A stretch of DNA of 64,000 nucleotides, from sequence record PZ445517.1; one strand, written 5' to 3'. Positions within the stretch are counted from its first letter, which is position 1. Every line of letters starts with the position of its first letter. This DNA is from a phage. The notes under the pieces were generated by a model that did no database searches, had not been told where the DNA came from, and saw only the letters and a program-made list of their open reading frames with translations. This document shows positions 1-64,000 of this stretch, piece after piece. Made by a program: the position numbers and the translations under genes.

Positions 1-273
1 TTCACCTTTAGAAGATGCTACCTGCTGCCAAATTTTCGGTGTTTCACCTGGAATATCTTTAACAAACAAGCTTTTAGATTTATACCATTCAAGTTCACGC
101 TGAATGTATTCATCATTAAGAGCGCCAAAAATAAACGGTTCATCTGCTACAAATGATGCGCCAATAATTTCAATAGTTTTAACGCCAGTTTTATCAACTA
201 CGAAATCTTTTTCTTTTAATGCAGTTCCCAAATAAAAACGGATTTCTTCAACTGTCATAGAGTCATTAATCAT
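1..273 (-). CDS. 42: dCMP hydroxymethylase, N-terminal part (gene continues beyond window start)
   Basis: Minus-strand ATG at 271-273 preceded by GAGG; translation MINDSMTVEEIRFYLGTALKEKDFVVDKTGVKTIEIIGASFVADEPFIFGALNDEY matches remembered T4 gp42 N-terminus; open to window edge. Confidence 0.8.
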   Translation of the reverse strand, partial: MINDSMTVEEIRFYLGTALKEKDFVVDKTGVKTIEIIGASFVADEPFIFGALNDEYIQRELEWYKSKSLFVKDIPGETPKIWQQVASSKGE

Positions 274-280
274 TTAAACC

Positions 281-430
281 TCAATTGATACATTCATATT
301 TAACTTGTAACAGTAATAAACCCCAACCTAAAATAATAGTTGGAATCATAAGAGGAACCGTTACACTATAGTATATACTTATTATAATCATCAAGATTAA
401 AAGCAACACTGCTATAATTTTGCTTTTCAT
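281..430 (-). CDS. small hydrophobic membrane peptide (49 aa)
   Basis: ATG at 428-430 overlaps imm stop (ATGA), GAGAAGGA SD; MKSKIIAVLLLILMIIISIYY...; below ORF-track length cutoff. Confidence 0.35.
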   Translation of the reverse strand: MKSKIIAVLLLILMIIISIYYSVTVPLMIPTIILGWGLLLLQVKYECIN

Positions 431-678
431 TCCTTCTCTCTGATGATAATTACTTGATTTGGCTGTGCAGACTTTTTGGTTTCACCCGCAATTGACCAAA
501 TAAATGTAATAAACCAACCAATGATTGACCAGTTAAACAGTAAAGATGTAAAAAAGATTCCTACTGTCGATTTTGACCCACGCATCAAGGCGATGAACCA
601 TGGGAGCATGTATATAATAATAGCCAACACACCTGAAACTAAAACCATAAAAATTGAACCTGCTACTAAAGTTTCCAT
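427..678 (-). CDS. imm: superinfection immunity membrane protein Imm
   Basis: 83 aa, two predicted TM helices, located between 43 and 42 as in T4. Confidence 0.7.
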   Translation of the reverse strand: METLVAGSIFMVLVSGVLAIIIYMLPWFIALMRGSKSTVGIFFTSLLFNWSIIGWFITFIWSIAGETKKSAQPNQVIIIREKE

Positions 679-685
679 GTTTTCC

Positions 686-1066
686 TCACTTAGTCAAATT
701 TTTTACGCATGAATTATAAGAATTTACTACATACTCCATCGGAGCATTTTTACCGGTACGCCATTGGTAATTATTAGCCCAATTTGCCCAAAGTTCAGCA
801 CAGTAGTTTTCAATTTTTTCTTCACGTGTAATTACATCCGAATTACGATATGCTTGAGCAGATTCATCTGGACGAATAGCTTCGTCAAAATTCGCCTGCA
901 TTTGTTCTACTGTTTGCTTTGGAGCTTCTTTATAACACTTGACATTAGGATTATAAAATTTGCTTGAACAGTTTACAATTTTTCCTACATCAGACTGATT
1001 TACTACCGGTCCTTGAGCTACACAACCAGTAAGACCCAATGCAATAACCAAAATAGCGATTTTCAT
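686..1066 (-). CDS. putative lipoprotein (126 aa)
   Basis: Internal ATG 1064-1066 with GGAG SD downstream of early promoter; MKIAILVIALGLTGC lipobox signal; ORF-track start at 1255 lies upstream of the promoter and inside promoter DNA. Confidence 0.6.
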   Translation of the reverse strand: MKIAILVIALGLTGCVAQGPVVNQSDVGKIVNCSSKFYNPNVKCYKEAPKQTVEQMQANFDEAIRPDESAQAYRNSDVITREEKIENYCAELWANWANNYQWRTGKNAPMEYVVNSYNSCVKNLTK

Positions 1067-1094
1067 TTCATTCTCCAAATCCGCGTCAGTTGAT

Positions 1095-1135
1095 AGTTGT
1101 ATAGTACCACGGAAGAACAGAGATGTAAACAGTTT
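1095..1135 (-). promoter_or_regulatory. T4-type early promoter (GTTTAC -35, TGGTACTAT -10, A/T-rich UP region)
   Basis: Plus-strand gtaaac at 1125-1130 and gttgatagttgtatagtaccac block; same motif recurs upstream of many minus-strand genes. Confidence 0.6.
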
Positions 1136-1247
1136 TGTGAAAAAACTTTTAATGAATTCCAGAGGTCCAGAATCATCTATTTTTCCTAAGTATAGATTTA
1201 TATTACTTGTATGAAAAAGGGACCCGGAGGTCCCTAGATTTATTCTA

Positions 1248-3944
1248 TCAGCCAAACAGGAAGTCTAACGAAGCTTTTTCTTCATAGTCCATACCCGCCG
1301 ATTCACACATACCCGCAAGCGGTTTAACAAACGATTTTTGGAACAAAGTTGAGTAGTCAATCCAAGACAGTACATCAGAACGAATTTCTTTTGGAAGTTC
1401 CGTACCCGATGGCCAAGCAATACACTTGTCACCAAATGGATTTCCCTCACGTAATGGAAGAACCATTACTTTATTTCCATCCAAAATTGGAGCTACACCT
1501 AAACCGCTAACAGCTCGACGATAAGTTAGCACCCCACGAATGTGGAACGGGCATTTAAATCCTGGCCAACCTTTATCGTCATATTTCGCTATATCGTTCG
1601 CGGTTTTTACTTCAGCAATAACTTTATAGTCAAGTTGACGATATTCTTTCTCAAAGTTCTTGTAGTATTCTTGGACAGACTCTTCACCTTCCTGAAGAAT
1701 ACGACGAATACTTTCTTCGAGAGCTTCTTGTACTGCTTTTGGTGTTGAACTCTGCTGAGTTTCCATACCCATGATTTTTAGATGTGGTTCAGCAAATCGC
1801 TTATCTTCCATATCATAAACGTTCAGAGCATAACGTTTTTTCGCTTTCCAAAATCCACCAACACCCTTTGAACCAAGCGGAGGACAAGAAATAGCTTCAC
1901 GGTCCATATGCATCAGATGCTCGCGGTTATTCATATAATCACATAACTCACGATATGCAACATCAATCATAGGTTCCATCTTTTTCTTACCGAACTGATT
2001 CATGAATTCAACTAAATCATTTTGTTCTTTAAAGCGGTCAAGACCTACTTTTTCAATAACTTTATCTACACAAACATATACAGAATCAGTATCACCCGCT
2101 GCGATGAAATCTTCGCCATTAGTTCCACACACCTTATTCAGGTATTCATTAATTTTACGAGCAATCCACTGAATACCAACTTGACCAAAAATTGTGATAG
2201 CAGTAGCATTTCGCAAATCATAGTAACGGAAATGAATATTACCAAGAGCACCATAAAGACTGTTGATAAGAATTTTACGGTTTAGCTGATTTGTGTTAGC
2301 AAGTGTAGCTGCTTTTTCACATTCTTCGATCAGACTATTAAGAACAGATTCGGTGTAATTCGATAATTCATTTAAGAAATCATCATTGAACTTAACATAT
2401 CGTTCAACTTCTGGTTTAGTTGAGCGAGACCCTGCACCTTTCATAATAATCTTTTTAATAGCTTCGGCATTCATTTCTTCGGCGAACATTTTCTTTTTCC
2501 AATCTTTACGTTGGAAAAATACTTTAGCGATTTCCTTTGGAATGATACCTTCTTGATGCTTATCATACATCCATCCATTCGGAGAACAAGAATATTCATC
2601 ACTTGGCTTAGGAGCTGTTCCTGCGATATATTCATGAATTGGATGAACTTTAAACTGACCACGAATAGTCTCAGGACTAATGTTAACCTGACGAATAATG
2701 CTAGGATACAGAGACGTCAAGTCAAAACTCATAATGTATCGACGAGCAATCGGTTTAGGTTCAAATACAAATGCACCTGGAAAACTTTGTTTAACGTGCG
2801 AACCTTGTTGAGGAATAACCTTATGTTCACCTTTCAACGAGTTAAAAATAATAGCATCCCAAGTTTTAATAGGACTCATTACACCAGAAAAAGGCATTTT
2901 AGCATAATAAGACATACTTAAAACTAGATCGATAAACCCACGAATTTTATCAATTGCTTGAACTGATTCTACGTCAATGATGTTATAACTAATGTATCGT
3001 TGATGATTAGTCTCACGAAGTTTATTAATAGGACCGTCGTATGGCAATTTACCTTTTTTGGTTTCATGTTGAGCAACTGATTCCAAAGAGAATGATGGCA
3101 AATTAGTAAATGCGAATTTCTTGTACAAATCTAAATAATCAAGAATAGATACGCCATCAATAGAATAAATTTCTTTGCTACCGTACATATTTTGAATTAG
3201 TTTAGATTTTACTCGACCGATTGGAGAGAAGCGTTTCATACTGCGTTCGCCCAGAACCATTTTAACACGATTCATGATATACGGAACGTCAAATCCCTCA
3301 ATATTCCAGCCGGTAAAAATAGCAGGTCTTTTCTGTTCCCAGAGATTAATATATTCCATGAGCATATCACGCTCATTATCAAATGGCATATAAATTACTC
3401 GGTCAAGAATTTCTTGAGGAACTTCATCACCACCTTCACAGTCAAGTTTAGCAGCTAACTTTGCATCCCATTTTGATACTGAACCGTACATTGAATTCAA
3501 CAAATCAAAGACGTAAAAACGGTCGTCAATTGAATCATAATGAGTGATAGCATCAATTTCATATTCTGCTTTCATTGGGTCAGGAAATTTATCACCAGTA
3601 ACCTCAATGTCACAGTTAGCTACACGAACAAATTTTCGGTCATAAACAATTTCTGAACCATATGTATCACTGATATAAGCGAGTTTAAAATCGTTCATAC
3701 CGAGAGCTTCGAGACCGATGTCTTCCATTCGTTTCATCCAATCTCGTGCATCTTTCATTGATGGAAATTTTTGAGGAGCGCAATTTTTACCGTAAATGTC
3801 TTTGTATTTTGATTCTTCCTTACAATGTCTAAACATAGTCGGAAGATATTCTACTTCGCGAGTACGTTCCTTTCCATTTTCATCAATATAACGTTCAACA
3901 ATATTATTTCCGACTGTTTCGATAGAGATATAAAATTCTTTCAT
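1248..3944 (-). CDS. 43: DNA polymerase (family B) gp43
   Basis: 898 aa, same as T4 gp43; exonuclease and polymerase motifs (e.g. YGDTDS); AAGGAA SD before ATG at 3944. Confidence 0.97.
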   Translation of the reverse strand: MKEFYISIETVGNNIVERYIDENGKERTREVEYLPTMFRHCKEESKYKDIYGKNCAPQKFPSMKDARDWMKRMEDIGLEALGMNDFKLAYISDTYGSEIVYDRKFVRVANCDIEVTGDKFPDPMKAEYEIDAITHYDSIDDRFYVFDLLNSMYGSVSKWDAKLAAKLDCEGGDEVPQEILDRVIYMPFDNERDMLMEYINLWEQKRPAIFTGWNIEGFDVPYIMNRVKMVLGERSMKRFSPIGRVKSKLIQNMYGSKEIYSIDGVSILDYLDLYKKFAFTNLPSFSLESVAQHETKKGKLPYDGPINKLRETNHQRYISYNIIDVESVQAIDKIRGFIDLVLSMSYYAKMPFSGVMSPIKTWDAIIFNSLKGEHKVIPQQGSHVKQSFPGAFVFEPKPIARRYIMSFDLTSLYPSIIRQVNISPETIRGQFKVHPIHEYIAGTAPKPSDEYSCSPNGWMYDKHQEGIIPKEIAKVFFQRKDWKKKMFAEEMNAEAIKKIIMKGAGSRSTKPEVERYVKFNDDFLNELSNYTESVLNSLIEECEKAATLANTNQLNRKILINSLYGALGNIHFRYYDLRNATAITIFGQVGIQWIARKINEYLNKVCGTNGEDFIAAGDTDSVYVCVDKVIEKVGLDRFKEQNDLVEFMNQFGKKKMEPMIDVAYRELCDYMNNREHLMHMDREAISCPPLGSKGVGGFWKAKKRYALNVYDMEDKRFAEPHLKIMGMETQQSSTPKAVQEALEESIRRILQEGEESVQEYYKNFEKEYRQLDYKVIAEVKTANDIAKYDDKGWPGFKCPFHIRGVLTYRRAVSGLGVAPILDGNKVMVLPLREGNPFGDKCIAWPSGTELPKEIRSDVLSWIDYSTLFQKSFVKPLAGMCESAGMDYEEKASLDFLFG

Positions 3945-4002
3945 AGATATTCCTTAGTTTATAGCCCGAGTTATTAGGCTCTTGATATATTATACTCCAA
4001 AT

Positions 4003-4021
4003 AAGGGGCCGAAGCCCCCTT
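4003..4021 (-). terminator. GC stem-loop with UUCG-type tetraloop (on RNA GGGGC-UUCG-GCCCC)
   Basis: aaggggccgaagcccctt directly after regA stop, upstream of gene 43 start. Confidence 0.5.
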
Positions 4022-4023
4022 GC

Positions 4024-4392
4024 TTAATTACCAATCGTATATTTAGGAACGAGTTTCCATTCATGTTTTTGCTTAAAAGAAATAACTCGGAAGTTATTAG
4101 TTAAATCTTTCATAAAAGTTCTTTGACCGGGAGCGATTTCAATCAGTCCCCAATCTTCTAACAGCCATGCAATCGAATCACGACGAACTTCATCTTCTTC
4201 TGTCATTTCAACTTGACGGCCATCCATACGAAGCATTTCTTTAAAATGAACGATATAGTATAGTCCTTTTTTCTGAAGAATATGACAGGACTGATACAGA
4301 ACTTTATCTTTATTATTAGCAATTCCCATACGAGTCAAAGTTTCTTTTACTTTCAGAAAATCTTCAGGTTTTTTAAGAGTAATTTCAATCAT
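4024..4392 (-). CDS. regA: translational repressor RegA
   Basis: 122 aa; MIEITLKKPEDFLKVKETLTRMGIANN matches remembered T4 RegA; between 62 and 43. Confidence 0.9.
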   Translation of the reverse strand: MIEITLKKPEDFLKVKETLTRMGIANNKDKVLYQSCHILQKKGLYYIVHFKEMLRMDGRQVEMTEEDEVRRDSIAWLLEDWGLIEIAPGQRTFMKDLTNNFRVISFKQKHEWKLVPKYTIGN

Positions 4393-4393
4393 T

Positions 4394-4957
4394 TTACCAT
4401 TCCAATGCTAGTTTTTTGAGTTGTTTCTGTTCTTTTACGTTCTTAGTCACTTCTTTCAAAAAATCATCCGTGACTAATCCTTTAAGTTCTTTTAATACTA
4501 AAGGAAGTTTTCCATTTTTAGTAAGAATTGATTTATAGTTAATTGCATCATTTGTATTAACTTGATATCGCTTAGCAAGTAACTTAATAATCAATACTTC
4601 GGTGGAATCTTCAACTAGTTTTGCCCATTTACCATATCTTTTACCCCGAGGAACAGCAGCCATCAGATAATTAAAATGGGCTTCATCGCTTAAACCTGAT
4701 CCAATTAAATTCATAGCATATACAGCTGGCATGCACTCTGGAAATTGTGATAATGCATTCTCAACCATGAATTTTGAATAATCTTTTTGAGCAATAGAGC
4801 ATTTAGTTTTATTATTAATAGCTCCAATTATTTCAAAAAACTCATTTTCAGCTTTTTCTTTAAAAGAATCAGCAGCGGATTGGACAGCTGTCCAATCTTT
4901 TGAATACCAAGCAACTTGATGCTCGTTTAATTGAATATCATCTTCAAATAAGCTCAT
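4394..4957 (-). CDS. 62: clamp loader small subunit gp62
   Basis: 187 aa from ATG 4955-4957 (MSLFEDDIQ...), T4 gp62 length; track start is an upstream extension. Confidence 0.85.
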
Positions 4958-4958
4958 A

Positions 4959-5918
4959 TCACTTCCACTGCATTTCACATGCTAACTGAATGAAAAGATA
5001 AGCTAGATGCAATTCAGTATTAGCTGCAATACCATGATACTGATTATTTTCGCCGACAATTTCGTACATACGAATAATACTCTGTGGAGTTACACGTGAA
5101 TAGATTTCTTCAGCAAGTTTACCCACGAACCACGAATAATCGGCTGCATATTTTGGTGCTAAAGCTCTGAGTTGTTTAACATCTTTATTTTTGAGAGACT
5201 CAAGAACATCATCAATAGCACCACGATCGTTAGTAACCAGTGATAAAATACCAGCATCCAAAACACCTTTAGATGAATAACTATCGAGCTCGCCAATAGT
5301 TTTACGAAAATCAGGAAAATTCTTTTTAACCAAAGCTGCTACAACTTTCATATCAGCTATAGCAATTCCTTCATGCTTACAGATTTCGGTCAACCGACGA
5401 ATCATCTGCTTCATCATTTCAATTTTATCTTCATCGGTCGGTTGACCGAATGTGATAACTCGACAGCGTGACTGAAGCGGTTTAATAATACCATCAATAT
5501 TGTTAGCAGTAATAATAATACTGCAGTTTGAACTATAAGCTTCCATAAAGGAACGAAGATGTCGCTGAGATTCTGCTAAACCTGAACGGTCAAATTCATC
5601 AATAACAATTACCTTTTGACGACCATCAAATGAAGCTGCACTCGCAAAATTAGTTAAAGGACCACGAACGAAATCAATTTTACAGTCTGATCCATTTACA
5701 AACATCATATCAGCATTTACGTCATGACACAATGCTTTTGCTACAGTTGTTTTACCTGTTCCTGGAGAAGGAGAATGAAGAATAATATGTGGAATCTTAC
5801 CTTTACTTGTAATAGATTTAAAGGTTTCTTTATCAAAGGCGGGAAGAATACATTCATCGATAGTAGATGGACGATATTTCTGTTCAAGAATGTGTTCTTT
5901 TTCATTTACGGTAATCAT
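4959..5918 (-). CDS. 44: clamp loader ATPase subunit gp44 (AAA+)
   Basis: 319 aa from ATG 5916-5918 with GAGGAAA SD; Walker [11 protein letters not shown]; track start at 5933 is a TTG extension. Confidence 0.9.
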
Positions 5919-5953
5919 AATTTCCTCATTCAAGTTTTAGTGTAAATTATAAA

Positions 5954-5965
5954 GGGCCGAAGCCC
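5954..5965 (-). terminator. UUCG-type hairpin (GGGC-UUCG-GCCC)
   Basis: gggccgaagccc in 45-44 intergenic spacer. Confidence 0.45.
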
Positions 5966-5969
5966 TCTA

Positions 5970-6656
5970 TTAAAAATCGTGGGTGGAATCAGCTTCAAGA
6001 GCTACTACATAATTCGCATGTTCACCTTCAAATTTAGCAGCACCTTGTTTACCTTTTGCCCAAAGCAGAAGTTTATAATTTCCTGGTTGCATTTTCATAT
6101 TTGCCATATTGATAATGAAATTAAATGTATTTTCACCATCGTAATCACCAAGAGTCAAAGAATATTTAACACGGGTCAGAGCAGAATCTTCTACTTTATT
6201 AAAACCGTTAATTACGATTTTACCTTCTTTTACTGTGATAGCAATTGTATCAATCTGCAGACCACGAGATACACGCAACAGCTGTTGAAGGTCTTCAGCT
6301 TTAATTTCAGTAACAACAGATGCTACCGGGAATGGAATTGGTTTATTAGGAGCAACTACTGTACTCGGATCGGCTGCTGGCCAAAAAATTGTTGAACGGG
6401 CATCAGCAATTTTAATATTTCCATCTTCTGACTGGGAAATTTCTGCATCATCATTAACTAGAGACAGAATACCGAGAAAACCGTTCAAATCGTAAATTGC
6501 TACATCAAAATCAATAACGTCAGAAATATTTGCTTCCGCATAAGTTGTACCATTAACTGCGCGAGTCATAATAAATTGACCGGATTTAAGCATAATACCG
6601 GAGTTAATAGTAGCGAAATTTTTAAGCAGAGCAGTAGTATCTTTAGACAGTTTCAT
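5970..6656 (-). CDS. 45: sliding clamp gp45
   Basis: 228 aa, T4 gp45 length and position. Confidence 0.9.
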   Translation of the reverse strand: MKLSKDTTALLKNFATINSGIMLKSGQFIMTRAVNGTTYAEANISDVIDFDVAIYDLNGFLGILSLVNDDAEISQSEDGNIKIADARSTIFWPAADPSTVVAPNKPIPFPVASVVTEIKAEDLQQLLRVSRGLQIDTIAITVKEGKIVINGFNKVEDSALTRVKYSLTLGDYDGENTFNFIINMANMKMQPGNYKLLLWAKGKQGAAKFEGEHANYVVALEADSTHDF

Positions 6657-6711
6657 GTAATTTCCTTCAATTCAAATGAGATTTAATTTTATAACTAATT
6701 TAATAAAGCAA

Positions 6712-7101
6712 TTAACGATTAAAATCAGCCGCAATTGTTTCCGCAACAATTTGAGCAGCAACAATTAGACGTTCATCTGCATTACCACAATAATCATCTT
6801 CAAGGCGTTCACCACATGAAGTCATAATAAATTTAGCACCGGCGTTTAGGGATTCTGTAGTATGTTTGCGCATTAGTTCAATCCATTTATTACTTACTTC
6901 ACGATCGATAGCTTCATAATACGCATGACGAGCAGGTGCAGATTTAATTTTGTTCTGAATAACTTCCATTGCGTTATCAGAAAGAGATAAAACCCATGCT
7001 CGACGAATTTTATTTTGGTTTTGTGGATTTGATTCAGAACGCACGTGTTTTGGCTGAATATCTTTTACGTCAACAGTATAATTCACAGTAATTTTAGTCA
7101 T
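6712..7101 (-). CDS. rpbA: RNA polymerase-binding protein RpbA
   Basis: 129 aa, T4 RpbA length, downstream of 45. Confidence 0.7.
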
Positions 7102-7110
7102 AATACACCT

Positions 7111-7302
7111 TTAGTCATAATAATCAGTAACAGTCCAAGCTTCATTTCTATTGGACATTATTTTTGTATATTCTGCTTTAAATGCATTCCTAAGCATAGA
7201 TTCAGTAACTATATGCTCTTCATTAGAAAAATTATTTCTCAGAATATATCGTTTTATTTCAGGAAAAGTTAATAAATGCTGTCCAGTTGAATATTCTGCC
7301 AC
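7111..7302 (-). CDS. hypothetical small protein (45.2 position)
   Basis: 63 aa ORF in the T4 45.2 position. Confidence 0.5.
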   Translation of the reverse strand: MAEYSTGQHLLTFPEIKRYILRNNFSNEEHIVTESMLRNAFKAEYTKIMSNRNEAWTVTDYYD

Positions 7303-7312
7303 AGTTCCTCCG

Positions 7313-7320
7313 TATAAATA
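7313..7320 (+). promoter_or_regulatory. T4 late promoter -10 box TATAAATA
   Basis: Exact TATAAATA 34 nt upstream of the HNH ORF ATG at 7354, followed by AAGGAT SD. Confidence 0.5.
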
Positions 7321-7353
7321 TGTTTATCACTCGCTGTATCAAAAGGATATGTT

Positions 7354-8070
7354 ATGAATTATAAACTAATTTATGAAAAGTTAATCTCTAATGCTAAATC
7401 TCGAAAACTTGATTGTTATACTGAATCTCATCACATTATACCACGCTGTTTAAATGGCAGCGATGATGCTTCAAACTTAGTAGATTTAACACCAGAAGAG
7501 CACTATGTAGCTCATCAACTTTTAGTAAAAATTTATCCTTCTGAACCAAAATTAGTCTATGCTGCTAACATGATGACAGTTTCTACGAAATACGCTAAAC
7601 GCAACAATAAAACTTTCGGTTGGATTCGTCGTAAACTCTGGGAAATAGAAAAGAATAAAGAATTCTCCCAGGAGACACGAAAGAAAATGTCTGATGCAGT
7701 AGCTAATAAAGCAAGACTAACTTGTCCTCATTGCGGTAAGTCTGGATTAAGCGGGAATATGAATCGTTGGCATTTTGATAACTGCCCAAATCACCCTAAT
7801 CCTAAAGTTAGACCACCAATGTCTAAAGAACACAGAAATAATATCTCAAACGGGCTTAAAGCAATCGTTCTTGAAGAAACATCCTGCGAATTCTGCGGAA
7901 TGATAGGCAAGAAATGCGTTATCGCAGCGCATAGAAATTTCTGCAAGAAAAATCCAAATGGACGCAAGAAAACTGAAAAGACTGGTACTTGCGTCCATTG
8001 TGGTAAAGTTACCACTTTCGGAAATTTATCAAGATGGCATAATGATAACTGTAAATATAAACTTAGCTAA
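7354..8070 (+). CDS. free-standing HNH homing endonuclease with three C-terminal zinc-finger-like repeats
   Basis: ESHHIIPRCLNGSDDASNLVDLTPEEHYVAHQ HNH motif; three repeats of CxxCGK...NxxRWHxDNC; plus strand, opposite to flanking genes. Confidence 0.75.
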   Translation: MNYKLIYEKLISNAKSRKLDCYTESHHIIPRCLNGSDDASNLVDLTPEEHYVAHQLLVKIYPSEPKLVYAANMMTVSTKYAKRNNKTFGWIRRKLWEIEKNKEFSQETRKKMSDAVANKARLTCPHCGKSGLSGNMNRWHFDNCPNHPNPKVRPPMSKEHRNNISNGLKAIVLEETSCEFCGMIGKKCVIAAHRNFCKKNPNGRKKTEKTGTCVHCGKVTTFGNLSRWHNDNCKYKLS

Positions 8071-9751
8071 TCTTAGCTAAACTAAATCTACCAACTTTTT
8101 CCATCTGAATATGCTGACCATATTCTTGTGGGTCATGGTCTTTATGTGAAATTATGAAGAAGTTGGTATCCTTCAAACCATCTAAAATTTTAGCTACATT
8201 TTTAATACCTTCAGCATCAAATGCACCGTCATACACTTCATCAAGAAATAAACAACTTATTTTAACACCTGAAACTTTTTCAGCAATATCACGCCAAGTA
8301 AATAAAAGAGCAATATCAATTCGCGCTTTTTCACCTTGACTGAATGAAGCATAACTAAAATCTTCACGACCACGGGATTTAATTGTCTCATTAAATTCTT
8401 CATCTAATGTAAACACATAATCCGCTTCCATTATTTTAAGATAATGGTTAATCTGCTTATTAAATAATGGAATGTACTTTTTAATAATAGCACCTTTAAT
8501 ACCAGAATCTTTGAGCATATCAGTCAAAATTCCTCGGTGGTATTTTTCCATTACTAAATTAGTTTTTGTCTTAACAATTTTATCAAGTTCTTCTTGAAGC
8601 AGTGCTATTTCATCAGCATGGTCAATAAACTCAGAAGATGCTTTTTCTATAGCTGCTTTAACTTTTTTAGCTTTATCTACTGTCGTGATTAGAGATTGCT
8701 TTTTATTGCGAATATCATTTGCTAACGACTGCTGGGTTTTAATATTATCTCGGTATTCATCAACAAGAACTTTTAAATTATCACGGTGTGTTGAAAGCTG
8801 TTCAAACGAATGCGTACATTCAGAAACTTTATCTTTAATTTTAGAAACAACTTTATCACCGGAACTTAATTGTGACAAGCAGGTTGGACATAATCCACCT
8901 TCGTGATACATATTAATGACTTTATTATACGAGTCAATTTTTGATTTAATTAAAACTGCTTCTTGACCGATTTTATTAAATGCATCAGTCGGGTCTTCAT
9001 CTAAAACAATATTAACTAATCTTTCATTAGCTTCTTCTATTTCCGATTTTAGCGTTCTAGCTTCTTTTGCCAAATCATCATACATATTTTGAAGACGAGT
9101 AAGGTTGTCACCCGTTAATTTTTTCTGGCGTTCAACGTTATCATTATATATTTTAATTTGTTGGATAATACTATCTTTTTTAACATCAAGCACTTGGTTT
9201 TGTGAATTTAATTCACGTATTAGCGCTTTATTAAGCTTATCCATTTCAGCTAATGTTCCTACCTCAAGCAGGTCTTCCACAAGCTTTCTTCGCGCAGGGG
9301 TCGACAAACCCATGAAAGGGGTATACCCTGCTGTACCAAGAACAACAATCTGCTTGAAACTGGCATATGACATTCCGATAAGCTGTTCAAATTCTGCTTG
9401 GAAATCTTTACTGCTGGCAGATTCATTAAGACGTGTACCGTTAACGGTGATTTCGAAAACGTTTGGTTTTTGTCCTCTTTTGATATAGTACTTTTTCTCA
9501 TCATATTCCATCCACAATTCAACTAAAAGTTCTTTCTTATTTGTGCTGTTTATTAATTGACCTTTCTTTACATCACGAAATGGCTTGCCAAAAAGCCCAA
9601 ATGTGATGGCTTCTAACATAGTAGACTTACCACCGCCATTTCGGCCAGTAATAAGAGTTTTTTGAACCTTATCTAATTGAATGTCAATAGGATTTCCACC
9701 TACTGACATTATATTTTGATACCTAACTCGGTTTAGTTTAAAATTCTTCAC
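8063..9751 (-). CDS. 46: recombination nuclease subunit gp46 (SbcC/Rad50-like ATPase)
   Basis: 562 aa; Walker A GRNGGGKST, coiled-coil middle, zinc hook CPTC, C-terminal ABC signature region. Confidence 0.93.
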   Translation of the reverse strand: MKNFKLNRVRYQNIMSVGGNPIDIQLDKVQKTLITGRNGGGKSTMLEAITFGLFGKPFRDVKKGQLINSTNKKELLVELWMEYDEKKYYIKRGQKPNVFEITVNGTRLNESASSKDFQAEFEQLIGMSYASFKQIVVLGTAGYTPFMGLSTPARRKLVEDLLEVGTLAEMDKLNKALIRELNSQNQVLDVKKDSIIQQIKIYNDNVERQKKLTGDNLTRLQNMYDDLAKEARTLKSEIEEANERLVNIVLDEDPTDAFNKIGQEAVLIKSKIDSYNKVINMYHEGGLCPTCLSQLSSGDKVVSKIKDKVSECTHSFEQLSTHRDNLKVLVDEYRDNIKTQQSLANDIRNKKQSLITTVDKAKKVKAAIEKASSEFIDHADEIALLQEELDKIVKTKTNLVMEKYHRGILTDMLKDSGIKGAIIKKYIPLFNKQINHYLKIMEADYVFTLDEEFNETIKSRGREDFSYASFSQGEKARIDIALLFTWRDIAEKVSGVKISCLFLDEVYDGAFDAEGIKNVAKILDGLKDTNFFIISHKDHDPQEYGQHIQMEKVGRFSLAKIS

Positions 9752-9963
9752 AAAAGATTCCTTTTAATGTATCTTTTAGACCATTCTATCATATCATCAT
9801 AATCTAAAAAGTATTCATCAAATTCAGCCATGCAAACAACACCTTGTGCTGCTTTTGATGTGATATAAATTATTCCAACATATCTAGAATCTTCTTCGGT
9901 ATAATCAATATTTGCTATGAATTCATCATTAATGTCAAATGTCGAAAACTTCACAGTATGCAT
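9748..9963 (-). CDS. hypothetical protein (46.1 position)
   Basis: ORF-track ORF trimmed to internal ATG 9961-9963 to avoid overlap with upstream ORF; start uncertain. Confidence 0.4.
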   Translation of the reverse strand: MHTVKFSTFDINDEFIANIDYTEEDSRYVGIIYITSKAAQGVVCMAEFDEYFLDYDDMIEWSKRYIKRNLL

Positions 9964-10198
9964 CCTTAATACAAGATACAGCCATATCTCGTAATGATTT
10001 AGGTGTGTCATTATCTAAAATGTTGAAGTTAAAAGATACAGCCCAGTCAGTGCAGACTGTAACCTTTTTAATACAATTATCTTCAACCTCTAGCGGTTCA
10101 AACCAATATTCAATAATTTCTTTATGACCAATATCATCTTTTACTTCGCATTCAAAATGCTGACTCATCATAACATTTTTAAATTCATCAAAAGTCAT
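9935..10198 (-). CDS. hypothetical protein (46.2 position)
   Basis: 87 aa ORF between 47 and 46. Confidence 0.5.
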   Translation of the reverse strand: MTFDEFKNVMMSQHFECEVKDDIGHKEIIEYWFEPLEVEDNCIKKVTVCTDWAVSFNFNILDNDTPKSLRDMAVSCIKDAYCEVFDI

Positions 10199-11214
10199 TG
10201 TGTTGCCTCTACATATAGCTGATTCGCATATTGAATAAGTGCTTCACGGTCAGAATCAGTGATGTCTGGAATTGCATTAATGTATTCTTCCATCAACGTC
10301 TGAAGAGATTGAACTTCAACTTCTTCACTTTCATCTGACTCGACAGAGTTATCAATTTTTGACACAACTCGTAATGAATGCACAACTTTTTCTAGTTCAG
10401 ATTCGAACTTCGTCAGATTTTTGTCTACCTCAGTTACTATAACACGTACTGATAGATTTGTAAAATCTTTATAGTCAATTTTTCCTTTAAATGGATAATG
10501 AATTCTACGATGCCAGGTAGTATTGTTTGGAATAAATTCCATTCGTTCTGTTTCTGTATCAAACATCCAGAACCCACGAGGGTCATTCTCGTCACCTGCA
10601 GTTAGTGTCCATGGTGTCCCAATATATCTGACGTTAGCAGCCTCAGAGATAGTATGGAAGTGACCAGACCACACTTCTTTATAAGTCTTAAGGAAATCAG
10701 GTTCAAGACCATGAGATTTCATTCCTTTATAAAAATAAAATCCGTTCAGTTCCCAGTGACCAACGCAAAAAGAAGCAGATGAAGTTTTGATGTGTTCAAG
10801 AATTTCACCAGTATTTTCTTCACACATCCAAGGAATTAAATCAATTAAACATCCGTCAAAATCTACTGTAGTAGGCTTATCATACACTTTAACATTAGGA
10901 TATTTAGCCAAAAGCTCAGTAGAGGCATTTGGATGCATTACATTTTTATAGTGGAGATCGTGATTTCCTACAATAGTATGTAATGTAATTCCAGCATCAT
11001 CAAGCGTTTGAACTATTTCACGAGCGAACTCCATAGTTTTATGTGTGATTGCTTTTCGCACATCAAAAATATCACCATATTGAATCCATACAGTAATTCC
11101 ATTTTTCTTAGAATATTCTATCGCTTGCTTAATTCCATCAATTTGAATACCGCGAATCCACTCATCATCGGCTTTAACGCCTAAATGCCAATCACCTAAA
11201 TTTAAAATTTTCAT
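10195..11214 (-). CDS. 47: recombination nuclease subunit gp47 (SbcD/Mre11-like phosphoesterase)
   Basis: 339 aa, T4 gp47 length; metallophosphatase motifs (GDWH, GNHD). Confidence 0.93.
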   Translation of the reverse strand: MKILNLGDWHLGVKADDEWIRGIQIDGIKQAIEYSKKNGITVWIQYGDIFDVRKAITHKTMEFAREIVQTLDDAGITLHTIVGNHDLHYKNVMHPNASTELLAKYPNVKVYDKPTTVDFDGCLIDLIPWMCEENTGEILEHIKTSSASFCVGHWELNGFYFYKGMKSHGLEPDFLKTYKEVWSGHFHTISEAANVRYIGTPWTLTAGDENDPRGFWMFDTETERMEFIPNNTTWHRRIHYPFKGKIDYKDFTNLSVRVIVTEVDKNLTKFESELEKVVHSLRVVSKIDNSVESDESEEVEVQSLQTLMEEYINAIPDITDSDREALIQYANQLYVEATQ

Positions 11215-11377
11215 ATATCAAGAACCGTCATTGAAATGCAAAATAAAATTATTGAAATAAACCCATCTGGTGTGCTAAAGAACCCAATCCAACATGCTCT
11301 AGTGAATAGATAAAATGCAAGAAAAAGTATCACATATCCAAGAAATATCATTATATCAAACTCCGTATAAAGCTAAA

Positions 11378-11389
11378 GGGCCGAAGCCC
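11378..11389 (-). terminator. UUCG-type hairpin immediately after a-gt stop
   Basis: gggccgaagccc followed on the transcript by U-rich tract. Confidence 0.5.
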
Positions 11390-11390
11390 T

Positions 11391-12593
11391 TTATTTTGTA
11401 ATAATGTCAAACTGTTCTTTAAAGCAGAAGCTTGAATCTTGATGCTGATACAAAAATTCATATGCTTTTTCTCGCTCACGGTCATAAAGAGCTCGGTCAG
11501 ATGACAGTTCTTTAATACGTTCAAATGTTGATTCCATATCATTTTCATCAAACCAAATGATACCGCTATCATGCGAGGTCAAAGGAGTATTATCAACACG
11601 GAATTTTAAATTTTCGCCAGTAGATTTCCAAAATACCGGAATTGTTCCACATGCACCAAGCTCGAGATGAGTATATTCTAAAGAACGTTGTAGATATTTT
11701 TTGTCCAACTTACTCAGCTGATAACCAAATCCGGATTTACTCATGCGTTCAAGCATTTCGCTATTTACATAACGGTCAAGAATTTGCGTTGGCAAATTAG
11801 GAGCAATTTTAATTTGGTCTACTTGATGAAGACGATAATACTCGTATGGAATTCCTTTTTCTTTAATAGGAATGAACGCTGGAGAACGTTCCAGACCTTC
11901 CATAATAGTACTTAGTCCTGCAGGTTTAAGATGTTTTTCGTGAAAATCAAACATCTGATAAAAACCTTTCCATGTAGTCGTACGACCAATCCAACGGTTG
12001 ATATTCATGTTAATTTCAGAAACATCTTTCCAGTAGGTTGACCGAACCTTCGCAATATCCATAGGAGGCTGAAAGTTATATACTGTCGGTGCTTCTTCAA
12101 TATCATCAAACAGAGAAACTGTTTCTGGATACCATTCTTTCATCAGAACTTTATTAAAATCGCCATTATCAGAATGACTAAAAATAACATCAGCTCGACG
12201 AACAGTTTCTTCTAATCCCAAATTTCGGCGCAAAGAAAGAGAAGAATGGTCATGTTGATAAACTACAACACGAACAGAAGGTTTAATGTTATCAATAATT
12301 TTTTTATAGTTATTAATAGTGTCTTCTTCAACCGAAGTAGCAGGAACTGAATTGATAATTAGAATATCACAATCATTTACCAGCTTAAGTGTTTTATCAT
12401 ATTCTTTTGCCAATAAAACCGGAATTGAAAATGATTTATAATCATGCGCGCAATTACGAGTAAATGATTTATCTTTAGCATAAACCAAAGTTACTTCATG
12501 ACCATTTTTAATAAACCAATCACGTTGCTCAAGAGAAAATTTAGTTACACCACAACCTTCAAGACCTCGAGCCATAAAAATACATACTTTCAT
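11391..12593 (-). CDS. a-gt: DNA alpha-glucosyltransferase
   Basis: 400 aa, T4 AGT length; N-terminus MKVCIFMARGLEGCGVTKFSLEQRDWFIKNGHEV resembles remembered T4 AGT. Confidence 0.9.
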   Translation of the reverse strand: MKVCIFMARGLEGCGVTKFSLEQRDWFIKNGHEVTLVYAKDKSFTRNCAHDYKSFSIPVLLAKEYDKTLKLVNDCDILIINSVPATSVEEDTINNYKKIIDNIKPSVRVVVYQHDHSSLSLRRNLGLEETVRRADVIFSHSDNGDFNKVLMKEWYPETVSLFDDIEEAPTVYNFQPPMDIAKVRSTYWKDVSEINMNINRWIGRTTTWKGFYQMFDFHEKHLKPAGLSTIMEGLERSPAFIPIKEKGIPYEYYRLHQVDQIKIAPNLPTQILDRYVNSEMLERMSKSGFGYQLSKLDKKYLQRSLEYTHLELGACGTIPVFWKSTGENLKFRVDNTPLTSHDSGIIWFDENDMESTFERIKELSSDRALYDREREKAYEFLYQHQDSSFCFKEQFDIITK

Positions 12594-12643
12594 TTAATAT
12601 CCTCTTTGTTTTGGTTTATTTTACCAAAAATTTATAAAGCAAT

Positions 12644-12663
12644 ATAGGAGCCGAAGCTCCTAT
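12644..12663 (-). terminator. UUCG-type hairpin (GGAGC-UUCG-GCUCC)
   Basis: ataggagccgaagctcctat upstream of a-gt. Confidence 0.45.
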
Positions 12664-12836
12664 CCACATAATACGCCATACAGAGGCTCGTTAGAACTTT
12701 TAAATTTTATGCGCTTATATGTTATAGTTCCTTCTGCTTTAGCTTTATCATGAGACTCTTTAAAGCGTCTCATCATTTCCTCTTTAGAGGAACGAATTTT
12801 ATTATAATCTATTTCAGAAGTCTGGATGTTCATCTT

Positions 12837-13043
12837 TCACAGTTGCCACCATTTTTTGACTTGATAAGAATCAACCCACACTTTCATATTAGGGTCTGCT
12901 CTTACAATAGGAGGATTAACTTCTTTAATTGAACTATCATGGTATTCTTTTTCAGAAATTTTCACACAAAGATGACCATTCAAAGATTCAGTAAATCCTG
13001 CATTAATTTTAAGACGCTTGAATTTTACGTGTGTAAGCATCAA
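12837..13043 (-). CDS. hypothetical protein
   Basis: 68 aa ORF in co-directional gene string. Confidence 0.45.
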   Translation of the reverse strand: MMLTHVKFKRLKINAGFTESLNGHLCVKISEKEYHDSSIKEVNPPIVRADPNMKVWVDSYQVKKWWQL

Positions 13044-13326
13044 TCATATCCTCAATCTGTGATCTAGTAGTCTTCCAAAGAATACTAATGAGTTCATCGT
13101 TATATGGTTGTTTTAGAATATCCCGACTTTTCTTGATAGCATATTCGTATTGAGCAAAATTATTGTTTTCAGCTGCAATCTGAGCGTGCTTATAAAGACG
13201 ATTCAGTTCGCGTTTGTTTTTAGACAATAACTTATTTGCTTTTCTTTCTGCTTCAAGACGGTTCTTTTCTTCAATAGAAGAAATAAGCTTTTCCACTTCA
13301 TCATTAATTTCGGGTTTATCAGTCAT
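13009..13326 (-). CDS. hypothetical coiled-coil protein
   Basis: 105 aa ORF. Confidence 0.5.
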   Translation of the reverse strand: MTDKPEINDEVEKLISSIEEKNRLEAERKANKLLSKNKRELNRLYKHAQIAAENNNFAQYEYAIKKSRDILKQPYNDELISILWKTTRSQIEDMIDAYTRKIQAS

Positions 13327-13327
13327 A

Positions 13328-13573
13328 TTATTTCTCTAATATAAAATAAAAATCATCATCTGTTAAATGATACCGATAGTTTAATTCTACACCATTAGAT
13401 TTAAAAGCGGTATCATACGGATTTTCTGGATCAATATCAATGTCAAGAGCTAAAACTTCCCTGAGATACATTTTAAGTAAATAGGGAATAGCTTCAACTT
13501 CAGGTATTTCTTCCAAGAATCCGGAGAGGTTAATCGTTAGCCTCATATAAAAAATCCAAACTAGGAGAATCAT
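13328..13573 (-). CDS. hypothetical protein (start uncertain)
   Basis: 81 aa ORF; 5' end overlaps gene 55 3' end, true start may be internal. Confidence 0.4.
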
Positions 13574-14087
13574 CTACAACACTTTTCTTTTCAGCCCCCG
13601 GTGTTCTATAGGTTGATTCTTCGTAATGCGTCATTTTATCGTAGATGTCTTGAATAAAAGTTTCATCTACTAACGCAACCATATCGTCGTCACGGCTGTC
13701 ATAGACATTGTGAACGAAGTAACTATATTTCTTTGCAACTTCCTTACGTTCTTTTTTAATACGTTGGACGAATGCATTAAAACAAGCTTGAGTTATATAT
13801 GCATGTGGGTTTTTATATTTCGTTTCATCAAAATTATGAAGCCCCTTAATAGAAGCTTCTATACCATCTGCAATCATTTCTTGTTTCCAAGACTGGGTGT
13901 ATCCTGAAAAGTTGAAACGTTTAGATAAGCCTTCTGCAATAAGCATAATGGCTAATCCGATAGTATCATTCTGACGAACTACTTTATTTGGGTCTTTATT
14001 ATTTGCTAATTCTGTTTTCCAATCAATAATAGCTTGTAAAAGCTCTTTATTGTTTACGTAATTATATTTAGGCTTAGTTTCTGACAT
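13530..14087 (-). CDS. 55: late-transcription sigma factor gp55
   Basis: 185 aa from ATG 14085-14087 with AGAGGTGAAA SD; T4 gp55 length and position. Confidence 0.88.
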
Positions 14088-14165
14088 TTTCACCTCTTAG
14101 CTCAATTCATAGATCTATTATATCATAATATTTGAAGATCTATCTTAAAGCATAGAGGATATCAG

Positions 14166-14435
14166 TTATCTAAGTAAACAGTATGCTTGGAATACTTTTT
14201 CCATCATCTTTTTAAATTCATGAATATCTATATAATGACTAGTTAGATCAGCATGATATAAAAAGTCTAAAAACTTTTCATGTGTGCTAACATATTCGCT
14301 TTCATTTAATTCAGAAACATGGCTTTCCCAATATCCAACACCAGTCTTATTTGGGAAAAATGAAATTTTCATGCATTGATCAACATAGAAAATGCCATAA
14401 TTTTCAATAGTAATAGAAATATTAATAAATTTCAT
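14166..14435 (-). CDS. hypothetical protein (55.x series)
   Basis: 89 aa ORF. Confidence 0.45.
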   Translation of the reverse strand: MKFINISITIENYGIFYVDQCMKISFFPNKTGVGYWESHVSELNESEYVSTHEKFLDFLYHADLTSHYIDIHEFKKMMEKVFQAYCLLR

Positions 14436-14647
14436 ACATTCATCAGCTTAGCCGCTCCAAGAGCTGCATCTAGTGAATCAAATTGGTCAACATATTCAAT
14501 CAATTCGCCGTAATTGGCATATAACCACCATTGGCTAAATTCATACTCAAGGATGAATCCATTTCCTTCAATTTGAGTTAAACCAATGTCATTTGTATTT
14601 ACTTCATACCCAGCGAGACGTAAATCGTTAATAAGAGCTTCGTTCAT
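14432..14647 (-). CDS. hypothetical protein (55.x series)
   Basis: 71 aa ORF, stop/start overlap with neighbours. Confidence 0.45.
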   Translation of the reverse strand: MNEALINDLRLAGYEVNTNDIGLTQIEGNGFILEYEFSQWWLYANYGELIEYVDQFDSLDAALGAAKLMNV

Positions 14648-14649
14648 AA

Positions 14650-14976
14650 TTATACCTTAGTAATTTTCAGGTCTGCAAATTTTTTCTTGCGTTGATTTTT
14701 CATGCGACGAATAGTTTTATCGGAAATTTCATGCTTTTGATAAGCTTTAGATTCTACACCAAAAGCTTTAACATCAAATTCTGACAAGATATATTGAACC
14801 AACAATTCACGGATAGTATTACGTCCAATCTTCTGATCATTCTGTTTCATCGTCTGATGAAGCTCTTTTTCCCATTTATCCAAAATTTGAGGAGTTACAA
14901 TATCGCCTTTTTCTAGCAAAGAAACTACTTTATCATATGCGTAAGAATTGATGGCGTTTTTAATTTGAATAGTCAT
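14650..14976 (-). CDS. hypothetical protein (55.x series)
   Basis: 108 aa ORF. Confidence 0.5.
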   Translation of the reverse strand: MTIQIKNAINSYAYDKVVSLLEKGDIVTPQILDKWEKELHQTMKQNDQKIGRNTIRELLVQYILSEFDVKAFGVESKAYQKHEISDKTIRRMKNQRKKKFADLKITKV

Positions 14977-15014
14977 ACATTATTCTCAATTACGTTAAAA
15001 TTTTATTATCCAAA

Positions 15015-15030
15015 AAGGGCCGAAGCCCTT
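15015..15030 (-). terminator. UUCG-type hairpin
   Basis: aagggccgaagccctt in intergenic spacer. Confidence 0.45.
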
Positions 15031-15229
15031 AGCTAAACTTTTTGGCACCCTTCCAGCCTTCATACATCATTGCGGCTGATATTAATATTGCTCCTGAGCA
15101 ACTTGAATATTTGTGATTCCAAAACCAGTTTAGAAAAACTTCGTCATCAATACCTTGGGCTATCATATTTTCAAAGAACTGACGACGAGCTTCGGCAATT
15201 CGCTGCGATAATTTAGATTCAGGATTCAT
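15029..15229 (-). CDS. hypothetical protein
   Basis: 66 aa ORF. Confidence 0.4.
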   Translation of the reverse strand: MNPESKLSQRIAEARRQFFENMIAQGIDDEVFLNWFWNHKYSSCSGAILISAAMMYEGWKGAKKFS

Positions 15230-15361
15230 TTAAATTTTCCAGTTACCATTTTCATCAATAAATTTAATCCAGTCATTTACTGACCACTTAGTTGTATCAC
15301 CTTTTGGAGTAACATTTAAAGTGTATAACCCCTGCTTAAAAAGCATTCGTTTGATATTCAT
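15230..15361 (-). CDS. hypothetical small protein (43 aa)
   Basis: ATG 15359-15361 with GAGGAAAAT SD; track ORF extended upstream into neighbouring gene. Confidence 0.4.
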   Translation of the reverse strand: MNIKRMLFKQGLYTLNVTPKGDTTKWSVNDWIKFIDENGNWKI

Positions 15362-15368
15362 ATTTTCC

Positions 15369-15662
15369 TCAGCTGTAACGATAACACTCGTTTGATTTAC
15401 GTTTAGCAACTCGTTGAGAAGTATTATAATCAAAATCATCGTCAATGTAAACTGATTTTTTCAACTTTCTTACTTCACCGCGTAATTGACGATTTAGCTC
15501 ATCTTTAACTTCTGAATCAATACCTTTCATTCTACGCCATTTATCTGAGCGAAAAATGTTTTCAACCATATCTTTATGACTTACACCATCAGGAGCTTTA
15601 CGCTTTCCGAAATAGTCATAATCACGTACTTTTAAATCTTTACGACGATACGTTTTACCCAT
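15369..15662 (-). CDS. hypothetical basic protein (97 aa)
   Basis: ATG 15660-15662 (MGKTYRRKDLK...), overlaps upstream ORF stop. Confidence 0.5.
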   Translation of the reverse strand: MGKTYRRKDLKVRDYDYFGKRKAPDGVSHKDMVENIFRSDKWRRMKGIDSEVKDELNRQLRGEVRKLKKSVYIDDDFDYNTSQRVAKRKSNECYRYS

Positions 15663-15831
15663 GGAGTTTAATTTCCTTAGCAACTGAACTAAATACAGCA
15701 CGATCACAAACCATGCGTTTGTTCCATTTAATCACAGTATAATGAACATCTAGATCATCGACTGCTGTAACAATAACGATATGTCCGTTAACACGATAGT
15801 ACTGGTCAATTTTAATCTCTTTATCAACCAT
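15655..15831 (-). CDS. hypothetical small protein (58 aa)
   Basis: ATG 15829-15831 with GAGGAATTGAT SD just downstream of early promoter; MVDKEIKIDQYYRVNGH... Confidence 0.45.
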   Translation of the reverse strand: MVDKEIKIDQYYRVNGHIVIVTAVDDLDVHYTVIKWNKRMVCDRAVFSSVAKEIKLHG

Positions 15832-15855
15832 ATCAATTCCTCAAAGGTAATTCAT

Positions 15856-15894
15856 ATGTTAATAATACCACGGTTTGAACCTGTTGTAAACAAC
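15856..15894 (-). promoter_or_regulatory. T4-type early promoter
   Basis: gtaaacaactttgtgaaaaa (rc GTTTAC plus UP element) and TGGTATTAT -10 on minus strand. Confidence 0.55.
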
Positions 15895-15972
15895 TTTGTG
15901 AAAAATATTTTAGGGAATGATAAGAAAGGAACGATAGCTTAGAATGGTAATATACAGAATGTGAGAAAGAAA

Positions 15973-15985
15973 GGCCCAGAGGGCC
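15973..15985 (-). terminator. GC-rich hairpin (GGCCC-AGA-GGGCC)
   Basis: Upstream of the nrdH stop on the plus strand, i.e. on the minus-strand transcript just downstream of nrdH. Confidence 0.4.
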
Positions 15986-15989
15986 CGTC

Positions 15990-16313
15990 TTAATCTTCTA
16001 TGATATCTCTATCATATCCAAGTGAAATGAGAGTTTCTTTGAAGTGTTTAATGTTCTTTTGTCTAGAATCATTAATGAAAATGACTGGATAACGAATGTT
16101 AAGAGATGTGAATCCAGCGCGTTTAGCAAGAGATACAATCAGTGGACGATCATACTCAATCTTACCGTTATTTGTAAGAACTTTATAGAAAGTAAAAGGA
16201 GCATTGAGCTCCTTTAGAAGTTTTGTAACTGATTGACATCCAGGACAACGACCTACTTCATCTGGAATTCCATAGACTTCAATCTTATTCTTTAAGTTCG
16301 AGTTTTGTTCCAC
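15990..16313 (-). CDS. nrdH: glutaredoxin-like protein NrdH (start uncertain, possibly GTG)
   Basis: CPGC redox motif after beta-strand KIEVYG; GTG at 16311-16313 with AAGGA SD gives 107 aa; the ATG at 16410-16412 would overlap the upstream ORF heavily. Confidence 0.5.
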   Translation of the reverse strand: MEQNSNLKNKIEVYGIPDEVGRCPGCQSVTKLLKELNAPFTFYKVLTNNGKIEYDRPLIVSLAKRAGFTSLNIRYPVIFINDSRQKNIKHFKETLISLGYDRDIIED

Positions 16314-16596
16314 GAGAAATAATTCCTTGGTAAGCCCAATAAGGAGGATTAACAGAATCCTCACCAGAGTTTTCTTCAGGAAAATAAACCTGGATAACAA
16401 ATCCAGACGCATCAAAGGTAAAATAAACCGTAGGTAGTTCACCTAACAATTCGGCACGAGTATTAATTTCTTCGAGATCTCGTTCACGTCCAGCCCAAAA
16501 ACTAGGATTTAGACTACATTCGTAAAAATAATAGTCATTACCGAACATATCAAAACCCTTCCAACTCTCTACCACATACCGCTCAAAACTAATCAT
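16285..16596 (-). CDS. hypothetical protein
   Basis: 103 aa ORF. Confidence 0.5.
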   Translation of the reverse strand: MISFERYVVESWKGFDMFGNDYYFYECSLNPSFWAGRERDLEEINTRAELLGELPTVYFTFDASGFVIQVYFPEENSGEDSVNPPYWAYQGIISRGTKLELKE

Positions 16597-16598
16597 AA

Positions 16599-16814
16599 TT
16601 AAGCCTTTTTATCAAGAACAGAATTCAGTTTGTTAGTAATTTTATCCAGACGCTCATTAAACTCACTAGAAGATAAGCCCTTTTCTGGAGAAATTAAACT
16701 AATAACGAAAAATATAGCAATAAAAGGAATAAGGAAAATAGCTCCAACTGCCATAAACAGAAAGAATGTTACAGTTGTAAGAAAATCAGCTAAACCTTTA
16801 CGAAATTTATACAT
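16599..16814 (-). CDS. small membrane protein
   Basis: 71 aa with central hydrophobic helix. Confidence 0.5.
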   Translation of the reverse strand: MYKFRKGLADFLTTVTFFLFMAVGAIFLIPFIAIFFVISLISPEKGLSSSEFNERLDKITNKLNSVLDKKA

Positions 16815-16929
16815 ATTTTACCCTTAATTAATTAACAAAGCATTGATAAGTACTAAACTATATTGGGAATAAAATTCTGGACCAAAATGAAAAATCATAT
16901 CATTTATAGTATCCATAATGCAATTCAAT

Positions 16930-17400
16930 TTAATCATGTTTCCACACCCCATCGGTATTTGACCAAAGTCGCTGATTATCTGATCCTCGCCACAGCTTTT
17001 TAGTCGGAAGATTTTTCTCATACTTCCCATCAATAATAACATCAACATATTTAAGCATTTCTAGTTGTTTAATATCTTCAAACTTATATCCTGTCCACAA
17101 CCAAATGCTTTTATTGGGATAAAGATTTTTAATAGTTTGAACCACAGAGTGAATCACGTCTCTGTTATCAGGATAAAGAGGGTCACCTCCGGTTATAGTC
17201 AATCCTTCTATATAATCATTATTCAAACATTCAATTAATTGTTCTAGTGTTTCACCAGTGAATGGAACACCATTTCTAGCATTCCATGTTGATTTATTAT
17301 AACACCCTTCGCATTTATGCAAACAACCCGTAACGAAAAGAACTGTCCTGCATCCAGGACCATTAACAAAGCAGCACGGGTATATTCTGTCATAATTCAT
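16930..17400 (-). CDS. nrdG: anaerobic ribonucleotide reductase activase NrdG (radical SAM)
   Basis: 156 aa, T4 NrdG length; CxxxCxxC motif (CLHKCEGC). Confidence 0.9.
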   Translation of the reverse strand: MNYDRIYPCCFVNGPGCRTVLFVTGCLHKCEGCYNKSTWNARNGVPFTGETLEQLIECLNNDYIEGLTITGGDPLYPDNRDVIHSVVQTIKNLYPNKSIWLWTGYKFEDIKQLEMLKYVDVIIDGKYEKNLPTKKLWRGSDNQRLWSNTDGVWKHD

Positions 17401-18229
17401 TTATATATTTCCAATTATAGCCTTCAACACTTTTACGTTCGCCATTTAAACATTTTAAAATATTTCCTTTGCTAGAAATATTAAAATATTTTGCTGCGTC
17501 TGGTATATAATTAAATGTTTTTAAAAGAACACCATCTTTATATGCGCCAAATAAATTAAGAGTATATTTTTCTCGAAGACGCTGATGTTTCCTTTTCATA
17601 ACCTCAGGATTTGCATACGCCAACTTCAATGAATTTCTGTGTTTTTCTTTTACTTCAGGTTTTTGCATTGCTAACTTAGTTAGCCTGGAAATTTTATTTC
17701 TAACTTCGTCAGTTTTCATTGCATTTGACAAATTTAATAAAGTTTTATTTCTAACTTCAGGTTTTTGCATTGCTAACTTAGTTAGTTCTCTATGTCTTTT
17801 TCTAAAATCGTCATCCTTCCATATATTTTTCGATAATTTTGACATAGAGCGGTGAAATAATTCCTTTTCACTGGAATACAATTTAAAAATTTCATCCAAT
17901 TCATCCGCATTAAATCTATCGGTATTCGAGTTTATCATTCTATGAAAGGCATAACACATTTTACTATTGCTTGTTTTAGCTAAATAGTAATGAGCTAACG
18001 CATGGTCATAATATGACAAATTAACAATATTCCATTTATCTGTTTTATATTCAGGAAATATAGATTTGGGAAGCACGTGATGTGCTTCCGTTTTTCCTTT
18101 TATTTTAGGATTATTATAATTTTTTGTTATCAAATCAACATATGACAATAGTAAATCATTATTTTCTTCAAATATTAAAGCTAATTTATCATTCACAAAA
18201 TCGCAAGGATAAAATCTATCATAATTCAT
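17390..18229 (-). CDS. HNH homing endonuclease, mobC-like, wedged between nrdD and nrdG
   Basis: EAHHVLPKS HNH motif, repeated KLAMQKPEV NUMOD-like modules, C-terminal GYNWKY; ATG overlaps nrdD stop (ATGA); first 13 codons mimic the nrdG start. Confidence 0.75.
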   Translation of the reverse strand: MNYDRFYPCDFVNDKLALIFEENNDLLLSYVDLITKNYNNPKIKGKTEAHHVLPKSIFPEYKTDKWNIVNLSYYDHALAHYYLAKTSNSKMCYAFHRMINSNTDRFNADELDEIFKLYSSEKELFHRSMSKLSKNIWKDDDFRKRHRELTKLAMQKPEVRNKTLLNLSNAMKTDEVRNKISRLTKLAMQKPEVKEKHRNSLKLAYANPEVMKRKHQRLREKYTLNLFGAYKDGVLLKTFNYIPDAAKYFNISSKGNILKCLNGERKSVEGYNWKYINEL

Positions 18230-20043
18230 TGGTGTTTAACCCTATGCATGATTTCTTTATTTTTACCGAGATTAAATCCGCGTTCATTCGGATTTCCCAA
18301 ATAACCACATGTTCTTCTTATTGTGTTCATCTTTTTAGGATCAGTTTCTCCACAGATAGAACAAACAAATCCGTTTTCAGTAGGAGTCATTTCATGGGTA
18401 CTTCCGCATGTAAAACACTTATCTACTGGCATATTAACACCAAAATAATCTAAATGCTGTGCAGCATAATCCCACACGGCCTCAAGACCTTTTAAGTTAT
18501 TTTTCATATCTGGAAGTTCAACATAAGAAATGTGACCGCCGGTCGCTATGAAATGATAAGGCGCTTCACGAGAAATCTTTTCAAACGGAGTAATATTTTC
18601 TTCTACTGAAACATGGAAACTGTTAGTGTACCAGCCTTTATCGGTAACATCCTTTACACTTCCATATTTTTCTGTATCGAGTTTACAGAAGCGATAACAA
18701 AGGTTTTCAGCAGGAGTAGAATACAAGCTAAAAGCAAATCCAGTTCTTTCAGTCCACTGTTTAAGACGAGCATTCATTTTAGTTAAAATTTCTCGTCCAA
18801 TATCACGACCTACAAGAATATTCAATTCGTGAATACCAATGTATCCTAGAGACACTGAACTTCTGCCATTTTTAAATAACTCAATTATATCGTCATCAGG
18901 TTTAAGACGAACCCCGAATGCACCTTCTTGGTAAAGAATAGGAGCAACAGTCGCTTTAACTCCTTTTAAGGAACTAATTCTACACATCAAAGCTTCAAAA
19001 CACAAATCCATTCGTTCATTGAACAATTCAACAAATTTCTGTTCATTGAATTGTGTTCCAATATAAGAATCTAACGCGATACGAGGAAGATTCAGTGTTA
19101 CAACACCGAGATTATTACGTCCATCAAGAATTTCATTACCAGTCGAATCTTTCCATACACTCAAGAAACTACGGCAACCCATTGGAGAAACAGGAATAGA
19201 TGAACCGGTGATAGCTTTATTATTCTTAACTGAAATAATATCAGGATACATTCTTTTGCTTGCGCATTCTAGAGCGAGCTGCTTAATATCATAGTTCGGA
19301 TCGTCTTTATAAAGATTAACACCTTCTTCAACGAACATAACAAGCTTAGGGAAAATAGGAGTTATCCCATCACGGCCAAGACCTTTAATACGATTTTTCA
19401 GAATTGCTTTCTGAATCATTCGTTCAGTCCAGTCAGTTCCCGTACCAAACGTAATTGTTACAAAAGGCGTTTGTCCGTTTGAACTAAAGAGAGTATTTAC
19501 TTCATATTCATAAGCTTGGAATGCATCGTATACGTCTTTTTCTGTTTTAGATTGGGCGTAATTCAACGCATCAGCGATTTGCCATTTTTCTGCGTCCTCA
19601 ATATGTTTTGCATAGGTGCGTTTAACATAAGGAGAAAGTACTTTATCTACATTCGCAAAAGTCGTTCCGCCATATTGATGAGAAGCAACCTGTGCAGTAA
19701 TTTGTGCCATAATTGCAGTAGCAACGCCGATTGATTTAGGAGTTTCAATCTGTGCATTACCGAGCTTAAATCCGTTCTCAAGCATTCCTTTTAAATCTAC
19801 TAAACAGCAATTAGTAAATGGAAGAGCAGGGGAATAATCAATATCATGGAAATGGATAATTCCGCTTTCATGCGCTTTCATAATAAAAGACGGGACCATA
19901 TTTTTGGCAATGTGTTTAGACACAATACCAGCCATAAGGTCCCGTTGAGTTGGAAAAACACGAGAATCTTTATTAGCATTCTCGTTTAAAAGGTCTTTAT
20001 TAGTTTTATGAATCAATCCTTCAATTTCTTTTTCAATTGTCAT
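18226..20043 (-). CDS. nrdD: anaerobic ribonucleoside-triphosphate reductase NrdD (glycyl radical enzyme), uninterrupted
   Basis: 605 aa continuous ORF; glycyl radical motif RTCGYLG near C-terminus; no intron. Confidence 0.93.
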   Translation of the reverse strand: MTIEKEIEGLIHKTNKDLLNENANKDSRVFPTQRDLMAGIVSKHIAKNMVPSFIMKAHESGIIHFHDIDYSPALPFTNCCLVDLKGMLENGFKLGNAQIETPKSIGVATAIMAQITAQVASHQYGGTTFANVDKVLSPYVKRTYAKHIEDAEKWQIADALNYAQSKTEKDVYDAFQAYEYEVNTLFSSNGQTPFVTITFGTGTDWTERMIQKAILKNRIKGLGRDGITPIFPKLVMFVEEGVNLYKDDPNYDIKQLALECASKRMYPDIISVKNNKAITGSSIPVSPMGCRSFLSVWKDSTGNEILDGRNNLGVVTLNLPRIALDSYIGTQFNEQKFVELFNERMDLCFEALMCRISSLKGVKATVAPILYQEGAFGVRLKPDDDIIELFKNGRSSVSLGYIGIHELNILVGRDIGREILTKMNARLKQWTERTGFAFSLYSTPAENLCYRFCKLDTEKYGSVKDVTDKGWYTNSFHVSVEENITPFEKISREAPYHFIATGGHISYVELPDMKNNLKGLEAVWDYAAQHLDYFGVNMPVDKCFTCGSTHEMTPTENGFVCSICGETDPKKMNTIRRTCGYLGNPNERGFNLGKNKEIMHRVKHQ

Positions 20044-20513
20044 TTTAAACTCTTTCTAAGCTGCTTCTTAAATGAAGCTATTAATTGTGTTTTAGTGTCA
20101 GATTCATTATATTCAAATCCTCTTTGAAGCATCTCAGCCATCATTTCCTCTTTTCCTAAACGAGAAAATTCCTTTGATTTATCTCCAACGAAGTTAGGGT
20201 GAATATTATTTTGGGTGTAATCGGATTTTAAATAAGTAAGTAAATTTTCTAACCATTCAAGATAATCAACGCCTTGTCCCTTTAAGCCGGAACGATTAAA
20301 TTTGTGCTTCATTTGACCTTCCGCAGCATTGCAAAGATTACAGAGCAATCCACGTACCTTTCCTGCTTTTGGTCCATTTAATTCATGGTCATGGTCAAGG
20401 TGATTAGCTTGAACATCAGGATTTAGTTCTCGTTGGCAAATTAAGCATTTACCATTTTGTGCATTATAAAATTTTTGTTTTTCTTCTTTATATAATTTGC
20501 CAGTCAATAACAT
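20040..20513 (-). CDS. 49: endonuclease VII (Holliday junction resolvase) gp49
   Basis: 157 aa, T4 gp49 length; zinc-binding CxxC...CxxC and HLDHDHELNGPK His-Me finger. Confidence 0.9.
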   Translation of the reverse strand: MLLTGKLYKEEKQKFYNAQNGKCLICQRELNPDVQANHLDHDHELNGPKAGKVRGLLCNLCNAAEGQMKHKFNRSGLKGQGVDYLEWLENLLTYLKSDYTQNNIHPNFVGDKSKEFSRLGKEEMMAEMLQRGFEYNESDTKTQLIASFKKQLRKSLK

Positions 20514-20561
20514 AATAAAACCCTTACCTTAAATAGATAAGGGTATTTATTATTTCAAGTA

Positions 20562-21026
20562 TTAAAACGCTCGGTCAGAAAAAGAAATTTGAGTTTCAAG
20601 CCATTCAATATATTCTGCCGCGGCTTGCATTAAATTTCCTTCATAACCATCGTTATTTTCTTGTGCAGCTAATTTAGCTAATGCATATGAAATGCGTTCA
20701 CCTTGAAAAGCGGCTTTAGGTTTATGAATAACTTGATCAACTCGTTCTACGACCTCTTCAATTTCGCCATTTTCTACTGATTCAGTATTCCACAAGCACC
20801 AATACGTAATTGGCTTATCGTAGATGTTAATAATCTTTCCATCAGAAAGTTCAATTTCAATAATTCCAGTATCAGGTTCTATATCATCTTCGCATTCTTT
20901 TGCAAGTTCACGAACTTTAAAGACAGTACCTGCACTAAGTTCCGGCCAATAATTACACAGCCCTTTATCAGCACGATTAATTCTAAACCACTTATCTACT
21001 GTAATCATGCCCCATCTCCATATCAA
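20562..21026 (-). CDS. hypothetical protein (pin position)
   Basis: 154 aa ORF downstream of 49; identity with Pin not verifiable. Confidence 0.5.
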   Translation of the reverse strand: MIWRWGMITVDKWFRINRADKGLCNYWPELSAGTVFKVRELAKECEDDIEPDTGIIEIELSDGKIINIYDKPITYWCLWNTESVENGEIEEVVERVDQVIHKPKAAFQGERISYALAKLAAQENNDGYEGNLMQAAAEYIEWLETQISFSDRAF

Positions 21027-21131
21027 TTAAGTCATTTATCGTTGGTTCATTATATACTGTTTCTTCATCAGTGTAAACCGGTTCTTCCGGCTCTGGCTCT
21101 ACTGTTTCCCATCTAGCCGCCCACCAAGGTT

Positions 21132-21452
21132 TTATAGCGTAATCCATTCTCGTACTGTCTGAGTTACTACACGTTCACAGGGCTCGACTAGTTCAACAGT
21201 CGGAACTGCATAATACCAGTCAGAATGGTAAGAACCTGAGCGAGATTCATTTACAGACACATGAACGTTATGTTTTGGACTAAAATAAACGCACTGCCGA
21301 TATTGGCATTTGCCATCTTGTACCCAATCTTCTATTTCGATAGGTTTAAGATAATCCGAAAAATCGAAATCATAATTTTCTGAAAATGCATCGTGGTCTT
21401 CGATGATTTCACTCAGAACTGCATCAATATCTAATTTATTTTCAATATTCAT
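21132..21452 (-). CDS. hypothetical acidic protein
   Basis: 106 aa ORF. Confidence 0.5.
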   Translation of the reverse strand: MNIENKLDIDAVLSEIIEDHDAFSENYDFDFSDYLKPIEIEDWVQDGKCQYRQCVYFSPKHNVHVSVNESRSGSYHSDWYYAVPTVELVEPCERVVTQTVREWITL

Positions 21453-21462
21453 TTTTCACCAA

Positions 21463-21657
21463 TTAATTTCGCAATTTATTAAGTTCTTCATAATCAATCC
21501 AGGATTCTAGTCCTGACGGCAAATCAGATTCAATTTCCCAAAGAAGCTCTTCAATTTTCTGAAGACGATCTAATTCTTCAGCTGGAATAGTAACCATTGA
21601 TGGAGTTCTTGATACACTAATATCGTAAATCATATTTACCCCAGTTTGACCATACAA
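21463..21657 (-). CDS. hypothetical protein
   Basis: 64 aa ORF. Confidence 0.4.
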   Translation of the reverse strand: MYGQTGVNMIYDISVSRTPSMVTIPAEELDRLQKIEELLWEIESDLPSGLESWIDYEELNKLRN

Positions 21658-21851
21658 TCACCGTATTTCCACTTAGAAATAGACTTTTCACCATTAGAAT
21701 AATAAACTTCAAGTTTAGCACGATTATTTTTAATTTGAATAACCTTGGCTGTCATCAAAGTTCCATACCCATAGTAAACTGCAACTTCATCACCTACATA
21801 TACCGCGCTTCCGCGGTAATCGTGAATATAGTCAGTTCCTTCGAGCATCAT
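21636..21851 (-). CDS. hypothetical protein
   Basis: 71 aa ORF. Confidence 0.45.
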   Translation of the reverse strand: MMLEGTDYIHDYRGSAVYVGDEVAVYYGYGTLMTAKVIQIKNNRAKLEVYYSNGEKSISKWKYGDCMVKLG

Positions 21852-22111
21852 TTAAAATATTCTCGCAGTTGGTCAAATCCACCAATATGACTTCCATCAG
21901 GAGCAAATACCTGAGGCATTGTCAAGCCGATTTGAGTATCACGACCTAGTTTCGTTAGAAGCTCAGCGATTTTCTCATCATCAAAAACACCTTTTTCCGG
22001 CATAATGTTGATAAATTCAAACGGCTGTTTCTTCACGGTCAAAAGACGTTTTGCATTATCGCAATACACACATTTGTGAATGTTGCTATCATAACCATAT
22101 ACTTTAAACAT
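21848..22111 (-). CDS. nrdC: thioredoxin/glutaredoxin NrdC
   Basis: 87 aa; MFKVYGYDSNIHKCVYCDNAKRLL with CVYC active site matches remembered T4 thioredoxin. Confidence 0.93.
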   Translation of the reverse strand: MFKVYGYDSNIHKCVYCDNAKRLLTVKKQPFEFINIMPEKGVFDDEKIAELLTKLGRDTQIGLTMPQVFAPDGSHIGGFDQLREYFK

Positions 22112-22112
22112 A

Positions 22113-22370
22113 TTATTCCTTAATTCCTAGTACTTGTTTAAAAGTCTCGTCATAATCAAGACTTTGGCCCGTTTGTTCTTTATGTTTGTATATAATATCA
22201 CTTACTTCTGATAGCATATTTTTATATGAACGAGTTAAAGCAGATTTAAGCACGCTGTATCTATCAGGAAATTTACCATGTTCATTATAATAAGCTATTG
22301 CTAATTCACGGACTGCCTTTTCAGCAGTCTCCATATATTCTTTACGCTTGGTCATTTTCTTCTCTGTCAA
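22113..22370 (-). CDS. hypothetical protein
   Basis: 85 aa ORF. Confidence 0.5.
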
Positions 22371-22638
22371 ATCGGTGTTTACAATGACGACATTTATAAC
22401 GAAGATTACTAGTCTGCCAATGAACTAATTGTACCTGTTCAGTACCGCATTCAGGACAATTAGGAACGCTTTTAGAAGCCCTTTCGCGACGTTCAACCAT
22501 AGCCATAATGGCATCCCAAGCTGGAGGTTTAAAATCTAAATCGTCAGTAACTAGCAGTCCTTTATCAAACCCAGCGCATGGAGTCCATTCAGGAAAATCT
22601 GAAGCTTCGGCAATATCTTCTAATAAACGCTTTTTCAT
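22342..22638 (-). CDS. zinc-ribbon protein
   Basis: CPECG...CRHCKH paired CxxC motifs. Confidence 0.5.
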
Positions 22639-23561
22639 TTCAGTACCTCAATAGCATCACGTAAACCATTTGCTTTGGCGGTTAAAGCCTTAATAACTTT
22701 AGTATGCTCTTCAATCTGTTTTTCAACTTCAATCAAACGGGCACTGAGATATTCGCGTTCTTCTTTCATAGTATCATTCCCATGATTGGGCTTTGGCGTA
22801 GATTTAAATTTACTAGGGTCCTTTAACTTAATAACAACTTTAGTTTCAAACAGTGAAAGACCATAATTTGTATTATCATCAAAGGATTCAACTACGTCCA
22901 TTTTAGATAATAACGTGCGAAGATTATAAGTCAAAGAACGAATCGTTTTATTATGTTTATTAGCTTCGCACGGTTTCATATATGGAAGATTTTTATATAT
23001 TTCATGCGGAGCACAAACAATAATTGACAATTCAAATGGTCCATTCTGTGATGATGGAATGAATTTAGCTGTAACCCAATCTTTTACATTTACATTAATA
23101 GTACGGTCATCGCCATGACAAAACAGTCTACGAGAATGCTTAAAAAGCATATTCACGTTATTATTAAATTCATGTGAAAACTCACTAGCAAATTTTTCTT
23201 TACTATTTTTAGAAAACCATTCTTCTAAATAAGTTCTTTTCACGTCATTAATAATATTAAATGTAACAACATTAGCATTTGATACATTAGTCTCAATGTA
23301 GCTTGGATACATAAATTTTTTAACATTATTAACAGCTATCACAGAAGATAGTAATCGGGAACGTTTGAACCACTCTAGCAAAGAACCAAGAGAATGTGAA
23401 TATGCATTTTGTGTATCTTTACAAATATGGTTTTCCCATCCAATATAGTCTAAAAAATCACGAAGAATATTATTGATTACTGCTCTGTGTCCAATCTGAT
23501 AACTACGGTGTTTAGTAATAAGACTGTCAAAATAATCAATATAATGTTTACGAGTTTTCAT
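22635..23561 (-). CDS. paralog family member 1 (C-terminal coiled coil)
   Basis: 308 aa; N-terminus MKTRKHYIDYF; C-terminal heptad-rich helix; one of four tandem paralogs. Confidence 0.6.
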   Translation of the reverse strand: MKTRKHYIDYFDSLITKHRSYQIGHRAVINNILRDFLDYIGWENHICKDTQNAYSHSLGSLLEWFKRSRLLSSVIAVNNVKKFMYPSYIETNVSNANVVTFNIINDVKRTYLEEWFSKNSKEKFASEFSHEFNNNVNMLFKHSRRLFCHGDDRTINVNVKDWVTAKFIPSSQNGPFELSIIVCAPHEIYKNLPYMKPCEANKHNKTIRSLTYNLRTLLSKMDVVESFDDNTNYGLSLFETKVVIKLKDPSKFKSTPKPNHGNDTMKEEREYLSARLIEVEKQIEEHTKVIKALTAKANGLRDAIEVLK

Positions 23562-23613
23562 GTTCTTCTCACTTGGTTAATGATTTATGCTCCGAGCCAT
23601 CCTTGGCTTTAAA

Positions 23614-24645
23614 TTACTTAATTAACTGTAAAGCTTGTTCAAGACGATCCAGGCGATTAACAGATTCTTCCCAAATCTTTTTAGCCTGCTCATATTCTTT
23701 CTGCGCTTTATTAGAAATTTCTAGAACTTCTTTATAAGCTTTTTCTAATGCAATAACTTCTGGACGAATTTCTGCCGGTTCAGGCGAATCATCAAGATTA
23801 TCCATTAGTTCCTCAAGGGTAGTTTCTTCTTTAGGAGTATTCACAATTTCATCACATTTTTGTTGGTAAATTTCTTTATCAGTCGGTGAGTACGCACACT
23901 TTACTTCACGAAGACTAACTACAATTTTATATCCTTCCCAACCGCATATATTCTTAAAAGGATATGTATGAATATTTTCTACTGTTTCCATACAAAGTAA
24001 TGCAGTCTCTAACTGACGAGTTATAGTGCTAGCAATTGAGAAAAATTTATTAATATTCTTTTGGTTAGCGTTTGGTGTAAAAAATCCATAATTCACAAAA
24101 ATAGCTACTTTATTTTCATCAAGCTCATATTCTTTTACGATAATCATATCAGAAGCCAAAGGATGAATTTGACGATAATCGCCATAACATAATTTAGAAG
24201 CTGATTTTAGAATTTGTCCTTTGAAAAGTCTGAAATTACTAATCCAACGACGAGTAAAAATATTCTCAGGGTCTTCTTTATTATTAAGATGATAAGAATT
24301 AACATCACCGAACCAATTATATCCTACTACATCTTTGGTTCGTTTAATTTCTTTCCCAAAATTACCAAGAATATCCCGATTAACCAAATATGAAAGAAGA
24401 CGAGACTCTTTAAAAGTTTTCTTGATAACATCTTTATCTACACGGCTAGAAATTTTACGAATTTCATGAATAAATTTAGTAGAAGAAACAATACTTGCAT
24501 CAACACTATTGAGCCATTGATTGATAATAGAAAGAACGATATTTTGACCAAACATCGGTATAGCTTTATCATCAATAACGCTATTGAATGATTTGATATA
24601 TTCGTTACGAGTCATATTAATCTCCTCATTAGAAAGTAAGAACAT
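23614..24645 (-). CDS. paralog family member 2 (C-terminal coiled coil)
   Basis: 343 aa; same architecture as neighbours. Confidence 0.6.
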   Translation of the reverse strand: MFLLSNEEINMTRNEYIKSFNSVIDDKAIPMFGQNIVLSIINQWLNSVDASIVSSTKFIHEIRKISSRVDKDVIKKTFKESRLLSYLVNRDILGNFGKEIKRTKDVVGYNWFGDVNSYHLNNKEDPENIFTRRWISNFRLFKGQILKSASKLCYGDYRQIHPLASDMIIVKEYELDENKVAIFVNYGFFTPNANQKNINKFFSIASTITRQLETALLCMETVENIHTYPFKNICGWEGYKIVVSLREVKCAYSPTDKEIYQQKCDEIVNTPKEETTLEELMDNLDDSPEPAEIRPEVIALEKAYKEVLEISNKAQKEYEQAKKIWEESVNRLDRLEQALQLIK

Positions 24646-24672
24646 TATACCACATCCTTGTGGCGAAGTAAA

Positions 24673-25698
24673 CTAGTTTAGTGCATTTAGTGCATTGTTC
24701 AGTTTAGAACGTTGCTTTGTCAGATTTTGAACCCTTGACTGAGCTTGTTCTAACACCTTTTCAGCTTCTAGCACTTCATTGGTCGCTTTAACGAGTTCAT
24801 CATCTACTGCCTTAAGAGACTTCTCAATCGCGTCAGCGTGCCATTTTTCTACAGGTTTAAGACTCGGATTTTCAACAGGAAGAAAATTCACTTTATTGAA
24901 TTTCCATGCATCATTATTACCTGAACTATACATCCAAAATTTAGAATCGTTTGATGAGTAATTGGATAAATTTAAATTTAAATTATCTTGCACTTCTTGC
25001 TTTTTCTCTTGCGGGACTTCGTCCTTTCTCAAAAAATCGTATTTAAATGAAACGATCATATCAAGTTCATATGTTGTCGTATCTAACTTAAATCGTTCAA
25101 AACGAGGTAAAATCTTAGATTGAACAGCAGCAACAACATCCATATACTTAAATGCTTCTGTCAACTGTGATTTAAGGCATTCACAAATTGAAAGAGAATT
25201 TTTTGTATTAGGTTTAAAGCTAATTCGTGCAGTTCTATTATTTTCTTTTAACGGTCTTACTTCCATCTGAAGAGTATAACCATCAAATTTCAGATTCTTT
25301 AAGTTAATATCAGAACCTTTTAATCGACTAGCCGTAGACAAAATTTGCTTTAATTGTTTACGGAATAGAGCAATAAATCTCCATTCAAGACGATAATGAT
25401 TTGGATTAAAAAATCCTGTTGATAAATCAACCTTACTCTGACCAACGCCTTGAACAAATAGAGGATTTTTATAATCAATAGTTTTACAGAAATCGGTGAG
25501 CTGCTCACGAGCAGTCATTTGTGTAATATATCCCGCTTTACTAAAATGACGTAACCATTCACTGCTATTCATATACTTAAAGTGAATATCACGATTAACT
25601 TTATCAGGGTCTAAATTATTTTGGCACAAAAATGTCATAACATTACGTGTATAGCTAGCATTACGAACCATATCTTCAATTTGAGAACGAGTTTTCAT
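24673..25698 (-). CDS. paralog family member 3 (C-terminal coiled coil)
   Basis: 341 aa; N-terminus MKTRSQIEDM. Confidence 0.6.
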   Translation of the reverse strand: MKTRSQIEDMVRNASYTRNVMTFLCQNNLDPDKVNRDIHFKYMNSSEWLRHFSKAGYITQMTAREQLTDFCKTIDYKNPLFVQGVGQSKVDLSTGFFNPNHYRLEWRFIALFRKQLKQILSTASRLKGSDINLKNLKFDGYTLQMEVRPLKENNRTARISFKPNTKNSLSICECLKSQLTEAFKYMDVVAAVQSKILPRFERFKLDTTTYELDMIVSFKYDFLRKDEVPQEKKQEVQDNLNLNLSNYSSNDSKFWMYSSGNNDAWKFNKVNFLPVENPSLKPVEKWHADAIEKSLKAVDDELVKATNEVLEAEKVLEQAQSRVQNLTKQRSKLNNALNALN

Positions 25699-25706
25699 GG
25701 TGTTCC

Positions 25707-26615
25707 TTAAGATTTAAGTAAATCAACAATTTTAATTAATTTTTCACGCTCAGATTTAGCTTTACTACTCAGTCCAGATAGTCTGAAAATTTCATCATCA
25801 TATTGCTGAATAGAAATATTCAGCTCTTCAATCTGCTTATTAAAATAATCAATTTGTTCAGAATGTTTTTCGTTACTACGAACTGGTACAGGTTTTGTAG
25901 GCAATTTAGTTGAACTGGATTCATCCGGGCGATAAATTAAAATACAACTTGAACCAATAGGGCATTTTGCACCAGATGAATATTCTAATGTTCCGGCTTC
26001 TTTTAAAACTTCAAAAGCTAAACAGAGATGATGACCCATATTGACATAATCTGTAGAGCGAGCTCTGATGTAATAATCATCTCCGCGAATACTAAATTTA
26101 AAGCATTTAAGGTCTTCTGTATTATTGGTCTTAAAAATCATTTGTTTATCTAGACCTTTAGCTAATCGAGCGCCTAATGCTAATAATCGTCGTTGATTTT
26201 CCCACAAATCCGCAATCATTTGATCAAATGATAATTTCGGCATTAGTCGACCATAAAGGTCGTATCCTTTATTATAATTGCGAAGGATTTCACTCGCATT
26301 AATACGAGACAATGCTCCAATTTTATTAAGGGCTTTCATGATGCGATTAGATAAACCCATTCCAGACCCGTTTGTTCGTTGTAAATGTTTATCTAATCCA
26401 AACCCAATATCAACTTTAAATTTATCTAAAATTTCAGCATGAACATCTCTGTCAATAACATTCAAATCCAAAGTTGGGTTAAATCTATGAAAAAATTTAT
26501 CTGGCTCTCCACGACGAAGTACAGTCCATTCATTCAATTTTTTATTAACTAAAGATTTAATTACTGCATTGACATTATTAATTACGACTGACATATTTTC
26601 CTCACTCAATTTCAA
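25707..26615 (-). CDS. paralog family member 4 (C-terminal coiled coil)
   Basis: 302 aa. Confidence 0.6.
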   Translation of the reverse strand: MKLSEENMSVVINNVNAVIKSLVNKKLNEWTVLRRGEPDKFFHRFNPTLDLNVIDRDVHAEILDKFKVDIGFGLDKHLQRTNGSGMGLSNRIMKALNKIGALSRINASEILRNYNKGYDLYGRLMPKLSFDQMIADLWENQRRLLALGARLAKGLDKQMIFKTNNTEDLKCFKFSIRGDDYYIRARSTDYVNMGHHLCLAFEVLKEAGTLEYSSGAKCPIGSSCILIYRPDESSSTKLPTKPVPVRSNEKHSEQIDYFNKQIEELNISIQQYDDEIFRLSGLSSKAKSEREKLIKIVDLLKS

Positions 26616-26648
26616 TTTTACTAAATACGCAGAATATGATGGAAAAGA

Positions 26649-27011
26649 CTATATAAGCACCACACACACAGATTGAACTAATACCATTCCAAAGAACCAA
26701 ACAATATTATCAAACAATGTCTGTTTTACGTCGAAAGGACGTAAACTTACAGTAATATTATCGCCTTTTTCTATTGATGAATACATCTCTGGGGAAATAT
26801 ATTCGCTAAATCTATAACCGTCATTGAGTTCATATACAGCAATAAACGATAAACTAGATCCCTTTCCTTGAGTTCCTGTAAGGGTATTAACTACAGTAAC
26901 ATCATAATCTTTATAATGCATATAATCATTAATTGCGTAATAACCATATGCAATTACTATACATAAACAACATATCAATAAATTCAATCTTTTAATTATC
27001 AACTGTTTCAT
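26649..27011 (-). CDS. membrane protein
   Basis: 120 aa with N- and C-terminal hydrophobic helices. Confidence 0.55.
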   Translation of the reverse strand: MKQLIIKRLNLLICCLCIVIAYGYYAINDYMHYKDYDVTVVNTLTGTQGKGSSLSFIAVYELNDGYRFSEYISPEMYSSIEKGDNITVSLRPFDVKQTLFDNIVWFFGMVLVQSVCVVLI

Positions 27012-27035
27012 AATAATCTCAGTTAAAAGGGCTTA

Positions 27036-27060
27036 GAACCATTATACCATCCTTGGTATA
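27036..27060 (-). promoter_or_regulatory. extended -10 promoter (TGGTATAAT) embedded in hairpin with AGGA loop
   Basis: Plus ttataccatccttggtataa is an 8-bp inverted repeat; minus strand reads TGGTATAAT about 30 nt upstream of ATG 27011. Confidence 0.35.
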
Positions 27061-27066
27061 AAGCGG

Positions 27067-27594
27067 TTATGCGAGTACCGTCTTTAACCGTTCTTCAAAC
27101 TTCCGAAGAGTATTCTGGCGTTCAGCTCTTTGCTTTTTGTAAGTTTCAATACGCTCTGAAATGAGAGTGTATCGTTCATTTACTGATTCTTTCATAAAAT
27201 CAGGAATTTCACGAGAAGATTTAATCTCGTCAAATTTATCAATAACAGCTTGCTCTTCAGCAATTAAGTTATCATACATCAAAATATCTTTCTTGATGAA
27301 CTCAATATCTTCTTGAGTTACACGAGATAATTTAGATGCTTTATCCTTTTTGTACTGTTCATTAGTATCACGAGACCAGTGTAATGTACGATTTTTATTC
27401 GTATTTTTGTAAATTTCTACAATACCGATCTCATCAATAATAACGATCCAATTCCAACGAGATTTGTAAATTTGTCCTCCATCAACCGTGATTTCACCTC
27501 CGATTGAGATGTCATTAAAGAACTTGCTTTGTGCTTCAGATTTAAATTTACCATCATTGTAGTTTACCAAGTTGAAAATATCTTTAGCATTCAT
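27067..27594 (-). CDS. hypothetical protein (175 aa)
   Basis: ATG 27592-27594 with GGAGG SD; track N-terminal extension is translated promoter DNA. Confidence 0.55.
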   Translation of the reverse strand: MNAKDIFNLVNYNDGKFKSEAQSKFFNDISIGGEITVDGGQIYKSRWNWIVIIDEIGIVEIYKNTNKNRTLHWSRDTNEQYKKDKASKLSRVTQEDIEFIKKDILMYDNLIAEEQAVIDKFDEIKSSREIPDFMKESVNERYTLISERIETYKKQRAERQNTLRKFEERLKTVLA

Positions 27595-27617
27595 TTTCTG
27601 TTCCTCCGTAGTTGATA

Positions 27618-27655
27618 GTTGTATAGTACCACAGAGGAACGGTCTTGTAAACAAC
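27618..27655 (-). promoter_or_regulatory. T4-type early promoter
   Basis: gttgatagttgtatagtaccac ... gtaaac block. Confidence 0.6.
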
Positions 27656-27969
27656 TAAAAGAAACTTCTTTCACAATTTTTTCCACTGAACCACGCGCTC
27701 ACTGCTTTCTTAGTCTCAGGAGCAGTGTTATCCATAAACCATTCAAAGGCAGCCTTTTTATGATTCTGGAGAGCTTCTCGGGCTTTAATCTGCTCACGGT
27801 CTATTAACACTAACATATGAGCCTTTCTTGTCACCAAGGGCTTCTTATGATTCTTGGAGTATTCCCAGTCATTTGTCCAACGCATTGTCGTTGCGAACTG
27901 AAATACTGCTTCTTTAATTTTAATTTCGTAAATTTCACGAGCCTTTGAGTATAACATCATTACCTCCAT
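27655..27969 (-). CDS. hypothetical protein
   Basis: 104 aa ORF. Confidence 0.5.
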   Translation of the reverse strand: MEVMMLYSKAREIYEIKIKEAVFQFATTMRWTNDWEYSKNHKKPLVTRKAHMLVLIDREQIKAREALQNHKKAAFEWFMDNTAPETKKAVSAWFSGKNCERSFF

Positions 27970-28058
27970 TTACCAGTTTAATTCTAGTCATCTTTTTGAT
28001 GGCAGTCCATATAATCTATTTCTGAACTGCCTTTTTGTCATAGAAGGCCTCTTATGAA

Positions 28059-29039
28059 TTATTTCAGAAGAGTAACCTCAGCAATTTCTTCCCAACCATT
28101 TTTGTCGGTCATAATAAAGTCAGCAAGATAAAGAGCAGTACGCAGTGAAACATTGCGTAAACGATTAACATTGACTTTCATCCATGATAATGCTTTATAA
28201 GTTTCTTCATCAGAAAGACCGCGCTTTTGCATCATGTCAGTTGAAAGAATAACATCTTCAACCCTGACCATAATTTCTTCATTAGTGTGAACACCCAAAT
28301 CCAAATAAACCGAGCGGGACACTAATGCTTGTAAGTGTGGGGCAAGTTTAGTACCACGGTCTAATTCGCGGTCAATGTCAACGTTTGTGATAAAAACAAT
28401 CGTTCCTTTAAATTCAAACTCACGCTCAATGCCTTTTTCTTCTAAGTAAGAAGATGCAGTGCTCCAGCAGACTTTACGGGTCTCTCCAGTGTCCAGAGCA
28501 GCTTTCAGAAGATTAAGAATGTCCATATCAGAGAAAACATCCACATCATCAATCAAAAGGACAGAATTCTCTTCACGATTATTCCAAAGCTGCTCATAAA
28601 GACCAATACCAGAGATTTTACCATTAATGCTTTTATATTCAATGTATCCATTATCATTTGCTTTATTTAAAGCTTTATCTAAAGAATACGTTTTACCAAT
28701 ACCTGCTGCGCCAGAGATAATTAATGAACGAATATTTCCATTAATAATACCATTCGTCATCATTCCCATAACATTAAATCTTTTATTAATGCGGGTTTTC
28801 ATATCTTCATATGATTCTTTAACTTCTTCAACTTTTACACCATCATATGAAATATCTGATTTGTAAACCCAAACACCACGACGTTTACCGTCAATTTCAA
28901 CAAAAACTTTACCATCTCCTTGTGCATCTACCGGAGCATTATCTGGGAACCATTCGCCTAAGAGCTCAAAAGTTCCAGAGATTTCTTTACCGAAGTAGAT
29001 ACCCTTATTGATAGTTACAGTTTTCATTTTATTCTCCAA
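28059..29039 (-). CDS. AAA+/P-loop ATPase
   Basis: Walker A GAAGIGKT, Walker B LLIDDVD; 326 aa; own early promoter upstream. Confidence 0.7.
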   Translation of the reverse strand: MENKMKTVTINKGIYFGKEISGTFELLGEWFPDNAPVDAQGDGKVFVEIDGKRRGVWVYKSDISYDGVKVEEVKESYEDMKTRINKRFNVMGMMTNGIINGNIRSLIISGAAGIGKTYSLDKALNKANDNGYIEYKSINGKISGIGLYEQLWNNREENSVLLIDDVDVFSDMDILNLLKAALDTGETRKVCWSTASSYLEEKGIEREFEFKGTIVFITNVDIDRELDRGTKLAPHLQALVSRSVYLDLGVHTNEEIMVRVEDVILSTDMMQKRGLSDEETYKALSWMKVNVNRLRNVSLRTALYLADFIMTDKNGWEEIAEVTLLK

Positions 29040-29057
29040 ATCTGTATCAGTTGATAG

Positions 29058-29095
29058 TTGTATAGTACCATAAAGCTTTATGCTTGTAAACAGTT
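29058..29095 (-). promoter_or_regulatory. T4-type early promoter
   Basis: gttgatagttgtatagtacca ... gtaaacagttttgtgaaaaa. Confidence 0.6.
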
Positions 29096-29120
29096 TTGTG
29101 AAAAAATTTTGAAATAAAAA

Positions 29121-29140
29121 AGGGAGCCCGAAGGCTCCCT
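29121..29140 (-). terminator. UUCG-type hairpin (GGGAGCC-UUCG-GGCUCCC)
   Basis: agggagcccgaaggctccct right after stop of 29142..30155. Confidence 0.5.
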
Positions 29141-29141
29141 A

Positions 29142-30155
29142 TCATTTATAATAACTTCGGTGGTTTTCAAGATAAACCCTCTCAAGGAAGTCATCCCAGA
29201 AACCCATGTCTACTTTTTGCTGCATACCGTTTTTAGAAGCTTCAATGGATGCTGCTTCTACTTGATCGACAACATCTTCCAAAAACTCTTGAACCGTTTT
29301 AAATGGATGTTTACCCAACTTCACGTCGAGAATAAATGGAGCATCTTGGAGTGGATAAACCAAGTCACCAGTTTTGTAAATTTCCAATAGTTGGAGCCCG
29401 CCACGGCAAGCATGACTTAGAGCTTTCCAATCAATGCCTTCATTCGCTTCAGCTTTACGAGCGCGTTCACCATATTCAGCATCAAGTTTATTCAAAGACT
29501 GCTTAAGCTCAATAAGAGAAAGCGTTGTCTGATATTTACGACCCAACACAGTATAGAACGTTTGCGGGCCTGTTTTCTCATGATTATGGAATACCCATTC
29601 GCAGAATTCGTTTTCTGGAAGACGGTGTTTAATATCTGCAATTTTAGTACGACGTTGTCCTTGTGTTCCATCTTCTCGGTAATCAACCCACTGATCGGGG
29701 ATTTGATTAACTACTTTCAATACATCACGCAATGCGGCCAAACGAGAACCCTTAACACCATATTTAGAAGCTTGCTTGCGGACATATCCTAAATAGGATT
29801 TCATGTTAGTCGTATAAAAACGAGAACGATTGTCTTGGATAAATTTCCACACATCAGGTAAATCAGATTTAACCACTAGTTCAGGTGGAGTGTGAAGCAT
29901 ATCCAATGCTACAGTTTCACCATCTGCTGCTAATTTAAAGAAATACTTAAGACTGTATAGTTCATGGTCAATATCATCTTTAGTGTTTTTAGATGATGTG
30001 TTGTTAGTGTTTTTACTCATATGCTCTTTAACATTTCCGATAAGAATATCGCGAGCAGGAGGAACAAAGATTTCTTTAAAATCCACATCAGATTCTGGAG
30101 TAGAAGTTCCATAAAGATGACTACCAAAATAGCTTTTCATTACTGTTTTCATCAT
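29142..30155 (-). CDS. nucleotidyltransferase-fold protein (Pol-beta superfamily-like)
   Basis: N-terminal GSHLYGTSTPESDVDF (GS-x9-DxD) motif typical of minimal nucleotidyltransferases; 337 aa. Confidence 0.55.
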   Translation of the reverse strand: MMKTVMKSYFGSHLYGTSTPESDVDFKEIFVPPARDILIGNVKEHMSKNTNNTSSKNTKDDIDHELYSLKYFFKLAADGETVALDMLHTPPELVVKSDLPDVWKFIQDNRSRFYTTNMKSYLGYVRKQASKYGVKGSRLAALRDVLKVVNQIPDQWVDYREDGTQGQRRTKIADIKHRLPENEFCEWVFHNHEKTGPQTFYTVLGRKYQTTLSLIELKQSLNKLDAEYGERARKAEANEGIDWKALSHACRGGLQLLEIYKTGDLVYPLQDAPFILDVKLGKHPFKTVQEFLEDVVDQVEAASIEASKNGMQQKVDMGFWDDFLERVYLENHRSYYK

Positions 30156-30613
30156 TCAGCCTTATATTCAATAACAGGACATACTTTAGCTTTACGAGCT
30201 TTTAAAAATTCGACGATAATAGACTTCTTGGGTTGAATAGGAGGTAAACCTTTATACGCCCTATCAATATTTTCTACATGTAAAGCATAATCCTTTTTCC
30301 ATTTATAATCTTTATATTTTTCATGCAGTTGTGCAGGAATAACAAATGAACCAATAATAAGTAAAACAAGCAAAATGGCAAGTATAAATGCTGATGGAAT
30401 AAGAGTCCATAAACTACTAAAAATAAGCCAACGTTGTAAACTTTCTGCGCAGATAATAGTTAGACCTGCGAGTATAGTACATCCAAAAACAGAAACGAAG
30501 AATGTAGGAATGGCAATAGACCAAAAATATGCACACAGTGTCTTAGGTCGTTTCCATTCATCATTAAACATTTTGAATAATTTATAATGCCAAGAGCTTT
30601 CATTAATAATCAT
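30152..30613 (-). CDS. membrane protein
   Basis: 153 aa, three to four hydrophobic helices. Confidence 0.55.
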   Translation of the reverse strand: MIINESSWHYKLFKMFNDEWKRPKTLCAYFWSIAIPTFFVSVFGCTILAGLTIICAESLQRWLIFSSLWTLIPSAFILAILLVLLIIGSFVIPAQLHEKYKDYKWKKDYALHVENIDRAYKGLPPIQPKKSIIVEFLKARKAKVCPVIEYKAE

Positions 30614-30615
30614 AA

Positions 30616-31137
30616 TTATCCTTTCATTGAAGGTGTAACAGTTGTTAAATACTTAATCATAGCTTCAGCTTCTGATTTTGATAATGAAATTTCTCCATTG
30701 TTTTGACGAATAGAAATAAAATCAGGGTGACGGTCACCACCAGCTTTCAAAACACACATATAGGTATCAGTTTCATCTTCAATATTTGAAATGATTGAAG
30801 CAGTTCCGCATGAATGCGGTTTTTGATAAATCAATACAGCTTTTCTTCCGCCATTTGACTGTTCATAAACTTTTAATACATCAAACAAATCACTTCTTTT
30901 ATCAATAGCTAAAATGTTATTTTCATCTTCAATGTTAAATCCTTCGGATACTTCATAAAGTGTCACCCATAAATCGTCAATATCAATAACAGCGTTCACT
31001 TTTCCATGACTTTCAAGAGCATGACAAATTTTCTTGATTTCGTCATAACTCATTTTAATAATATCATCTCCTTGAATAAGGAAGATGTCATTTTTAAATT
31101 CAACACGAATTAAACCGCTTCCACTTGAAATAAACAT
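30616..31137 (-). CDS. hypothetical protein, paralog of 31144..31689
   Basis: 173 aa; C-terminus SEAEAMIKYLTTVTPSMKG parallels neighbour DEAIALKTYLDSVIPTMISK. Confidence 0.55.
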   Translation of the reverse strand: MFISSGSGLIRVEFKNDIFLIQGDDIIKMSYDEIKKICHALESHGKVNAVIDIDDLWVTLYEVSEGFNIEDENNILAIDKRSDLFDVLKVYEQSNGGRKAVLIYQKPHSCGTASIISNIEDETDTYMCVLKAGGDRHPDFISIRQNNGEISLSKSEAEAMIKYLTTVTPSMKG

Positions 31138-31143
31138 ATTTCC

Positions 31144-31689
31144 TCACTTTGAAATCATAGTTGGAATGACAGAATCAAGATAAGTCTTTAGCGCAATAGC
31201 TTCGTCTTTGGTAAATGTAACAATATGTGATCGAAAATCGTCAATTTGGCGAATAGTTAAGACATCTCCCTCTTCATAACATTTTGATACATTTAAAAGA
31301 GTTTCATCATTCTGATTGCAAGCGTTAGTAATAATAGCATTGCAATTTTTGAGCCATTTTAAACTATGTTTTCTTTCATTAGAATAATAAAAATATTTAA
31401 TCTTATCTATAAAACTATCCCAATGGATAACTGATAAGCATATTGACTCGCTTTCAATATTAAATCCTGGGCATGAAGAATAAAAATGAATTTTATGCTC
31501 ATCATTAATGCTTACAATTTTATCAGTATAAGGATTTTCAATTTTGGTTAAATGAATGATTTCACTAGGCGTAAAATACAGCATATCGTCTTCTTGTGTC
31601 AAACGATACATATTATTTACTTTTTCTATAGCCAATTCACCAAAAAGTGAACTAACTTCTAATACTAATCGTTTCGCCGCTACCGTCAT
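31144..31689 (-). CDS. hypothetical protein, paralog of 30616..31137
   Basis: 181 aa. Confidence 0.55.
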   Translation of the reverse strand: MTVAAKRLVLEVSSLFGELAIEKVNNMYRLTQEDDMLYFTPSEIIHLTKIENPYTDKIVSINDEHKIHFYSSCPGFNIESESICLSVIHWDSFIDKIKYFYYSNERKHSLKWLKNCNAIITNACNQNDETLLNVSKCYEEGDVLTIRQIDDFRSHIVTFTKDEAIALKTYLDSVIPTMISK

Positions 31690-31817
31690 TACATACTCCT
31701 CTGAATCATATCAATAATGTTGTTCACCAGATTATAAGTAAACATTGGGTAATTATATTGAATCACCACATACACAACAAACAAAACTTTCATTCTCTTC
31801 TCCTTGGCAGTTGACAA

Positions 31818-31854
31818 GATTACTATACCATAACCTTGCCAACTTGTAAACCAT
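31818..31854 (-). promoter_or_regulatory. T4-type early promoter (TGGTATAGT -10, GTTTAC -35)
   Basis: Plus tactataccataacc...gtaaac. Confidence 0.5.
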
Positions 31855-32027
31855 TAAATGACGTTTTCGATAAAATTCTGAAGCTTTGTATGAGCATCAA
31901 CCATGATTTTCATTTCTTCCTTTGCGAAAGCTGTACCTCTTTCACGAGAAGAACATTCATAGTCAGAAACTGCATTAGCATATTCTTCAATTAGCTTCAT
32001 TAAAAACATCTGCTTTTCAGTTTTCAT
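31854..32027 (-). CDS. small protein (57 aa), member of small paralog family
   Basis: MKTEKQMFLMKLIEEYANAV...; below ORF-track length cutoff. Confidence 0.4.
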   Translation of the reverse strand: MKTEKQMFLMKLIEEYANAVSDYECSSRERGTAFAKEEMKIMVDAHTKLQNFIENVI

Positions 32028-32211
32028 TATTCCACCTAATCATTTCAAGATATTGAACTAACTTAGCTTTGGATTTATCCAAATCCTTTTTAGCTGCTTC
32101 TATACCGTCGTATGAATATCCTTCACAATGCTCAACTGCTAATTGATATGAATCTATTTCAATATCACGTGCTAATTTAATGATTTTTTCAAACTGTTCG
32201 CGTGTTAGCAT
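32017..32211 (-). CDS. small protein, member of small paralog family
   Basis: 64 aa, MLTREQFEKIIKLARDIE... Confidence 0.45.
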   Translation of the reverse strand: MLTREQFEKIIKLARDIEIDSYQLAVEHCEGYSYDGIEAAKKDLDKSKAKLVQYLEMIRWNNEN

Positions 32212-32213
32212 AC

Positions 32214-32453
32214 TTAAACTCTCGTATTATGATCGATAATTTCATCAAGAAACATATCTAACGCTTCTACAGCATTATTAACTTTATCTTCAAGTTCTTC
32301 AATACTTTTATTTGCAATGCCTGACGAAAACCAAGCAAAGTCACTAAGTTCCTCATCTGCTTTACGAATTAAAGCTACCAATTCCTTAATTTTATCCGCT
32401 TGTTCGATACTAATCATTATTCCACCACATATGAAAGAGAGAATATTGCACAC
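32214..32453 (-). CDS. small protein, member of small paralog family
   Basis: 79 aa, ...[22 protein letters not shown]... Confidence 0.45.
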
Positions 32454-32605
32454 GCCATGTGAGTTGCAACTTCATCACACATATTATAACGTTTCTTAAG
32501 AAATTCTACAAGTTCTTCACTAGTAACTTCATCCATGTCGACGAAAAAATCACCATTAATGATGACGTAGATATTTCCTTCTTGATTAAGTGCTTCAATT
32601 TTCAT
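32417..32605 (-). CDS. hypothetical small protein (62 aa)
   Basis: ATG at 32603-32605 downstream of early promoter; track extension is promoter DNA. Confidence 0.45.
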
Positions 32606-32627
32606 GATGTTCTCCTCTTTATCCGAT

Positions 32628-32666
32628 AGTTGTATAGTACCACAGCTCAAACGGAAAGTAAACCGG
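32628..32666 (-). promoter_or_regulatory. T4-type early promoter
   Basis: atagttgtatagtaccac ... gtaaac. Confidence 0.55.
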
Positions 32667-32679
32667 TAAAATGAAAAAA

Positions 32680-32695
32680 GTCTCCCGAAGGAGAC
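32680..32695 (-). terminator. UUCG-type hairpin (GUCUCC-UUCG-GGAGAC)
   Basis: gtctcccgaaggagac after stop of 32701..33087. Confidence 0.5.
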
Positions 32696-32700
32696 TAATG

Positions 32701-33087
32701 TTATTCGAGGGAAAGAAGATACTTACTCTGGTAAAACATTCCAGTAATATCATCTATCGTGCTTTGGATGGCTGGAGGCATTTCTTTATAAATGCTGTTA
32801 GATTGGTCTAGTATGTGATCAATCATTTTAATTGTGTCGGTAGGAAGTTTACTGGCATCTGGAATTGAAGGTGTGTATTTTCTACCAGAATACCCCAAAT
32901 ATTGCTCACCAAATTTATCAATCAAATCTGGCAACTCGGAGAAAATAAAATCGTATGCTTTGTGTCTAGCATAACTTTTAGTTTCAAAATGTGCAGAATG
33001 AAAATAAGCTTGTGCAGCCATTAATAAACCTAAGTATTCATCTGCCTTTGAAGGTTTTCCACTTTGTGAAAAGTCGCTGAATTTCAT
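32701..33087 (-). CDS. hypothetical protein
   Basis: 128 aa ORF adjacent to rI. Confidence 0.5.
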
Positions 33088-33377
33088 TCAGTCTCCAATT
33101 TAATGTTCATAATTCTAGCGTATGATTGTGCCATCTCCGCGCCTCGCTCTATACATTCAAAATCAGAAGAGCACGGGTCATTTTTATAGGTCGTTCTCAT
33201 AAAACTATAGAATTGTTCAGACGATTCTACGCTTTTATTTTCAAAAAGCATATAAACGTGCCTAATACCAGATTCCATAAATTTATCAAAATGAGGATCG
33301 ACATTCGCTTCAATCGGTGGAGATAAAACAAATGACAATCCTAGCATGGCAAATAGTGCCGTTGCTTTTAAGGCCAT
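33084..33377 (-). CDS. rI: lysis inhibition regulator rI (antiholin)
   Basis: 97 aa with N-terminal signal-anchor MALKATALFAMLGLSFVLSPP; T4 RI length and position next to tk. Confidence 0.75.
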   Translation of the reverse strand: MALKATALFAMLGLSFVLSPPIEANVDPHFDKFMESGIRHVYMLFENKSVESSEQFYSFMRTTYKNDPCSSDFECIERGAEMAQSYARIMNIKLETE

Positions 33378-33389
33378 AAAGGCCTCCTA

Positions 33390-33602
33390 TCATTTTTGTC
33401 CTGTATTTACTTTATGCCGATGCACGGCCTTAACTTTATCAAGGTATTTTTCAAAATTTCGCAATCTAGTATAGTCTGCCGGAGATTGGTTGAGTGATAC
33501 TTCTCGACGCAAAGCTGAAATGATATTTCCAACTTCCCTACGAATTTCATCTAATTGAAGCACAGTAAGATTGCGAAGTTGCTTTTCAGTTAATTGTAGC
33601 AT
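33390..33602 (-). CDS. hypothetical protein
   Basis: 70 aa ORF. Confidence 0.45.
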
Positions 33603-33644
33603 ATATACCCCTTTAGTTAGATAAACCTATTTATAACTTTTGCA

Positions 33645-34226
33645 CTAACCGAGCTTTTTAGTTAATTCATTCCAATGTTTTCTACACAAAGAAACATAAA
33701 TTTCATCACCAATACAGATTTGATTACCTTCTTTAACTGGTGATCCATCTTCCATTAATCGAGCTGTCATAATCGCTTTTTTACCACAATGACAAACTGC
33801 CTTTAGTTCAATAAGTTTATCTGCAATCGCTAAAAGTTCTTTAGAACCTTCAAATAATTTTCCAGCGAAATCAGTCCTTAGCCCATAAGCCATAACAGGA
33901 ACATTATATGTATCAACAATTCGGCTCAATTGATGCACCTGTTCAGTTTTTAAAAACTGAGCTTCATCTACAAATACGCAATGAATATCTTTTTGTGCTT
34001 CAGCCCATTTATAGAACTCGAAAATATCCATATCATCTGTAATAATATTCGCTTCCTGCTTAATTCCAATGCGAGAAACGACTTCACAGACAGAATCGCG
34101 AGTATCAATAGCAGGCTTAAGAACTAATACACTCATTCCACGTTCTTTATAATTATGTGCAGCAGTCAAAAGAGAAGCAGATTTTCCAGCATTCATTGCT
34201 GCATAAGTAAAAATTAAACTCGCCAT
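33645..34226 (-). CDS. tk: thymidine kinase
   Basis: 193 aa; P-loop AMNAGKS, zinc ribbon CHCGKKA...C; T4 Tk length. Confidence 0.93.
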   Translation of the reverse strand: MASLIFTYAAMNAGKSASLLTAAHNYKERGMSVLVLKPAIDTRDSVCEVVSRIGIKQEANIITDDMDIFEFYKWAEAQKDIHCVFVDEAQFLKTEQVHQLSRIVDTYNVPVMAYGLRTDFAGKLFEGSKELLAIADKLIELKAVCHCGKKAIMTARLMEDGSPVKEGNQICIGDEIYVSLCRKHWNELTKKLG

Positions 34227-34227
34227 T

Positions 34228-34416
34228 TTAGTCCTTAGTTAAATTTTCTAAATATGTTTCTAAATCATTTTCAGCTTTATCGATAGATTTTACTAATTCG
34301 TAATATGTTTCGGCATCTCCATAATCAGAAGATAATTCAAAAGACAAATCCTTTTCTAAACTAATAATTTCACCAACTAAAAATAATATTTCGTTCTTTT
34401 GTTCGCGAGTAATCAT
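34228..34416 (-). CDS. small protein, tandem paralog
   Basis: 62 aa, MITREQKNEILFLVGEI...; similar to next ORF. Confidence 0.45.
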   Translation of the reverse strand: MITREQKNEILFLVGEIISLEKDLSFELSSDYGDAETYYELVKSIDKAENDLETYLENLTKD

Positions 34417-34598
34417 AAGGAATTTATATAATTAATAAGTTCTTGTTCTTTATTATCGAATTCTTTAGAAAGTTCTTCGTACTCGTTTGCATTAAAAGGA
34501 CCGCATTCATCACAAACTTTTTCCAATTCACTATTTTTATCCATAATTTCGTGGATAAGAGAAAAGAGTTTGTCTTTTTGTTCTTTGCTTAGGCTCAT
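34413..34598 (-). CDS. small protein, tandem paralog
   Basis: 61 aa, MSLSKEQKDKLFSLIHEI... Confidence 0.45.
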   Translation of the reverse strand: MSLSKEQKDKLFSLIHEIMDKNSELEKVCDECGPFNANEYEELSKEFDNKEQELINYINSL

Positions 34599-34764
34599 AT
34601 ATTAATTTCCAGAAGTTTTAAAATAATTCGCTTTTGCTTAAATATTTCCACAGTTAAATGATCAGTATCTTTTTGACCAATTCCAATGGCAAAACCTTTA
34701 TTAACAGCGAGTTCAATTAAATTATCAAGTTCACGTAACACTTCATATTGTAACTCAGAACTAT

Positions 34765-34992
34765 TCATTTCGGTTTACCTTCTTTAACGAAATCAGGATA
34801 AGGATAAAATCCTGAATAAAATCCTTCACCTTTATGATTGATGCATCCTTTATTAGAACAATAGCACCAATAATCGAAATCACAAGCCATTTCATCGTTG
34901 CATAAAGCAAAAACAACCGGCCACTTACACTTTTCACAGTGGGCATTTTTAAGAATACTAGTTTGGCTCATAACCATGTAACCTTTAAGCAA
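34765..34992 (-). CDS. Cys-rich small protein
   Basis: 75 aa, multiple CxxC pairs. Confidence 0.45.
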   Translation of the reverse strand: MLKGYMVMSQTSILKNAHCEKCKWPVVFALCNDEMACDFDYWCYCSNKGCINHKGEGFYSGFYPYPDFVKEGKPK

Positions 34993-35180
34993 TATTCTTC
35001 TACATGTTGTTTACGACCTTTCTTATCAATAAAGGTATATTCAACGAATGTTCCAATGTAGTCTTTATCTACATCATGTGGACTATTAATTGGGCATTTA
35101 GTACGGCAAATGCGTTCCCATTGACGAATAATTACTGCTTTGTTTTTAGGATCAAACGGATGCGGGTAATGTACTTTCAT
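34968..35180 (-). CDS. hypothetical protein
   Basis: 70 aa ORF. Confidence 0.45.
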   Translation of the reverse strand: MKVHYPHPFDPKNKAVIIRQWERICRTKCPINSPHDVDKDYIGTFVEYTFIDKKGRKQHVEEYCLKVTWL

Positions 35181-35631
35181 AATCCACCACTATTAAATCA
35201 ATATCAGGAGTAAACATGTCGATTAATTTAGAAACCTTATCCCAATCGCCGCCAGCAATACCACAACCTATGCGTGGAATGTAAATTACCGGTTTAAACA
35301 AAAGGGTTTCTGCCTGTAGATTTAATTCTATCATGCAGTTTACTAAAGCACCATAATCAAGATTAGGACCCGGTTCGTATTGCGTATACAAATTATAGCA
35401 TATACTAAATCCTGTGGGATTATGTTTAAAAACAATAGACATATCGCCTAATTTATCACGAGAACCGTACTCGGTAGTGGTTTTATCTATTTCTAAAATT
35501 TTGGGATAGGCTCTTGCTAATTGACCCGCTACGCCAGAGCCCATTGTGTGGAAGCAATTGCACCCGTGCGCAATAATATTACCTTGAAGAAATAGGGCGA
35601 CAATATCGCCCTTGATATATTTTACAATCAT
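35152..35631 (-). CDS. macrodomain (ADP-ribose binding/processing) protein
   Basis: 159 aa; IAHGCNCFHTMGSGVAGQL and IPRIGCGIAGGDW motifs typical of macro domains. Confidence 0.65.
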   Translation of the reverse strand: MIVKYIKGDIVALFLQGNIIAHGCNCFHTMGSGVAGQLARAYPKILEIDKTTTEYGSRDKLGDMSIVFKHNPTGFSICYNLYTQYEPGPNLDYGALVNCMIELNLQAETLLFKPVIYIPRIGCGIAGGDWDKVSKLIDMFTPDIDLIVVDYESTLPASV

Positions 35632-35975
35632 CTAGTACTCAATCCTCGATTATAAGAATCTACTAAACGGTCAACCATTGAATGACAAGCGGCTTTATCT
35701 TTCTCCTCCGCAACTGAGCATTCTAAGGTATTCCACTTTTTAGCATATCGTTTTAATAATGTATCGTTTTTGTATCTGCTTGATTTATCTCTTTCTCCGT
35801 CTTTATATGCATATATTAATTTCTGTGCAAATTCAGCTTGGCATGCTTTATTTTTCCCACAATAATCTGCCGCAGTGCGGTTTACATATTCTCTAATTTC
35901 CGTATATGATGTATCTGCTGACGCAGAAGCAGAAAATGAAATTAATCCTATACATAAAACCAAAATTTTAGTCAT
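35628..35975 (-). CDS. secreted small protein (vs position)
   Basis: 115 aa with signal peptide; same length as T4 Vs but identity not verifiable. Confidence 0.5.
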   Translation of the reverse strand: MTKILVLCIGLISFSASASADTSYTEIREYVNRTAADYCGKNKACQAEFAQKLIYAYKDGERDKSSRYKNDTLLKRYAKKWNTLECSVAEEKDKAACHSMVDRLVDSYNRGLSTR

Positions 35976-36513
35976 TTACTATTTCCAAAAGTTTATTATT
36001 TTTAAGGTAGTTAGCCTTTTCTAGGACTTCAGAAGCATATTTAGAACCTGCTTTAACATTCCATCCCGAATTATAAGAGGATATTGCTTTTCTTATATCG
36101 CCCTTATGTATATTTAACCAATAAGAAAGTTCAATGTACGCCCAGGAAGCTGAATTGGATCGTTTATTCAACATTCTTTTTATTTCAGCATCAGTCATAT
36201 TATAACCAAGTTCCTTAACTCTCGCTCGCATAGTAGGCAAATAATTTTGGAACATTCCATAAGCGTGATGCTTTGGTTTAGATTTTAAATTAACTCCGCC
36301 AGAGCTTTCTTGCCATAAAATGGCTGCCATTATATGACCTAATCCGCTCTTGTGGATATTTTTATGTGTTTTATATTTTCCATCCTTAGAAAATTGTTCC
36401 CCGAATTGATACGCGTAACGCATGTTATCGAGTTGGACATTACTGAAAGTATGCTCGGAGCTATGTGCCATCATTGAAATGGCCAATAGACCAGCGAGTA
36501 GTGCTTTTCTCAT
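35968..36513 (-). CDS. periplasmic lytic transglycosylase (SLT domain)
   Basis: Signal peptide plus ILWQESSGG...AYGMFQ SLT catalytic motif; 181 aa. Confidence 0.7.
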   Translation of the reverse strand: MRKALLAGLLAISMMAHSSEHTFSNVQLDNMRYAYQFGEQFSKDGKYKTHKNIHKSGLGHIMAAILWQESSGGVNLKSKPKHHAYGMFQNYLPTMRARVKELGYNMTDAEIKRMLNKRSNSASWAYIELSYWLNIHKGDIRKAISSYNSGWNVKAGSKYASEVLEKANYLKNNKLLEIVND

Positions 36514-36520
36514 GCTTACC

Positions 36521-36982
36521 TCATTGAGTTTTAATTACTGCTTTAGAAGCCTTTCCTGGTAAACGACGACTGTTAATAATTGCCATCCTACATTGAAGTG
36601 ACGGGTCTTTGAACTTCTCGTTAGGTTTACAAACTGTAAATCCAAGCCAAAGATTTCCATCTGTGATTTCTAAACGTCCAGGACGATATTCAACCCCATC
36701 AATAAAATCCTCGTCAATGTCAGGACGCGGAGGCATACTCAGGAATTCATTAACTTCTAAAACATGGTCTTTTATTTTATGGAATAATTCAAAAACATAT
36801 GTCTCATCAATCTCCCGCTGAATTGCGCGATCAAGAAGATGCTGAGAATATTTTAGATGAAACGATGAGACCCCTGCTGCTTTTGATGCCTCACGAATCT
36901 CATTGTTAATTTGACGAAACTCCGACTCAAAGTGACGACGAAGCTTATTTCGACGGATAAAAACTTCAGTGTTGATAGTCAT
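36521..36982 (-). CDS. regB: sequence-specific endoribonuclease RegB
   Basis: 153 aa, T4 RegB length; own early promoter with perfect TGGTATAAT upstream. Confidence 0.8.
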   Translation of the reverse strand: MTINTEVFIRRNKLRRHFESEFRQINNEIREASKAAGVSSFHLKYSQHLLDRAIQREIDETYVFELFHKIKDHVLEVNEFLSMPPRPDIDEDFIDGVEYRPGRLEITDGNLWLGFTVCKPNEKFKDPSLQCRMAIINSRRLPGKASKAVIKTQ

Positions 36983-37004
36983 GTTATTCTCCTCTTAACT
37001 GATA

Positions 37005-37042
37005 GAAAAATTATACCACAGTCAAGAGGAAAAGTAAACAGT
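37005..37042 (-). promoter_or_regulatory. T4-type early promoter (TGGTATAAT, GTTTAC)
   Basis: Plus aaattataccaca ... gtaaac. Confidence 0.6.
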
Positions 37043-37362
37043 TATTCTTTAAATCTAATCAATTTATTCATAGACTTTGAAACTTCTGCACGGACCTCAT
37101 GTAGGTTTTTAAGTTGTTCAAGACGTTGCTCATAGTAAGCAATTTCATCTTCTTCGAGACAGTCCTGTGAATCTTCTTTAAGATAACGTGCATAGTCCTG
37201 GAAAGCTTTACGGACTACTTCCTGGAAGTCATCAAGACTTTGAATTTTCTTAGGAGCGGCAGATACACGACGAGGTGCAGTATAATACTCATAACCAAAC
37301 CCTGCACTTAATTGAGCCATTAGTATTTTTCCTCTGGTTGGAACACTGCACGACAAGCCCAC
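37042..37362 (-). CDS. hypothetical protein
   Basis: 106 aa ORF. Confidence 0.5.
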
Positions 37363-37622
37363 ATACTGGCTTCTTTGAGTTTCGTTTTAGCAATATTTAA
37401 CTGATCGAGGCTTTCAGCATAATTCTTCGCGAGTTCATCATCTTCACACTTATCTAGTGCTTCCCAGAATTCATCATATAAAGCATCAAAGATAAGTCCT
37501 AAACGAACTTCAGCGTCTTTGATAGCATTCACTTTACCGATTTTCTCTTCAGTATGCGGCTTATAACCTTTAATGTCTTCAATCATATTTGACTTCCTCA
37601 CCAGTACATAAATCATATTCAA
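37320..37622 (-). CDS. hypothetical protein (start uncertain; vs.4/Acb2 position)
   Basis: 100 aa ORF in the T4 vs.3-vs.5 interval; identity not verifiable. Confidence 0.4.
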
Positions 37623-37800
37623 CTAAACGAATAGGTTCATGAATGCCATATCCCTGAACAGAAATTTCTGTCGTAGGATAAATTCCATCAATATCACCCA
37701 TATTCCACGCTTCGTTAAATTGCTGTTCGCCTGAATTACTAAACCACTCGGCGAAAGCATTTAGCACATCTTTAGAACCTTCAATAATTATCTTTGCCAT
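37579..37800 (-). CDS. hypothetical protein
   Basis: 73 aa ORF. Confidence 0.45.
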   Translation of the reverse strand: MAKIIIEGSKDVLNAFAEWFSNSGEQQFNEAWNMGDIDGIYPTTEISVQGYGIHEPIRLVEYDLCTGEEVKYD

Positions 37801-38162
37801 TACAAACTCTCGGTGAAGGTACGAGCGATAACGTCGCGCTGCTGTTCCGGAGTCAGAGAGTTAAAGCGAACTGCATAACCGGATACACGGATGGTCAGCT
37901 GCGGATATTTTTCCGGATGCTTAACTGCATCTTCCAGAGTTTCACGACGCAGAACGTTAACGTTCAGATGTTGACCACCTTCAACTTTAACTGTAGGCTG
38001 TTGCTCAATTTCAATTTCACGGGCATGCAAACCGTAGAAAATTTCTGGGTCTACAAAAGAGTCCTCTTTAAAGGTTTTAGAGACAATAATTCGTGCTTGA
38101 ATACCATCTTCAAAATAAATAGTACCTTTATGTGTGCCTTCAAGAATTTGATATGCTTTCAT
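37800..38162 (-). CDS. autonomous glycyl radical cofactor (GrcA/YfiD-like, T4 Y06I-like)
   Basis: C-terminal [61 protein letters not shown] with RVSGY glycyl radical motif; DNA visibly GC-richer than surroundings. Confidence 0.8.
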
Positions 38163-38169
38163 ATAAACC

Positions 38170-38499
38170 TCAATTAGAAAATAAATTTATCCAAGATTGT
38201 TCTTTAATTAAAAATGGCTCAGAATCATATGCCATTAAACTCTGTGTGATTAGTCCTTTAAAAGGCCCATCAATAAATTCCATGGTAAAATATGGAATTT
38301 TATTCATTAGCCGTGCATTAGGAGCAGTACATAAAACTCTGCACCCTTTGAATACACCTTTTTGTAATTTGTATTGCTTGGGATAAAATTCGCTCAAAAT
38401 GTTATTTTTTGCCAAAATTTCAAAATGATTCACCAATTTATTTTTAATAGTTTTTGGTGAAAAATAAAGATATTCGAAAAGCTGAGTGTCTGTCATCAT
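38170..38499 (-). CDS. hypothetical protein (109 aa)
   Basis: ATG at 38497-38499 overlapping upstream stop (ATGA). Confidence 0.45.
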
Positions 38500-39083
38500 T
38501 GCATTCCGATTACGAAAAACTGTGGACGAGTAATACCACCAATGCAACATTTAATATTACAGCAGCAGTGTACAGTGTCAATATGGACACTATAAATCTT
38601 ATCCATATCAGGAGATTTGACAGGCTCATCAATTATATATAAAATTCGCGAAAGCTTTAAACCTCTGAACTTGCTTCCTTTATTACCTATAAAACTGCGC
38701 ACAGAATCAGTAAATAAACGAAAACGTATATCATCATTAGAATAACGCGAAAATTCCTTTTTAATGTTATTTGCAGAAATTTTAGCGTAAGCTGAAGTAT
38801 TAGAAAGAACAATAACTGTTCCACCGTCATACAACCAATTAGCGGCAAAATTAGTTACTGCAGTTGATTTACCAGATTGACGTCCACCATCTAGTCGAAG
38901 TGTGCAATACTGCTTAAGTAAGTCTTCAAATGGCGGGATATATTCGTTTTTACAAATTTCTTCTACTCTAGCGTCAGAATGGTGTGTAAAAGCATTCATC
39001 AGGGATAGATAAGGACCAGTTAAAAATGTTCTCATTTTCTTCTCTCTAAATTTGGGCCATTCCATGGCGCATGAATTGTCCAT
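38496..39083 (-). CDS. P-loop-containing hypothetical protein (start uncertain)
   Basis: GGRQSGKSTAV Walker A-like; 195 aa ORF. Confidence 0.5.
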   Translation of the reverse strand: MDNSCAMEWPKFREKKMRTFLTGPYLSLMNAFTHHSDARVEEICKNEYIPPFEDLLKQYCTLRLDGGRQSGKSTAVTNFAANWLYDGGTVIVLSNTSAYAKISANNIKKEFSRYSNDDIRFRLFTDSVRSFIGNKGSKFRGLKLSRILYIIDEPVKSPDMDKIYSVHIDTVHCCCNIKCCIGGITRPQFFVIGMQ

Positions 39084-39188
39084 TTCTGTATTTACCCATT
39101 ACCGCACTTGGGCTCGACCTTATTACAGGTTGGCGGGAATCCCTCACAGAATCATGAGGTCCAGCTTGTTCCCATATTTCTTATTTGC

Positions 39189-39662
39189 TTATTTGAATGA
39201 TTTAACGTACTGAATAGAACCTTTACTATTCACAAAGGCAATTTTACCATTTTTATTATACATGGTAGCAGTACGCTGATAGCCATAAGTTTGTTTACCA
39301 GATTGATAACCAACTAATGCGAAATTATCTTCACCCATTTTATTCTGTTTAGCACGAATACGTTCATGACCATGTGCCATAAGAACCTTAGCATCACCAG
39401 TTGCAATGGATCGACGAGTTTTTTCATCTTCAACTGTATTAACAAAGTCGTCAAATGAATCAAATTTAGCATGAGATTTATTATACAGTTTTCCATCTAC
39501 TGCATAATTATATCCTTGTACATCCATCTCAACTTCTGTACCATCATCCAATACAGCAGTGATTTTCTGACCTTTTTTAAATTTCAAAAGATCAGTAAAA
39601 GATTCAGCAATAATTTGAGAATTAATAGCTGCTTCAGTAATAAATTCTTGATATGTTTTCAT
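39189..39662 (-). CDS. internal protein with capsid-targeting leader (ipII-locus variant)
   Basis: N-terminus MKTYQEFITEAA = T-even capsid targeting sequence; 157 aa. Confidence 0.7.
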   Translation of the reverse strand: MKTYQEFITEAAINSQIIAESFTDLLKFKKGQKITAVLDDGTEVEMDVQGYNYAVDGKLYNKSHAKFDSFDDFVNTVEDEKTRRSIATGDAKVLMAHGHERIRAKQNKMGEDNFALVGYQSGKQTYGYQRTATMYNKNGKIAFVNSKGSIQYVKSFK

Positions 39663-39703
39663 ATGTTTCCTTTAAATGTAAATAGGTCTGAGTATTAGCT
39701 TTA

Positions 39704-40285
39704 TTAAGAATTACCGCGGGCTGCATTAGCAACGGCGTAAGCGTACTGAACATTAGCGTCTTTAAACGTACCTTTAGAGGTATCTAGTTCTGCCTTAAAG
39801 CCGCCTTTAGTCATAACCTCGGCGAATTCTTTACGGAAAGCCATTGCATCAAGGCTTCTCCATGATGATTTGTGCTTGGCGAATTCAAGACCAGCGTAGT
39901 TGACAGCCTTAGCTAATTTATTATCAATAACCCATTTACCAGATTTAGGCACAAACACCGGGCCTTTCTGTTTAGAGAATAGTTTTAAATTCCAGCGACG
40001 AAGGTCACCGTCAGCTTTAACAAAAGCTGCGTCCAAGTTACTAGCAACAACATCTTGAATATGACCAAATTTAAGCCCATCAACTTCAATATTTAAATCG
40101 GTACGCCAGCGAAGTCCTTCCCAAGCGAAGGCTTTAAAGTCGGAAGCCTTTGTAGCTAAGTACCGTTCAATAGGAGCTGTTTTAGGGTCAAAGCCGTTTC
40201 CCGATCGGTAGGTCCACTCATCTTTATTAATGCCTTTGGCCTTTACTACAGAAGCTTCGGCAATAAATTCTTGATAGGTTTTCAT
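39704..40285 (-). CDS. ipIII: internal protein III
   Basis: 193 aa with MKTYQEFIAEA leader; T4 IPIII length. Confidence 0.8.
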   Translation of the reverse strand: MKTYQEFIAEASVVKAKGINKDEWTYRSGNGFDPKTAPIERYLATKASDFKAFAWEGLRWRTDLNIEVDGLKFGHIQDVVASNLDAAFVKADGDLRRWNLKLFSKQKGPVFVPKSGKWVIDNKLAKAVNYAGLEFAKHKSSWRSLDAMAFRKEFAEVMTKGGFKAELDTSKGTFKDANVQYAYAVANAARGNS

Positions 40286-40339
40286 GTGTATCCTTTAAAT
40301 GTAATTATTTTAATTAATAATTTATCTCTTCAAGTAACT

Positions 40340-40378
40340 GTGAATATACTATCACAATTCCAAGAGAAAGTAAACGGC
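40340..40378 (-). promoter_or_regulatory. T4-type early promoter
   Basis: Plus tatactatcac ... gtaaac just after the e stop. Confidence 0.45.
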
Positions 40379-40379
40379 T

Positions 40380-41348
<969 letters not shown>

Positions 41349-41367
<19 letters not shown>

Positions 41368-41711
41368 TCACTCACAAACTCTTTCATTGATTCATTTTCA
41401 ATATAAGACATGTAGCTATTATATTCTTTTAATTGTATTTTGTAATCCTTTTTTCTTTGCCAATTTATTTTAAAATTATCATAATGAAAATATAACATGG
41501 TACCAAAGAATGAAAATAATGAAATAATTTTAGTATAGTGAAGTTCACTCCAAACTTCTGTTATATTTACTGTGCCGTCGATGTTTAAAATAAGACAGTC
41601 AATTAACAATCCAAAAAGACTACCCGCAAGAGCTGCAGCCAACGCCACAGCAAAAATTAAAAATGACTCATGAAGCGAATATTTGACTTTATTTAGTTTT
41701 GGCTTTTGCAT
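41349..41711 (-). CDS. membrane protein
   Basis: 120 aa, two hydrophobic helices. Confidence 0.5.
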
Positions 41712-42106
41712 CGTGATTCCTTAACAAATTTCATAATTTCATCAAATTCATATGCAGCAAGTTTAAGCTGGTGTTCCTTTTTAATCTTTTTACACTGTGC
41801 TTTCCAATCACGTACGCGTTTACGATAATGTCTTCCTTGATACCAGTATCCTACCCAATTTACCGGTACTAATAAAAGTGGAACTACCAATGGAAGAATT
41901 AGCATTAACACAAGTATTTCGCCAGAATCAATATCAGTCATAACATCTAAAACACCTCCAATAATCAATAGAATTACAAATGATATAAGTATAACAGGAC
42001 CTATTAATACATCAGTAGAAATTATCTGACGCTTTAATTCATACTTCAAAGGTTTACTTGGAAGGTATAGTGATGGCTTTGACATATTCTCTACATTCCT
42101 TAACAA
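41693..42106 (-). CDS. membrane protein
   Basis: 137 aa, hydrophobic core. Confidence 0.5.
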   Translation of the reverse strand: MLRNVENMSKPSLYLPSKPLKYELKRQIISTDVLIGPVILISFVILLIIGGVLDVMTDIDSGEILVLMLILPLVVPLLLVPVNWVGYWYQGRHYRKRVRDWKAQCKKIKKEHQLKLAAYEFDEIMKFVKESRCKSQN

Positions 42107-42662
42107 ATTTTTCTAGTAATAAATCGCTTTCAAAACTAGGATTTTCCACTAATTTATCAAAAAGATCATCAACAATAGTTAAGATATTCTTTTTACTAAG
42201 AATACGTTTATTTTCATGCTTCGTTTCAGAATCAACTATAAGAGTAAAGAAATATTTCTTTCCCTGAAATTTTACTGTAGTATCAATATAGAATAAATTT
42301 GACTTTTGTAAGTTACGTTTAAACCATGCGTCACTTAAACTATAAACACCGAGATAATCAAAATCGTCGTTTAAATAACAAACTGTCCATTCAGGAGAAA
42401 TGAAATCAGTAAATTCAACATCAAAATCGCATGTCAATGAATAAATTGATTCAATACTGTTAATAAGTATTCCAGGACGTATTAAAGACTTTTTACCTCT
42501 GGAAAATCTTCCAGAAAGACTTTCATCAGTTTCATATGAAGAACCCCAATAATAATTACGTCCTTCTGCCATACGTTTAAGAGCATTTAGTAATTGGTCT
42601 GGAACATCAACCTGTCTTTGGAACTCTTCAAACATTGAATTGAAATCACTTTGCATTTTCAT
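42054..42662 (-). CDS. hypothetical protein
   Basis: 202 aa ORF. Confidence 0.55.
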   Translation of the reverse strand: MKMQSDFNSMFEEFQRQVDVPDQLLNALKRMAEGRNYYWGSSYETDESLSGRFSRGKKSLIRPGILINSIESIYSLTCDFDVEFTDFISPEWTVCYLNDDFDYLGVYSLSDAWFKRNLQKSNLFYIDTTVKFQGKKYFFTLIVDSETKHENKRILSKKNILTIVDDLFDKLVENPSFESDLLLEKFVKECREYVKAITIPSK

Positions 42663-42681
42663 TCCTATTTACTCCAAGTAA

Positions 42682-42697
42682 TAGGGGCCGAAGCCCC
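42682..42697 (-). terminator. UUCG-type hairpin
   Basis: aggggccgaagcccct. Confidence 0.45.
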
Positions 42698-42703
42698 TTA
42701 TCA

Positions 42704-43296
42704 TTATTTCAGAGAATTAATATATTCCTGAACATCGGCAGAGGTAGTTTCAACCCCAGAAATATTACCATTAAAGGTTTCAACTCGAGCAAGAGTATCT
42801 TCAATATCAACCTTAGTCAGTGCTGCAATTTCAACTACATCATCAGCAGTACTAATTCCAAGTGCATTCGCTGCACGAGTTTCACGGATATATTCCAATT
42901 TAACTGCAAGTTCTTGGCGAGCATCATCTAACTCAACTACTTTCTTGGCGATTTCAATTCGCATTTCAGCATAACCATCAGCTTTAGTAGTCAACTGATC
43001 AGCTGTTCGACGATATAGTAAACCAAGTTTAGCATGCATTGTTACATCTTGACCTTCAGAAAGAAGCTTGCGAATTTCACGCTCTTTTGATTCGGCCTGC
43101 TTATTCTTTTCGACAATAAGTTCACGAATACGCTTTTCTTCGTTAATAGATTTAACGGAAGCAGTTTTTAGGTCTTTAATCTTATCAAGTAGTTTTGCTG
43201 CTGCAGCAGTATACTGTTCTTCAACAGATAGATTTTAGCCATAGCAGAACCAAGTTTAGTGCGAATAAACTCAACAATTTTCTTCAGTGTGTTCAT
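42704..43296 (-). pseudogene. coiled-coil protein gene apparently split by a frameshift (frame A 43168..43296, frame B 42704..43234)
   Basis: Strong start (ATG 43294-43296, AAGGAAA SD) opens 42-codon [27 protein letters not shown]...; a second frame is open from 43234 with no ATG until 43039 and reads natural coiled-coil sequence [20 protein letters not shown].... Confidence 0.45.
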
Positions 43297-43339
43297 AGTA
43301 TTTCCTTAGGTTGATTAAGATTTAAAATCCGTGAGAGTA

Positions 43340-43516
43340 TTATACTCCGGATAGTTTGTAAACTATTTCAACATCGCCTTTTGCTGCTTTATAACCTTCA
43401 GCCCAAGATATAACCGAGTTTTTATCTGAAGATTCAAATTCTGGCATTGGGCTTTCGCCAATGTTCACGCAGTATGTTTCTTCATTTTCGTCGAACCAAA
43501 TAATTAAAGTAGTCAT
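43340..43516 (-). CDS. hypothetical small protein (58 aa)
   Basis: ATG 43514-43516 with GGAGAAATAAA SD. Confidence 0.4.
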   Translation of the reverse strand: MTTLIIWFDENEETYCVNIGESPMPEFESSDKNSVISWAEGYKAAKGDVEIVYKLSGV

Positions 43517-43584
43517 TTATTTCTCCGTTTCTGTATTTGTTTTGATAAGTCTATAATAACACCGTCCTTGGTGTTTGTACACAA

Positions 43585-43848
43585 TTATTTCATATTATTG
43601 AAATATTCTTCTGCGATTTCGTCGTTATCATGGTAAACTTTAGAAGACAGTTTAACATAACCTTCAGCAGTGAACATATTAATCACAACCTTTACAGTAT
43701 ACCACTGACCATCTTCATTACCCATTACTGCGTAAGTTTCAAACATCGGATGATCAGGACCGATAACTTTAATATCATTCACTGTACGACCAAAATCTTC
43801 TGAAACACATTTCATAAAGAAGTTGAACAGTTCGCCGTAATTATCCAT
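43585..43848 (-). CDS. hypothetical protein (87 aa)
   Basis: ATG 43846-43848 with GGAG SD downstream of early promoter. Confidence 0.55.
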   Translation of the reverse strand: MDNYGELFNFFMKCVSEDFGRTVNDIKVIGPDHPMFETYAVMGNEDGQWYTVKVVINMFTAEGYVKLSSKVYHDNDEIAEEYFNNMK

Positions 43849-43887
43849 TTCATTCTCCAAGTTGTTTTTCTGTATCAGTAGTTGATA

Positions 43888-43925
43888 GTTGTATAGTACC
43901 ATGGAAGAATAGGGATGTAAACAGT
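43888..43925 (-). promoter_or_regulatory. T4-type early promoter
   Basis: gtagttgatagttgtatagtaccatgg ... gtaaacagttttgtgaaaaa. Confidence 0.6.
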
Positions 43926-44058
43926 TTTGTGAAAAATTTTTTAAAAAGTTTTGGGGAATTCTAGGGCAGGGAGGGCAATTAAAGGATAGGATAATATATT
44001 ATAAAGGATAGAAACTAAATGATGCCTAGAGAGGCCCGGAAAGGCCTAAATACCAAAA

Positions 44059-44082
44059 AGCCCCGACCAAAAGGTTGGGGCT
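44059..44082 (-). terminator. GC hairpin (AGCCCC...GGGGCU)
   Basis: agccccgaccaaaaggttggggct after stop of 44090.. ORF; related copy at 44615-44638. Confidence 0.45.
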
Positions 44083-44089
44083 AAGAATG

Positions 44090-44564
44090 TTATTTGATTT
44101 GTTTAGCAGACCAAATGCGGTCTTTAATAATTTTTTGGATGTCTTCAACATACTCAAGAGAGTGAGCATGTGGGTTATCTTTGAAACTATAAGCACGAGC
44201 TAGCTTTTGGCCTTCAGTTTTGATTACTAAAAGCTCTTTAAGGATAGCTTCATATTTGGAGATAATTCCTTTAACAATATTTTTTTTCTTGCGTAGCTTT
44301 AGGATCTGCTTTAGGAGCAGGTTTACCTGAAGCCTTTGCAAAAGCAGCGCCAGTAGCAACTAAACTTTTCCAGGCCATACTAACAGCATTCCCCGTAAAT
44401 CCTTCTGCTTTCATATCACGAGCAAATTGGAATCGTGATTCATCGGAAGCATCTTTATAGGAATATTTACCCGCGGCAATGGCAGCTTTTGCAACAGCTT
44501 GAATTTCAGTGCTAGATGCTTCATTTAACACCGCTTCATTTAAAAATTGAGCATATGATTTCAT
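44090..44564 (-). pseudogene. late gene apparently split at an A8 homopolymer (ORF1 44271..44564, ORF2 44090..44359)
   Basis: Minus-strand GAAAAAAAATATTGTTAA: frame 1 ends ...QEKKYC*, frame 2 continues KKKNIVKGIISKYEAIL...; removing one A fuses them into about 157 aa. Confidence 0.45.
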
Positions 44565-44600
44565 CTTATTTCCTGTTTTAATTCGTGGTTTTAATATACT

Positions 44601-44608
44601 TATTTATA
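44601..44608 (-). promoter_or_regulatory. late promoter TATAAATA (minus strand)
   Basis: Plus tatttata about 37 nt upstream of ATG 44564. Confidence 0.4.
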
Positions 44609-44614
44609 CTAAAA

Positions 44615-44638
44615 AGCCCCAACCTTTCGGCTGGGGCT
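44615..44638 (-). terminator. GC hairpin closing the tRNA/small RNA transcription unit
   Basis: agccccaacctttcggctggggct. Confidence 0.45.
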
Positions 44639-44640
44639 AA

Positions 44641-44950
44641 GCCTTGCGGCAACCTTGTCGGGGTTCCACCTGCTAAGGCAAGTGTTTGTACGAAACGCCG
44701 GGATTCGAACCCGGTTATTAAGCAGTTGACGCTACTCAATATTTTTAAAAGGCCATATCTCGACCATATCCGAACGTTCCGTCAAAAACGCTACTCGGCT
44801 TATGGCAAAGATATTTCCTCGAATCGATAATTCGGTGCGCCGTTTCTGCTGTGATATAAGGGGGCATTAGCAGATCGTAAAGATTTGTTAATGCCAGTCC
44901 TTAAACAGGGAACATCAGTCCGACGACTTGCCGGTAGCGACCCGGCTTCT
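44641..44950 (-). ncRNA. possible small stable RNA(s) downstream of tRNA-Arg (analogous to T4 RNAs C/D)
   Basis: About 300 nt without ORF between tRNA-Arg and a hairpin; contains tRNA-like T-arm CCGGGTTCGAATCCCGG and several stem-loops; T4 has species C/D RNAs here. Confidence 0.3.
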
Positions 44951-44954
44951 TGTC

Positions 44955-45030
44955 TGGTCGAGGCAGTAGGGATCGAACCTACGACCCAGGACTTAGAAGG
45001 TCCTTGCTCTTCCTTCTGAGCTATGCCTCG
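44955..45030 (-). tRNA. tRNA-Arg (anticodon UCU)
   Basis: Hand-folded cloverleaf: acceptor CGAGGCA/TGCCTCG, anticodon loop CTTCTAA, T-arm GTAGG-TTCGATC-CCTAC, encoded CCA. Confidence 0.8.
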
Positions 45031-45034
45031 GATT

Positions 45035-45109
45035 TGGCGGACGTGATAGGATTCGAACCTATAACCAATCGCTTAACAGGCGATCGCTCTGCCATTGAGC
45101 TACACATCC
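45035..45109 (-). tRNA. tRNA-Asn (anticodon GUU)
   Basis: Acceptor GGATGTG/CACGTCC, anticodon loop CTGTTAA, T-arm ATAGG-TTCGAAT-CCTAT, CCA encoded. Confidence 0.7.
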
Positions 45110-45113
45110 AAAT

Positions 45114-45200
45114 TGGTGGGGAGTGATGGAGTCGAACCACCCGAGTCGCAATGACAATGGATTTACAGTCCACACCGCTACCTCTACGGGATAACTCCCC
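45114..45200 (-). tRNA. tRNA-Tyr (anticodon GUA), long variable arm
   Basis: Acceptor GGGGAGT/ACTCCCC, anticodon loop CTGTAAA, 15-nt variable arm, T-arm GGTGG-TTCGACT-CCATC; D-arm not resolved by hand. Confidence 0.6.
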
Positions 45201-45209
45201 AAATTAATT

Positions 45210-45284
45210 TGGTGGCCCTGGGTGGAATTGAACCACCATCTGGCGATTATGAGTCGCTTGCTTGAACCTTCCAGCTACAGGGCC
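45210..45284 (-). tRNA. tRNA with CAU anticodon (Ile-lysidine type or Met)
   Basis: Acceptor GGCCCTG/CAGGGCC, anticodon loop CTCATAA, T-arm GGTGG-TTCAATT-CCACC, CCA encoded. Confidence 0.65.
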
Positions 45285-45293
45285 AAATTTTTC

Positions 45294-45779
45294 TTATTTT
45301 ATGTAATATTTATTTAAAAACTTTCTAGCTTGAGTATGGCTAACATTTATAGCGTTTGCATAATTTTTAATAAAACCTCGTTCATCCATATTAAAATTTT
45401 CTAATATTTTTAATCGTCTAATTATCTCATCTTGGCTTAAGGTACTTGCATTATTTTTAGAAATTTTTTCTAAAGACTGCACTGAGTGTTTTCGACCATT
45501 AAAATTAAAATTTTTAGGTTTTGGAGGAAATCTATCATTTAGTCTCGCATCTTTTGTATTTTGATTATTAGTTGCGCAATATATGTTATTTAATGAGTAT
45601 GGTCCTTTATCACCAAAACGACACATACAGTATTCATGACCCTTTCTTCCACGCTTATCATAATTTCCTGTTGATTTCCACCAATTTAACCACTCATCAA
45701 AAGTTAAATTCCATTCAATGTTTCTACGTATAGCAGAATTCCGCTGAGAAATATATTTTGCATAATCTTCTTTCATCAC
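45294..45779 (-). CDS. hypothetical protein inside tRNA cluster with Cys/His-rich nuclease-like segment and C-terminal HTH (possible mobile-element endonuclease)
   Basis: 161 aa; RRNIEWNLTFDEWLNWW...GHEYCMCRFGDKGPYSLNNIYCATNNQN; C-terminal VSHTQARKFLNKY resembles the HTH tail of the HNH protein at 46172..46804. Confidence 0.5.
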   Translation of the reverse strand: MMKEDYAKYISQRNSAIRRNIEWNLTFDEWLNWWKSTGNYDKRGRKGHEYCMCRFGDKGPYSLNNIYCATNNQNTKDARLNDRFPPKPKNFNFNGRKHSVQSLEKISKNNASTLSQDEIIRRLKILENFNMDERGFIKNYANAINVSHTQARKFLNKYYIK

Positions 45780-45823
45780 AAATTTCTCTACTTATTACAT
45801 GCACTAAGCTAAATCAGCAAAAC

Positions 45824-45913
45824 TGGCGGAGGCGATAGGATTTGAACCTATGAGTCGCCGGAGCGACTGCCGGTTTTCAAGACCGGTGCATTAAACCACT
45901 CTGCCACGCCTCC
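45824..45913 (-). tRNA. tRNA-Ser (anticodon UGA), long variable arm
   Basis: Acceptor GGAGGCG/CGCCTCC, anticodon stem-loop CCGGT-CTTGAAA-ACCGG, variable-arm hairpin, T-arm ATAGG-TTCAAAT-CCTAT. Confidence 0.8.
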
Positions 45914-45915
45914 AG

Positions 45916-45989
45916 TCTCCATACAAGGATTTGAACCTTGGACCTCCTGATCCCAAATCAGGCGCTCTACCAAACTGAGCTACACGGAG
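45916..45989 (-). tRNA. tRNA-Pro (anticodon UGG), no encoded CCA; 2 nt from tRNA-Ser (dimeric precursor arrangement)
   Basis: D-arm GCTC-AGTTTGGTA-GAGC, anticodon stem-loop CCTGA-TTTGGGA-TCAGG, T-arm CAAGG-TTCAAAT-CCTTG. Confidence 0.75.
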
Positions 45990-45999
45990 TAAATTAAAT

Positions 46000-46073
<74 letters not shown>

Positions 46074-46078
46074 AAATT

Positions 46079-46165
46079 TGGTGCGAGAAGTGGGACTCGA
46101 ACCCACAAGGAAATCATTCCGCAGCATTTTAAGTGCTGTGCCTTTACCAATTTGACCATTCTCGC
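46079..46165 (-). tRNA. tRNA-Leu (anticodon UAA), long variable arm
   Basis: Acceptor GCGAGAA/TTCTCGC, anticodon stem-loop CAGCA-CTTAAAA-TGCTG, T-arm GTGGG-TTCGAGT-CCCAC, CCA encoded. Confidence 0.8.
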
Positions 46166-46171
46166 TCTATA

Positions 46172-46804
46172 TTATTTATTACGTGAAAAAGATTGTTCTA
46201 TCAATTCTGGACACTTTCGTTCTATCCATTTTCTAGCTTTTTGTGGGCTTATACCTATTATTTTAGCAGCTTTACTAACCCATCCAAATTTAGAATAATC
46301 GATTTTAACTAATTCTTCGTAAATTTCATCAGTTAAAATCTTTTCATTAATATTTACCAGTAAATGATATAATTTATTATCATTAGCAATTTTAATGAAT
46401 CTTTTATAGTTTCCGCCTTTACTTAAACCTAATGAAGTAATTGCAGATGATATAGTAGCCGAATTTAATAATGCGTTTAAAATTTCTTCATCACTAACAT
46501 TATAACGCTTTTTATTATTTTTAATATTTTTACCAGCAAAAGTATCAGTTTGCGAATGGCAATTTGGACATAATAATCTTAAATTTGATTTAAGATGATT
46601 TTTATTATTTCCATCAATATGGTCTAATTGCAGAACAATATGCTTATTTTGCCATTTTGAAATTTTACAAATTGCACACTCATATGGAAAAATATTTTCT
46701 TTTATTATTTTGTCTTTCAGCTTTCCTGTACTAAAATTTGGATGTTTTCCTTCAAAAATTTCAGCTAATTTAGTATCCATAATATAATTCCCAATTATTA
46801 ACAA
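46172..46804 (-). CDS. HNH endonuclease with C-terminal DNA-binding (HTH) domain, directly upstream of tRNA cluster
   Basis: LDHIDGNNKNHLKSNLRLLCPNCH canonical HNH motif preceded by CxxC; 210 aa. Confidence 0.75.
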   Translation of the reverse strand: MLIIGNYIMDTKLAEIFEGKHPNFSTGKLKDKIIKENIFPYECAICKISKWQNKHIVLQLDHIDGNNKNHLKSNLRLLCPNCHSQTDTFAGKNIKNNKKRYNVSDEEILNALLNSATISSAITSLGLSKGGNYKRFIKIANDNKLYHLLVNINEKILTDEIYEELVKIDYSKFGWVSKAAKIIGISPQKARKWIERKCPELIEQSFSRNK

Positions 46805-46890
46805 AGGCTCTCAAACAAGAACCCTTGATGATAGAGGGTATTAATCAGTGCGGTATGAGTTAATAATAACAAATAATTCTTAAAGCATAT

Positions 46891-47184
46891 TTACCATTTA
46901 TGATAATACATATTTACGATGCATTCAAGACCCAAAGGATTCTTGAAAATATCATATTCAAGAGGACCTTTTTCTGTTTCAATAAAGAAATCAAAATTTA
47001 CTGTATTAAATTTACGGTCTTCCTTCACTAATTTAACTTGAGAAGATGAACGGTCAACATAAACCTTTTCAACTTCAAAACATGTTAAAATGCCATAATC
47101 ATCAATCAAGGCTTTAGCTGCTTCTTGATCATATTTATATCCATTTTCAATGGATGATACTTTAGCATAAAGAATCATTATCAA
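46891..47184 (-). CDS. hypothetical protein
   Basis: 97 aa ORF. Confidence 0.5.
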   Translation of the reverse strand: MIMILYAKVSSIENGYKYDQEAAKALIDDYGILTCFEVEKVYVDRSSSQVKLVKEDRKFNTVNFDFFIETEKGPLEYDIFKNPLGLECIVNMYYHKW

Positions 47185-47591
47185 CCTTCATCAACAATAG
47201 TATGAGTATGGGCATTTACGATTTGCCACCAGTCGAAACGATTGGAACCATAATCTGGTTTATTTTCATTCTCTTTAATGATATCACGCAGTTTATCTTC
47301 TGTTTCAGCATACGCAATTAAATCATCATATCCGCCACAAGGATAATAATTATCACCTGCGAATAAAAGAAAATTTACCTTAGATGGATTTACGTAATAA
47401 TGGTCTTTAGGATATTTAGTTCCTCTCCAATCAGTTACTTCAACATAACGGTAAGAAAATCCATTTTTACTTTCAATCCAACTCCACGCTTCAAAAGGAG
47501 TATTAAAAACTTTATCAGGTATTAAATTACCTTCAAAATGAGAAGGATTTGCATAATCCCCGGCATAAACATAATATTCGTTAATACTCAT
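47181..47591 (-). CDS. hypothetical protein
   Basis: 136 aa ORF. Confidence 0.5.
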   Translation of the reverse strand: MSINEYYVYAGDYANPSHFEGNLIPDKVFNTPFEAWSWIESKNGFSYRYVEVTDWRGTKYPKDHYYVNPSKVNFLLFAGDNYYPCGGYDDLIAYAETEDKLRDIIKENENKPDYGSNRFDWWQIVNAHTHTIVDEG

Positions 47592-47777
47592 TTATTCACC
47601 TTTAGAAATTTTATCCATAACAATAGCAATTAAACCAATTAAAAATGCTACTACAAGTGAAAACACATTTTCTGCTGTAGTTAATAATCCGCATATAAAT
47701 CCAACAAACATTGAAAAACTAAAAGCGGAAGCAGAAATTGCAATAGCAACATTTCGAATTAATTCACAACGTTTCAT
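47592..47777 (-). CDS. small membrane protein
   Basis: 61 aa, single TM helix; early promoter upstream. Confidence 0.5.
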   Translation of the reverse strand: MKRCELIRNVAIAISASAFSFSMFVGFICGLLTTAENVFSLVVAFLIGLIAIVMDKISKGE

Positions 47778-47794
47778 TTTATTCTCCTCAGTAG

Positions 47795-47838
47795 TTGATA
47801 GGGTAATAATATCACACTACTACCCTACTGTAAACAAT
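47795..47838 (-). promoter_or_regulatory. early promoter with stem-loop (PeSL-like cassette)
   Basis: agggtaataatatcacactactaccct inverted repeat plus gtaaac -35. Confidence 0.5.
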
Positions 47839-48063
47839 TTATTCAACACCAGCGGCTTTCAAAAGTTTTTTAAGATTGGCAACACCTTGAGCAGAAAATG
47901 TGACCTTGCCACCTTTTTCACTGATAGAACCAACCAATTTAGCAAGTTTATCATTAGGAATTTTTTTAAAATCAGCCAATGTTCCATCAAAGGTTTTTGA
48001 AACAAAAGGCAGTTCATCTTCATGTCTTTTAGCTTCTGCAATAAATTCTTGATATGTTTTCAT
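47839..48063 (-). CDS. internal protein with capsid-targeting leader (ipI-locus cassette)
   Basis: ATG 48061-48063; MKTYQEFIAEAKRHEDE... CTS; 74 aa; track N-terminal extension is promoter DNA. Confidence 0.7.
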   Translation of the reverse strand: MKTYQEFIAEAKRHEDELPFVSKTFDGTLADFKKIPNDKLAKLVGSISEKGGKVTFSAQGVANLKKLLKAAGVE

Positions 48064-48091
48064 TTTAGTTTCCATTTGGATGTTTTGTTTT

Positions 48092-48133
48092 GATAGGGTA
48101 ATAGTATCACTACTAAAACCCCGTGTAAACAAC
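48092..48133 (-). promoter_or_regulatory. early promoter with stem-loop (PeSL-like cassette)
   Basis: ttttgatagggtaatagtatcactac...gtaaacaactttgtgaaaaa. Confidence 0.55.
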
Positions 48134-48148
48134 TTTGTGAAAAATTTA

Positions 48149-48436
48149 TTACAAAAGATTTTTAGCAATAATCTTGAGATGTGCCGCAGAAATGTGTTTA
48201 GCTTTAAACAACGCAGTTTCTTCAGCAGGAGAGATAACGATTGTAGCACCATCCTTTTTAGCAGACCACCCATCGCCTAGGTAAACAGTACCTTTGATTT
48301 CTTCGCCATCAACCAGACTAATCATTGGTTTACCTTCTCGTCCTTTATTTGCTTTAATAACTTCAGAAGTAAGAGTAGCTTCGGTAATAGTAGAAACCGG
48401 GGTAGTTGTAGAAGTAAATTCTTTGAAAGTTTTCAT
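48149..48436 (-). CDS. internal-protein-like gene with MKTFKEF capsid-targeting-type leader
   Basis: 95 aa; N-terminus MKTFKEFTSTT; preceded by repeated promoter cassette. Confidence 0.6.
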   Translation of the reverse strand: MKTFKEFTSTTTPVSTITEATLTSEVIKANKGREGKPMISLVDGEEIKGTVYLGDGWSAKKDGATIVISPAEETALFKAKHISAAHLKIIAKNLL

Positions 48437-48457
48437 TTTATTTTCCTAATTAATTTT

Positions 48458-48499
48458 GATGAGGTAATAGTATCACTACTAAAACCCTATGTAAACAAC
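48458..48499 (-). promoter_or_regulatory. early promoter with stem-loop (PeSL-like cassette), copy of 48788..48829
   Basis: About 110-bp near-identical direct repeat with 48751-48860. Confidence 0.55.
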
Positions 48500-48508
48500 T
48501 TTGTGAAA

Positions 48509-48766
48509 TTATTTTAAATCTTCTAATCGTTTCTTCATCTTAGAACCGTTCTTAGCGATTTCGCCTGCATCAGAGCATAATGCTAAAAGCGCTTTAACTT
48601 TAGTTTGGTCTCCTTTAAAAGATGAAGGATCAACAGCAGCAGCAAGTTCTTTAATACGAGAGAAAAGACGCTCAGCTTCAGCTAAAGCCATTCCAAGCTT
48701 TACTTCCATACCGCGGGAAGATTCAGTAATAGTAGTTTTTGTAGCAAACTCTTTGAAAGTTTTCAT
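48509..48766 (-). CDS. internal-protein-like gene with MKTFKEF leader
   Basis: 85 aa; N-terminus MKTFKEFATKTT. Confidence 0.6.
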   Translation of the reverse strand: MKTFKEFATKTTITESSRGMEVKLGMALAEAERLFSRIKELAAAVDPSSFKGDQTKVKALLALCSDAGEIAKNGSKMKKRLEDLK

Positions 48767-48787
48767 TTTATTTTCCTAATTAATTTT

Positions 48788-48829
48788 GATGAGGTAATAG
48801 TATCACTACCTCATCAGTATGTAAACAAC
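48788..48829 (-). promoter_or_regulatory. early promoter with stem-loop (PeSL-like cassette)
   Basis: gatgaggtaatagtatcactacctcatc inverted repeat plus gtaaac. Confidence 0.55.
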
Positions 48830-48838
48830 TTTGTGAAA

Positions 48839-49523
<685 letters not shown>

Positions 49524-49524
<1 letters not shown>

Positions 49525-50249
49525 TATAGTACCTTTAGTGTATTTTTAATTTTAGAAAAAAGTTCTTCAAGAGAACCATCGTTTGTAATTACTAAATCAC
49601 CATCACGAATTGGCAATCCAGCTTCTGTAATATGTGTATCATTGGATTTTTGACCAGGACGAACTACATGAATTACTGTAGCACCCATCGCCCTAGCCGC
49701 ATCCATTTCATGATCTTGACGAGTATCAGGAACGATATAATAATCATAACCTGAGTTAAATTTATCAAGATAATCTAAAGCAAATAATTTTACCCAATAC
49801 ATGCGGTCGAAGTTATTAACAATCAAATCCGTACCTAGGGCTTGCATCAGACGACGGACTGACCATTGATCTTCAATATTATTTATAACGTCAGCAATCT
49901 TGTTAAATGCTACGAAATTAACTGATTCTTTTCCTTCGTCATCAAAAACAAACACACCTTTAATTGGGCTTTTACTATTAAGATAGCAAAATGCTTGTTC
50001 CATAATAGTAATTACTTCTAATTTAGTCAGATTTAAATTAGTCTCACGATCATAGTCAATTCCTTCAAACTCTTTACGAGTTAAGCAAGGATAGTCAGTG
50101 TTTGCAGCAAATACGCCCCATGCATAAGCCAATGCATCTTTAATAGGACCAGCAAGTTGATATTTAACTGCAGAATAATTATTCATGATAAAATCTGCAG
50201 TAGTATCTTTTCCACTACGCTTTACACCACTTAAAAAGATTAATTTCAT
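49524..50249 (-). CDS. 1: deoxynucleoside monophosphate kinase gp1
   Basis: 241 aa, T4 gp1 length; P-loop GVKRSGKDT. Confidence 0.9.
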
Positions 50250-50298
50250 ATGTTTCTCCTCAAATTTAGTTAAGATTATAACACATGAAACTGAAGCA

Positions 50299-50829
50299 TT
50301 AAACTTCTGCTATAATTTTACCATCTTTTTCTACTTGAAAATACGTATAAGGAATCGTTGCTGTACATACTAAAGCTGGGTCTGAATCTTCAGTGTAGCT
50401 AAATTCTACTTCAGACAAGTCAGAAACCCAAGGCTTATAAAAATTTATTGACATTACAATTTCAGTTTTACTATTATCTAAAATGTAAAGCGTAATGTAT
50501 TCAGGACCTGTTTTTTGGGCAGTATTTTCACCTGTAAGATAGTTGCTAGTTCCTAGCATCCATTCATACATTCCTATCCACGACTTAAGCTCTTCATCAA
50601 CTATAAATCTCACAATGAGTGGGTCGTACTCAAATGTAACACCTGGACGTTGTGCTCGGCCCAGTCCAAACGGCCCAGTCACGGTATCAGTAACAGGTAT
50701 TCTAATTCCTGGAATAGGAACTGATTGAGCATTTAAAGTAAAAGCAGATGTAGTATTACTATGTGGTATTGATACTACAAAGTTAGTTGTATTTGCTTGG
50801 TTAAAAATTTGTTGCAGAGCTTGTGACAT
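50299..50829 (-). CDS. 3: tail completion / sheath stabiliser gp3
   Basis: 176 aa from ATG 50827-50829 with GAGGAAT SD; T4 gp3 length. Confidence 0.8.
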   Translation of the reverse strand: MSQALQQIFNQANTTNFVVSIPHSNTTSAFTLNAQSVPIPGIRIPVTDTVTGPFGLGRAQRPGVTFEYDPLIVRFIVDEELKSWIGMYEWMLGTSNYLTGENTAQKTGPEYITLYILDNSKTEIVMSINFYKPWVSDLSEVEFSYTEDSDPALVCTATIPYTYFQVEKDGKIIAEV

Positions 50830-50935
50830 ATATTCCTCATAATGCTTTATAAATGTTGGTGGTATAATGGGTCTAAGTCCCTTCCATTCAATTCCAATTA
50901 GAACAAACAATAGAAAAGAATGGAAGATAATAGAA

Positions 50936-51760
50936 TTAGATATTTGACCAGACTTTGTTTGCAGAGAAACGTTTTCCTTTTGAAACGAACTGCTGAAGTG
51001 GCATTAACACAACGTTCGCCCAGTCTTTTGGGGCGATTTCAACTAGGCTACCCATGATATTACCGGGTATATATGCCTTAATCATTTGGTCTGCACCCCT
51101 AAATCCTTTCACTTGACTCCAATCAATTTTCAATTTCGTTTTATTAGTAATAGTAGGTGTATTTGCATATTGCTTTAAAAGCTCTTCTAGAAATTGCTGA
51201 CGAGCTTTAGGTGGAATATAGTGCAAGTTCAATCCGTACATTAAATTGTGTTTACCTAAACCAAGGTAAATTATCAAAGGAAATTTATCCCAATAAGGAA
51301 GAGTTTCCTTGTGTTTAGCATCATAAGCAAAAGCATATATTCGTCCCGGCTGCGGGCGAACAACTTTATGTCCTTTTACTTGCTTAATAGTTTCAGCAAA
51401 CCACTTTCTGGTTTTATTATTAATTGCTGCGCCTTCATTACGAATTTTATCACGCAATGTTTGTCTGAATGAATTTATCATAAGCAGTTGTCTTTCTTGC
51501 TTATTGAGTTTATTCATTGGTTTTGATTCAAGCTTTTGAATCTTTTCGGCTGTTTTAATTCCTGAAGCATATTTTGACATTGCCGAAGTAAACGTAGAGT
51601 ATTTGATTCCTCTTTCTTCAGCAAATTGCTTTCCTGTCATTCCTTTTGCTTTGGCCTTTTTGTATTCAAGACCTATCTGAATCCATTTCTTTTCGTTTAA
51701 TGATTGCTTAACCTTTGGAACTTGGGGAGTGCTTTCATTAATTATTTGAAAAATAGCCAT
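50936..51760 (-). CDS. 2: DNA end protector gp2
   Basis: 274 aa, T4 gp2 length and position. Confidence 0.85.
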
Positions 51761-52212
51761 TATGCCCCCTTAAAGCCAAGAGCTCGTAATCCATCTTCTG
51801 TTAGAATTCTAAATTTTATTCCACGCTTTTCAGCTAAAGATTGCGCTGCTTTCCATTTGTCGGTATTAACAGAATATGTATAAATTTCATTCATAAATCT
51901 TTTCTTCGCTGCGGTTGTTAGATGTGCTGGTTTAACCGGCGGTTGTGTTTCTTTTTTAGGTTTTATTTCAATAAAAAATTCTTGTCCAGAAGAATCTTTC
52001 ATCCAAATATCCATGAAGTATCTACGTTTTTTCCCTTCTGCATTACAAAAATAAGGAATTACTGCTGTTTCACTACCCCATGCAATAATTTCTGGATTTT
52101 TATCTAACCATTCAAAAAAGAATTTTTCCCAATTTGATCTATACGTAATTTTTTTAGGGTCACCTCTATATTTTGATATATTTTTAGGAACCCATTTTCC
52201 AGAATATGCCAT
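51760..52212 (-). CDS. 4: head completion protein gp4
   Basis: 150 aa, T4 gp4 length; divergent from gene 53. Confidence 0.85.
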
Positions 52213-52223
52213 TGGATTCTCCT

Positions 52224-52231
52224 TATAAATA
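52224..52231 (+). promoter_or_regulatory. late promoter TATAAATA for gene 53
   Basis: Exact TATAAATA 28 nt upstream of ATG 52260. Confidence 0.6.
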
Positions 52232-52238
52232 GATAATA

Positions 52239-52246
52239 TATTTATA
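52239..52246 (-). promoter_or_regulatory. late promoter TATAAATA (minus strand) for gene 4
   Basis: Plus tatttata 27 nt upstream of ATG 52212; divergent with the gene 53 promoter. Confidence 0.5.
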
Positions 52247-52259
52247 AACAGGAGGGCCC

Positions 52260-52850
52260 ATGCTCTTTACATTTTTTGATCCGATTGAATATGCGGCCAA
52301 AACGGTGAATAAAAACGCGCCGACTATTCCTATGACAGATATTTTTAGAAACTATAAAGACTATTTCAAACGCGCTCTTGCGGGATATCGCTTACGTACT
52401 TATTATATTAAAGGTTCACCACGCCCGGAAGAATTAGCAAATGCTATATATGGAAATCCACAGTTGTATTGGGTTTTATTGATGTGTAATGATAATTATG
52501 ATCCGTATTATGGATGGATTACTTCGCAAGAAGCTGCTTATCAAGCATCTATACAAAAATACAAAAATGTAGGTGGAGACCAAATAGTATATCACGTGAA
52601 TGAGAATGGTGAAAAATTTTATAATTTAATATCATACGATGATAATCCATATGTTTGGTATGATAAAGGCGATAAAGCTAGAAAATATCCTCAATACGAA
52701 GGAGCACTTGCTGCTGTTGATACGTATGAAGCTGCTGTTCTTGAAAATGAAAAACTTCGTCAAATAAAAATAATAGCAAAATCAGACATCAATTCATTTA
52801 TGAACGACCTTATACGTATAATGGAGAAATCTTATGGAAATGATAAGTAA
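52260..52850 (+). CDS. 53: baseplate wedge protein gp53
   Basis: 196 aa, T4 gp53 length. Confidence 0.9.
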   Translation: MLFTFFDPIEYAAKTVNKNAPTIPMTDIFRNYKDYFKRALAGYRLRTYYIKGSPRPEELANAIYGNPQLYWVLLMCNDNYDPYYGWITSQEAAYQASIQKYKNVGGDQIVYHVNENGEKFYNLISYDDNPYVWYDKGDKARKYPQYEGALAAVDTYEAAVLENEKLRQIKIIAKSDINSFMNDLIRIMEKSYGNDK

Positions 52851-54561
52851 TAACCTCAACTGGTTTGTTGGTGTTGTTGAAGATAGAATGGACCCATTAA
52901 AATTAGGTCGTGTTCGTGTTCGTGTGGTTGGTCTGCATCCACCTCAAAGAGCACAAGGTGATGTAATGGGTATTCCAACCGATAAATTGCCATGGATGTC
53001 AGTTATTCAACCGATAACTTCTGCAGCAATGTCTGGAATTGGAGGTTCTGTTACAGGGCCAGTAGAAGGAACTAGAGTATATGGTCATTTTTTAGACAAA
53101 TGGAAAACTAACGGAATTGTCCTTGGAACGTATGGTGGAATAGTTCGCGAAAAACCTAATAGACTTGAAGGATTTTCTGACCCAACTGGGCAGTATCCTA
53201 GACGTCTAGGAAATGATACTAACGTATTAAACCAAGGCGGAGAAGTAGGATATGATTCGTCTTCTAATATTATCCAAGATAGTAATCTAGACACTGCGAT
53301 AAATCCCGATGATAGACCGCTATCAGAGATTCCAACTGATGATAATCCAAATATGTCAATGGCTGAAATGCTTCGCCGTGATGAAGGATTAAGACTAAAA
53401 GTTTATTGGGACACAGAAGGATATCCGACAATTGGTATTGGTCATCTTATCATGAAGCAACCAGTTCGTGATATGGCCCAAATTAATAAAGTTTTATCAA
53501 AACAAGTTGGTCGTGAAATTACAGGAAATCCAGGTTCCATTACAATGGAAGAAGCCGTAGCTTTATTTGAACGTGATTTGGCTGATATGCAACGTGACAT
53601 TAAATCACATTCTAAAGTTGGCCCAGTTTGGAAAGCAGTTAATCGTTCTCGTCAAATGGCGTTAGAAAATATGGCATTTCAGATGGGTGTTGGCGGTGTA
53701 GCTAAATTTAACACAATGTTAACTGCTATGTTAGCCGGAGATTGGGAAAAAGCATATAAAGCCGGACGCGATTCATTATGGTATCAACAAACAAAAGGCC
53801 GTGCATCCCGTGTTACCATGATTATTCTTACAGGGAATTTGGAATCATACGGTATTGAAGTGAAAACGCCAGCTAGGTCTTTGTCAGCAATGGCTGCTAC
53901 TGTAGCAAAGTCTTCTGACCCGGCTGACCCTCCTATTCCGAATGATTCAAGAATTTTATTCAAAGAACCTGTTTCTTCATATAAAGGTGAATATCCGTAT
54001 GTTCACACAATGGAAACTGAAAGCGGTCATATTCAGGAATTTGATGATACCCCTGGGCAAGAACGATACAGATTAGTTCATCCGACTGGAACGTATGAGG
54101 AAGTATCACCATCAGGAAGAAGAACGAGAAAAACTGTTGATAATTTGTATGATATAACAAATGCTGATGGTAATTTTTTGGTAGCCGGCGATAAAAAGAC
54201 TAACGTCGGTGGATCAGAAATTTATTACAACATGGATAATCGTCTTCACCAAATAGATGGAAGCAATACGATATTTGTGCGCGGCGACGAAACTAAGACG
54301 GTTGAAGGTAATGGAACTATCCTAGTCAAAGGTAATGTTACTATTGTAGTTGAAGGCAATGCTGACATTACAGTTAAAGGAGATGCTACCACTTTAGTTG
54401 AAGGAAATCAAACTAACACAGTAAATGGAAACCTTTCTTGGAAAGTTGCCGGGACAGTTGATTGGGACGTTGGTGGTGATTGGACAGAAAAAATGGCATC
54501 TATGAGTTCTATTTCATCTGGTCAATACACAATTGATGGATCGAGGATTGACATTGGCTAA
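52834..54561 (+). CDS. 5: baseplate central spike with lysozyme domain gp5
   Basis: 575 aa; lysozyme segment MAEMLRRDEGLRLKVYWDTEGYPTIGIGHLI; C-terminal VEGN beta-helix repeats. Confidence 0.95.
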   Translation: MEMISNNLNWFVGVVEDRMDPLKLGRVRVRVVGLHPPQRAQGDVMGIPTDKLPWMSVIQPITSAAMSGIGGSVTGPVEGTRVYGHFLDKWKTNGIVLGTYGGIVREKPNRLEGFSDPTGQYPRRLGNDTNVLNQGGEVGYDSSSNIIQDSNLDTAINPDDRPLSEIPTDDNPNMSMAEMLRRDEGLRLKVYWDTEGYPTIGIGHLIMKQPVRDMAQINKVLSKQVGREITGNPGSITMEEAVALFERDLADMQRDIKSHSKVGPVWKAVNRSRQMALENMAFQMGVGGVAKFNTMLTAMLAGDWEKAYKAGRDSLWYQQTKGRASRVTMIILTGNLESYGIEVKTPARSLSAMAATVAKSSDPADPPIPNDSRILFKEPVSSYKGEYPYVHTMETESGHIQEFDDTPGQERYRLVHPTGTYEEVSPSGRRTRKTVDNLYDITNADGNFLVAGDKKTNVGGSEIYYNMDNRLHQIDGSNTIFVRGDETKTVEGNGTILVKGNVTIVVEGNADITVKGDATTLVEGNQTNTVNGNLSWKVAGTVDWDVGGDWTEKMASMSSISSGQYTIDGSRIDIG

Positions 54562-55090
54562 TATACTTCCAATGAGCGCTGATTTAGGAGAATCCATGGA
54601 AGGTTCTTCTATCGACGTCACCTTTACCGCTCAATTAGAAACAGGTGAAACGTTAGTATCTATAAATATAACTAGTTACGAAGAAACTCCTGGGGTTTTA
54701 GTAGAAGAAAATCGCTTATATGGAACATATGAATCTGTGTTTGGATTTGGAAATGACGCATTGAAATATCGTTTAGGCGATGAATTTAAAACTGCTGCTT
54801 CATGGGAAGACCTTCCAACTGATTCTAATACTCAGTTATATTTATGGAAAGCTCCTCAAAATCTCCAGAAGACATTCACTTACGAAGTAACATTAATATA
54901 TGACTACCAAGAACAAAGCGAATCTGGAGGTTCTGGTAGTAATTCTAGGTCATCTTCTGATACTACTGAACCGACAGATCCTCCTGCTCCAGTAAGAAAA
55001 ACACTCGTTAAAAATTATACTAAAACTATAGTTGGAAATTGGAGTCGTTGGGCTAATAAATTGAGAAGCTATGTGTATGAGAGGTCATAG
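54533..55090 (+). CDS. hypothetical baseplate-associated protein (5.1 position)
   Basis: 185 aa ORF between 5 and 5.4; start uncertain. Confidence 0.55.
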
Positions 55091-55384
55091 ATGTCAGGAT
55101 TAAGTTATGATAAGTGTGTTACTGCTGGCCATGAAGCGTGGCCTCCAACAGTTGTGAATGCTACACAAAGTAAAGTATTCACTGGAGGAATTGCTGTTCT
55201 CGTAGCAGGCGATCCAATTACAGAACATACAGAAATTAAAAAGCCGTATGAAACACATGGCGGAGTGACACAACCTAGAACTTCTAAGGTATATGTCACT
55301 GGAAAGAAAGCTGTTCAAATGGCTGATCCAATATCATGCGGTGATACTGTGGCTCAGGCATCATCTAAAGTATTCATTAAATAG
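55091..55384 (+). CDS. 5.4: PAAR-repeat spike tip protein gp5.4
   Basis: 97 aa, T4 gp5.4 length; immediately before gene 6. Confidence 0.8.
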
Positions 55385-55392
55385 GATTTAAA

Positions 55393-57375
55393 ATGGCAAA
55401 TACCCCTGTAAATTATCAATTAACAAGAACAGCAAATGCTATTCCCGAGATATTCGTCGGGGGTACGTTTGCTGAAATAAAACAAAACCTCATTGAATGG
55501 CTTAATGGCCAAAATGAATTTTTGGATTATGATTTTGAAGGCTCAAGATTAAACGTTCTGTGTGACCTTTTGGCTTATAATACGCTGTACATTCAGCAGT
55601 TTGGTAATGCTGCTGTGTATGAAAGCTTTATGCGTACTGCTAACTTACGAAGTTCAGTTGTTCAGGCTGCACAAGATAACGGATATTTACCTACTTCAAA
55701 ATCCGCTGCGCAGACCGAAATTATGTTAACATGCACCGACGCATTGAATAGGAATTACATTACTATTCCTCGCGGAACTCGCTTTTTAGCATATGCAAAA
55801 GATACTTCTGTTAATCCATATAACTTCGTTTCTACCGAAGACGTTATTGCTATTCGTGATAAAAATAACCAATATTTTCCACGTTTAAAATTGGCCCAGG
55901 GACGTATAGTAAGAACTGAAATCATTTATGATAAATTAACACCTATTATCATTTATGATAAAAATATTGATAGAAACCAGGTTAAATTATATGTTGATGG
56001 AGCGGAATGGATTAACTGGACGAGAAAGTCAATGGTTCATGCTGGTTCAACATCAACGATTTACTATATGCGTGAAACTATTGATGGAAACACTGAATTC
56101 TATTTTGGTGAAGGTGAAATTTCTGTTAATGCTTCTGAAGGAGCTTTGACTGCTAATTATATTGGAGGTCTTAAACCTACTCAGAACTCTACGATTGTTA
56201 TTGAGTACATCAGTACTAATGGCGCTGACGCGAACGGAGCAGTCGGATTTTCATACGCAGATACATTAACAAATATAACTGTCATCAATATTAATGAAAA
56301 TCCAAACGATGACCCAGATTTTGTTGGGGCAGATGGTGGCGGTGATCCGGAAGATATTGAGCGTATTCGCGAATTGGGTACTATTAAACGCGAAACTCAG
56401 CAACGATGCGTAACTGCGACTGACTACGATACATTCGTTTCAGAGAGATTCGGTTCTATTATTCAAGCTGTTCAAACTTTCACTGATTCTACTAAACCTG
56501 GGTATGCATTTATTGCTGCTAAACCTAAATCAGGTCTGTATTTAACTACCGTACAGCGCGAAGATATTAAAAATTATCTCAAAGACTATAATTTAGCTCC
56601 TATTACGCCATCAATTATTTCTCCTAATTATCTTTTTATTAAGACTAATTTAAAAGTCACATATGCTTTAAATAAGCTACAAGAATCCGAACAGTGGCTC
56701 GAAGGTCAAATAATTGATAAAATTGATCGCTATTATACCGAAGATGTAGAAATTTTTAACTCATCTTTCGCTAAATCTAAGATGTTGACATATGTAGATG
56801 ATGCAGATCATTCTATCATTGGTTCATCAGCGACAATTCAAATTGTTCGTGAAGTACAAAACTTCTATAAAACGCCTGAAGCAGGTATTAAATACAATAA
56901 TCAAATAAAAGATCGTTCTATGGAATCTAATACGTTTTCATTTAATTCTGGACGAAAGGTTGTAAATCCTGATACTGGTTTAGAAGAAGATGTATTATAT
57001 GACGTTCGTATAGTATCAACAGACCGAGATTCTAAAGGAATTGGTAAAGTTATTATTGGTCCATTTGCTTCTGGCGATGTTACAGAAAATGAAAACATTC
57101 AGCCGTATACAGGCAATGATTTTAACAAATTAGCAAATTCTGATGGACGCGACAAATACTATGTTATCGGTGAAATAAATTATCCGGCTGACATGATTTA
57201 TTGGAATATCGCTAAAATTAATTTAACATCTGAAAAATTTGAAGTTCAGACTATTGAATTATATTCTGACCCAACCGATGATGTTATCTTTACTCGCGAT
57301 GGTTCACTGATTGTATTTGAAAATGACTTACGTCCACAATACTTAACTATCGATTTGGAGCCTATATCACAATGA
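55393..57375 (+). CDS. 6: baseplate wedge protein gp6
   Basis: 660 aa, T4 gp6 length. Confidence 0.92.
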   Translation: MANTPVNYQLTRTANAIPEIFVGGTFAEIKQNLIEWLNGQNEFLDYDFEGSRLNVLCDLLAYNTLYIQQFGNAAVYESFMRTANLRSSVVQAAQDNGYLPTSKSAAQTEIMLTCTDALNRNYITIPRGTRFLAYAKDTSVNPYNFVSTEDVIAIRDKNNQYFPRLKLAQGRIVRTEIIYDKLTPIIIYDKNIDRNQVKLYVDGAEWINWTRKSMVHAGSTSTIYYMRETIDGNTEFYFGEGEISVNASEGALTANYIGGLKPTQNSTIVIEYISTNGADANGAVGFSYADTLTNITVININENPNDDPDFVGADGGGDPEDIERIRELGTIKRETQQRCVTATDYDTFVSERFGSIIQAVQTFTDSTKPGYAFIAAKPKSGLYLTTVQREDIKNYLKDYNLAPITPSIISPNYLFIKTNLKVTYALNKLQESEQWLEGQIIDKIDRYYTEDVEIFNSSFAKSKMLTYVDDADHSIIGSSATIQIVREVQNFYKTPEAGIKYNNQIKDRSMESNTFSFNSGRKVVNPDTGLEEDVLYDVRIVSTDRDSKGIGKVIIGPFASGDVTENENIQPYTGNDFNKLANSDGRDKYYVIGEINYPADMIYWNIAKINLTSEKFEVQTIELYSDPTDDVIFTRDGSLIVFENDLRPQYLTIDLEPISQ

Positions 57376-60300
57376 CAGTAAAAGCACCTTCAGTCACTAG
57401 TCTCAGAATTTCCAAGTTATCCGCAAATCAGGTGCAAGTACGCTGGGATGACGTTGGTGCTAATTTCTACTATTTTGTAGAAATCGCTGAGACAAAAACA
57501 AACTCGGGGGAAAATCTCCCGAGTAATCAATACAGATGGATTAACTTAGGATATACTGCAAATAACAGCTTCTTTTTTGATGATGCTGATCCATTGACAT
57601 CATACATTATCAGAGTAGCTACAGCTGCGCAAGATTTTGAGCAGTCTGATTGGATTTATACCGAAGAGTTTGAAACTTTTGCTACAAATGCTTATACATT
57701 TCAAAACATGATTGAAATGCAATTAGCCAATAAATTCATTCAGGAAAAATTTACTCTTAATAATTCTGATTATGTTAATTTTAATAATGACACTATAATG
57801 GCTGCATTGATGAATGAATCATTTCAATTCAGCCCATCGTATGTTGATGTTTCATCAATAAGTAATTTTATTATTGGTGAAAATGAGTATCATGAAATAC
57901 AAGGTTCTATTCAGCAAGTATGTAAGGATATTAACCGAGTTTATTTGATGGAATCAGAAGGAATTCTATATCTTTTTGAGCGCTATCAACCTGTAGTTAA
58001 AGTATCCAATGATAAAGGACAAACCTGGAAAGCTGTAAAGCTCTTCAATGACCGTGTAGGATATCCTTTATCTAAGACAGTATATTACCAATCTGCGAAC
58101 ACAACATACGTTCTAGGATACGACAAGATTTTCTACGGCCGTAAATCTACTGATGTTAGATGGTCAGCTGATGATGTCAGATTTAGTTCGCAGGATATAA
58201 CATTTGCTAAACTTGGTGACCAATTGCATCTAGGATTTGATGTAGAAATTTTTGCCACTTATGCGACTTTACCAGCGAATGTATACCGCATTGCAGAAGC
58301 TATTACTTGCACCGATGATTACATTTACGTTGTCGCCAGAGACAAAGTTAGATACATAAAAACGAGTAATGCACCTATAGATTCTGATCCATTATCTCCA
58401 ACATATTCGGAAAGACTTTTTGAACCTGATACAATGACTATAACTGGAAATCCTAAAGCAGTATGCTATAAAATGGATTCTATCGGTGATAAAGTTTTTG
58501 CTCTTATTATTGGTGAAGTTGAAACATTAAATGCTAATCCTAGAACATCAAAAATAATTGATTCTGTTGATAAAGGAATATATGTTTTAAATCATGACGA
58601 AAAAACATGGAAAAGAGTTTTTGGTAATACCGAAGAAGAAAGAAGACGTATTCAACCCGGATATGCGAATATGTCAACTGATGGTAAATTAGTTTCTCTG
58701 TCTTCGAGTAATTTTAAATTTTTAAGTGATAATGTTGTTAATGACCCTGAAACTGTGGTGAAATATCAGTTAATCGGTGCTGTTAAATATGAATTTCCAC
58801 GTGAATGGTTAGCTGATAAGCATTATCATATGATGGCATTTATAGCAGATGAAAAATCTGATTGGGAAACTTTTACGCCTCAGCCGATGAAATACTATGC
58901 AGAACCATTCTTTAACTGGTCTAAAAAATCTAACACACGCTGTTGGATAAACAACTCTGACAGAGCTGTAGTAGTTTATGCTGATTTAAAATATACCAAA
59001 GTTATTGAAAATTTTCCAGAAACATCGCCAGATAGATTAGTTCATGAATACTGGGATGACGGCGATTGCACTATAGTAATGCCAAATGTTAAATTCACGG
59101 GATTTAAAAAATATGCGTCTGGGATGCTTTTTTATAAATCTTCTGGTGAAATAATTTCTTACTATGATTTTAACTATCGAGTGAGAGACACGGTTGAAAT
59201 AATTTGGAAGCCAACTGGAATATTTTTAAAAGCATTTTTACAAAACCAAGAGCGTGAAACTCCTTGGTCACCGGAAGAAGAGCATGGATTAGCTGATCCT
59301 GATTTAAGACCATTGATTGGCACAATGATGCCTGATTCTTATTTGCTACAGGATTCTAATTTTGAGGCATTCTGCGAAGCATATATTCAGTATCTTTCTG
59401 ATGGATATGGAACTCAGTATAATAATTTACGAAATTTAATTCGTAATCAATATCCGCGAGAAGAGCATGCATGGGAATATTTGTGGTCAGAGATATATAA
59501 AAGAAACATTTATTTAAATGCTGATAAACGTGATGCTGTTGCAAGATTTTTTGAATCACGTAGCTATGATTTTTATTCTACTAAAGGAATTGAAGCATCA
59601 TACAAATTTCTTTTTAAAGTTCTTTATAATGAAGAAGTTGAAATTGAAATTGAATCTGGGGCTGGTACTGAATATGATATAATCGTTCAATCTGATTCTT
59701 TGACTGAAGATTTAGTAGGACAAACGATTTATACAGCTACAGGAAGATGTAATGTTACTTATATAGAAAGAAGCTATTCCAATGGCAAATTGCAATGGAC
59801 CGTAACTATTCATAATCTTTTGGGAAGATTAATTGCCGGTCAAGAAGTTAAAGCAGAAAGACTCCCTAGTTTCGAAGGCGAAATTATTCGCGGGGTTAAA
59901 GGAAAGGATTTGCTTCAAAATAATATAGACTATATTAATAGAAGTCGATCATATTATGTAATGAAAATTAAATCCAATTTACCTTCTTCCCGCTGGAAAT
60001 CTGACGTTATTCGTTTTGTTCATCCAGTAGGATTTGGATTTATAGCAATTACTCTTTTAACAATGTTTATTAATGTCGGTTTAACTCTTAAACATACAGA
60101 GACTATAATTAATAAATACAAAAACTACAAATGGGATTCTGGATTGCCTACTGAATATGCTGATAGAGTAGCTAAATTAACTCCAACCGGTGAAATTGAG
60201 CATGATTCAGTAACAGGCGAAGCAATTTATGAACCTGGCCCAATGGCGGGTGTAAAATATCCTCTTCCTGATGACTATAATGCTGAAAATAATAATTCAA

Positions 60301-60470
60301 TATTTCAAGGTCAATTGCCGTCTGAACGACGTAAATTAATGAGTCCTCTATTTGATGCATCTGGAACAACATTTGCACAATTTAGGGATTTAGTTAATAA
60401 ACGTCTAAAAGATAATATAGGAAATCCAAGAGACCCTGAAAATCCAACACAGGTTAAAATAGATGAATGA
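57372..60470 (+). CDS. 7: baseplate wedge protein gp7
   Basis: 1032 aa, T4 gp7 length. Confidence 0.92.
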   Translation: MTVKAPSVTSLRISKLSANQVQVRWDDVGANFYYFVEIAETKTNSGENLPSNQYRWINLGYTANNSFFFDDADPLTSYIIRVATAAQDFEQSDWIYTEEFETFATNAYTFQNMIEMQLANKFIQEKFTLNNSDYVNFNNDTIMAALMNESFQFSPSYVDVSSISNFIIGENEYHEIQGSIQQVCKDINRVYLMESEGILYLFERYQPVVKVSNDKGQTWKAVKLFNDRVGYPLSKTVYYQSANTTYVLGYDKIFYGRKSTDVRWSADDVRFSSQDITFAKLGDQLHLGFDVEIFATYATLPANVYRIAEAITCTDDYIYVVARDKVRYIKTSNAPIDSDPLSPTYSERLFEPDTMTITGNPKAVCYKMDSIGDKVFALIIGEVETLNANPRTSKIIDSVDKGIYVLNHDEKTWKRVFGNTEEERRRIQPGYANMSTDGKLVSLSSSNFKFLSDNVVNDPETVVKYQLIGAVKYEFPREWLADKHYHMMAFIADEKSDWETFTPQPMKYYAEPFFNWSKKSNTRCWINNSDRAVVVYADLKYTKVIENFPETSPDRLVHEYWDDGDCTIVMPNVKFTGFKKYASGMLFYKSSGEIISYYDFNYRVRDTVEIIWKPTGIFLKAFLQNQERETPWSPEEEHGLADPDLRPLIGTMMPDSYLLQDSNFEAFCEAYIQYLSDGYGTQYNNLRNLIRNQYPREEHAWEYLWSEIYKRNIYLNADKRDAVARFFESRSYDFYSTKGIEASYKFLFKVLYNEEVEIEIESGAGTEYDIIVQSDSLTEDLVGQTIYTATGRCNVTYIERSYSNGKLQWTVTIHNLLGRLIAGQEVKAERLPSFEGEIIRGVKGKDLLQNNIDYINRSRSYYVMKIKSNLPSSRWKSDVIRFVHPVGFGFIAITLLTMFINVGLTLKHTETIINKYKNYKWDSGLPTEYADRVAKLTPTGEIEHDSVTGEAIYEPGPMAGVKYPLPDDYNAENNNSIFQGQLPSERRKLMSPLFDASGTTFAQFRDLVNKRLKDNIGNPRDPENPTQVKIDE

Positions 60471-61467
60471 TTCAAGTGTTATCTATCGTGCGATAGTTAC
60501 TTCAAAATTTAGAACAGAAAAAATGTTGAATTTTTATAATTCAATTGGAAGTGGTCCGGATAAAAACACTATCTTTATTACATTTGGAAGATCAGAACCG
60601 TGGTCATCAAACGAAAATGAGGTGGGATTTGCCCCACCTTATCCCACCGATTCTGTATTAGGTGTAACTGACATGTGGACTCATATGATGGGAACCGTGA
60701 AGGTTCTTCCATCTATGCTTGATGCAGTTATTCCTCGTCGAGATTGGGGAGATACTAGATATCCGGATCCATACACATTTAGAATTAACGATATTGTAGT
60801 GTGTAACTCAGCTCCTTACAACGCTACCGAATCAGGCGCAGGCTGGTTAGTATATCGTTGTTTAGATGTTCCTGATACCGGAATGTGCTCAATCGAGTCT
60901 TTAACTAATAAGGATGAATGCCTTAAGCTAGGTGGAAAATGGACTCCTTCTGTTAGGTCAATGACTCCTCCTGAAGGTCGAGGAGACGCGGAAGGAACAA
61001 TCGAACCTGGAGACGGGTATGTATGGGAATATCTTTTTGAGATTCCGCCTGATGTATCTATAAACAGATGCACGAATGAATATATCGTGGTTCCTTGGCC
61101 TGAGGAATTAAAAGAAGATCCGACTAGATGGGGGTATGAAGATAACCTCACTTGGCAGCAAGATGATTTTGGATTAATTTACCGGGTTAAGGCAAATACT
61201 ATTCGTTTTAAAGCATACTTAGATTCAGTTTATTTTCCTGAAGCTGCATTGCCGGGAAATAAAGGATTTAGACAAATATCGATAATCACGAATCCTCTTG
61301 AAGCTAAAGTTCATCCAAATGACCCAAACGTTAAAGCTGAAAAGGATTACTATGATCCGGAAGATTTAATGAGGCATTCGGGCGAAATGATTTATATGGA
61401 AAATAGGCCACCTATTATTATGGCAATGGACCAAACAGAAGAAATCAATATTCTGTTTACATTTTAA
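60463..61467 (+). CDS. 8: baseplate wedge protein gp8
   Basis: 334 aa, T4 gp8 length. Confidence 0.92.
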   Translation: MNDSSVIYRAIVTSKFRTEKMLNFYNSIGSGPDKNTIFITFGRSEPWSSNENEVGFAPPYPTDSVLGVTDMWTHMMGTVKVLPSMLDAVIPRRDWGDTRYPDPYTFRINDIVVCNSAPYNATESGAGWLVYRCLDVPDTGMCSIESLTNKDECLKLGGKWTPSVRSMTPPEGRGDAEGTIEPGDGYVWEYLFEIPPDVSINRCTNEYIVVPWPEELKEDPTRWGYEDNLTWQQDDFGLIYRVKANTIRFKAYLDSVYFPEAALPGNKGFRQISIITNPLEAKVHPNDPNVKAEKDYYDPEDLMRHSGEMIYMENRPPIIMAMDQTEEINILFTF

Positions 61468-61472
61468 ATTAA

Positions 61473-61499
61473 GGGAGCCCATGGGCTCCCTTTTTCTTT
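61473..61499 (+). terminator. rho-independent terminator after gene 8
   Basis: GGGAGCCC-ATG-GGCTCCC hairpin followed by TTTTTCTTT. Confidence 0.6.
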
Positions 61500-61506
61500 A
61501 TAAATA
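61499..61506 (+). promoter_or_regulatory. late promoter TATAAATA for gene 9
   Basis: Exact TATAAATA 24 nt upstream of ATG 61531 with AAGGAAA SD. Confidence 0.6.
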
Positions 61507-61530
61507 CTATAAACTCATAAGGAAACCGCT

Positions 61531-62397
61531 ATGTTCATTCAAGAACCAAAGAAATTGATTGATACCGGCGAAATTGGTAACGCTTCTACTGGTGATATCT
61601 TATTCGACGGTGGTAATAAAATTAATAGTGATTTTAACGCAATTTATAACGCGTTTGGCGATCAGCGTAAAATGGCAGTAGCAAATGGCACTGGTGCTGA
61701 CGGCCAAATTATCCATGCTACTGGATATTATCAAAAGCATTCTATCACAGAGTACGCAACTCCAGTAAAAGTTGGCACTAGACATGATATTGATACCTCT
61801 ACTGTAGGTGTTAAAGTTATCATTGAAAGAGGAGAACTCGGTGACTGTGTTGAATTCATTAATTCTAACGGATCGATATCAGTTACTAATCCTTTAACAA
61901 TTCAAGCCATTGATTCAATTAAAGGTGTTTCGGGTAATTTGGTAGTAACTAGCCCATATAGTAAAGTTACTTTACGTTGTATTTCATCTGATAATTCTAC
62001 GTCAGTTTGGAATTATTCTATTGAAAGTATGTTTGGCCAAAAAGAATCACCGGCCGAAGGTACATGGAATATTTCTACATCTGGGTCAGTTGACATTCCA
62101 TTGTTTCATCGTACTGAATATAACATGGCTAAATTGTTAGTTACATGCCAATCAGTAGATGGAAGAAAAATTAAAACGGCAGAAATAAATATTCTTGTAG
62201 ATACTGTTAATTCAGCGGTCATTTCTTCTGAATATGCTGTCATGCGAGTTGGGAATGAAACCGAAGAAGACGAAATCGCTAATATTGCATTTAGTATTAA
62301 AGAAAATTATGTAACAGCGACTATAAGTTCTTCAACTGTCGGTATGAGAGCAGCAGTTAAAGTTATCGCTACGCAGAAAATCGGGGTGGCTCAATAA
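61531..62397 (+). CDS. 9: baseplate wedge / tail fibre socket protein gp9
   Basis: 288 aa, T4 gp9 length. Confidence 0.92.
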   Translation: MFIQEPKKLIDTGEIGNASTGDILFDGGNKINSDFNAIYNAFGDQRKMAVANGTGADGQIIHATGYYQKHSITEYATPVKVGTRHDIDTSTVGVKVIIERGELGDCVEFINSNGSISVTNPLTIQAIDSIKGVSGNLVVTSPYSKVTLRCISSDNSTSVWNYSIESMFGQKESPAEGTWNISTSGSVDIPLFHRTEYNMAKLLVTCQSVDGRKIKTAEINILVDTVNSAVISSEYAVMRVGNETEEDEIANIAFSIKENYVTATISSSTVGMRAAVKVIATQKIGVAQ

Positions 62398-64000
62398 TGA
62401 AACAAAATATTAATATCGGTAATGTTGTTGATGATGGTACCGGTGACTACCTGCGTAAAGGTGGTATAAAAATAAATGAAAACTTTGATGAACTTTATTA
62501 TGAACTTGGTGATGGAGATGTTCCATATTCAGCCGGTGCCTGGAAAACTTATAATGCTTCATCTGGACAAACACTAACGGCAGAATGGGGAAAATCATAT
62601 GCCATTAATACTTCGTCTGGAAGAGTAACTCTACAACTTCCTAAAGGAACTGTTAATGATTACAACAAGGTAATTAGAGCTAGAGACGTATTCGCTACAT
62701 GGAACATCAATCCAGTTACTTTAGTAGCTGCTTCTGGAGATACAATTAAAGGGTCGTCATCATCGGTTGAAATTAATGTTCAATTTAGTGATTTAGAGTT
62801 AGTTTATTGCGCTCCAGGACGTTGGGAATATGTCAAAAACAAACAAATTGACAAAATTGTTAGTTCAGATATTAGTAATGTAGCTCGCAAAGAATTTTTA
62901 GTTGAAGTTCAAGGACAAACTGACTTTTTAGATGTTTTCAATGGAACTAGTTATAATGTCAATAACATCAGAGTAAAACATCGTGGTAACGAATTGTATT
63001 ACGGCGATGTATTTAGCGAAAACAGTGACTTTGGCTCTCCGGGCGAAAATGAAGGCGAATTAGTTCCTCTTGATGGATTTAATATTAGGCTAAGACAGCC
63101 ATGTAATATTGGTGACACCGTTCAAATTGAAACATTTATGGATGGTGTATCACAATGGAGAAGTTCATATACAAGACGCCAAATAAAAGTACTAGATTCA
63201 AAACTAACATCAAAGACTTCATTAGAAGGAAGTATTTACGTTACTGATTTATCAACGATGAAATCAATTCCATTTTCCGCTTTTGGATTAATTCCTGGTG
63301 AACCTATTAATCCTAATTCTCTTGAAGTTCGTTTTAATGGAATTTTACAGCAACAAGCTGGAACAGCTGGATATCCTCTGTTTTTGTGTGAAGGCGCTAA
63401 TTCAGATACGCAAGAAGGATGTATATCTCTTGGCGGCGAATGGAAAGAATCAAACACGGATTATTCTATAGAATATGAAGACGGAAAACCTATCAGTCTT
63501 TTATTTGATAGAAAATTTGAATCCGGCGACATTATCGTTATAACATGGTTCAATAACGATTTAGGAACTCTTTTAGAAAAAGATGACATTATTGAATTAA
63601 CAGATGACCGTTATGTTAGCAAAGGATCATCTACTGAAGTTACTGGTGATGTGGCCTTAACAGATTTTGATAAAATCGGTTGGCCAAATGTTGAAAAAGT
63701 TGATTCTTATACTAGAACGTATAATTCAATATCATCTATTTTCGACAGCATTTATCCTGTTGGTTCAATTTATGAAAATGCTATAAATCCAAATAATCCG
63801 GCGACTTATATGGGATTTGGTTCATGGAAATTATTTGGTAAAGGACGAGTTTTAGTAGGATGGAATGATGATGTTACGGATCCAAACTTTGCTTTAAACA
63901 ATAATGATTTAGATTCTAGCGGAAATCCTTCACATACTGCCGGTGGAACAGTTGGAACAACAACAGTGACACTTGAGAATGCAAATCTTCCTGCGACTAA
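62397..64000 (+). CDS. 10: baseplate wedge / short tail fibre attachment protein gp10, N-terminal part (runs off window end)
   Basis: ATG 62397-62399 overlapping gene 9 stop; open to window edge; position after gene 9. Confidence 0.85.
   Translation, partial: MKQNINIGNVVDDGTGDYLRKGGIKINENFDELYYELGDGDVPYSAGAWKTYNASSGQTLTAEWGKSYAINTSSGRVTLQLPKGTVNDYNKVIRARDVFATWNINPVTLVAASGDTIKGSSSSVEINVQFSDLELVYCAPGRWEYVKNKQIDKIVSSDISNVARKEFLVEVQGQTDFLDVFNGTSYNVNNIRVKHRGNELYYGDVFSENSDFGSPGENEGELVPLDGFNIRLRQPCNIGDTVQIETFMDGVSQWRSSYTRRQIKVLDSKLTSKTSLEGSIYVTDLSTMKSIPFSAFGLIPGEPINPNSLEVRFNGILQQQAGTAGYPLFLCEGANSDTQEGCISLGGEWKESNTDYSIEYEDGKPISLLFDRKFESGDIIVITWFNNDLGTLLEKDDIIELTDDRYVSKGSSTEVTGDVALTDFDKIGWPNVEKVDSYTRTYNSISSIFDSIYPVGSIYENAINPNNPATYMGFGSWKLFGKGRVLVGWNDDVTDPNFALNNNDLDSSGNPSHTAGGTVGTTTVTLENANLPAT

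Follow-up and report, generated by a model that had tools for sequence, protein, structure and literature searches.

The question raised by this locus is why a coiled-coil gene of a T4-like phage occupies two overlapping reading frames, of which only the upstream one is preceded by a strong initiation site. The window, which denotes the whole 64,000-nt stretch of the sequence record PZ445517.1 that was analysed, had been read previously from its letters alone. In this original prediction, a 1-nt deletion was preferred over programmed frameshifting as the cause of the split, and the choice between a mutation and a sequencing error was left open. The analysis described below indicates that the gene e.6 of Escherichia phage T4_ev240 has very probably been inactivated by the loss of one A from a run of five A residues (A5) at codons 21/22, a real and strain-specific deletion that is likely to be recent.

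The identity of the phage and of the gene was determined by comparison with known T-even phages. A search with 801 nt around the split gene matched 503 T-even phage records, and an identity of 100% was obtained only with Escherichia phage T4_ev240 (LR597657.1). A 25-kb piece of the window is likewise 100% identical to LR597657.1, and the next relatives are at approximately 96%. In T4 (NC_000866), T2 and Yersinia phage phiD1, a single e.6 gene encoding 197 amino acids is situated at the same position. In the annotated regions of T4, T2, phiD1 and T4_ev240, it is flanked by e.5 on one side and by the e.7/e.8 ORFs on the other side, all on the same strand. The T4 e.6 protein matches phrog_1203 with E = 8e-88, and the protein encoded by the window, after one A was restored, matched 49 homologue clusters. 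The e.6/PHROG 1203 group is characterized by one ORF of approximately 197 codons, which the window copy does not have, being split by the 1-nt deletion. The e.6 of the window is a disrupted allele of the T4 e.6 orthologue group, where the split is defined by comparison with the intact orthologues and not by statistics. The features of the locus are summarized in Table 1.

Table 1. Features of the split e.6 locus, with positions in the window.
Feature	Positions	Strand	Basis and remarks
e.6 locus (orthologue of T4 e.6, NP_049742.1)	42704..43296	minus	593 nt; 594 nt in T4, T2 and phiD1
Shine-Dalgarno-like AAGGAAA	43301..43307	minus	4 nt 5' of ATG; read from sequence; same in T2 and phiD1
e.6 start ATG	43296-43294	minus	read from sequence
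5' fragment ORF, 42 codons + TAA (43170-43168)	43168..43296	minus	frame reading
A4 run, site of the 1-nt deletion	43233..43236	minus	alignment with T2 and phiD1
Native e.6 frame after the deletion, N22-K197 + TAA (42706-42704), 176 codons	42704..43234	minus	frame reading
ATG-initiated 111-aa ORF	42704..43039	minus	VUF55551.1, 'Phage host specificity protein' in LR597657.1
GC-rich terminator-like hairpin GGGGC-TTCG-GCCCC, between e.6 and e.5	42681..42701	no strand assigned	pattern scan

As shown in Table 1, the frame opened by the AAGGAAA motif and the ATG at 43294-43296 stops after 42 codons at 43168, and every coordinate given for it in the original prediction holds. Codons 1-21 of this ORF (43296-43234) are native e.6 and correspond to the helix alpha0, and codons 22-42 are out-of-frame. 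On its 5' side, the downstream frame is bounded by a TAA (43237-43235), after which it extends without interruption from 43234 to 42704; the overlap of the two frames is 67 nt, from 43234 to 43168. It had been stated that the downstream frame contains no ATG until 43039, which is correct and can be extended, as neither GTG nor TTG occurs in it 5' of this ATG. A non-ATG start of the downstream frame was considered and rejected, as only ATT codons without a Shine-Dalgarno sequence precede 43039. In LR597657.1, the 111-aa ORF is the sole annotation at e.6. The hairpin between e.6 and e.5 was listed on the plus strand by the scan; its palindromic stem is identical on the gene (minus) strand, where the T-poor tail TATTACTT follows it.

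The alignment with orthologues that had been proposed as a check locates the indel. The sequence at codons 21/22 is GCT AAA AAT in T2, phiD1 and T4, and GCT AAA AT in the window, which is the sole length difference, so that an A5 run in the continuous 594-nt orthologues is an A4 run at 43233-43236. T4 e.6 (NP_049742.1), T2 e.6 (BBC14748.1) and phiD1 g137 have the same locus, strand, Shine-Dalgarno sequence and ATG as the window copy; however, the window copy is one A short at codons 21/22 and hence is read in two frames. Relative to the intact orthologues, this is a single indel of a length that is not a multiple of 3, in an alignment that is otherwise colinear. The e.6 gene with one A restored encodes 197 aa (22.0 kDa), of which 196 are identical to those of T4 e.6. 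Residues K21 and N22 belong to the conserved N-terminal part; because of this conservation, and because N22 hardly varies among the 44 family clusters, A5 is taken as the ancestral state. Further stops are absent from the downstream frame, which differs from T4 by one substitution, and this suggests that the deletion event was recent.

The rarity of the A4 allele was determined using a 71-nt BLAST query centred on the site, which matched 500 GenBank T-even phage records. A match free of gaps and mismatches was obtained with LR597657.1 alone (1 of 500). The remaining 499 records differ from the A4 allele, all but six of them at 95-99% identity, which is consistent with an extra A, and every record inspected among the 499 has A5. 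In an exact scan, the A4 27-mer gave no match in IMG/VR and none in the JGI metagenome contigs, and the A5 28-mer was found in two IMG/VR contigs.

The consequence of the deletion depends on the protein that is disrupted. The T4-type e.6 falls in phrog_1203, which is annotated as being of unknown function; members of this group are encoded by T4-like and other phages, and the e.6 of T4 itself is to date annotated as hypothetical. Single-sequence Pfam scans of the T4-type e.6 gave no hit, and searches against PDB sequences using phmmer and hmmsearch gave no link to known families. The comparison of an alignment of close e.6 relatives with E. coli PspA using hhalign (E = 0.084) led nowhere, and the link to PspA emerged only after distant members of the e.6 family were added. 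These members were obtained from a profile search of 1.8 billion representative proteins, in which the full-length ones consist of approximately 195-205 aa encoded in one frame. Two of these members, P0066 and P0067, are aligned to the e.6 profile over their full length with E = 1.6e-21 and 7.9e-20, respectively, and reach 35.1 and 39.0 bits, respectively, against PF04012, colinear from residue 6, where the gathering cut-off is 33.9. When the widened e.6 alignment was compared with E. coli PspA using hhalign, the N-termini aligned from residue 1 with E = 6.7e-4 and a probability of 27%.

The AlphaFold2 model of e.6, built from 44 homologues with a pLDDT of 78.5, consists of an N-terminal helix (residues 3-22), three short helices at the C-terminus and, between them, a long antiparallel hairpin formed by residues 25-80 and 86-145; the coiled-coil character that had been noted in the sequence corresponds to this helical hairpin. 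In the Foldseek search of the PDB with this model, the best ten matches were all Vipp1/PspA entries, and archaeal CdvB2 came next. The predicted topology may correspond to that of the PspA/IM30/Vipp1 family (PF04012, ESCRT-III superfamily), namely alpha0, a hairpin of alpha1 and alpha2/3, and short C-terminal helices. The profile and model comparisons support the assignment of the e.6 family as a putative divergent, phage-encoded PspA/IM30-like protein of the ESCRT-III superfamily, with a homology that is transitive. The homology between e.6 and PspA is not new, as it was already proposed in 2022 in a paper on a Kuttervirus protein, where phrog_1203 was proposed as a PspA homologue by HHpred and an anti-abortive-infection role was suggested for it (PMC9409062). 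Nothing on the function of e.6 was found in the literature beyond this proposal.

On the basis of this predicted fold, the effect of the deletion can be described as follows. Ribosomes would start at the native site, read 21 native and 21 out-of-frame codons, and stop at 43168, whereas the remaining 176 native codons, which have no start, would not be translated as a part of e.6. A 111-aa C-terminal fragment, starting at the ATG at 43039, is the most that could still be produced. The frameshift would separate the N-terminal helix alpha0 from the hairpin; the 42-aa product would consist of alpha0 and 21 out-of-frame residues, and the 111-aa fragment, which contains neither alpha0 nor alpha1, would be unable to form the hairpin. 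Because alpha0 is cut from the hairpin, the e.6 allele is most likely null, that is, a pseudogene, with the proviso that the 111-aa fragment could be made. We regard the change as an ordinary mutation of a known gene with a probable loss of function, and not as a signal for recoding.

The lesion would be tolerated by the phage because e.6 is an accessory gene. From the survival of the strain, its metagenomic abundance and the general knowledge of T4 accessory regions, we infer that e.6 is dispensable, and it is regarded here as non-essential. The presence of an e.6-disrupted T4-like phage at high abundance in metagenomes supports this dispensability, at least in some settings.

Instead of being null, the allele could be adaptive if the split pieces, namely the 111-aa C-terminal protein, the 42-aa peptide or both, kept or gained a function. 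It is consistent with such a function that the 111-aa ORF starts at M87, exactly where the second hairpin helix begins, that a weak GAAGG is found 13-14 nt upstream of its ATG at 43039, and that the coverage of the strain in metagenomes was enough for a 166.9-kb scaffold. However, most family members have T in place of M87, so the internal start is not conserved, and the hairpin that the fragment cannot make without alpha0 and alpha1 is the core of the fold. In addition, half of the 42-aa peptide is out-of-frame, and a comparable split was found in no other lineage, with short family matches left out of the count. A function of the pieces is therefore unlikely. It is also improbable that the loss or splitting of this PspA-like gene is adaptive in the lineage, for example, by a changed interaction with the host. 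Possible routes may be the loss of a membrane-stabilising anti-abortive-infection factor or the freeing of the alpha0 peptide or the 111-aa fragment. If the adaptive reading were true, the strain would be a natural knock-out for testing the viral ESCRT-III/PspA homologue in T4 infection.

An inactivating mutation requires that the A4 run is present in the phage itself, and it is conceivable that the deposited record is in error and that the phage truly has A5 with an intact e.6. The indel lies in a homopolymer, A4 is found in only one of the 500 GenBank records, and a platform-specific homopolymer error common to all data sets can be imagined. However, exact gene calls of 42 aa and 111 aa were found on contigs from metagenome runs of other BioSamples. 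These products are carried by a 166,912-bp scaffold of the ENA assembly ERZ28596887 (SAMN18354265), and also by contigs of ERZ28602068 (SAMN18354281), Logan SRR14001074 and Logan SRR14000869, so that the same A4 recurs in contigs built de novo by two pipelines (ENA assemblies and Logan) from two or more other BioSamples. Compared to the window, the contigs show 100% identity and no gaps over 6,040 nt (40000-46039, site included) and over 20,363 nt (16649-37011), which amounts to 26.4 kb; they represent the same clone and thus confirm the sequence of the strain, and say nothing on the spread of the allele. The nearest GenBank relatives of the phage are only approximately 96-98% identical, compared to 100% for the metagenome contigs. 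The phage may have been added to the metagenome samples, or the clone may be widespread; literature searches on the metagenome accessions and on the origin of T4_ev240 found nothing. Sequencing and de novo assembly of this clone on more than one occasion gave A4 each time.

The quality of the record was assessed by a window-wide blastn comparison with phiD1, in which the indel coordinates were mapped onto the phiD1 CDS annotation. Two isolated frameshifting indels were found within the annotated CDS of phiD1, namely the e.6 site and an A8/A7 difference at 44280-44287, and the genes for DNA polymerase, gp46, gp47, NrdD and the baseplate are intact in the window. Because the coding indels are few and the large essential genes are intact, without scattered homopolymer frameshifts, the record is not a noisy assembly, and a low-quality assembly was rejected as the source of the split. 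Moreover, a run of A4/A5 is short for a systematic error. An error in the record is thus very improbable, and on the contig-level evidence the A4 allele is favoured as a real mutation, with a small residual doubt. This settles in favour of mutation the choice that had been left open in the original prediction, which had also named two contrary outcomes beforehand, neither of which occurred: the orthologues are not two separate genes, and the independent assemblies show no assembly indel.

The remaining alternative is recoding, in which a programmed -1 frameshift, transcriptional slippage, bypass or reinitiation yields a full-length or nearly full-length e.6 from the two frames. The strong upstream initiation site, the 67-nt overlap and the intact downstream frame are in line with such an event, and translational bypassing has a precedent in T4, where it is used by gene 60. 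The layout of the split gene resembles that of programmed -1 frameshift genes of tailed phages, such as the lambda G/GT tail chaperone, in which two overlapping frames share one strand and only the upstream frame has a strong start. Unlike these genes, the e.6 locus has no heptamer, no stimulatory structure and no conservation of the layout, and its split results from a unique indel. As had been reported for the overlap, an X-XXY-YYZ slippery heptamer is absent; none was found in any phase when 43296-43160, which covers the overlap, was scanned. With the exception of an A5 containing the stop codon, no homopolymer in the overlap exceeds A4, and polymerase slippage would need a longer run than the A4 at the site. 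The RNA folded from 96 nt around the site has a minimum free energy of -12.5 kcal/mol, compared to a shuffle mean of -13.2 (z = 0.26), and thus is no more stable than shuffled sequence and gives no stimulatory structure. Any bypass would remove conserved residues. The two-frame layout is not conserved, as T4, T2 and phiD1 have a single in-frame gene, the inspected intact orthologues and homologues consist of one gene of approximately 197 aa, and none of the other 499 records matches A4. Because the gene is in frame in the inspected relatives and A4 is unshared by the 499 records, selection for a recoding signal is impossible. Programmed frameshifting, slippage and bypass were rejected on these grounds, and recoding of any kind is extremely improbable. 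The preference for a 1-nt deletion in the original prediction is borne out by the A that is missing from A5.

The probable inactivation of e.6 by this deletion has consequences for annotation. What GenBank lists as a 111-aa 'host specificity protein' is the C-terminal part of the frameshifted e.6, and the 42-codon ORF does not represent a gene. Furthermore, independent public assemblies proved suitable for checking a homopolymer indel that looked suspicious. T4_ev240 is a natural e.6 mutant that can be used for the study of phage PspA/IM30 homologues.

The surroundings of e.6 differ from T4 in several respects. In spite of its name, T4_ev240 is not T4 in the region of 41349-44600, which was compared with 67000-71000 of NC_000866, and e.2 of T4 is absent from this region of the window. 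A 58-aa ORF at 43340-43516 is situated where T4 has the 111-aa e.7, and T2 and phiD1 have the same 58-aa arrangement. The e.4 ORF at 41693-42106 is intact and is unannotated in LR597657.1.

Two other sites of length variation were observed. A CA repeat at 26665, close to the 3' end of a 120-aa ORF (26649-27011, minus strand, Pfam Phage_T4_Y05C) and 16 nt from its stop, differs in length by 2 nt from phiD1, where the counterpart of the ORF is annotated as 135 aa; the metagenome contigs carry the CA-repeat allele of the window. The other is a second homopolymer frameshift, 1 kb away from the e.6 site, in an A8 run at 44280-44287 on the minus strand, with ORFs at 44271-44564 and 44090-44359. The A8 shortens the homologue of phiD1 g140 from 157 aa to 97 aa. 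The long form is encoded by phage e11/2 (vB_EcoM_112), with A7 at this site, and by phiD1, with AGAAAAA. A8 and a 97-aa gene call are shared by teqhal, a phage that was isolated independently, and the metagenome contigs likewise carry A8. This A tract, which lies in an accessory gene, appears to vary in length recurrently. At 44615-44638 on the minus strand, immediately upstream of the 97-aa ORF, there is a strong hairpin similar to an intrinsic terminator, with a 10-bp stem including 7 GC pairs, a GAAA loop and a T-rich tail.

Follow-up and report, generated by a model that had tools for sequence, protein, structure and literature searches.

A recurrent A8 frameshift allele at a length-variable homopolymer in a probable internal head protein gene of a Tequatrovirus

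The A8 homopolymer that interrupts an accessory late gene of a Tequatrovirus is probably a natural +1 frameshift allele, arisen from A7 by the gain of one base at a hypermutable, contingency-locus-like tract, in a gene whose product is likely an internal head protein. The gene is frameshifted relative to its homologs, the change has occurred repeatedly and recently among related phages, and the length variation is specific to this run. The DNA analysed (64 kb, hereafter the window) matched the Tequatrovirus Escherichia phage T4_ev240 (LR597657.1) at 100% identity, and all positions are given in the coordinates of the window.

The interrupted gene and its intact homologs

The locus lies on the minus strand, where it directly follows the tRNA cluster and the homologs of rnaD/rnaC, and the features described in this section are all on that strand. 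ORF1 (44271–44564) consists of 97 codons from an ATG at 44564 to the ending ...QEKKYC* with a TAA at 44273–44271, and is annotated in LR597657 as VUF55572.1. Direct reading of the minus strand found GAAAAAAAATATTGTTAA at the end of ORF1, where the A8 run (44280–44287; T8 on the plus strand), a putatively hypermutable tract, occupies the codons GAA AAA AAA and is followed two codons later by the TAA. The predicted product of ORF1, composed of a propeptide, an N-domain, a linker and a KYC tail, corresponds to the truncated form made from the A8 allele. An overlapping ORF in the +1 frame (ORF2, 44090–44359) reads ...KKKNIVKGIISKYEAILKELL... to a stop at 44090, and its portion from the run onward (44090–44281) comprises 63 codons (NIVKGIISKYEAILKELL...WSAKQIK) and a TAA (44092–44090), the silent C-terminal domain segment. 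The first-pass annotation had described this ending of ORF1 and a +1 frame continuing to 44090, and both were found where it had placed them; the L-rich N-terminal extension of ORF2, which it had regarded as noise, is ORF1 read out of frame.

A stop-free stretch of 63 codons has a chance probability of ~0.013–0.02 for the local composition. More decisive than this value, the stretch equals the C-terminal 63 residues of intact 157-aa homologs and is therefore not a product of chance, in keeping with the earlier view that both halves are genuine protein. Independent translation of ORF2 was considered and is unlikely, given that the 63-codon segment contains no Met and that the sole upstream in-frame start is a TTG deep within ORF1.

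At the level of sequence motifs, a T4-type late promoter, TATAAATA, is located at 44601–44608, as had been proposed from the window alone; it lies 36 nt upstream of the ATG, and an independent annotation of phage SA21RB assigns the same motif to a T4 late promoter. A Shine-Dalgarno sequence, AGGA (44571–44574), lies 6 nt before the ATG. Further upstream, a terminator scan placed an intrinsic-terminator hairpin, AGCCCCAGCCGAAAGGTTGGGGC, with a T-run at 44611–44638, where it would end the tRNA/rnaC-rnaD unit. This hairpin is the left copy of a duplicated pair, the nearly identical right copy of which, AGCCCCAACCTTTTGGTCGGGGC with its T-run, forms a terminator downstream of the gene (44055–44082). 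Terminators are annotated at the equivalent position in R5505, G28 and SA21RB.

Relatives with A7, among them R5505, RB18, SA21RB and bov9_1, contain a single CDS of 474 nt and 157 aa. The run reads GAAAAAAAT (A7) in R5505 and GAGAAAAAT (AGA5) in UFV-AREG1, both of which encode a continuous protein of 157 aa whose last 63 residues are the +1 frame of the window. Because the A7 and AGA5 relatives encode this continuous protein, the A8 of the window is a one-A insertion, and thus a +1 frameshift allele; the prediction that loss of one A would yield a protein of about 157 aa agrees exactly with these relatives. The protein database holds a cluster of 216 members of 157 aa, and more distant relatives (154–157 aa, 70–83% identity) are also continuous through ...AAQEKNI.... 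Overall, in-frame A7 accounts for ~90% of homologs, and a pattern scan of IMG/VR that tolerated differences in run length returned three loci, all with A7, a number too small to serve as a census.

Run-length alleles, their recurrence and their age

The A8 run with the same premature stop is present in at least six other GenBank phages (teqhal, EC128, G28, ECO07P3, bov10K1 and FJ1), in Logan assemblies, and in metagenome contig ERZ27280638, a 174-kb contig from a lineage only 68% identical at the protein level. The opposite change, A6 (–1), was found in at least three GenBank phages (SfPhi01, 235Ecol030PP and vB_Eco_F26), in metagenome contig ERZ27280864 and in Logan assembly ERR2241956. Given that the allele census was drawn from the best 60 rows of each search, the frequency of length variants, ~7%, is approximate. 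The first-pass annotation had suggested comparing homologs for A7 and A8, and had named homologs ending at the ORF1 stop with no continuing frame as evidence against an interrupted gene; A7 proved to be the majority state and A8 a recurrent one, and the homologs that do end at this stop all keep the continuing frame. Annotation pipelines report the gene as a 'hypothetical protein' of 97, 111 or 157 aa, or miss it.

A different lesion occurs in Pu-Krd-SF4, in which A7 is followed by an inserted C (GAAAAAAACTATT; L021 430–450, compared with L022 from Pu-Krd-SF3). This insertion is not a simple slippage product and could be due to misincorporation plus slippage, to independent selection for truncation, or to error.

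At the protein level, truncations of both the A6 and the A8 type were found in each of the three main lineages of the gene. In a neighbour-joining (NJ) tree of 26 sequences, built with the run masked, the alleles were scattered, and Fitch parsimony required at least 10 changes, with their direction unpolarised.

The frameshifted copies are young. Phages bov10K1 (A8) and bov9_1 (A7), isolates of separate samples, have this base as their sole difference across 50,000 bases; Pu-Krd-SF4 differs from Pu-Krd-SF3 in 870 nt only at this site; and over 490 nt a single substitution separates the metagenomic A8 contig from ESCO10 (A7). The complete 63-codon C-frame is retained in 12 of 12 frameshifted copies, with no stops or further indels. 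As every frameshifted copy keeps this frame intact and near-identical A7 siblings exist, the frameshift events are recent. Variable sites in the silent frame of these copies are distributed 7:4:35 over the three codon positions, a pattern from which it follows that the divergence accumulated while the C-segment was still translated, and the few changes private to frameshifted copies are all synonymous. An old pseudogene was rejected on account of the lack of a second lesion in any frameshifted copy together with the concentration of substitutions at third positions. No old frameshifted clade with relaxed constraint was present among the 12 copies. The absence of secondary decay implies that frameshifted lineages do not persist but either revert or die out, and this absence, like that of old frameshifted clades, is compatible with reversion and also with lineage loss. 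That A7 remains in the large majority, though itself highly mutable, implies selection for the intact gene in nature.

The A8 run is the longest homopolymer of the window. Four runs of at least 7 are present where a first-order Markov model predicts ~64, a depletion of ~16-fold, and the same model predicts ~114 runs of 6 where 64 are present, ~2-fold fewer than expected. This scarcity of long runs is consistent with selection against slippery tracts. Since the focal run is the longest in 64 kb and runs of at least 7 are depleted, a slippage hotspot is expected here. Across the whole window it is also the only long run at which a 1-base deletion fuses two open frames (315 + 195 nt); none of the other long runs of the window splits an ORF.

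An A7 run in the alpha-glucosyltransferase gene a-gt (12299–12305, minus strand) served as a control for sequencing noise. No length variant was found at this run in 193 verified GenBank records: of 235 records, 179 were exact matches, and 14 of 14 sampled non-identical records differed by substitutions only. The focal run showed ~12 length variants in ~174 records (Fisher p = 1e-4), a contrast that is perhaps inflated, as submitters may correct frameshifts in a named gene more than in a hypothetical one. Homopolymers of agt in T2 are demonstrated contingency loci of a 2025 preprint, so mutations of the a-gt run must occur as well and be purged from deposited genomes.

An alternative in which the phage carries A7 and an intact 157-aa gene, with the extra A present only in the deposited record as a sequencing or assembly error, is improbable. 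On several platforms, assemblies err most often by miscalling a homopolymer by one base, and error would also be expected to yield sibling genomes set apart by one base of a homopolymer, like those observed here. However, A8 recurs in Logan assemblies and metagenome contigs as well as in the at least six other GenBank phages, which come from unrelated laboratories; 9 contigs encode the very same 97-aa protein; A6 alleles exist too; and among the runs of the window only the focal one interrupts an ORF. Metagenome contigs assembled from short reads (Megahit-style) carry A8 or A6 as their consensus. Because the a-gt A7 run is without length variants, sequencing noise is unlikely as a general cause. 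Taken together, these comparisons argue against error as the general explanation, although they do not of themselves clear the single record of T4_ev240.

The encoded protein and the mechanism of run-length change

The 157-aa form matched phrog_2280 over its full length in PHROGs, a family labelled there as of unknown function. A Pfam search gave sub-threshold noise only, and the AlphaFold model (pLDDT 73), when searched against the PDB and BFVD, returned only its own family and generic helical matches. The N-terminus is more informative. Codons 1–10 (44535–44564, minus strand) encode MKSYAQFLNE, a predicted propeptide resembling a T4 capsid-targeting sequence (CTS) with an L-x-E prohead-protease site, and a second LNE site occurs at codons 13–15. 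MKSYAQFLNE has Y4, F7, L8 and E10 where IPIII, MKTYQEFIAE, has Y4, F7, I8 and E10; in the T4 CTS, positions 4 and 7 have been mapped to targeting and positions 8 and 10 to processing by gp21, with cleavage after L/I-x-E (PMC9026906). The same signature opens the window's own ip genes (MKTYQEFIAE, MKTFKEFTS and MKTFKEFAT) and is conserved across homologs of the focal protein, which is basic (pI ~9.5). In the AlphaFold model, residues 1–15 form a disordered propeptide, residues 18–75 a confident helical N-domain, residues 76–87 a low-confidence Pro/Lys linker and residues 88–154 a helical hairpin C-domain.

Given the CTS match, the shared ip signature, the late-promoter motif, the pI of ~9.5, the disorder of the first 15 residues and a run lesion in a second internal-protein gene, ip8, the intact protein is most likely an internal head protein that would be trimmed by the prohead protease after L-x-E and injected with the DNA. 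Internal proteins are known as a diverse group with a part in anti-restriction, and growth on laboratory hosts does not require them (PMC3012670, PMC9026906). In common with T4-type internal head proteins, the focal protein is small and basic, is preceded by a late-promoter motif and begins with an MK(T/S)(Y/F)x(E/Q)F..(L/I)xE propeptide, and its gene is patchy among close relatives, with cassette-like gain and loss. It differs from them in that its mature part lacks sequence or fold similarity to IPI*, T2 ipIV and ip8, and in that the gene lies between rnaC and e.8, outside the canonical ip cluster.

T2 'ipIV', also 474 nt and annotated as an internal virion protein, was considered as a homolog and rejected (BLASTP E = 3). 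This gene (L030 441–914; 157 aa, CTS MKTYQEFITE) is located just downstream of gene e, a position which indicates that CTS-bearing genes are scattered through the e-tRNA region and not confined to the classical ip cluster.

The ip8 gene of the window, itself CTS-bearing, contains one of the three other A7 runs (47961–47967, minus strand; codons ...DFKKIP...). In phage ZCEC14 (L029 301–370) this run is A6 and the gene is frameshifted and unannotated, while the other 16 records keep A7. Run lesions may in this way be general for dispensable injected proteins.

The A-run falls in codons 93–95, at the start of the C-domain. Because of this position at the modelled domain boundary, either A8 or A6 would cleanly remove the C-domain and leave a product consisting of the N-domain only. 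More distant family members keep the N-domain and have a different C-terminal region, which supports a modular family; the truncated product may accordingly still be functional.

In the proposed mechanism, slippage of the DNA polymerase during replication would add or remove one A at high frequency. The A8 allele would reach its stop two codons on and give a precursor of 97 aa, which processing would convert to an N-domain-only protein of ~82–87 aa, and the A6 allele would give the same N-domain with a 17-residue junk tail. In both alleles the C-domain would be silent save for trace-level slippage. Such off alleles would arise repeatedly, would be tolerated since phages can do without internal-protein genes on many hosts, and would be short-lived, either reverting or being lost. 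The first-pass annotation had left the choice between a frameshift mutation and slippage by RNA polymerase or the ribosome; the frameshift mutation, at a slippage site for DNA polymerase, is upheld by the intact A7 homologs and the recurrence, whereas slippage in transcription or translation is disfavoured by the A7 majority, the variable run length and the lack of a stimulator.

Homopolymers of at least 6 in T2, T4 and T6 undergo reversible ±1 frameshifts at ~3e-4 per tract, and these frameshifts revert 1e3–1e4 times faster than point mutants, which led the authors to term them contingency loci (bioRxiv 10.1101/2025.10.21.683753). Hypermutability and reversibility would be expected at the focal tract from the comparative data and from these other T-even tracts. 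The tracts described by Gomez, Barrick and Waters, in agt of T2 and rIIA of T4, resemble the focal site in being poly-A runs of at least 6 inside an ORF, in the same virus group, in showing ±1 replication-slippage frameshifts in both directions, and in lying within non-essential genes linked to phage–host conflict. Two features of a contingency locus were found here, namely a repeat of at least 6 inside a gene (A8, or A7 in the intact allele) and, by comparison of sequences, elevated ±1 change at the tract (at least 10 changes among 26 sequences; ~12 of 174 records versus 0 of 193). The differences are that the T-even study rests on measured rates and selected mutants and the present one on comparison of consensus alleles fixed in natural isolates and metagenomes, that the focal gene is missing from T2 and T4 and so fell outside that study, and that the off state here need not be a null, as it yields a shortened N-domain protein which may still function.

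Programmed recoding, in which RNA-polymerase slippage or +1 ribosomal frameshifting on A AAA AAA would produce a set ratio of the 97-aa and 157-aa forms from an A8 template, is very improbable. It would account for the perfect preservation of ORF2 in every frameshifted copy, which is also explained by the recent origin of the frameshifts. A slip of tRNA-Lys in the +1 direction from A3–A5 to A4–A6 would restore exactly ...QEKNIVK..., A8 is the lower limit of detectable slippage by E. coli RNA polymerase (PMC6260861), and 8A is apparently used by some bacterial IS elements (PMC1088944). Against this, ~90% of homologs have the in-frame A7, with the run even broken (AGA5) in UFV-AREG1, and the lengths observed (A6, A7, A8, A7C and AGA5) are the opposite of the conservation expected of a recoding site. 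To return to frame, the mRNA of an A8 allele would also have to lose 1 nt, and on poly(A) the reporters for E. coli RNA polymerase, an enzyme state other than that of the T4-modified late polymerase, gave no rescue of the deletion type and no detectable slippage at lengths under A8 (PMC6260861); the usual slippage threshold is 9A/9T (PMC1088944). No ribosomal frameshift stimulator was found at A8, with no SD-like element upstream and no slow or stop codon in the A-site (AAA, UAU), and the downstream 90 nt showed no significant structure relative to shuffles (z = –1.25). Plain decay of the gene is unlikely, though less so than recoding. Here a dispensable gene would have taken, in A8, the first hit of an irreversible pseudogenisation, perhaps fixed during laboratory propagation, with no switching and no adaptive role. 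The dispensability of T4 IP genes on standard hosts (PMC9026906), the lack of this gene in T4 and T2, the non-slippage insertion at the same spot in Pu-Krd-SF4, the similarly broken ip8 of ZCEC14 and the preponderance of laboratory-propagated isolates among carriers would all fit. Nevertheless, none of the 12 frameshifted copies has a second lesion and no old clade is under relaxed constraint, A7 stays the large majority despite high mutability, implying selection for the intact gene, and uncultured metagenome contigs with an A8 or A6 consensus demonstrate that the alleles are not only laboratory artefacts. The mutational mechanism is common to decay and to the preferred reading of a hypermutable, contingency-locus-like tract, which differ only on reversibility and selection.

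A stronger form of the preferred reading would have the A-run act as a reversible length switch, favoured by selection and placed exactly where the two domains of an injected internal protein meet; it is put forward tentatively as a possibility on the unlikely side. Lysates would then mix two-domain and N-domain-only forms, hedging between hosts in which the C-domain neutralises a defence and hosts in which it is sensed or costly. A related case is found in the poly-G receptor-binding protein genes of Campylobacter Fletchervirus, where homopolymer length variation in a virion gene likewise gives subpopulations with different protein forms; there the tract is G of 7–11 in a receptor-binding protein with a known phenotype, and here it is A of 6–8 in a putative injected protein. 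The A9 of Thermus dnaX, the T9 of Shigella mxiE, the 9A/8A fusions of IS elements and the 7U of Ebola GP share with the focal site an A/T run at a junction of overlapping frames, where a one-base change fuses the frames, and passage of Ebola virus likewise switches the genomic length of the GP editing site between 7 and 8. Genes that use transcriptional slippage conserve both their split arrangement and the length of the run, and their two mRNAs are produced by the polymerase. At the focal site, by contrast, a presumably ancestral in-frame A7 is the majority state, length varies in the DNA itself, and deletion of an A from A8 by the host polymerase is not expected.

If the preferred reading is true, it provides population-level evidence for the recent laboratory claim of homopolymer contingency loci in T-even phages, with one tract present in three length states, each as consensus, across many independent isolates and uncultured contigs, in a gene that bears the putative hallmark of proteins injected against host defences. 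The near-isogenic natural pairs, bov9_1/bov10K1 and Pu-Krd-SF3/SF4, could be used to find the role of the C-terminal domain, and ±1 homopolymer differences between phage isolates should not automatically be dismissed as sequencing error. Were the adaptive switch also true, no earlier contingency locus would have acted on an anti-defence candidate delivered by the virion, or have been documented in natural phage populations as alternative alleles that are fixed.

The gene cassette and its surroundings

The late promoter and the gene together form a cassette of ~520 bp (44085–44605, minus strand) that is missing from T4 and T2. In a BLAST of the window against T4, the match stops at 44606 and restarts at 44084, with both segments covering the same hairpin of T4; the annotations of T4 and T2 show no gene at this position, where each has one hairpin. 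The arrangement looks like gain or loss of the cassette by recombination between the repeated regulatory hairpins.

The focal locus is structurally plastic beyond the A-run. In protein P0014, the final ~30 residues of the focal C-domain are fused to an N-terminus resembling Trna.3, which suggests a product of deletion or recombination, and the linker of protein P0035 carries KADP duplicated in frame.

Two features of the neighbouring region were also observed. The interval 44640–44950 (minus strand), between tRNA-Arg and the late promoter, has ~89% identity to T4 rnaD/rnaC (stable RNA species 2 and 1) and carries no annotation in the source record. Within or beside the tRNA cluster, the ORFs at 45294–45779 and 46172–46804 (both minus strand) are only 'hypothetical' in LR597657; the latter carries an HNH-type motif (HIDGNNKNH...CPNCH), and both are likely homing-endonuclease insertions, at positions unlike that of segB in T4.

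Follow-up and report, generated by a model that had tools for sequence, protein, structure and literature searches.

The question raised by this locus is whether three consecutive small genes in a 64,000-nucleotide stretch of phage DNA (record PZ445517.1, referred to here as the window) form an internal-protein locus built from shuffled cassettes, and whether their products are new capsid-injected effectors, as the initial annotation had proposed. The whole window showed 100% DNA identity to Escherichia phage T4_ev240 (LR597657.1), a Tequatrovirus. The gene order on the minus strand was 57B(Acb1) – ip5 – ipI – ip8 – trna.4. The conserved upstream flank of the locus, 57B (48839..49294, minus strand), encodes the anti-CBASS phosphodiesterase Acb1 (Pfam PF23474 Acb1, E=7e-60) and is annotated as 57B in T4 and RB14. 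The conserved downstream flank, trna.4 (47592..47777, minus strand), encodes a 61-aa predicted membrane protein (phrog_1692) that is annotated as Trna.4 in the same two phages. Synteny of this slot was found with T4, RB14, VR5, AREG1 and CM8; the second IP locus of T4-type phages adjoins gene e. Synteny with T4 and RB14 is kept, with ip5 and ip8 as added cassettes, and the number of cassettes at the ipI locus is three in this phage (ip5-ipI-ip8), two in RB14 and one in T4. The proposal of a T4-type internal-protein locus was borne out: the region is very probably a Tequatrovirus ipI locus of the classical, hypervariable kind, with the cassettes ip5, ipI and ip8 between 57B and trna.4. Uniqueness of this order was rejected, as Shigella phages CM8 and vb_GEC_SH_GT have the same one.

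For T4 ipI and the T-even IP loci (Repoila et al. 1994 EMBO J, as reported in PMC2839356, PMC4122927 and PMC3012670), the same slot, 57B ... trna.4, is described, with the same capsid-targeting (CTS) leaders and a conserved block of promoter plus translation start ahead of every ip gene. Cargoes vary there in number and identity, ipI is identical, and there is no essential difference from the present locus. The locus is already known as a variable internal-protein locus whose pattern has been described since 1994, and nothing in it is new.

The three genes, described beforehand as starting with MKTYQEFIAEA or MKTFKEF, were recovered as minus-strand ORFs of 85, 95 and 74 aa. The ip5 gene (48509..48766, read from 48766 to 48509) encodes an 85-aa precursor with 99% identity to RB14 Ip5 (phrog_3499, 'internal head protein'). 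The 95-aa precursor encoded by ipI (48149..48436, read from 48436 to 48149) is 100% identical to the IpI proteins of T4 and RB14. It was the only one of the three with membership in Pfam IPI_T4 (PF11634, E=7e-54), as Pfam searches with Ip5 and Ip8 gave no match. The 74-aa precursor encoded by ip8 (47839..48063, read from 48063 to 47839) is annotated as Ip8 in VR5 and CM8 (phrog_8765), and T4 and RB14 both lack this gene. The statement that the cargoes differ from T4 IPI was thus wrong for the middle gene, and the other two are not new, as they belong to the named families Ip5 and Ip8, present in 495 and 108 phage records, respectively.

All three ORFs carry a leader of the type MKT(Y/F)(Q/K)EF (MKTFKEF or MKTYQEF) whose residues 4 and 7 are aromatic, together with a site for the gp21 prohead protease (L/I-x-E, 10-19-residue propeptide), namely IAE10 in Ip8, ITE15 in Ip5 and ITE19 in IpI. 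CTS determinants and gp21 specificity were taken from PMC9026906. Capsid-targeting leaders, each with a cleavage motif, are accordingly present in the sequence as proposed. With the cut marked by a slash, the leaders are MKTFKEFATKTTITE/SS in Ip5 (I-x-E site at residue 15), MKTFKEFTSTTTPVSTITE/A in IpI and MKTYQEFIAE/A in Ip8. The predicted mature proteins have 64-76 aa and a pI of 9.0-9.6 (Ip5*, 70 aa, pI 9.5; Ip8*, 64 aa, pI 9.6). Mature IPI* comprises 76 residues (20-95); PDB 2JUB matched residues 20-95 of IpI (E=1e-44), residue 20 being the first of the mature protein in the solved structure. Presence in the virion, processing and injection are experimentally established for T4 IPI, which is identical in sequence to IpI here. 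Literature on Ip5 or Ip8 in virions was not found, the names colliding with those in inositol-phosphate papers.

A strong promoter of the T4 early type, a short 5'UTR, the N-terminal CTS and a small, basic and unrelated cargo make up each cassette. The precursors would be made from early mRNA, and the protein would accumulate late. Time-resolved omics data (PMC9697503 supplement) place T4 ipI, whose promoter block corresponds to block A described below, in the class 'early RNA, late protein'. No late promoter (TATAAATA) was found within the locus, and the nearest one upstream on the minus strand is located at 49880-49887. We infer that late protein is supplied either from stable early mRNA or by read-through from 49880-49887. 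The CTS would direct the precursors into the prohead scaffold core, gp21 would then cut after I-x-E (E10 in Ip8, E15 in Ip5, E19 in IpI), and the mature 64-76-aa proteins would be injected with the DNA.

T4 early-type promoters (UP/GTTTACA/17 nt/TGn-TAYTAT) were located ahead of each of the three ip genes, as had been proposed, and also ahead of trna.4. The four elements (TTTACA, 17 nt, TGn, TACTAT/TATTAT), at 48825-48797, 48495-48467, 48129-48101 and 47834-47806, match the T4 early promoter definition UP/-35/TGn/-10 (PMC2988021). They belong to four blocks on the minus strand. Block A, between 57B and ip5 (48767..48838), contains an A/T-rich UP-like region, the -35 element TTTACA (48825-48820), TGn, the -10 element TACTAT (48802-48797) and the 5'UTR AAAATTAATTAGGAAAATAAA; a block identical to it precedes ipI in T4 and AREG1. 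Block B, between ip5 and ipI (48437..48508; -35 at 48495-48490, -10 at 48472-48467), differs from block A only in an 8-nt patch standing in place of the 5' hairpin arm (GGGTTTTAG type) and, judged by sequence comparison, is a chimeric element. Block C, between ipI and ip8 (48064..48148; -35 at 48129-48124, -10 at 48106-48101), has a distinct, longer 5'UTR (AAAACAAAACATCCAAATGGAAACTAAA). Block D, between ip8 and trna.4 (47778..47838; -35 at 47834-47829, -10 TATTAT at 47811-47806), drives trna.4 and not an ip gene.

Inverted repeats had been reported ahead of each ip gene. A perfect one, with 10-bp arms at 48787-48796 and 48807-48816, was found only in block A, upstream of ip5, where it straddles the -10 element; the RNA hairpin has a folding energy of -17.4 kcal/mol (z = -3.75). 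Block C, upstream of ip8, contains an interrupted 5+5 bp stem at about 48095-48122 (z = -3.1). In block B, upstream of ipI, the 5' arm is lost and the fold (-9.5 kcal/mol, z = -0.92) is no better than that of shuffled sequences. The repeat 'agggta...taccct' of block D, with 7-bp arms at 47799-47805 and 47821-47827 (z = -2.7), sits downstream of ip8 and precedes trna.4, and hence is not an ip-gene element. A clean inverted repeat is therefore kept in only two of the four blocks (A and D), and the reported pattern applies to ip5 and, in interrupted form, to ip8, but not to ipI. The arms of the hairpin flank the -10 element, one within the -35/-10 spacer and one immediately past the -10. In dinucleotide shuffles of the AT-rich 1.2 kb, a perfect 10-bp repeat occurred in 11/200 cases, so that the repeat by itself is only marginally beyond chance; its reality follows from conservation and covariation in other phages. 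T4-like promoters showed at least nine different complementary arm pairs, and covarying arms occurred in at least three registers. Stems of at least 7 Watson-Crick pairs were present in 21% of the promoters versus 2.7% after re-pairing of arms between promoters, a control that leaves promoter relatedness in and uses a promoter set including some non-T4-like chance matches. The inverted repeat across the -10 element seems to have been selected for as a nucleic-acid hairpin, one that would be found only in read-through RNA or in single-stranded DNA. A cassette can persist without it, as shown by the broken hairpin upstream of ipI.

The resemblance to the promoter/stem-loop cassettes (PeSLs) was examined next to these results. 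PeSLs are known from RB49/phi1, PST/T4 and nt-1/KVP40 (Arbiol 2010, PMC2839356; Comeau 2014). In a PeSL the promoter is directly preceded by the stem-loop, which is often G/C-rich and terminates transcription (PMC4122927). An early promoter of the PST/T4 consensus TTTACW-N17-TAYWAT (PMC4122927) was present here in intergenic regions beside variable ORFs, but no stem was found upstream of the -35 element, the stem-loop position given for PeSLs (Fig. 3 legend, PMC4122927). Both kinds of element are composites of an intergenic early promoter and an inverted repeat that flank small variable genes and contain the breakpoints of insertions and deletions. The repeat of the ip locus differs in being AT-rich, in spanning the -10 element, in lacking a U-tract and in that one copy out of four is broken. 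The claimed match stands for early promoter, inverted repeat and breakpoints and fails for stem-loop position. Since the inverted repeat straddles the -10 element instead of preceding the promoter, the blocks are PeSL analogues and not PeSLs proper; Arbiol et al. (PMC2839356) label the IP-locus elements 'analogs, not homologs'.

The inverted repeats might still be PeSL-type terminators or insulators that stop upstream read-through and make each cassette an independent unit. Such an activity has precedent in the stem-loops of RB49/phi1 PeSLs, which were shown to terminate transcription (PMC2839356). As RNA, the present hairpins fold stably (-17 to -18 kcal/mol, z about -3), and they would be confined to read-through transcripts, since the promoter's own start falls within the 3' arm. 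However, a U-tract does not follow any of the hairpins and a terminator scan was negative at these sites, which leaves a PeSL-style terminator role unsupported; for want of U-tracts, the terminator reading of the hairpins is disfavoured. In addition, the hairpin straddles the -10 element, whereas the PeSL stem-loop is upstream of the promoter, block B persists without a hairpin, and in a locus lacking a late promoter the late supply of internal proteins may even need read-through. Terminators or insulators of the PeSL type are therefore considered rather unlikely. The apparently selected hairpin might act on read-through mRNA as a 3'-end barrier or insulator, or might be a recombination initiation site.

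GmrSD, a type IV restriction enzyme found in E. coli CT596, is inhibited by IPI*, reportedly as an injected protein (PDB 2JUB; Bair & Black 2007 and Rifat 2008, both as cited in later summaries). The ipI gene of this phage encodes exactly T4 IPI. Ip5 and Ip8 share leader, size, basic charge and locus with the GmrSD inhibitors IPI*, Ip2 and Ip3, but lack sequence or fold likeness to IPI*. The predicted fold of Ip5* is a two-helix hairpin (AlphaFold2, moderate pLDDT of 71.5), and that of Ip8* is a small beta-alpha-alpha-beta-beta-alpha domain (moderate pLDDT of 78.6). PDB sequence searches with Ip5 and Ip8 gave nothing significant, the Ip5 model, a generic helical hairpin, had no fold match in the PDB, and a BFVD structure search with Ip8 returned Ip8 relatives only. 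A phmmer search of mature Ip8 against 1.84 billion representatives retrieved Ip8 relatives and two giant repeat adhesins (P0022 and P0023; LapA/Calx-beta, DUF7507), and nothing else. The adhesins were judged to be spurious matches caused by a repeated 'GxxVTFS' strand motif. Homologous-protein searches with Ip5 and Ip8 yielded shallow T4-like families only, and neither mature protein has a detectable relative beyond T4-like phages.

Ip1, Ip2 and Ip3 inhibit GmrSD enzymes, a different one for each protein (PMC12373910), and by analogy Ip5* and Ip8* would most likely be inhibitors of other first-line host defences. Ip4-10 were assayed against GmrSD variants by Silas et al. 2025 (PMC12373910) without reproducible inhibition. 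A more specific proposal is offered as a tentative one: Ip5* and/or Ip8* may be injected to inhibit a non-GmrSD defence, beyond the enzymes tried, and, separately, the promoter hairpin may be a selected RNA or single-stranded DNA element with a function of its own. Alternatively, Ip5 and Ip8 could be mainly structural or charge-neutralising head-core proteins that serve DNA condensation or head assembly and are not anti-defence effectors. Their predicted mature forms are basic (pI 9.5-9.6) and have no informative fold match, the GmrSD variants tested were not reproducibly inhibited, internal proteins are present in hundreds of copies per T4 head, and IPIII mutants are slower in head assembly (PMC9026906). 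On the other hand, IP-null T4 grows on laboratory strains (PMC9026906), all three T4 internal proteins of known function are specific GmrSD inhibitors, and the presence or absence of cargoes is highly variable among close relatives, as is usual for accessory genes of an arms race and not for genes meeting a structural need. A mainly structural role is accordingly regarded as unlikely, and inhibition of host defences is preferred for Ip5* and Ip8*.

The assembly of the locus was deduced from its repeats and from comparison with other phages. Direct repeats of about 110 bp had been described; these are real, but the second block had been mis-registered by about 10 nt, and the true spacing is 330 and not 340. 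The repeat is 123 nt long with 90% identity between its copies. Both copies run from the 3' end of one gene through a promoter block and the 5'UTR into the first ~11 codons of the next: copy 1 (48402..48524) from ip5 through block B into ipI, and copy 2 (48732..48854) from 57B, whose final codons (..DDLK*) fall inside it, through block A into ip5. Within 101 nt, the copies differ only in the 8-nt patch at 48810-48817, the hairpin's 5' arm. Against other phages, homology broke exactly at the promoter core and at leader codon 11. Breakpoints of insertions, deletions and replacements fell within the promoter elements, every one examined being at the core or at the CTS boundary. Starting at the 3' end of ipI, the window and phage teqdroes are nearly identical across promoter and UTR as far as leader codon 11, block C being common to both; past this codon the cargo is unrelated, and the sequences converge at the next GTTTAC. 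In comparison with UFV-AREG1, the ip8 cargo is the same, and the 5' half of the promoter and the 5'UTR are different. Phage CM8 contains the tandem duplication ip5-ipI-57B'-ip5-ipI-ip8. The ip8 gene occurs in the same slot with different neighbours in Tequatrovirus, Dhakavirus and Jiaodavirus, and VR20 has an Ip5-like gene at the other IP locus, adjoining gene e.

Breakpoints inside the promoter core and where the 11-codon leader ends support cassette shuffling, so that the view of these cassettes as sites at which ip genes are shuffled is upheld. Repoila et al. 1994 are credited with the shuffling model, which Arbiol et al. 2010 (PMC2839356) discuss. That the repeats are ordinary duplicated strong promoters, with insertions and deletions arising by illegitimate recombination or homing endonucleases and an incidental link to cargo, is very improbable: same-core T4-type early promoters are common (14 in the window, all on the minus strand) and homing-endonuclease-like ORFs are situated nearby in the tRNA cluster, but all breakpoints examined coincide with the shared promoter core or the CTS boundary, the CM8 duplication is the expected product of unequal exchange between repeats, and the blocks of the ip locus (101 nt identical) are far more alike than promoter function needs. 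In the preferred model of cassette shuffling, the near-identical promoter blocks and the 33-nt CTS coding sequence would provide homology patches of 50-100 nt flanking each cargo. With such patches, the efficient homologous recombination of T4 could insert, delete, duplicate or swap cargoes and leave the expression and packaging signals undisturbed.

Taken as a whole, the initial observation was largely real and its interpretation largely right, with nothing new. The value of the window is confirmatory; it adds a further allele combination (ip5-ipI-ip8) and recombination joints at base resolution. What Ip5 and Ip8 target is a question that the literature already raises. As a textbook case of a swappable viral 'payload bay', the locus keeps interchangeable injected proteins, which disarm host restriction, between fixed signals for expression and packaging. 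It is relevant to the prediction of host range for therapeutic T4-like phages and to the use of the CTS for packaging of foreign proteins.

Over 46800-49400, the sequence matches that of Escherichia phage T4_ev240 (Tequatrovirus, LR597657.1) with 100% identity; RB14, RB3 and T4 match it blockwise at 95-97%. Gene order was deduced from the annotations of T4 and RB14. All genes in the ip-locus part are encoded on the minus strand, in the order gene 1 (dNMP kinase, 49524-50249), 57A (49294-49524), 57B (48839-49294), the small ORFs ip5 (48509-48766), ipI (48149-48436) and ip8 (47839-48063), and trna.4 (47592-47777), followed by trna.3, trna.2 and the tRNA cluster. The interval between 57B and trna.4 holds one small gene in T4 (ipI), two in RB14 (Ip5, IpI) and three in the present phage. 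The ip locus is a real feature, rightly recognised in the initial annotation, but the locus is already known, the phage has been sequenced and the gene families have been described. The tRNA cluster (44955-46804, minus strand) is devoid of tRNA-Gln and tRNA-Thr relative to T4 and RB14 and carries ORFs in their places; an ORF of 210 aa (46172-46804; weak HNH match, Pfam E=0.006, below the cutoff) and one of 161 aa (45294-45779) may be homing-endonuclease insertions.

The three consecutive ORFs begin with prohead-targeting leaders, as had been proposed (MKTFKEFATKTTITE, MKTFKEFTSTTTPVSTITE and MKTYQEFIAEA). A six-frame scan of the 64 kb yielded only two further such leaders, both in the second internal protein (IP) locus (39189-40285, minus strand). 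There, an ORF of 193 aa with leader MKTYQEFIAEA is a candidate ipIII by its position and length, which match T4 ipIII, and an ORF of 157 aa (leader MKTYQEFITEA; Pfam DUF7412, E=6e-96) occupies the place of the 100-aa ipII in T4, so that cargo has been replaced in this locus too. IP propeptides span 10-19 residues, and the prohead protease gp21 cleaves at the end of an L/I-x-E motif (PMC9026906). Candidate gp21 sites were IAE10 (Ip8), ITE15 (Ip5) and ITE19 (IpI), so the predicted mature forms have 64, 70 and 76 aa, respectively, and are basic (pI 9.0-9.6).

The cargoes had been described as different from T4 IPI. This does not apply to the middle gene, since its product is 100% identical to IpI of T4 and RB14 (Pfam IPI_T4, E=7e-54) and its residues 20-95 correspond to the solved structure of mature IPI, 2JUB; the other two are the known Ip5 and Ip8. 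The first gene product is 99% identical to RB14 Ip5, the mature form of which is present in 495 phage records. The third is named Ip8 in the VR5 and CM8 records and was found in 108 records spread over Tequatrovirus, Dhakavirus, Jiaodavirus and Moonvirus-like phages; all inspected loci have it in the 57B-trna.4 interval. An Ip5 homologue of Escherichia phage Killian (OQ446694.1, 87008-87217; 98.6% identity) is annotated as 'MazF family toxin-antitoxin system protein', which is probably an automatic misannotation because Ip5 has no Pfam hit.

Four GTTTACA-(spacer)-gTGaTAYTAT elements precede ip5, ipI, ip8 and trna.4 (blocks A, B, C and D). By sequence, they fit the UP/-35/TGn/-10 pattern described for T4 early promoters (PMC2988021). 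Early-promoter activity is supported, because T4 ipI, whose promoter block is the same as block A, is classed as 'early RNA, late protein' in the supplement of a time-resolved omics study (PMC9697503). No late promoter (TATAAATA) was found within the ip locus; the nearest upstream copy on the minus strand lies inside gene 1 (49880-49887). The whole window contains 14 GTTTAC-N-TAYWAT early-promoter-like motifs, none of them on the plus strand; outside the ip locus, these motifs have a different -10 context in common (TGGTACTATACAACTATC).

The direct repeats, initially put at about 110 bp, extend over 123 nt (48402-48524 and 48732-48854; 90% identity). A base-by-base comparison shows identity along 101 nt that begin in the final codons of the upstream gene (..DLK*), cover promoter and 5'UTR and reach into the leader, interrupted only by an 8-nt patch (48810-48817) with 6 of 8 bases differing, which coincides exactly with the 5' hairpin arm. 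An inverted repeat had been claimed for each gene; it is clean in two of four blocks, namely A (perfect 10-bp arms; RNA fold -17.4 kcal/mol, z = -3.75) and D (7-bp arms, z = -2.7), but broken in B (z = -0.9) and interrupted in C (5+5 bp stem, z = -3.1). The agggta...taccct repeat, previously assigned to an ip gene, sits before trna.4, which the fourth block serves. A perfect 10-bp repeat occurred in 5.5% of shuffles of the ip region and is alone weak evidence.

The -35/-10 spacer contains one arm, the second follows the -10 immediately, and no U-tract was found after the hairpins. Transcripts from the promoter itself would be without the hairpin; its formation would require read-through RNA or single-stranded DNA. 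IMG/VR was scanned for the promoter core with the arm sequences left free. Many T4-like promoters had differing yet complementary arms in at least three registers (among them GGTCTAT/ATAGACC, AGGCTAT/ATAGCCT, GGGTTAT/ATAACCC, GTGTAGGAGC/GCTCCTACAC and GTGCTATA/TATAGCAC). Stems of at least 7 Watson-Crick pairs were formed by 21% of 130 distinct elements, compared to 2.7% with arms re-paired between elements, a control that leaves relatedness between promoters in. Because the arms covary, they point to a nucleic-acid structure and not to a protein-binding site. Many non-ip early promoters of T4-like contigs (loci L013, L038, L044, L061, L062, L087 and others) also carry a -10-straddling inverted repeat with differing, compensating arms in at least three registers; the repeat is therefore general to one T4-like early promoter class and not specific to IP loci.

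The blocks had been equated with the promoter/stem-loop cassettes (PeSLs) described as recombination hotspots. The stem-loop of a PeSL in the strict sense is placed immediately before the promoter and terminates transcription (PMC4122927, Fig. 3 legend; PMC2839356), whereas here the arms flank the -10 and no U-tract follows. Arbiol et al. regarded the IP-locus elements as PeSL analogues with weaker, AT-rich stem-loops (PMC2839356). The blocks are such analogues, not PeSLs. Homology breakpoints at the promoter core and at leader codon 11 are evidence of cassette shuffling. Alignment of 15 intergenic blocks from five phages gave an invariant core (GTTTAC ... TGATAYTAT ... ATCAA) around which 5' arms, 3' arms and 5'UTRs are interchangeable, and block B is a fine-scale chimera. 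Phage teqdroes is near-identical to the window from the end of ipI via promoter and UTR to leader codon 11, continues with unrelated cargo and converges again at the next GTTTAC. With the ipI/ip8 junction as megablast query, dozens of phages matched from base 102 onward (window 48031, where codon 11 ends). UFV-AREG1 shares the ip8 cargo but differs in the promoter 5' half and 5'UTR. Shigella phage CM8 (MK962750.1, 1344-3064) carries a tandem duplication, ip5-ipI-57B'-ip5-ipI-ip8 with truncated 57B', which looks like a recent unequal crossover between the promoter/leader repeats and is the product that such an exchange would give. These comparisons match the shuffling model that PMC2839356, PMC4122927 and PMC3012670 credit to Repoila et al. 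1994. In VR20 (KP007360.1), the other IP locus contains an Ip5-like gene (1438-1719; about 57% identity to mature Ip5) immediately downstream of gene e and close to Ip10 and Ip7. Members of one cargo family are therefore present at both IP loci, in different genera.

Structure prediction gave a small α/β domain for Ip8 (pLDDT 78.6) and a helical hairpin for Ip5 (pLDDT 71.5), both of moderate confidence, and structure searches with these models returned no informative match. An exhaustive phmmer search with mature Ip8 returned no true relatives beyond T4-like phages, and a word-indexed search with Ip5 returned T4-like relatives only. The main rival reading is a structural or charge-neutralising role of Ip5 and Ip8. 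Tests of ip4-10 gave no reproducible inhibition of GmrSD variants (PMC12373910). [quoted passage not shown] An anti-defence role of Ip5 and Ip8 is the best inference, as yet unproven. The gene immediately upstream of the cassettes, 57B, is Acb1, an anti-CBASS cyclic-nucleotide phosphodiesterase (Pfam PF23474, E=7e-60) still named 'RNA ligase' or hypothetical in several records; an anti-defence gene therefore adjoins the injected anti-restriction cassettes.
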